Origin: Bradymonadales bacterium
GTDB lineage: Bacteria; Bdellovibrionota; UBA2394
NCBI GenBank assembly: GCA_007693605.1
Contig: REDG01000024.1
Coordinates: forward strand, 126,124 to 146,123
Direction of reading: 5' to 3'
Length of the DNA: 20,000 nt
Shown here: piece after piece, positions 1-20,000 of the stretch
Numbering within the stretch: the stretch's first letter is position 1
Layout: the number at the start of each line of letters is the position of its first letter
Notes under the pieces: generated by a model
What the model saw: only the letters and a program-made list of their open reading frames with translations
What the model was told of the DNA's origin: nothing
The model's database searches: none
Made by a program: the position numbers and the translations under genes

Positions 1-3000
1 ATCAGAACACTGAGATTTCTCGTTGGCCGCTCTCGACCTTCAAGATCAACGAAGGTCTTCTCATCTTGTAGAGCTCTAATTCTCTGAATGAAATACTCTC
101 GCGCTTCAGGGGGGGCTAAATGAAAGTCATCAAGAAAGATAAGCCCCCTCTCGCCCCCCTCTGCCGTGAGAAAGCTTTCAAAGGCTTTCTTGGCTTGCTC
201 AAAATTCAACATTCGCTCTGAAGAATTGTTTTCCTTAGAATTCGAAGTCTGCCCAAGGACTTGCGCCATATTCAAAACAAAGGCCAACTTTGTAGACTGG
301 GGAGGCTCGCCAGTCATTGAAAATATTTCAAACTCAAGAGCGGATATCAGGGTGCGAATCGCCGTGGTCTTGCTCGTACCCGTCCCCCCATAGATGATCG
401 CGGACGACTTGAGATTCCTAACCTGATCGGTAGAGAGTTGAGCTAAAAGCACTTGAATGAGTCTTTGCTTAAACTCAATTGGGCCGGTGTAACCGTGAGT
501 CTGCCACAGGTGAATAATATCCTTTCTTGAAAGAATTTTGAGATGATCCTCATCGTCTAGAAGATCCAGGTTGACGGGCATAGGAAAGACTCTTGCCAGA
601 GACTGTTCAACCAGTCTGAGATCGAGCACTCGTCTCTTGCGAATCCTCTCACTGGTGGTCATCTGAAACAAAAGCTCACTTAGAACCTTCAAGAAACTCT
701 CAAAAACAGGCATTCCATTGTCGAGAGCCAACTTCTCTGACCGATTAATCAGATAGGTGAGAATTTTATCTTCTAGCTCTTCCACACTATAGGATTTCTT
801 CTCAAAGTCCGCCACCAGGCCTTCGAGACTGACCTGAAACTGACTCATGCGGACACCGGGGTGAAGCAGTAGATTCTTTCTCGCGAATTCCAACCTGAGC
901 TCTGAGGTGGGGGGACTGAGTTTGACGACTTCAAAGAGATCAAAGACACCCATCTCATTCTCGATCGGGTGCGCTTCACGAAGCTTTTCCCAACTCTCTT
1001 CTGTTCCAATCAAGAGGGTTGATATGGGAGAGTTCGAGTCTGCAACAAAGTCAGCGGCGTCGACCCGCTGCCCCCCTGTTGCTAAGAAATACAAAATTGA
1101 GGGCGCCTGACTGAGCCTCTCTGGTTGGCGTTCTAGATCTTCACCGTCTAGCGAAACACTATTGCCAATTGCTCGACTAAGAATGAGGTCTGATGTTTCG
1201 TTCTGAGTCTTTTCCTGACGGGTCGATACGCGAGCAATCTTATCGATCGATTCGAGCAAGACCGGCGCTTTCTGATGGGTCCGAGACTCAGAAATCATAT
1301 GTCTGATATTCTCGAGAACCTCCCTTTGAGAGATCGGCTCCTCGATCTTGGGCAGCGCATAGAGCTGATACCTCCCGCTACTTTTGTGCCAAGGGCCTCC
1401 GTGAGCAGCATCTCGATGTCGATAAGCAAATGGATATTGTCCCGCATATCGAAGCAGATCTGGCGAAACAATGAGAACCACCTTTCTTGCCTTTGTGCGA
1501 ATATCTGCCAAATCATTCAGCAAATCTGGATACTCCGGAAAGACATCAGTCTGATATTCAGCGGCATTTCTGGCTCTGCGGCGCTCAGGATCAGACTCTA
1601 CCCAATCGCGAACAAGCCAATTGGAGTAAAAGCGCCCTTGAGACTCAGACAACGCCCCATCGCCCAAAGCAGCGGGTCGCAATCGAAGCTTTGGGGCGTT
1701 CCTTGTTAAGATTTGCTGACCATCGGACAGACGAATCACCCGGAAGTTAGGGTCTATGAGATCTCTTCCCGGATCCTGTGAGAAGTAGATCCCCGCATCG
1801 GGAGAGACAAAAATTCTGGAAAGAAATTCCTCTTTGGTTAGGGCCCCCTCAATATTGATCAAAGCCTTTGTGCCGTGGATCTCGAAGCGCGACTGCTCGA
1901 CATTTCCAGAATTTGACTTAATCCTTATCTCCGACAGTATAAGATATCGAATGCTTGTCTCGATGGCCTCTCCCTCCGACTGGCTAATCGACAACGCAAG
2001 TTTGAGTCCGTCAGAAGCGCTCATTCCCACCGAGGGAAACAGATGAATATCTCGAATATCTTCAAAACTCGAGTCGAGATCAATCTCAATTGGGGAGTCA
2101 ATCATCTTGGCCTCTGAATCAACGAGCAGCAATACAAGACGAGCTTTTGAAGCCGCATCTGGAAGATCGGTCAGATAGAATCCAACGATCTGAATCTCTG
2201 TTAGGGAGTTCCAACCCGTCTTCACCTTGAGATCAATGGCCAGATTCATTTCGTTTCGAATAAGGCTGGGTAGATATCCAAGCGCGGAGTCAACAGAGTC
2301 ATCACTCTTCGTAAAGTAGACTCCTGTTGGGTTGGGGCCCTCCGGTGGTCGTTCAAATTCAAAAAAACTGACTCCATCTGAAAGTGAAACTTCTCTAAGG
2401 GGTTCCAAGAAGTGATAGCTCAATCGGCCAGTCTCAAAAGTTGTCAAGACATCAACAGTCGCTGCGGTCTTCCGAAATTTTCTTTGAAAGTCTTCTGAAG
2501 AGAGGCCGACCGGCGTTTCAATATCAAAGAGCAATCGCTCTCCCGCAGCGATGATCATTCTCCTGGCCAAATCTTCTTGGGGAAAGAATTTGGGGCTTAG
2601 GTGTTGGACTCGGTGAATCTGAGATCGCCCCTCTAGATCTGAGATTTCATAAGCAACGGTCTCTGCATCTCCGGATTCAAACTGCCAAGAAACCACCAGA
2701 ACTTTGGCTTCAGCAGAGTAAGCAGCACTAAGGTCTACTAGATCGGTCGCTGCTGGTCGAATCGGCTCAATCTCAATGCTCTGCTGGCGAGACCTCTGTA
2801 CATAGGTGAACAAAACCCTCTCATCCCTCAAAACAACCAGACCTAAGCCGCTGCGAGCAGAACTGGCTACACGGCGAAAGGCCAGTTGAGGATGAGGCGC
2901 CGAAGTGGAGATCACATAGGGACTCGTCTCATCCAAAACATTTTCTTTACCTGCAAGCCACTGCACTCCTCGGGCAGCATCGTAGTAGGCATAGATGGGA

Positions 3001-3926
3001 GGACCATCTGAGCCGAGACCCACCCTCAAGGGGTGTCTCACCTCGATACGATCATGGGGAATGGATATGAGAGGCAAATAGGGATAGATCCTCCAAAACT
3101 CTTGTAGATCTGAAAGTTGATCTCCCGATTTCAGCGCCAATCGAAAAAACTCGCTCGGACTCAATCGCTCCATTAAGTCACGAAGGCTCTGCTTCCACTC
3201 AACCACAAAATCTGCCTCGTTACCTCTCTCTTGAACAGCCATCTGTAAGAGATTTCTGGAAACAAGAGCCGAGTAATTATCATGAAAAAACATGCGGCCG
3301 AATAGCTCTGAATGATCTGAAAACTCATAGTCTAAAAGCACTGGATCTCGGATGGGCCTGATTTTTCCAGACTCGAAACTCTCTTTGTTAAAAATAACGG
3401 CAAATGTAAGACCAGAACCATGAATTGAGTTTTTGGTCTTCATGGAAACGAGAACAACATAATGAGGCTCAGCTCCCATCTTAATATCAGTCCCCTCAAT
3501 TGAGACATCTTCAATGTCCTCAATCATCGGTAGGGGGATCTTCTGGCCAAGTATCGGGTCTCGTATTTGATCGATCTCAAAAATACTTTGAGGATCCTCG
3601 TCTCTCGATCGGGTGGAGAAAAAGGTGAGTCGTCCATCCAAGATACAAAGACTTTGGAAGTCATTCGCAACCCTGGGGAACTCGATGACATGCGAAAGTC
3701 CTCCGGTCACAGATTCTAAAAGAACCTCCCCCTCTAGAGCTAGGCGCCACGACCTTCCGTCTCGAATATAAATTCCTGGACTTCGACTAGATGTTCCCAT
3801 TTCATCCGGCACAGCGATCAGGTAGGGAGTCCCTGCCTGAAAGGGCGGCTCCTCTTCTCTGGTCTGAGCTGTTGACTCAAACCCGATCAGGCCAAAGAGA
3901 AGAGCTGCAAGATGCGCTCTTATCAT
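1..3926 (-). CDS. Large signal-peptide-bearing ClpA/ClpB-like AAA+ protein (>1308 aa; 3' end runs off the window)
   Basis: Not in the ORF track because its stop lies outside the window. Manual translation from ATG 3926 to base 3 shows no in-frame stop. N-terminus MIRAHLAALLFGLIGFESTA|QTREEE looks like a Sec signal, with SD-like GGGGAG about 7 nt upstream. C-terminal part has Walker A-like AIIYGGTGTSKTT (~363-401), Walker B LIFLDD (~126-143) and KTFVDLEGRERPTRNLSVL (~3-59), resembling the Clp NBD2 'D.QGR.VDF.N...I' segment. STLLIGTEESWEKL...FEVVKLSPPT (~906-1022) resembles the end of Clp NBD1. Confidence 0.8.
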   Translation of the reverse strand, partial: MIRAHLAALLFGLIGFESTAQTREEEPPFQAGTPYLIAVPDEMGTSSRSPGIYIRDGRSWRLALEGEVLLESVTGGLSHVIEFPRVANDFQSLCILDGRLTFFSTRSRDEDPQSIFEIDQIRDPILGQKIPLPMIEDIEDVSIEGTDIKMGAEPHYVVLVSMKTKNSIHGSGLTFAVIFNKESFESGKIRPIRDPVLLDYEFSDHSELFGRMFFHDNYSALVSRNLLQMAVQERGNEADFVVEWKQSLRDLMERLSPSEFFRLALKSGDQLSDLQEFWRIYPYLPLISIPHDRIEVRHPLRVGLGSDGPPIYAYYDAARGVQWLAGKENVLDETSPYVISTSAPHPQLAFRRVASSARSGLGLVVLRDERVLFTYVQRSRQQSIEIEPIRPAATDLVDLSAAYSAEAKVLVVSWQFESGDAETVAYEISDLEGRSQIHRVQHLSPKFFPQEDLARRMIIAAGERLLFDIETPVGLSSEDFQRKFRKTAATVDVLTTFETGRLSYHFLEPLREVSLSDGVSFFEFERPPEGPNPTGVYFTKSDDSVDSALGYLPSLIRNEMNLAIDLKVKTGWNSLTEIQIVGFYLTDLPDAASKARLVLLLVDSEAKMIDSPIEIDLDSSFEDIRDIHLFPSVGMSASDGLKLALSISQSEGEAIETSIRYLILSEIRIKSNSGNVEQSRFEIHGTKALINIEGALTKEEFLSRIFVSPDAGIYFSQDPGRDLIDPNFRVIRLSDGQQILTRNAPKLRLRPAALGDGALSESQGRFYSNWLVRDWVESDPERRRARNAAEYQTDVFPEYPDLLNDLADIRTKARKVVLIVSPDLLRYAGQYPFAYRHRDAAHGGPWHKSSGRYQLYALPKIEEPISQREVLENIRHMISESRTHQKAPVLLESIDKIARVSTRQEKTQNETSDLILSRAIGNSVSLDGEDLERQPERLSQAPSILYFLATGGQRVDAADFVADSNSPISTLLIGTEESWEKLREAHPIENEMGVFDLFEVVKLSPPTSELRLEFARKNLLLHPGVRMSQFQVSLEGLVADFEKKSYSVEELEDKILTYLINRSEKLALDNGMPVFESFLKVLSELLFQMTTSERIRKRRVLDLRLVEQSLARVFPMPVNLDLLDDEDHLKILSRKDIIHLWQTHGYTGPIEFKQRLIQVLLAQLSTDQVRNLKSSAIIYGGTGTSKTTAIRTLISALEFEIFSMTGEPPQSTKLAFVLNMAQVLGQTSNSKENNSSERMLNFEQAKKAFESFLTAEGGERGLIFLDDFHLAPPEAREYFIQRIRALQDEKTFVDLEGRERPTRNLSVL

Positions 3927-3929
3927 TCT

Positions 3930-6380
3930 TTATCTCCCCGGCTGCTTTTGACTTCGTAGCGCCATTGATCTCTGAATCGCCTCAATGGCGATTCTTGCGG
4001 ACTGAGGATTGTATCCGAAGTCTTGACTCAAGGTGTTTAACAGACCGTCTGCCCGCATCTGAAGATCTGGATCTTTGACCCTGCCAGTTCCCGTCGCCGC
4101 CGAAAGCAAAGAGCTCAAACTCGCATTCTCTCGAGCCAACTGTAAGTGAACATAATACTGTGTGATCGCAGCAAGAAATTCCGGATGAATTGCAGAATCA
4201 TCGGTAGAGGAATTAACACTCCATGTAAACCAAGTTCCAACCTCCTGAAAATCAAACGCACGGCCTGTAAGCTCTTGCCAAGCCCTCTTGACTCCGTCCA
4301 GTCTTTCAAAATTAATCGGAGTCTCTGCGCCCGTCGAAGGATGAAGATAATGAGTCGCCTTGGCATCACCCGATAAGGCCGTCATCTCGGCGATCATTTC
4401 ATCGTAAACGAGCGAAACAAATTCCTCACCCATCTGCCTCATATAGGCCTCACTCAGATCCCTCTCGTACTTTGGAATAATCCATCGTTGATGAATCTCT
4501 TCAGCAAGAAGAATGAGATGTCTTTGATCTTCTGGCTTAAGCCCTCGATATCGATCATCGTAAACCAAGTCCCGAATCACTTGAATGATGAGTTCCGGAG
4601 TAAGAGTGTTGTGATAGGTCGAACTGGCTGCCAACGAGAGGGCTGCCGTCCACATTCGAGCGGCAACCCGATGGTCTAAACCAAAAGTCCCCTCATCCCC
4701 TAGTCGCGACAAAGCCATCAAGTTGTGCATTCTAGCTCTTTCAATCTGAGTCTCTCCGAAATAGACTTTCAGACGGCTGATTCGATCCACCAAGTGGATA
4801 TCAGAGTCCTTCACCATCGGAAATTGCTGAGCGAGACGAATATCATTCAGATTGAACTGCATTCGAGACAGAGACATGATTGCAGCCATGAACTCCAAAC
4901 TATGCGGCCCGATCTCAATAGGAGAGTGCTCAGGGTTTCCATAAGCCAACGCGAATCTTCGGTGTGTTGTAGCAGGCCTCTTTCCAAATTCTCTGCTTGG
5001 AACGAGCCGGAAAACAGACTTGCCCCTCACTTCGACCCAGTCTGCCCCAGACTCTCCCAATGGCCGCATCCAAAGCGGATTCGTTTCCATCGCCAGAAGC
5101 TGCATATTAGAAATCGGATCGATCAGAGAATTCATAGGGATAGGCAGAATTCTGCTGAGCAGAGGAGAGTTGGGATCTCTTTCCTCTAGCTCTTTTAGCT
5201 CCCTCGTATTCGTGGCTCCAAGGAATAGAATGTCAATCGGTACCGTGACCCCCGCCGCAATATCAACTCGATGACTAGAGACCAAATTCAATAGTTTTGC
5301 AAAGAAAGCCGGATGATTCTTTAAGAGCTCATCGAAGTAGATCACGCCGCCATTGGCAAGCGGAATGATTCCATAGTCCCAGGCAAAGGGATCATTGATG
5401 CCCGCCCTCATCGCATGAATCGCATTGGGTCGGCCAAAGATTTCCGAATCTCTTGGCTCGTCGCCTTGTTGTGCAATCAGGGGAAGCGTGGTGGAATCAC
5501 CTAGAATCAGCCTCTTGATCCGAATATGTTTTGAAAGAACGCTTACAATTTCTTCATCACTAAGAGTCTCGCCCTTTTCCGCTTCGTAGTGGGCAATGAT
5601 TTCTGCTCGAATTGCAGCTGACTTTGGATTCGGCTGCCGTTTGGGGTTAGGATCTTGATGAAGTTCAATATAAACTCTTGATCGATGTTCTGCAAGAATG
5701 GCCTCCTGATACGAGTCCGGAAGAAGACTAAATGGAGAGTCGTTGATTGGATCTGCAAATGCTCTTGGGCTTTCCGCCTTCACAAACTCTGACGGAAGTC
5801 GATTTTTTAAACTGGGAATTTTGGACAGATCGACCCACTCAAAAGTGTAGGCAAAGTGCTTTGGAACTCTCATCGTCGCGTTCGACATAGATGTTCTCAG
5901 ATGCTCAAGAATAAAGGACTTTCCACTGCCGGGTACGCCGACCAACATGGGCATATCTCTGCCGGAAGCGCCTCCCGAGGCTGCGGCCTTGATTGCTTCG
6001 ACTAGCTGAGCGGCCGCCTGCTCTTGACCCACTAAAAATTTACCATCCGCTAGATCGTGAGCAGTGGAGAGTAGATTGTAGACCTTATGCTTCCGGCTAC
6101 CCGTAAAGGGATCGACTTTCTCTTCGACGCCAGCGGAAAGAAACAAATGGAGTAGCGTTTGTGGGCTCGACATGATGGTCCATGGGTGATTGGCAATGAA
6201 GCTCTCGGGACCAGCCTCAAGAAGAACCTCAAGGTCATGTCGCTCCTTATCAGCGACTCGACGATAATCGATGGAGTCCCCCCGGATGACGATGTTTTCA
6301 ACACTGACCCGACACTTATCCGATGCATCAACTCCTGCGATCAAACCGGCTAATACAAAAAAATAGGCAAAATTTTTCAC
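3930..6380 (-). CDS. prkA: PrkA/YeaG-family AAA+ (serine kinase/ATPase-like) protein with N-terminal signal peptide, ~816 aa
   Basis: Collinear PrkA motifs: GQEQAAAQLVEAIKAAA, Walker A MLVGVPGSGKS, PINDSPFSLLP, DPFAWDYG..PLANGGVIYFDELLK (Walker B), GATN, LLSRI (arginine finger region), IGPHSLE...LSRM, RLKVYFGE, DEGTFGLDHR. Start placed at GTG 6380 rather than 6407 because GGGGAGAGGG lies just upstream and this gives MKNFAYFFVLAGLIAGVDA|SDKC. Confidence 0.85.
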   Translation of the reverse strand: MKNFAYFFVLAGLIAGVDASDKCRVSVENIVIRGDSIDYRRVADKERHDLEVLLEAGPESFIANHPWTIMSSPQTLLHLFLSAGVEEKVDPFTGSRKHKVYNLLSTAHDLADGKFLVGQEQAAAQLVEAIKAAASGGASGRDMPMLVGVPGSGKSFILEHLRTSMSNATMRVPKHFAYTFEWVDLSKIPSLKNRLPSEFVKAESPRAFADPINDSPFSLLPDSYQEAILAEHRSRVYIELHQDPNPKRQPNPKSAAIRAEIIAHYEAEKGETLSDEEIVSVLSKHIRIKRLILGDSTTLPLIAQQGDEPRDSEIFGRPNAIHAMRAGINDPFAWDYGIIPLANGGVIYFDELLKNHPAFFAKLLNLVSSHRVDIAAGVTVPIDILFLGATNTRELKELEERDPNSPLLSRILPIPMNSLIDPISNMQLLAMETNPLWMRPLGESGADWVEVRGKSVFRLVPSREFGKRPATTHRRFALAYGNPEHSPIEIGPHSLEFMAAIMSLSRMQFNLNDIRLAQQFPMVKDSDIHLVDRISRLKVYFGETQIERARMHNLMALSRLGDEGTFGLDHRVAARMWTAALSLAASSTYHNTLTPELIIQVIRDLVYDDRYRGLKPEDQRHLILLAEEIHQRWIIPKYERDLSEAYMRQMGEEFVSLVYDEMIAEMTALSGDAKATHYLHPSTGAETPINFERLDGVKRAWQELTGRAFDFQEVGTWFTWSVNSSTDDSAIHPEFLAAITQYYVHLQLARENASLSSLLSAATGTGRVKDPDLQMRADGLLNTLSQDFGYNPQSARIAIEAIQRSMALRSQKQPGR

Positions 6381-6653
6381 CAATCCCTCTCCCCTCACTA
6401 GTTGCACCTATAAGATTTAGTGAAGCTCGCTGTAATGCGTCAAGAAGACTTATGCGACGCGATGCGCTAATAAGCTCGTGGTACTGAAAAAAATGCAGAC
6501 TAGATTAAATTGCAGGCCTCCCCTCAGAATCAGAACCAAGCTCTCAAATCTGAATCTCTAATTTCAGAGGCAACTTTTTTTACTCGAACTATCTCGACCA
6601 TTTGAGACTCTTTACGACTGCCCAGCGAAGATCGAACGAAGGATAATGACATC

Positions 6654-8720
6654 ATGCGTTACGATACTCTGCGGCCTATGCACAAAACATCCCAAAGAGG
6701 CTTTGCTCTAGGGATTGTCATCATGACGATCGTCTTGAGTCTCTCTCTGGCTCTCGTTTACTTGAATCGTTCTCACCTTCAACTTTCTATCTCTGGCATC
6801 CACTCTGACAGTGTGATTGCAAACTTTCAAATGGAAGCCGCCTATGAAGAGGCAAGAAACTTTCTAGAGATCGCCGTTGAAGACATCCGAATGGATGGGG
6901 CCTTCCAGCTACACCCCTCCACTCCTAGTACCGACTCAATTTCAAACCTGAATGCTGTTTACGGAGGATCTCCAGCCGCCGCATTGAACTTTCTTCGACA
7001 TGCGGTCGAATCCCAGTCGATTGATACATCTGGAGTCATGGATCCAACTCACCCCCATTTTGATTTTGATACGGCCTTCAGTTCAGATTGGACCCCTTTC
7101 AATACTCAAGATGCCATCATGGAGAGGCGCTACTCCTTTGAAGCCAGAGCGCCTATTGTTGAAACTTTTGGTGGAAATCCAAGCATCTTTTTTCAATATG
7201 ATTACACCCTAGAAGTTCGTGCTTACGGAACAAGCCATTTCTCTCAAGCCGCTTCTCAAGAAAAGGGGGTGATCTCCATTCTTCTCTCACGAGCACCCTT
7301 CTCTCGGTTTGCTCTGTTTCGATCACAGAACCGAAACCAAGACGGCAATATTTTGGTCTTTGCGGGGGGAGACACCTCGGCCCAAATTCAGGAGGTCTTC
7401 TCGGGCCCTGTTCACCTGAATCAATCGCCTATCTTTTACGGGGCGCCTGTCTTTTTGGATGTCTTCACCTCTGGTGCTGCTCAATCGAGCTGGCAACAGA
7501 TGTCCGTCTCTGGATACTCAGGAACCGCCGTCTTTCACAATCAAGCGCTGGGAGATCAAGAGACCATGGAGCTCCCAACGGAGGTGAACAATGTGATTCG
7601 ACTTGCGGTCGGAGATTCCTCACCAAATGCCGCCTTTGACAACACTCCTCTGAGCAGCGGAGAACTGGTCAACTTTCTTAGAGAGACTCCCGGCTACACT
7701 CTGCCAGGAAGCGCAATAAGCATCCCGCCAGGTGTTCACATTCCAGTGAGTGACCAAACTAACCTGGTGCCGAAGGGGGGCGTCTATATTGAAGGGGACA
7801 GCAATGTAAGACTGAATGTCGTTCAGGGTGAAAGTGACTTTGCTCCTGAGCGCTGGGCTCAGATTTCTTCGAGCGACCAAGCCTGCAAGTTTCAGAAGAT
7901 GCTGATTGAACACCATGATGATGTGAGTCTCAGTCGCGAAATTTACATTGCGGATGAACCCTGTAACTCAACTTATGTTTTCACTCCCGACCCCACCGCA
8001 TTGCCCCATGTGTTGGCGGGACGAATCAACGGCAATGTTCACGCCAATGGAAAAATCGATCAGCTCGGGGGCGAGTCTCGGACCAGACCCGCGATCGCCA
8101 CAGACTTTGGCTTTACGGTCTCCGCAAAAAAAGAAGTTCGAATTGTGAATGACATACAGTACGAAGACTCCTTTTATCACTCGATGGATTCTGATGGAAA
8201 TGTCAGCTACGCTCCCGTCGCAACTCCTTGGGGTGACATCGACGGATCGGGCATCCATCCAACCGATCAAAATGTACTCCCAAAGATTAACTCTGAATCT
8301 AAGACGGTCTTGGGGATCCTCTCGACTCACAAAAATGTACTTTTGCATATCGATGCCCCCGCGAACTTAAATCTTCATGCCGCCATCTTTGCAGGAAATC
8401 CGAATCACTACGACTCAAGCACTGACCTTGGCTGTGGAGCAAACCACGCCAATCAGAGGGGCTGCGGCTTTGGAAACGAAGGTTGGAACACCAATACCGG
8501 CATGGGAAGCTTCAAGTTCTTGGGCAGCATTTCTGAATATCGCTCGCAATCGATGGGTAGAACTTCAAACCCTCCAACGGGCTATCAGCGCCGCCTCGCT
8601 TACGATCAACGCTTTCTAGAGGATCTTGTGCCGCCCGCCTATCCCCTCTCAGAGAGCCTTCAAGCTTTTTCTCGTGTGGAAAGATTTCGAGCCTGGCGGC
8701 TGGTTCAGGCAGAAGATTGA
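6654..8720 (+). CDS. Large PilX-like type IV minor pilin / pilus-tip protein (possibly DUF4900-like)
   Basis: Class III prepilin-type leader SQRG|FALGIVIMTIVLSLSLALVYL with no Glu at +5, as in PilX/GspK. Followed by PilX-like AAYEEA. FSRFALF...FSGPVHLN...FYGAPVF and C-terminal FLGSISE...GYQRRLAYDQRF...PPAYP resemble large PilX-like proteins as I recall them. Alternative start ATG 6678. Confidence 0.7.
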   Translation: MRYDTLRPMHKTSQRGFALGIVIMTIVLSLSLALVYLNRSHLQLSISGIHSDSVIANFQMEAAYEEARNFLEIAVEDIRMDGAFQLHPSTPSTDSISNLNAVYGGSPAAALNFLRHAVESQSIDTSGVMDPTHPHFDFDTAFSSDWTPFNTQDAIMERRYSFEARAPIVETFGGNPSIFFQYDYTLEVRAYGTSHFSQAASQEKGVISILLSRAPFSRFALFRSQNRNQDGNILVFAGGDTSAQIQEVFSGPVHLNQSPIFYGAPVFLDVFTSGAAQSSWQQMSVSGYSGTAVFHNQALGDQETMELPTEVNNVIRLAVGDSSPNAAFDNTPLSSGELVNFLRETPGYTLPGSAISIPPGVHIPVSDQTNLVPKGGVYIEGDSNVRLNVVQGESDFAPERWAQISSSDQACKFQKMLIEHHDDVSLSREIYIADEPCNSTYVFTPDPTALPHVLAGRINGNVHANGKIDQLGGESRTRPAIATDFGFTVSAKKEVRIVNDIQYEDSFYHSMDSDGNVSYAPVATPWGDIDGSGIHPTDQNVLPKINSESKTVLGILSTHKNVLLHIDAPANLNLHAAIFAGNPNHYDSSTDLGCGANHANQRGCGFGNEGWNTNTGMGSFKFLGSISEYRSQSMGRTSNPPTGYQRRLAYDQRFLEDLVPPAYPLSESLQAFSRVERFRAWRLVQAED

Positions 8721-9496
8721 ATGCTGTGAAAGCGAAGATGCTTTACCGACTCTCCGGAATCTCTCAACTCCGCTAGAGAGTCCACTCCAATTCTCAGGTG
8801 GAGGTCTACGAACTTCCGATTTACCTGGTTGTCCGTCTCTGCCGTCTTCACGCCCTCTGGAATCATGGGATTATCAGAAACCAACAAAAGGGCGCCTCGG
8901 GGAATCTTGTTGATAAAGCCAACGGTAAAAACAGTGGCCGTCTCCATATCGATGGCCATCGCTCGAATCTTCTTTAAGTAATCCTTAAAACTCTTATCGT
9001 GCTCCCAAACTCGTCGGTTCGTCGTGTACACCACCCCGGTTCGATAGTCTCTCTCGTGTTTTCGAATCGTCGCTGACACCGCCATCTGAAGCCGAAAGCT
9101 TGGCAGAGCAGGAACTTCTGCTGGCAGATACCACTCGCCCGTTCCCTCTCCTCGAATCGCAGCGATTGGCAAAACCAAGTCCCCCAGTTTCGTCTCCTTC
9201 TTAAGGCCCCCACACTTTCCAAGAAACAGCACTGCTTTGGGCTGAATTGCGGAAAGCAAATCCATCACAGTGGCCGCCATGGCACTCCCCATCCCAAAGT
9301 TAATGATCGAAATGTCATTTGCTGTCGCCACCTGCATGGGCTTTGATTGGCCCCTCACTTTCACCCGATGCAGTTTTGCAAACAAGTCCACATATCGAGA
9401 GAAATTCGTAAGCAAGATATGCCGACCGAAGTCCTTAAGGGGAGTGTCGGTGTATCGCGGAAGCCAGTTTCTTACAATCTCGTCTTTCGATTTCAA
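8705..9496 (-). CDS. amn: AMP nucleosidase (short PNP/UDP phosphorylase-fold type)
   Basis: KSKDEIVRNWLPRYT, ILLTNF, INFGMGS..AAT.MDLL, LFLGKCGGL, AAIRGEGT, YTTNRRVWE, AIDMETAT, ALLLVSD. Likely start TTG 9496, overlapping the upstream stop (TTGA). Its 3' end overlaps the convergent pilin-like gene by 16 nt. Confidence 0.9.
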   Translation of the reverse strand: MKSKDEIVRNWLPRYTDTPLKDFGRHILLTNFSRYVDLFAKLHRVKVRGQSKPMQVATANDISIINFGMGSAMAATVMDLLSAIQPKAVLFLGKCGGLKKETKLGDLVLPIAAIRGEGTGEWYLPAEVPALPSFRLQMAVSATIRKHERDYRTGVVYTTNRRVWEHDKSFKDYLKKIRAMAIDMETATVFTVGFINKIPRGALLLVSDNPMIPEGVKTAETDNQVNRKFVDLHLRIGVDSLAELRDSGESVKHLRFHSIQSSA

Positions 9497-10299
9497 GAGC
9501 CACCCCCCCAATGAGTGCTTTCAAAAATTTTGTCTGCCGACTTCTCAACAAAGCCTTGATACAGCTTTCCATCCGGCATCGGATAGCGCTTTGCAAACTC
9601 ATAATAGCAGGAGGGAATCTCAAATCGCCCCTCTTCAAACTCCAGCTCAATCCGAGCGGCATTGGTTGAGGACTGCTCCAAATAATCAGATTCTCCCCCC
9701 TTAATTTCCCCCCCACTGGAGTTCAGAGAAAAGCCTTGATCTTTCAAGAACTGATTCAGCCCCTCAAGGCTTGAAAAGCTCTCAAGCGCATTTACATTGA
9801 CGGTAAAATGGTTCACCCGAAATCCAAAGGCTGACATCCACGCAGCGTATTCGCTCTCTTTCATTAGTTCTTGATACTCTGAGTACTTGACCTTCCATGG
9901 CCTTCCAGACACACAAAAATCTTTAGTTTCCGTCAGGCCCGGGGGAATCTCCGAAACAAGTCGTCGAATGATCGTCTGAGTCTTTTCAGAAAGTTGATCA
10001 ACCAGGAGTTCACTAATGAAGATCTTGGGTTGACCCCTTTCTTGATGTTCATAGTGCTTCGCAAACAATTTCTTCTGCTTAAACTGATATTCGCCCTTAG
10101 ACTGATAGCCTAAATCCACGAAGATTTTCTCGAAAGCCGTAATCCCCACCTGGCTCACCCCAAAGGTTCTAAAGGCAATATGGTCGTTTACAATCTTCTC
10201 GGACCGAGACTCTAAAAGTTGATGAATTTTCACCGCTTGTGGATTAAGGCGCGCAAAATCCTCCCAAAGTTTCAACAACAAGCTCTCCAGTTCTTTCAT
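9493..10299 (-). CDS. DUF1338 / HglS-like 2-oxoadipate dioxygenase-decarboxylase (D-2-hydroxyglutarate synthase), VOC fold
   Basis: Putative metal-ligand motifs NDHIAFRTF, NHFTV and YYEFAKR. Also PKIFISEL, ESEYAAW, LEQSST and C-terminal GF...ADKIFEST. SD AGGAG upstream. Confidence 0.85.
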   Translation of the reverse strand: MKELESLLLKLWEDFARLNPQAVKIHQLLESRSEKIVNDHIAFRTFGVSQVGITAFEKIFVDLGYQSKGEYQFKQKKLFAKHYEHQERGQPKIFISELLVDQLSEKTQTIIRRLVSEIPPGLTETKDFCVSGRPWKVKYSEYQELMKESEYAAWMSAFGFRVNHFTVNVNALESFSSLEGLNQFLKDQGFSLNSSGGEIKGGESDYLEQSSTNAARIELEFEEGRFEIPSCYYEFAKRYPMPDGKLYQGFVEKSADKIFESTHWGGGS

Positions 10300-10353
10300 G
10301 GAATTCTTCTCCTTCTTGTCTTAAGCTATAGGATAGGTTGAGGTGTTGAACAA

Positions 10354-11745
10354 GTGAGTTCCCAAGACAAAGTCGAGAAGGCTCTTCTGCAGGTTTTTGA
10401 TACAAGCGACATTCGGCTCGACCCAGCGAGCCTACAGATTTACGCAAAGGACTGGACGACCTATTACCAGCCAAAAGCCTCCGCCGTGGTTTTTCCAAGA
10501 GAGAGCGCTCAAATCGAAGATCTTGTTCGACTCTGCCAGAAGAACCGTTGGAAGCTCGTCCCATCGGGGGGCAGAACCGGATTGAGCGGAGGAGCGGTCG
10601 CCAAAGACGCTGAGATCGTCTTGAGCTTCGAAAAAATGAATAAGATTTTAGATTTTTACGAAGGGGATGCTCAGATTCGATGCCAGGCTGGAGTTGTCAC
10701 TCAAGTCATACAAGACTTCGCATCAGAGAAAGGTCTCTTCTATCCCGTTGATTTTTCAAGCTCGGGCTCTAGCATGATTGGAGGCAATATCGCCACCAAC
10801 GCTGGGGGAATCCGTGTCCTGAAATACGGAAACACCAGAAACTGGGTGACAGGCTTAGAGGTGGTTACCGGTCAACCCAAAAGACTTCAACTCAACAACG
10901 GGCTTTTAAAAAATGCGACAGGCTACGATTTTCGGCATCTTTTTATCGGAAGCGAAGGAAGTTTAGGCGCGATCACAGAAGCCCAGCTCCAACTCACCAG
11001 GAGACCTCTCAGCCAAACTGTGGCGCTTCTTGCGGTGGCTTCTTGGGAAGACATCTTAGAGATTTTCAAGCTAGCTAAAAAATCAATCGACTTGAGCGCA
11101 TTTGAGGTGATCTCAGAGCTTGCCATTGAAAAACTTTGCTCCGCCTCAAAAATCCCAAAGCCCTTGCAAACAAATCCTAAGCTTTATCTTTTGATGGAGA
11201 CCGAGTCGTATCAAAGTGAATCGACGCCCGCACTTGAGAGTTTCTTAGACGAAATTCTGACCCACGAGCTCGCATCAGACGGTAGCCTTTCGCAAAATTC
11301 TCAACAGGCTGCAGAGCTTTGGAGTTATCGAGAGAATATTTCTGAGAGTCTCGCGCCCTACAAACCCTATAAGAACGATGTCGCCGTAAGGCCCTCTCAA
11401 ATTCCAAGCTTTGTCAGGGACCTTGAGCAGCTCGTGAAAGAACGATACGGAGGGCTTGAAGTGGTGTGGTTTGGTCATGTGGGGGACGGAAACCTCCATG
11501 TGAATATTCTAAAGCCAGATTCGTACTCAATCGAAGAATTTGTGGAGCTTTGTCGAAAGCTTGACTCAGAACACTTCAAGATCATCTCAAAATACCGAGG
11601 CTCGATTTCTGCCGAGCATGGCGTCGGCCTAAGCAAGAGGGACTTCTTGCACTTTTCCAGGTCTTCGGAAGAGATTCAGTATATGCGAGAGATTAAGAAA
11701 ATTTTCGATCCTTTTGAGATATTTAATCCTGGAAAGATATTCTGA
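10354..11745 (+). CDS. FAD-linked oxidoreductase, D-2-hydroxyglutarate dehydrogenase / GlcD-like
   Basis: PSGGRTGLSGGA, IGGNIATNAGG, KNATGYD...FIGSEGSLG, FGHVGDGNLHVN, ISAEHGVG, FNPGKIF (FAD_binding_4 plus FAD-oxidase_C). GTG start with GAGG SD. Adjacent to serA, as for Pseudomonas D2HGDH. Confidence 0.85.
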   Translation: MSSQDKVEKALLQVFDTSDIRLDPASLQIYAKDWTTYYQPKASAVVFPRESAQIEDLVRLCQKNRWKLVPSGGRTGLSGGAVAKDAEIVLSFEKMNKILDFYEGDAQIRCQAGVVTQVIQDFASEKGLFYPVDFSSSGSSMIGGNIATNAGGIRVLKYGNTRNWVTGLEVVTGQPKRLQLNNGLLKNATGYDFRHLFIGSEGSLGAITEAQLQLTRRPLSQTVALLAVASWEDILEIFKLAKKSIDLSAFEVISELAIEKLCSASKIPKPLQTNPKLYLLMETESYQSESTPALESFLDEILTHELASDGSLSQNSQQAAELWSYRENISESLAPYKPYKNDVAVRPSQIPSFVRDLEQLVKERYGGLEVVWFGHVGDGNLHVNILKPDSYSIEEFVELCRKLDSEHFKIISKYRGSISAEHGVGLSKRDFLHFSRSSEEIQYMREIKKIFDPFEIFNPGKIF

Positions 11746-11767
11746 ACAATCGTCTCTGTAGATTCAC

Positions 11768-12979
11768 TTAAAACAGAATTCTTGTTTTAATGCTCGCCGG
11801 AAGCGCTGAGACTCGATTCTTCACCTCAGCAGATACCGCCTTATCAAGATCAACAATCAAATAGCCAATGGCCGGATCGGTCGCAAGGTACTGACTTTCA
11901 ATGTTTGCCCCGACTTCTGAGATAATCCCCGTGATTTCAGCGAGAACCCCCGGCACATTCTTATGCACATTCAAAACCCTATGACAATCCGACTGGATCG
12001 GAAGATCCACCTTTGGAAAATTCACAGCCATCGAGCTGCTGCCGTTTGCGACAAACTGCAGCAAACTTGTGGCCACTTCAACTCCGATATTCTTCTGCGC
12101 CTCCTCGGTACTCCCTCCTATGTGGGGAGTGAGAATGACATTGGGAATGTTTTGAAGCGGATTCTTGAACTCACTCACACTTCCCTCAGGCTCCTCCGGA
12201 AAAACATCAATGGCTGCTCCCTCTAAATGCCTACTCTTCAAAGCGTTGGCCAAAGCTTCAAGGTCGACAACGCTGCCTCGACTCGCATTCAGAAGATAGG
12301 AACCCTTCTTCATCAACTTTAATCGGTCATGAGAAATCATGTTCTTGGTAGACTCTGTCTCTGGCACATGAAAGCTCACAAAGTCGCTCAACTTCAACAG
12401 CTCTTCGAGAGTTTCAGTAGGGCGGCAGTTTCCAATGGGCATCTTAGCGGCGATGTCATAATAGAAAACACGCATACCTAAGTCTTCAGCTAGAATGCCA
12501 AGCTGAGAGCCGATGTGGCCGTAACCCACAATTCCCAATGTTTTTCCTCTCACCTCAAAACAGGCGCTTGCCGACTTTTCCCAGCGACCTTGATGTAACA
12601 GAGCGCTTCGATGAGCCACTTTTCGAGACAACATCACGATTTCAGCAACCACCAGCTCGGCGACCGACCGAGTGTTCGCATAGGGCGCATTGAAAACAGG
12701 ACAGCCCTTTAGTCTCGCGGCACTAATGTCCACCTGATTTGTGCCGATACAAAAACAACCCACTACCAAAAGCTCTGGAGCTAAATCTAAAACTTCTTTT
12801 GTAATCTGAGTTTTTGAGCGAATTCCTAAAACATGAACCCCCTTCAATTCCTCCTTCAAGCTTTCTTTGGAGCCCGCTTTTGACAGGCACTTCACATCGA
12901 TGGACTGCGCCCTAAGAATCTCTTCTGCAACTGGATGAATATTCTCTAGAAGCAGGGCTTTGATTGGAAATTCAGGCAC
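11768..12979 (-). CDS. serA: D-3-phosphoglycerate dehydrogenase (E. coli-type, with C-terminal ACT domain)
   Basis: ALLLENIHP, GIRSKT, GCFCIGTNQVD, FNAPYANTRSVAEL, GIVGYGHIG, NASRG, DVFPEEP, TPHIGGSTEEAQ, ACT motif HKNVPGVL. Confidence 0.95.
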   Translation of the reverse strand: MPEFPIKALLLENIHPVAEEILRAQSIDVKCLSKAGSKESLKEELKGVHVLGIRSKTQITKEVLDLAPELLVVGCFCIGTNQVDISAARLKGCPVFNAPYANTRSVAELVVAEIVMLSRKVAHRSALLHQGRWEKSASACFEVRGKTLGIVGYGHIGSQLGILAEDLGMRVFYYDIAAKMPIGNCRPTETLEELLKLSDFVSFHVPETESTKNMISHDRLKLMKKGSYLLNASRGSVVDLEALANALKSRHLEGAAIDVFPEEPEGSVSEFKNPLQNIPNVILTPHIGGSTEEAQKNIGVEVATSLLQFVANGSSSMAVNFPKVDLPIQSDCHRVLNVHKNVPGVLAEITGIISEVGANIESQYLATDPAIGYLIVDLDKAVSAEVKNRVSALPASIKTRILF

Positions 12980-13063
12980 GCCTCATTATCTCGAAGTTTC
13001 ACTGAAAATCGAGAAGAAGTTTCCATCAAATCGAAAAACACTGGGCCATAGTTGACTACGAAC

Positions 13064-14440
13064 TCAGTTCGAATGAATCGACAAAAGCTTAACATTTGAA
13101 AATTCTGCAAAAGCCTCCTGGCCCAATTCCCGACCAAACCCGCTCTCTTTGACTCCCCCAAACGGTAGTCCTGGCTGAGACCGCAGAAAATCATTAATCG
13201 CCACCATTCCCACCTCGAGTTCGTCTCGGGCTAAGTTCTTTGCTCTCTCGATATCTCGACTGAAAATGGCACTCCCCAAACCAAACTTCGACTGATTCGC
13301 CAATTCGATCACTTCAGAGTCGGAACGAGCTTTGATCAGAGAAGCAACGGGCCCAAAGACTTCATCATCAAATGCGGGCATTCCTGGCCTCACATTCTCG
13401 ATGACTTTCGAGGGATAAAAGAATCCACGATCAAAGCGATCGTCAGACGCCCAAACGAGCTTCGCTCCCAAGCCCATACTCTTTTCGATCTGCACTTGAA
13501 TTTGTTCCCTCAAATCCGATCGAGCCAAAGGCCCCAAATTTACCGATTCATCGAGAGGGTCCCCCATCTTATAGTTCTGAAACTCTTCAATTAGATGGCT
13601 TTTGAACTCTTCATACACAGACTCGTGAATGATGAATCGCTTGGCCGAGACGCAGGATTGGCCGGTGTTTGTTAGTCGACTCATGGCACAGGCTTTTGCG
13701 GCAGCTTTGAGTTCAGCGTCTTCAAGAATCAAGTAAGGATCACTTCCGCCAAGCTCGAGTAAGGTCTTTTTCAGATGCTCGCCGGCAAGTTTTGCGACGG
13801 CACTTCCGGCCCGTCCACTTCCGGTCAGGCTCACCGCGCGAATTCGAGAGTCCCCAATCAATTCAGGTATTCTCTCTCGGCCCAGAATTAGACTCTGGTA
13901 CAGTCCTGGGCCAAAGGATTTCAAAAAAATGGATTCTAACAAAAGAGCTGTTCCACAAACAGACTCTGCGTGCTTAACAAGAATGCTGTTGCCCAAGACA
14001 AGATTGGGAATGCTAAATCGAAGCACCTGCCAAACTGGAAAGTTCCAGGGCATAATCCCCAAGAGCGGCCCCAGGGGTCTTAGATGAATCTCTGCCTTGT
14101 GAGAAGAAAAGTCTAAGAGCCTAGGCGCCAAGGCGTCCTCTGAAATCTTCAGATAGTACTCACACAGACGCCTCGACTTCTCTAGTTCTGCCTGACTCTG
14201 CTTGATGGGCTTACCCATTTCTAGGCTTAGCTTTCGGGCGAGACTCTGCTCAGCTCGACCCAACTCTTGCCCAAAGTTTTTAAGACACTCTAGTCGCCCC
14301 TCTAAGGATTGCCGAGCCCAATCTTTCTGAGCTTTAAGACTTTTGCAGAGCCTTGCTTCCACTTCAACCGTCGAGTGTTCGCTAAAGCTCTCTAAAACTT
14401 CCTCGGTGGCCGGGTTTATGCTTTCAAATTTGCCTGACAT
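13064..14440 (-). CDS. NAD(P)-dependent succinate-semialdehyde dehydrogenase family aldehyde dehydrogenase (Sad/GabD1-like)
   Basis: SINPAT, EMGKPI, IMPWNFP.WQV.RF, VKHA, LTGS, LELGGSDP, catalytic GQSC, EVFGPV, PFGGVKESGFGRELG. Exact substrate not determinable from sequence. Confidence 0.88.
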   Translation of the reverse strand: MSGKFESINPATEEVLESFSEHSTVEVEARLCKSLKAQKDWARQSLEGRLECLKNFGQELGRAEQSLARKLSLEMGKPIKQSQAELEKSRRLCEYYLKISEDALAPRLLDFSSHKAEIHLRPLGPLLGIMPWNFPVWQVLRFSIPNLVLGNSILVKHAESVCGTALLLESIFLKSFGPGLYQSLILGRERIPELIGDSRIRAVSLTGSGRAGSAVAKLAGEHLKKTLLELGGSDPYLILEDAELKAAAKACAMSRLTNTGQSCVSAKRFIIHESVYEEFKSHLIEEFQNYKMGDPLDESVNLGPLARSDLREQIQVQIEKSMGLGAKLVWASDDRFDRGFFYPSKVIENVRPGMPAFDDEVFGPVASLIKARSDSEVIELANQSKFGLGSAIFSRDIERAKNLARDELEVGMVAINDFLRSQPGLPFGGVKESGFGRELGQEAFAEFSNVKLLSIHSN

Positions 14441-14446
14441 GCCCCG

Positions 14447-14475
14447 GCGCTAACCCTCTAGTCGGTCAGTGTCAA
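14447..14475 (-). promoter_or_regulatory. Possible sigma70 promoter for the aldehyde dehydrogenase gene
   Basis: Minus strand: perfect TTGACA, 17 nt, weak -10 TAGCGC, 6 nt, ATG 14440. Confidence 0.25.
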
Positions 14476-14523
14476 GATTCCTCTTTGGACAAGGCCTCTT
14501 TCAAGATATTCTGATGGTCTGGC

Positions 14524-15000
14524 ATGGGGAAAAGAAAAAAAATTCGTTCTGACAGCTTGCGAGAAATTGGTTGGCGTGAGTGGATTCAGCTTCCCGATCT
14601 TACAAAACACCCGATAAAGGTAAAGGTGGATACTGGGGCCCAGACCTCTGCCCTCCATGCCACTCAAATTAAGATCCTAAAGAAGGGAACTAAGCGATTT
14701 GTCTCTTTTGTCATTCAGCCAGGGCACAAAAGACCCCTTCCGGCCATTCGGGTCAAGGCTGAGCTGGTGGAGAAGCGGCATGTTCGAAGCTCCACCGGAG
14801 ATCGCACGCACCGACCTGTCATCAAGACCAGAATCGGATTGAATGGGGGCTTTCGTGAGATTGAACTCACCCTCGTCAATCGAGATATGATGGGCTTTCG
14901 GATGCTTTTAGGGCGGCAGGCTTTGAGAAACTACTTCTTGGTTAACCCGGCTCGCAGCTACCTCTTAAGCCGAACTAAAAAACCACGAAAAAGCCCGTGA
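14524..15000 (+). CDS. RimK-associated retropepsin-like protease (Zn_protease / Pseudomonas RimB-like)
   Basis: IGWREWI.LP, KVDTGA.TSALHA, R.VRSS.G, RPVI, ELTL..R..MGFRMLLGR. Lies directly upstream of rimK. Confidence 0.88.
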   Translation: MGKRKKIRSDSLREIGWREWIQLPDLTKHPIKVKVDTGAQTSALHATQIKILKKGTKRFVSFVIQPGHKRPLPAIRVKAELVEKRHVRSSTGDRTHRPVIKTRIGLNGGFREIELTLVNRDMMGFRMLLGRQALRNYFLVNPARSYLLSRTKKPRKSP

Positions 15001-15039
15001 CAAAGCTTTTGTGATCGCCAAAACAGGGGCCATCTTTCT

Positions 15040-15945
15040 ATGAAAATTTGTATTCTTTCTCGAAGACCCTCTCTTTACTCGACTCAACGCTTGGTGGAGT
15101 CCGCCCGAGAGCGGGGTCACGATGTGATTGTTGTCGATCCATTGAAGTGTCATATGAATATCACCTCTTCAAAGCCAGCGGTTCATTTTGGTGACCAGAT
15201 TTTGGATGATATTGATGCCGTCATTCCTAGAATCGGAGCCTCGATCACATTTTATGGCACCGCTGTATTGAGACAATTTGAGATGATGGGGGTATTCTGT
15301 GTAAACGAGTCAGTTGCCATCACGCGCTCTCGAGACAAGCTTCGAGCCCTTCAGATTTTCTCAAGAAAGGGAATTGGAATGCCCATCTCTAGCTTTGCTC
15401 ACTCTACAAAGATGACGAAAGACTTGATTAAAATGGTGGGGGGCGCTCCCTTGGTTATAAAACTTCTTGAGGGAACTCAAGGGAGGGGAGTTGTTTTGGC
15501 TGAAACAGCAAAGGCCGCCGAGAGTGTGATCGACGCCTTTCGAGGAATGGATGCTCACTTCCTGGTACAGGCTTTTGTAAAGGAAAGCTCTGGAGAAGAC
15601 ATTCGGTGTCTCGTGATCGGAGACAAGTGTGTCGCCGCCATGATGCGCACAGCAAAGGAAGGAGAGTTTCGATCGAATCTTCACCTTGGCGCCACAGCTC
15701 GACCCGTCAAGATTACCCCAACCGAAAGAAAGGAAGCGGTTCGAGCCGCTCGCGCACTTGGTTTGAATGTTGCAGGAGTCGATTTGATGCGTGGAAAATC
15801 TGGCCCCCTCGTCATCGAGGTGAACTCCTCGCCAGGACTGAAAGGCATTGAAAATTGTACTCACAAGAATGTCGCGGGCATGATCGTCGAATTCATCGAA
15901 AAGAATCTCGAGAACTCAAGCAATCGCACCCGCGGTAAAGGTTAA
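15040..15945 (+). CDS. rimK: 30S ribosomal protein S6--L-glutamate ligase (ATP-grasp)
   Basis: MKI.ILSR...[67 protein letters not shown]. 301 aa. Confidence 0.95.
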
Positions 15946-16274
15946 GCTCGCTCTCTCTTCTCTGTGACTGTTGACGGCCTCTCTTGAGCACGAAGGAGCA
16001 TCAGTCTTTGTGTTAGCCGCCTTCTTAGGTCGTACTCTTCAGCGGGAAGTAACTTTTTTCTCATGATCCGGCTGATCGAACACTGGTGTTGTATTTTAAG
16101 CTCCCTTGAAACCTTCGCCGGCGGTTCCTTTGCGAGCTGAATGAAAGCCCAGGCCAAAACCCTCCTGACCAGGCGAGGTCGATTGCCCTGCGGGTTGAGA
16201 ATCTCAGCAGGAGTCAATCCGCTCAGTCGTTGAAGTTCTAACTCAATGGTATTTTTAAGCTGTATATTCATCAT
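15942..16274 (-). CDS. Small basic putative helix-turn-helix DNA-binding protein (DnaA-C/TrpR-like fold suspected)
   Basis: 110-aa ORF filling the gap. [40 protein letters not shown] resembles the DnaA domain IV-type pattern. Stop codon overlaps the rimK stop (TTAA 15942-15945). Confidence 0.5.
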
Positions 16275-16288
16275 AGCGACCAGAATCC

Positions 16289-16304
16289 TGCAAAGGCCTT
16301 GCCA
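16289..16304 (-). promoter_or_regulatory. Putative sigma54 (-24/-12) promoter for the HTH gene
   Basis: Minus strand reads TGGCAAGGCCTTTGCA, i.e. GG-N10-GC with one mismatch to TGGCAC-N5-TTGCW. Intergenic, ending 14 nt upstream of ATG 16274. Confidence 0.55.
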
Positions 16305-16340
16305 GCTCGAACGCCCTCTTTATACACAAGTTGGCTGAGA

Positions 16341-16373
16341 CCGAAAGCCGGAAGCCGAAAAAACTTCCGAAAC
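16341..16373. repeat. Imperfect 7-nt tandem repeat CCG(A/G)AA(N) x4 with overlapping 6-bp hairpin
   Basis: CCGAAAG CCGGAAG CCGAAAA aactt CCGAAAC. CGGAAG (16349-54) can pair with CTTCCG (16364-69). Lies immediately after the kaiB-like stop. Confidence 0.35.
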
Positions 16374-16377
16374 GCCC

Positions 16378-16662
16378 TTAGAGCCCCGGCCTGAGATCAA
16401 CAGCTCGATCGAGGCCGAGAAGGTCCTCTAGGCCCTCTACACAGCCAATAATCCGTCGTGCTGGGGGCGGATCTAAAATCATCAGTGTGGGGGTGGCCAC
16501 AATTCCCACCCTCTCAGCCTCCTCCCAATTCTCAAGAATATCGACCACCTCAAGCTCTTCAATCTGAAAGTAAGTCTGTCGCAACTTCTTGAGATATGAG
16601 AGCGCCTCGATCGAGCTCTGCATCTGACCGCAAATAAAAAGCTGAAGTCTGACTCTTCGCAC
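16378..16662 (-). CDS. kaiB: KaiB-family (thioredoxin-like fold) protein
   Basis: LQLFICG...SIEAL..L...ELEVVDILE..EEAE..GIVATPTL....PPPARRIIG matches the KaiB consensus. GTG start, with an in-frame stop just upstream. Confidence 0.82.
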   Translation of the reverse strand: MRRVRLQLFICGQMQSSIEALSYLKKLRQTYFQIEELEVVDILENWEEAERVGIVATPTLMILDPPPARRIIGCVEGLEDLLGLDRAVDLRPGL

Positions 16663-16782
16663 CTTCGGCGTTCATAACATGAATCAAATCAATGAGATAT
16701 TCTACCTTTGGGCAGAACCGGCGCTGGTTTTCAAGACTTTTGCGCTTTAGGTCCGCTAAGTCTCTGATTATGCTATTGTTCT

Positions 16783-17868
16783 ATGCCCCTCGAAAATTTT
16801 AGATTTTTTTCAAAGGAATGGGCGGTTTTCGCGCTTTGCCTTGTGGTTCTTGTCGCCTTCTACTTCAGTTTGGGGGTTACTGGCCCCCTCTTTTTGATTG
16901 CTTGGTTTCTGGCCTATCTGAGTTTCCCCATCGTTCGACTGCTGGAGGGTCGCTCCATGAGTCGAGCGGGAGCGGTCGCGGTAACGATTTCTTTTGTCGT
17001 TCTTCTGCTACTGGCCGTCGCCGCCATTTTAGGCCCTTGGGTTTATAGAGAGATTAAACAACTGATTCAAGAGTTGCCCGGAATGATTGAATGGATGTCA
17101 GACAGGATCAACGAATTCAGTGTATGGATCTCAGGGCGACTGAATATAGAAGCTCAAGAGTTTGAGTTCAATTTTCAAGAGGCTTGGCTGGTACGATTGC
17201 AAGAGATGCAGATTTCTGACCTTCAGACGGTGAGACCCTTCTTAACTTCTGGCCTTGGCTTCATTTTGTATTTAGTTCAACTTGCACTACTTCCCATCTT
17301 TTACATTTATCTTCTCTTACACTTTGATCGCATTCCGACTTTGATTGAAAGAATGATTCCTGCTCAGATCTTGCCCCACTATCAACGATACGCCGCCAAA
17401 TTTGATTCTTTGATTCTTGGCTATATACAAGGTTTGTTTTTGGTCTGTTGTTTTCTGGCCTTTTCATATGCCCTTGGCTTGAGCCTCTCAGGGGTTCGCT
17501 TTGGCTTGGTTGTTGGAATCGTTGCGGGCTTTTTGAGCTTCATTCCCTATTTAGGTTTCTTTGCCGGAATCACCGTCTCAACTCTTCTGATTTTGATTTA
17601 CGGACAAGGCTTTTGGATCTGGATTGGCTTTGCTTTAACTTTTGGAATTGCCCAGTTGATTGAGTCTTACTATCTCACACCGCGCTTAGTGGGAAGTCGC
17701 GTTGGCCTCCACCCCCTTGCAGTGATTCTGTTGGTGATCGCTGGAGCCAATGTTGCCGGCCTTGCGGGAATGATCATCGCCATCCCCTTGGGTGCGATGC
17801 TTTGGATTGTCCTTGATGATTTGCTGGTAGAAAAGCAACGAAGAGAGGGGGGAGAGCTACCAGATTGA
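16783..17868 (+). CDS. AI-2E family transporter (PerM/TqsA-like)
   Basis: Multiple TM helices; P..IA.FLAYL..P.V..LE, GYIQG, LSFIPYLG, Q.IESYYLTPRLVG..VGLHP, GMIIAIPL. Confidence 0.9.
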   Translation: MPLENFRFFSKEWAVFALCLVVLVAFYFSLGVTGPLFLIAWFLAYLSFPIVRLLEGRSMSRAGAVAVTISFVVLLLLAVAAILGPWVYREIKQLIQELPGMIEWMSDRINEFSVWISGRLNIEAQEFEFNFQEAWLVRLQEMQISDLQTVRPFLTSGLGFILYLVQLALLPIFYIYLLLHFDRIPTLIERMIPAQILPHYQRYAAKFDSLILGYIQGLFLVCCFLAFSYALGLSLSGVRFGLVVGIVAGFLSFIPYLGFFAGITVSTLLILIYGQGFWIWIGFALTFGIAQLIESYYLTPRLVGSRVGLHPLAVILLVIAGANVAGLAGMIIAIPLGAMLWIVLDDLLVEKQRREGGELPD

Positions 17869-19229
17869 TGGCGATCGGGGGCTCCCCCACAAAACGAGAG
17901 ATCTTAGGGTATTCTTACGGGCAGCTTGGGCTCACCGCCACCGAGGCTTTTGTTCGAATTCACCTTCTGAAGTTCTTTGTCGATCAAGTCGGCTTAAGTC
18001 CTATTCTTACGGGACTAGCCGTGGGCCTGGCCATCATCTGGGACGGAATCACCGATCCACTGATGGGAGAACTATCGGATCGATTGAACGCCACAAGAAA
18101 ATGGAGACGCCGTGTCTTCTTTGTTCCGGGCGCTTTAGGCTCAGCCCTTTGCCTCATTCTATTGTTCTCACCAGCCTTTTTTGACTCCCAATCCGCCCAG
18201 TTTTTCTACCTACTCATTTTCTATATTTCTATGAACAGCTTTTTGACCGTGTTTGGAGTGCCCCACGCCGCCCTCGGTGGAGCGATGAGCCCTGACAGCC
18301 TGCAGAGGTCAAAGATTTTTGGTTGGCGTCTCATCTTTGGCAATGTGGGGGCGGTACTAGGAGTTGCCCTGCCAGCTTTGTTTCTGAGTTCACAAGTCGA
18401 AAACGCCTATCTTTGGAGTGCCGTCGCCGTGGGTATTCTGTCATTGAGTGCAGGGCTGGTCAGTTGGAGAGAGACCTACGATCGCGAGTCTTTAGACCGG
18501 CCGGTTAAGATCAATTGGAACCCAGTAAGCCTGCTTCGTTCTGTCCTCTACAATCATCATTTTCTAATCGTATTGGGAGCCTATCTCTTTGCCATGTTTG
18601 GAATCGGCATCAATGGAAGTCTTGCTTTGTTCTTTTATGAGTATCGTCTTGAGCTTTCTGACGCACAAACTCAAAGCATTATCGTTCTCTTTATGCTCTG
18701 TTTTAGTCTCTCGATACCCGTGTGGATTCGATTCGCACAACAGGTGCCCAAGAAGATTTGTTTGGCTGTCAGTATTTTTTCACTTGGATTGAGTGGGGCT
18801 CTCATTTACTTGATCGTGCCACCGCACTCTTTTTGGATTCCATTGTTGTATGCATGCTTTGGTGGATTTCTAATTGGGGTAGTCGTACTCCTTGATGTTC
18901 TTCTGGTTGAAATCGTTGATTACGACCGCCTTCGCAAGTCTCAAAATCGTTTGGGCCTTTATTTCGGAATCTGGAAAATGGCAGAAAAACTCACCCGAGC
19001 TCTCGCTGTTGTCGCTTCTGGCTTTTTACTCACTAGAATTGGTTTTGTGAGCGGAGCAGAGGTCAGTGAAGAAACTTCTTGGGGCTTAGCGATTCTCTTT
19101 GGCCCAGTTGTCAATGCCTTCTTTATCGCGTCGGCACTACTCGTCCTTCGACTTAAGTTCAATGAGGCCCGGCAGCATCGAGTTGAAAGCCTCTTGGCCC
19201 GCAGAATGAGCAAGCCACCACAGGCTTAA
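17868..19229 (+). CDS. MFS transporter, glycoside-pentoside-hexuronide (MelB-like) family
   Basis: YSYGQLG, IWDGITDPLMGELSDR, RRR, VPHAALG, EIVDYD....R.GLYFG, about 12 TM segments. ATG 17868 overlaps the upstream TGA; TTG 17865 is an alternative start. Confidence 0.88.
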   Translation: MAIGGSPTKREILGYSYGQLGLTATEAFVRIHLLKFFVDQVGLSPILTGLAVGLAIIWDGITDPLMGELSDRLNATRKWRRRVFFVPGALGSALCLILLFSPAFFDSQSAQFFYLLIFYISMNSFLTVFGVPHAALGGAMSPDSLQRSKIFGWRLIFGNVGAVLGVALPALFLSSQVENAYLWSAVAVGILSLSAGLVSWRETYDRESLDRPVKINWNPVSLLRSVLYNHHFLIVLGAYLFAMFGIGINGSLALFFYEYRLELSDAQTQSIIVLFMLCFSLSIPVWIRFAQQVPKKICLAVSIFSLGLSGALIYLIVPPHSFWIPLLYACFGGFLIGVVVLLDVLLVEIVDYDRLRKSQNRLGLYFGIWKMAEKLTRALAVVASGFLLTRIGFVSGAEVSEETSWGLAILFGPVVNAFFIASALLVLRLKFNEARQHRVESLLARRMSKPPQA

Positions 19230-19321
19230 AAATCTCTTTCAAGCTTCCACTATGGCCTGCCAAAAGTAAGTTCATCTCGAACCAGCAGAAGCATAGCATT
19301 GGATTTGAAAGGAGGGTTTCT

Positions 19322-19558
19322 ATGAAACTCACCCGCCACAACCACCGCCTCAAGACCAGCAAGTTAAGACTGCCCCCTATATTTGATCTTGAGGAATTTC
19401 TTGAATCACAAAGTACAGAGACAGCCTTGGAGGAAGAGGTTCTAAGGTCTGGTGCCTTTTCGCATCGGCGCCACACGGCCCTTTTTGAAGAGCTTGAGGG
19501 GGAGCCCGACGAGCCCGACCTGAGCCAACTCGATCACCTCTCTTCAAAGTGGCTGTAG
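19322..19558 (+). CDS. Small hypothetical protein (basic N-terminus, acidic remainder)
   Basis: 78-aa ORF with strong SD AAAGGAGG about 7 nt upstream of ATG, filling an intergenic gap. No recognised family. Confidence 0.5.
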   Translation: MKLTRHNHRLKTSKLRLPPIFDLEEFLESQSTETALEEEVLRSGAFSHRRHTALFEELEGEPDEPDLSQLDHLSSKWL

Positions 19559-19640
19559 TTGGCCAAGACGCCAGTCGCTCCGCTCTTTAGATGAGTTTTT
19601 TGGGTTGATCTTTTGGTCGAGCTAATGGACTGTTTGGAGC

Positions 19641-20000
19641 GTGAGACTCTACCTTCTGGTCGCGATGGCGTTCATGAGCTTTTCTTGTACGAACCCTCAA
19701 ACAGGCGTTCGAGTAGAGATGGCGGAAGAAGGCCTGAAGCCTGGCTTGCACAGTCTGATGCATGAGATGGCCGTACGACATGCAAAGATTTGGTTTGCCG
19801 GACAAGCAGAAAACTGGGAGCTCGCGGACTATGAAGTTCACGAGCTTGAAGAGCTCGTTGAGCTAATCCAAGCGGCTCATCCTGAATACGATGGCATGCC
19901 CATTGCTGACCTCCTTCGCAGCATGTTAGTCAACTCGATTGAGGCTGGAGTGCGGTCGGGAAACTGGAGTCGAAGTCACTTAGCTTTTGAGCTCGGATCG
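19641..20000 (+). CDS. Predicted lipoprotein, helical (partial, runs off the right edge)
   Basis: Not in the ORF track. GTG 19641 opens MRLYLLVAMAFMSFS|CTNPQ...KPGLHSLMHEMAVRHAKIWFAGQAENWELADYEVHELEELVELIQAAHPEYDG..., with no stop to base 20000 and lipobox-like SFSC. Confidence 0.7.
   Translation, partial: MRLYLLVAMAFMSFSCTNPQTGVRVEMAEEGLKPGLHSLMHEMAVRHAKIWFAGQAENWELADYEVHELEELVELIQAAHPEYDGMPIADLLRSMLVNSIEAGVRSGNWSRSHLAFELGS

Follow-up and report, generated by a model that had tools for sequence, protein, structure and literature searches.

A conserved, predicted Sec-exported variant of the PrkA-YeaH-SpoVR module in Bdellovibrionota, with a Clp-derived giant protein and terminal cysteine motifs

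Introduction

The closest described relatives of the locus reported here are the PrkA/YeaG, YeaH and SpoVR/YcgB proteins. According to the available part of 10.1101/072470, cofitness links YeaG, YeaH and YcgB in six bacteria, and the three genes act together. In Bdellovibrio bacteriovorus, the ordinary prkA-yeaH-spoVR operon is found among the attack-phase genes, and in the Bdellovibrio literature found, SpoVR is mentioned for this ordinary operon alone (available part of PMC5430801). The biochemistry of canonical PrkA is disputed: the Bacillus subtilis protein is described as an ATPase and not a kinase, with a protease activity also reported (PMC9512850, in the part available), while protease activity was not found for Bacillus anthracis PrkA (available part of PMC13001217).

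Binding of a von Willebrand A (vWA) partner by an AAA+ ring has been described for NorQ/NorD (PMC9976466, accessible portion). For Bdellovibrionota, machines for delivery into prey are presented as hypothesised, or as being of unclear function, in the accessible portion of a review (PMC12428579).

Here, we describe an operon that is a conserved variant of a known module. Our additions are a cysteine tag, the genome-wide class of proteins that bear it, and the anatomy of a dead D1 module. For Bdellovibrionota, we found no description of a PrkA with a leader, of a fusion between SpoVR and YeaH or of a terminal cysteine tag, in a search with supplements and most subscription papers outside its scope. 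PrkA, SpoVR, signal peptide and cysteine are all absent from the main text of a comparative-genomics study of the phylum (PMC11656739), and the available parts of PMC11495043 and PMC12419801 contain nothing on a leader-bearing operon.

Results

Organization of the Operon

The window is the whole 20,000-nucleotide stretch analysed, positions 126,124 to 146,123 of contig REDG01000024.1. Both ORFs are on its minus strand, at 6380..3930 and from 3926 to beyond base 1. As the first-pass annotation had noted, they are co-oriented, only 3 nucleotides apart (the junction reads TAA AGA ATG) and each preceded by an SD-like motif; this is in both cases a purine-rich run. The two-gene operon proposed there stands as far as the pair is concerned, but a third leader-bearing gene had been missed, and the second ORF runs past the window.

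Gene 1 (3930..6380, minus strand) encodes a PrkA/YeaG-type AAA+ ATPase of 816 amino acids, assigned by Pfam and by a profile match to the PDB, and begins with a Sec-like leader. Its start was placed at the GTG at 6380 rather than at the GTG at 6407, because the SD-like sequence GAGGGGAGAGGG is located at 6385..6396 (minus strand), 5' of the former. Gene 2, of which 1..3926 (minus strand) is in the window, encodes a Clp-derived giant protein of 1796 amino acids and ends 1464 bases to the left of the window, at contig position 124659. Gene 3 overlaps the end of gene 2 by 31 nucleotides and lies wholly outside the window (contig positions 121534-124689, minus strand); from its Pfam matches it encodes a fusion of SpoVR with YeaH (DUF444/vWA) of 1051 amino acids.

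One contig covers the operon stretch at flat depth and with zero differences, albeit possibly being the source data itself; as far as testable, there is no sign of the operon being an assembly artefact. Promoter and terminator scans gave results at or below chance. Two metatranscriptomes contributed 0 reads and are uninformative on expression of the operon.

The PrkA-Type ATPase and the SpoVR-YeaH Fusion

The PrkA/YeaG-like identity first given to gene 1 is borne out by both Pfam PrkA domains, each of which narrowly passes its cut-off of 25 bits (AAA_PrkA with 29.7 bits, PrkA with 25.4). The alignment profile of the family matches PDB entry 9xip with an E-value of 7e-115; the NCBIfam PrkA/YeaG equivalog cut-off (NF011999) is missed by gene 1, with 12.3 bits vs 576. 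Residues 148-155 form the Walker A motif GVPGSGKS (5916..5939, minus strand). The Walker B pair Asp350-Glu351, the sensor Asn391, the arginine finger Arg410 and Arg571 are also kept.

Among homologues of the exported protein, the Walker A lysine, the sensor asparagine, the arginine finger and the second conserved arginine are each present in 30 of 30 sequences, the Walker B aspartate in 26 and the glutamate in 28. Mean identity across 22 genomes is 25% for the exported PrkA and 71% for the canonical one, the two being 16-21% identical to each other. Retention of the ATPase residues at a mean identity of 25% argues for real ATP turnover. Distances between exported copies track those between canonical copies weakly (Mantel p 0.095, with a tree lacking an outgroup), which would be compatible with transfer or with hidden paralogy.

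Gene 3 matches the Pfam families SpoVR (86 bits) and DUF444 (89 bits); its vWA domain is preceded by an acidic linker. Of the MIDAS (metal ion-dependent adhesion site), Asp880, Ser884 and Asp969 are conserved in 30/30 fusions, Ser882 in 27/30 and Thr939 in 28/30. In the SpoVR part, His147, His151, Glu299 and Glu119 are present in all 30. The first three belong to a site of the HExxH type in which a valine replaces the catalytic glutamate; this putative metal site may resemble that of the gluzincins (HExxH plus a downstream glutamate). The linker and vWA part gives a weak match to the cobaltochelatase model TIGR02442 (E 0.003). The ESM Atlas returned nothing usable for the SpoVR part and a PDB sequence search with the fusion nothing convincing. 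From these conserved residues we infer that the machine may still turn over ATP and bind metals.

The Giant Protein Encoded by Gene 2

Gene 2 had been called ClpA/B-like, and the ancestry implied by that name is supported. A profile of its C-terminal half, made from 27 homologues, has ClpC, Hsp104 and ClpA as best PDB matches (E 3.6e-7). The protein is collinear with ClpB over 573 columns, with a probability of 97.4%, and contains two tandem AAA modules in the Clp order.

The first AAA module (432..1631, minus strand) aligns to ClpB D1 but has a degenerate Walker A; in this alignment NPVLIGEPGVGK stands opposite KAPVLLESIDK. The second module stretches from the Walker A motif GGTGTSKT (residues 1180-1187) to the Walker B residues Asp1266-Asp1267 (126..389, minus strand). 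It retains the Walker A, the sensor asparagine and the arginine finger, and its glycine, lysine, Asp-Asp pair, asparagine and arginine are invariant in 27 homologues; the Asp-Asp Walker B is thus found in 27 of 27, and their consensus contains a single Walker A. Opposite the GYVG pore loop of ClpB, the family has a gap or a variable loop. Giants of about 2070-2300 amino acids duplicate the first AAA module, to which the insert of eight long forms matches with a probability of 99.8%.

The N-terminal half, residues 21-765 (1632..3866, minus strand), probably consists of three beta-rich repeats that belong to no known family, as judged from a self profile comparison in which two pairs reach probabilities of 87% and 81% and the third pair 5%. 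For this half, there is no Pfam family common to 24 members and the ESM Atlas gave nothing usable. The protein matches 0 NCBIfam families and has no Clp N-terminal repeat domain, and a PDB sequence search with the whole giant returned nothing convincing. Its sequence identifies gene 2 as Clp-derived and not as a ClpA or ClpB, given the loss of the D1 Walker A, the Asp-Asp Walker B of D2 and the absent GYVG loop.

Predicted Export Leaders

The predicted Sec leader of gene 1 comprises residues 1-19 (6324..6380, minus strand), with a hydropathy of 2.61 and predicted cleavage between VDA and Ser; that of gene 2 comprises residues 1-20 (3867..3926, minus strand), with a hydropathy of 2.53 and predicted cleavage between STA and Gln. 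Each has a basic n-region, an uncharged core of 10 residues and a small-x-Ala end. The leader predicted for gene 3, with cleavage between AEA and His, has a core of mean hydropathy 2.95. By our heuristic call, the n-h-c arrangement with a small-x-Ala site is present in the operon proteins, and no later segment of any of the three exceeds a hydropathy of 1.75. The leaders of the first two proteins can be read just as the first-pass annotation quoted them. A Tat substrate reading was rejected, there being no twin-arginine motif in any of the three proteins. The same holds for a lipoprotein (Sec/SPII) reading: a lipobox is located at the conserved cysteine in 1 of 64 proteins and in none of the three operon proteins.

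Homologues keep the leader. Among 94 intact N-termini from 38 loci, 93 score at least 1.9 (30/30 PrkA, 28/28 giants and 35/36 fusions), by our own hydropathy heuristic and with starts chosen by a script, which biases the calls towards hydrophobic leaders. The sole miss has a leader that is weaker and begins at an upstream start. When canonical PrkA is scored in like manner, with the same free choice of start, a leader is found in 0 of 30 cases; therefore, the leaders of the operon homologues are not due to chance. When all cluster representatives were searched by profile, giving a set that overlaps the 38 loci, 103 of 113 full-length fusions with database-called starts had a leader. The three proteins are predicted from these features to leave the cell by Sec.

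Distribution and Housekeeping Copies

Of 401 Bdellovibrionota genomes, 36 have the SpoVR-YeaH fusion; these are spread over 14 families, with 0 of 55 genomes in family f8 and 4 of 107 in family f10. Because it is this rare, the operon is not core to predation. Relatives from the same family are labelled Bdellovibrionota. Word-indexed homologue searches yielded 2 and 4 relatives and a contig scan 4 loci; the wider set was obtained through profile searches. In all, 38 loci from 36 genomes were read, leaving out a partial match (G392) and adding one genome (G011). The gene pair is conserved: at 27 of these 38 loci the same three genes are in the same order, including one locus where the giant is split and another where a contig end interrupts PrkA. 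Of the remainder, three are without the giant, one has a divergent prkA and seven are truncated at contig ends.

A canonical prkA was found in each genome that has the fusion (36 of 36), so the exported PrkA copy is free for another job. In the source genome, an ordinary leaderless prkA-yeaH-spoVR set is located on contig C30, and there is a canonical clpB too; the exported pair is not the sole set of housekeeping copies. A third match of the genome to the PrkA profile, on contig C5, was rejected as a PrkA, reading as a Lon protease on a motif-based label.

A Lone Terminal Cysteine

Gene 1 contains a single cysteine, Cys23, shortly after the leader, in the motif C-R-V-S-V (6300..6314, minus strand). 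In gene 3, Cys28 is likewise the only cysteine of the mature protein. In gene 2 the motif is C-terminal, F-x3-C1785-x2-W-I, and beyond the left edge of the window. A cysteine follows the leader in 30/30 PrkA and 35/36 fusion proteins and is found within the last 30 residues of 34/34 giants. A terminal cysteine is thus present in 99 of 100 operon proteins, mostly as C-x-x-x-Leu; where it follows the leader, the conserved cysteine is 4-51 residues (median 14) past the hydrophobic core. The strict pattern is found in 81 of 113 full-length fusion clusters, and at least 8 of the 113 have a leader but no cysteine in the segment scored after it.

Using our own gene calls, a lone N-terminal cysteine motif was found in 31/385 non-lipoprotein leader proteins of the genome vs 21/780, and a lone C-terminal one in 20/385 vs 9/780, an enrichment that is gone without the 'lone' filter, a post hoc addition (p 0.40 and 0.14). 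A position-weight matrix of the motif separated exported from cytoplasmic proteins poorly.

A Pfam scan (E up to 1e-5) took in 54 of 77 further motif carriers, as well as seven proteins that were added by hand and are uncounted, and 130 of the 316 motif-less leader proteins. No family was assigned to 35 of the 54 carriers. Of 13 named carriers, eight have domains that, in our judgement of cytoplasm against envelope, are of cytoplasmic type: AAA, ATP-grasp, GNAT, NUDIX, two DnaJ, SLOG and a sigma-type helix-turn-helix (HTH). The other five are MsrA (with a false leader), Wzi, a binding protein, GDPD and DUF5715. In the motif-less control set, 1 of 61 named proteins is of cytoplasmic type (Asd, with a false leader; Fisher p 7e-7); if four membrane enzymes are counted as cytoplasmic, this becomes 5 of 61 (p 8e-5).

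The ATP-grasp family was found at 20 loci, nine with leader and cysteine, ten leaderless and without the tag (one with an internal match) and one a membrane fusion without the cysteine. The HTH-phosphoesterase family has a leader and a nearby cysteine in all of its 20 members read, 16 of them in the strict pattern. The tagged SLOG protein has one relative, with a leader and a C-terminal cysteine off the strict pattern. For the tagged AAA and SLOG proteins, full-length relatives are too few for a leader and cysteine comparison.

Discussion

The group to which the source bacterium belongs is largely predatory; its own family is uncultured, and a predatory lifestyle is putative for it. Proteins exported by Sec arrive in the periplasm, where ATP is scarce. 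The tagged cargo would need ATP, acetyl-CoA or DNA, and onward delivery to the prey cytoplasm may therefore be its best explanation. Our preferred reading of the operon, to which the sequences lead us to give an even chance, is that of a Sec-exported AAA+/vWA remodelling machine delivered to the ATP-containing cytoplasm of the prey.

The operon encodes a second, diverged version of the PrkA-YeaH-SpoVR module together with a Clp-derived giant. On our reading, the three proteins would be exported by Sec and cleaved. In the periplasm, the lone cysteine helix, at the mature N-terminus of PrkA and of the SpoVR-YeaH fusion and at the C-terminus of the giant, might act as a cargo tag, read by a shared machine for sorting or tethering. 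The type II secretion, Tad and type IVa pilus systems of the genome are candidates for such a machine; its secretins number four, with type II and Tad types among them, and the pilus type is also present. In the prey, PrkA would assemble into a ring that hydrolyses ATP and takes hold of the fusion by its vWA/MIDAS domain, by analogy with MoxR rings and their vWA partners, and the gripping could drive either the metal-site domain of SpoVR that is attached to it or a prey complex that has been bound. The giant may have an optional part, serving as a scaffold or catching substrates, with a nucleotide switch that is slow; it would not be a threading ClpB. A likely outcome would be that prey protein complexes are dismantled or reprogrammed during feeding.

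Extending this to the rest of the genome is more tentative, and we regard it as somewhat less than evenly probable: an undescribed Bdellovibrionota route whose tag, a Sec leader combined with a lone terminal Cys-x-x-x-Leu helix, would mark dozens of cytoplasm-type enzymes per genome for the living prey cytoplasm, the operon being the largest cargo, a multi-subunit machine assembled in the prey. The cargo classes would include AAA+ motors, ATP-grasp ligases, acetyltransferases, DnaJ and NUDIX proteins and DNA-binding proteins.

We know of no route by which Sec-exported folded proteins reach the cytoplasm of another bacterium. Searches of the genome, which is 90% complete, found neither type VI secretion VipB nor type IV secretion VirB4. 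A contractile-sheath locus on contig C16 was judged unlikely as a carrier, such cargo being loaded in the cytoplasm. A search for an ATP/ADP translocase gave no match, but was silent in its controls too. The giant missing at 3 of the 38 loci and the looseness of the cysteine motif may also speak against delivery.

The proteins may instead be exported but kept in the periplasm or on the surface of the predator, as a scaffold, a nucleotide sensor or a motor using ATP that leaks at the predator-prey junction, with the cysteines forming inter-subunit disulfides. We consider this doubtful, but it has several points in its favour: Sec leaders by themselves reach only the periplasm, there is one terminal cysteine per subunit, and the giant has a dead first AAA module and an Asp-Asp Walker B. 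Bdellovibrio adhesins, too, contain a vWA/MIDAS fold (PMC12428579, in the part available). It fits less well with the hydrolysis residues that PrkA has kept despite 25% identity, with the leader and cysteine on unrelated single genes that need ATP, acetyl-CoA or DNA and have no such operon partner, and with the ordinary envelope proteins of the genome being mostly without the leader-plus-cysteine combination.

An improbable alternative is mimicry, in which the proteins would reach the prey but would not be an independent motor, their main action there being to co-assemble with, and poison or redirect, the PrkA-YeaH-YcgB and Clp rings of the prey. The target module is found in E. coli, B. subtilis and others, which served as search controls. 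A Clp-like subunit with its dead D1, Asp-Asp Walker B and absent GYVG loop would suit a poison, and the fast divergence, with distances so weakly tied to the canonical copy, points the same way. However, mixed rings are unlikely at 16-21% identity to canonical PrkA, and the full partner set is co-encoded and fused, as expected of a self-sufficient machine.

Least probable is that the hydrophobic N-termini stay uncleaved as membrane anchors, or that the starts are mis-called, leaving the machine on the cytoplasmic side of the predator membrane, where its ATP supply would need no special explanation: although the leaders come from a heuristic and the script favours hydrophobic starts, they have short cores, basic n-regions, small-x-Ala ends and SD-like runs at their starts, the same freedom of start gave none in the 30 canonical PrkA proteins, and such a leader opens most of the database-called full-length fusions.

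If delivery to the prey cytoplasm holds, a short portable tag on cytoplasm-type cargo would make the way in which Bdellovibrionota reach and take over this cytoplasm testable by reporter fusions, and effector repertoires readable from genomes. If the machine works in the periplasm instead, it would offer a rare example of an extracytoplasmic system that depends on ATP. The SpoVR-YeaH fusion, with its conserved metal and MIDAS residues, is in addition a handle on the unsettled biochemistry of the canonical PrkA-YeaH-SpoVR proteins.

Comparison with Known Systems

Among Bdellovibrio proteins, the secreted predation enzymes are closest in their export: the Sec-dependent hydrolases and the MIDAS adhesin Bd0875 share with the operon proteins the Sec leaders and the phylum (available parts of PMC12622784 and PMC12428579). 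Those enzymes and adhesins are cofactor-independent and act in the envelope, whereas the operon proteins would depend on ATP or on other cofactors of the cytoplasm, and they bear the terminal cysteine.

MoxR AAA+/vWA systems (NorQ-NorD) and chelatases (CobST-N) resemble the operon in placing an AAA+ motor beside a vWA/MIDAS partner with an acidic linker. The motor here is of the PrkA family, the partners are predicted to be exported, and binding between ring and vWA domain is proposed by analogy.

With the class 1 Clp/Hsp100 proteins (ClpA, ClpB and ClpC) the giant shares two tandem AAA modules, collinear with ClpB. It differs in having beta-rich repeats in place of the Clp N-domain, no D1 Walker A, no middle coiled coil in the alignment, an Asp-Asp Walker B and no GYVG loop, and in having a leader and about 350 extra C-terminal residues.

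The closest likeness is to the canonical PrkA/YeaG - YeaH/YhbH (DUF444) - SpoVR/YcgB module, of which all three domains are present in one operon, with the ATPase, MIDAS and SpoVR His and Glu residues kept. In contrast to the canonical module, the exported version has a leader and a terminal cysteine on every subunit, fuses SpoVR and YeaH in reverse order, and has a giant Clp-derived gene inserted. It is also always a second copy, its PrkA being 16-21% identical to the canonical one of the same genome.

Families carrying the proposed tag in the genome under study

Proteins with both a predicted N-terminal export leader, called by a hydropathy heuristic, and a lone terminal Cys motif, the proposed cargo tag, belong to diverse families in the Bradymonadales genome (G000). 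A 775-residue protein combining HTH and metallophosphoesterase domains (L076:304-2628, equivalent to G000:C71:11999-14347) carries the predicted leader and Cys. Of 201 genomes, 24 encode a relative; the 20 relatives read all share a predicted leader and a nearby Cys. An ATP-grasp ligase also carries both predicted features (L110:304-1794, equivalent to G000:C42:11523-12911); its family contains tagged and leaderless members side by side, a mixture that provides a natural test of the proposed tag. An 823-residue AAA ATPase with a predicted leader and lone Cys (L078:1620-4088, equivalent to G000:C8:13606-16077; Pfam AAA, E-value 2e-21) has no full-length relative among 200 other genomes.

The predicted leader and Cys motif also occur in two DnaJ-domain proteins (L089:301-1656 and L086:304-1332), a NUDIX protein (L081:301-891), a GNAT protein (L087:229-930) and, from weak matches, a putative sigma-70 region 2/4 protein (L093:304-1362) and a putative nucleotidyltransferase (L095:304-984). 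The filter missed another protein with leader and Cys (G000:C16:48041-49609); the number of carriers counted in this genome is therefore a minimum.

Variation of the operon and its surroundings

The operon of PrkA/YeaG-like, Clp-derived giant and SpoVR-YeaH fusion genes varies between loci. The giant is absent from the two-gene forms at L058, L062 and L070, and is split into two open reading frames at L066; prkA lies on the opposite strand at L069, and a stop near the start of the SpoVR-YeaH fusion interrupts that gene at L039. Two genomes contain the whole operon twice, as diverged copies (G032, at L038 and L041; G053, at L072 and L073). In the window, the divergent neighbour (6654-8720, plus strand) encodes 688 residues with a pilin-like N-terminus and DUF4900; no such gene was seen next to the operon at the 10 other loci inspected.

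A contractile-injection-like locus

The genome also contains a contractile-injection-like locus with two sheath genes (G000:C16:54279-76558). These are followed by open reading frames that, from their sequences, we take to be tube-, baseplate- and VgrG-like, and by what are presumably two AAA ATPases.
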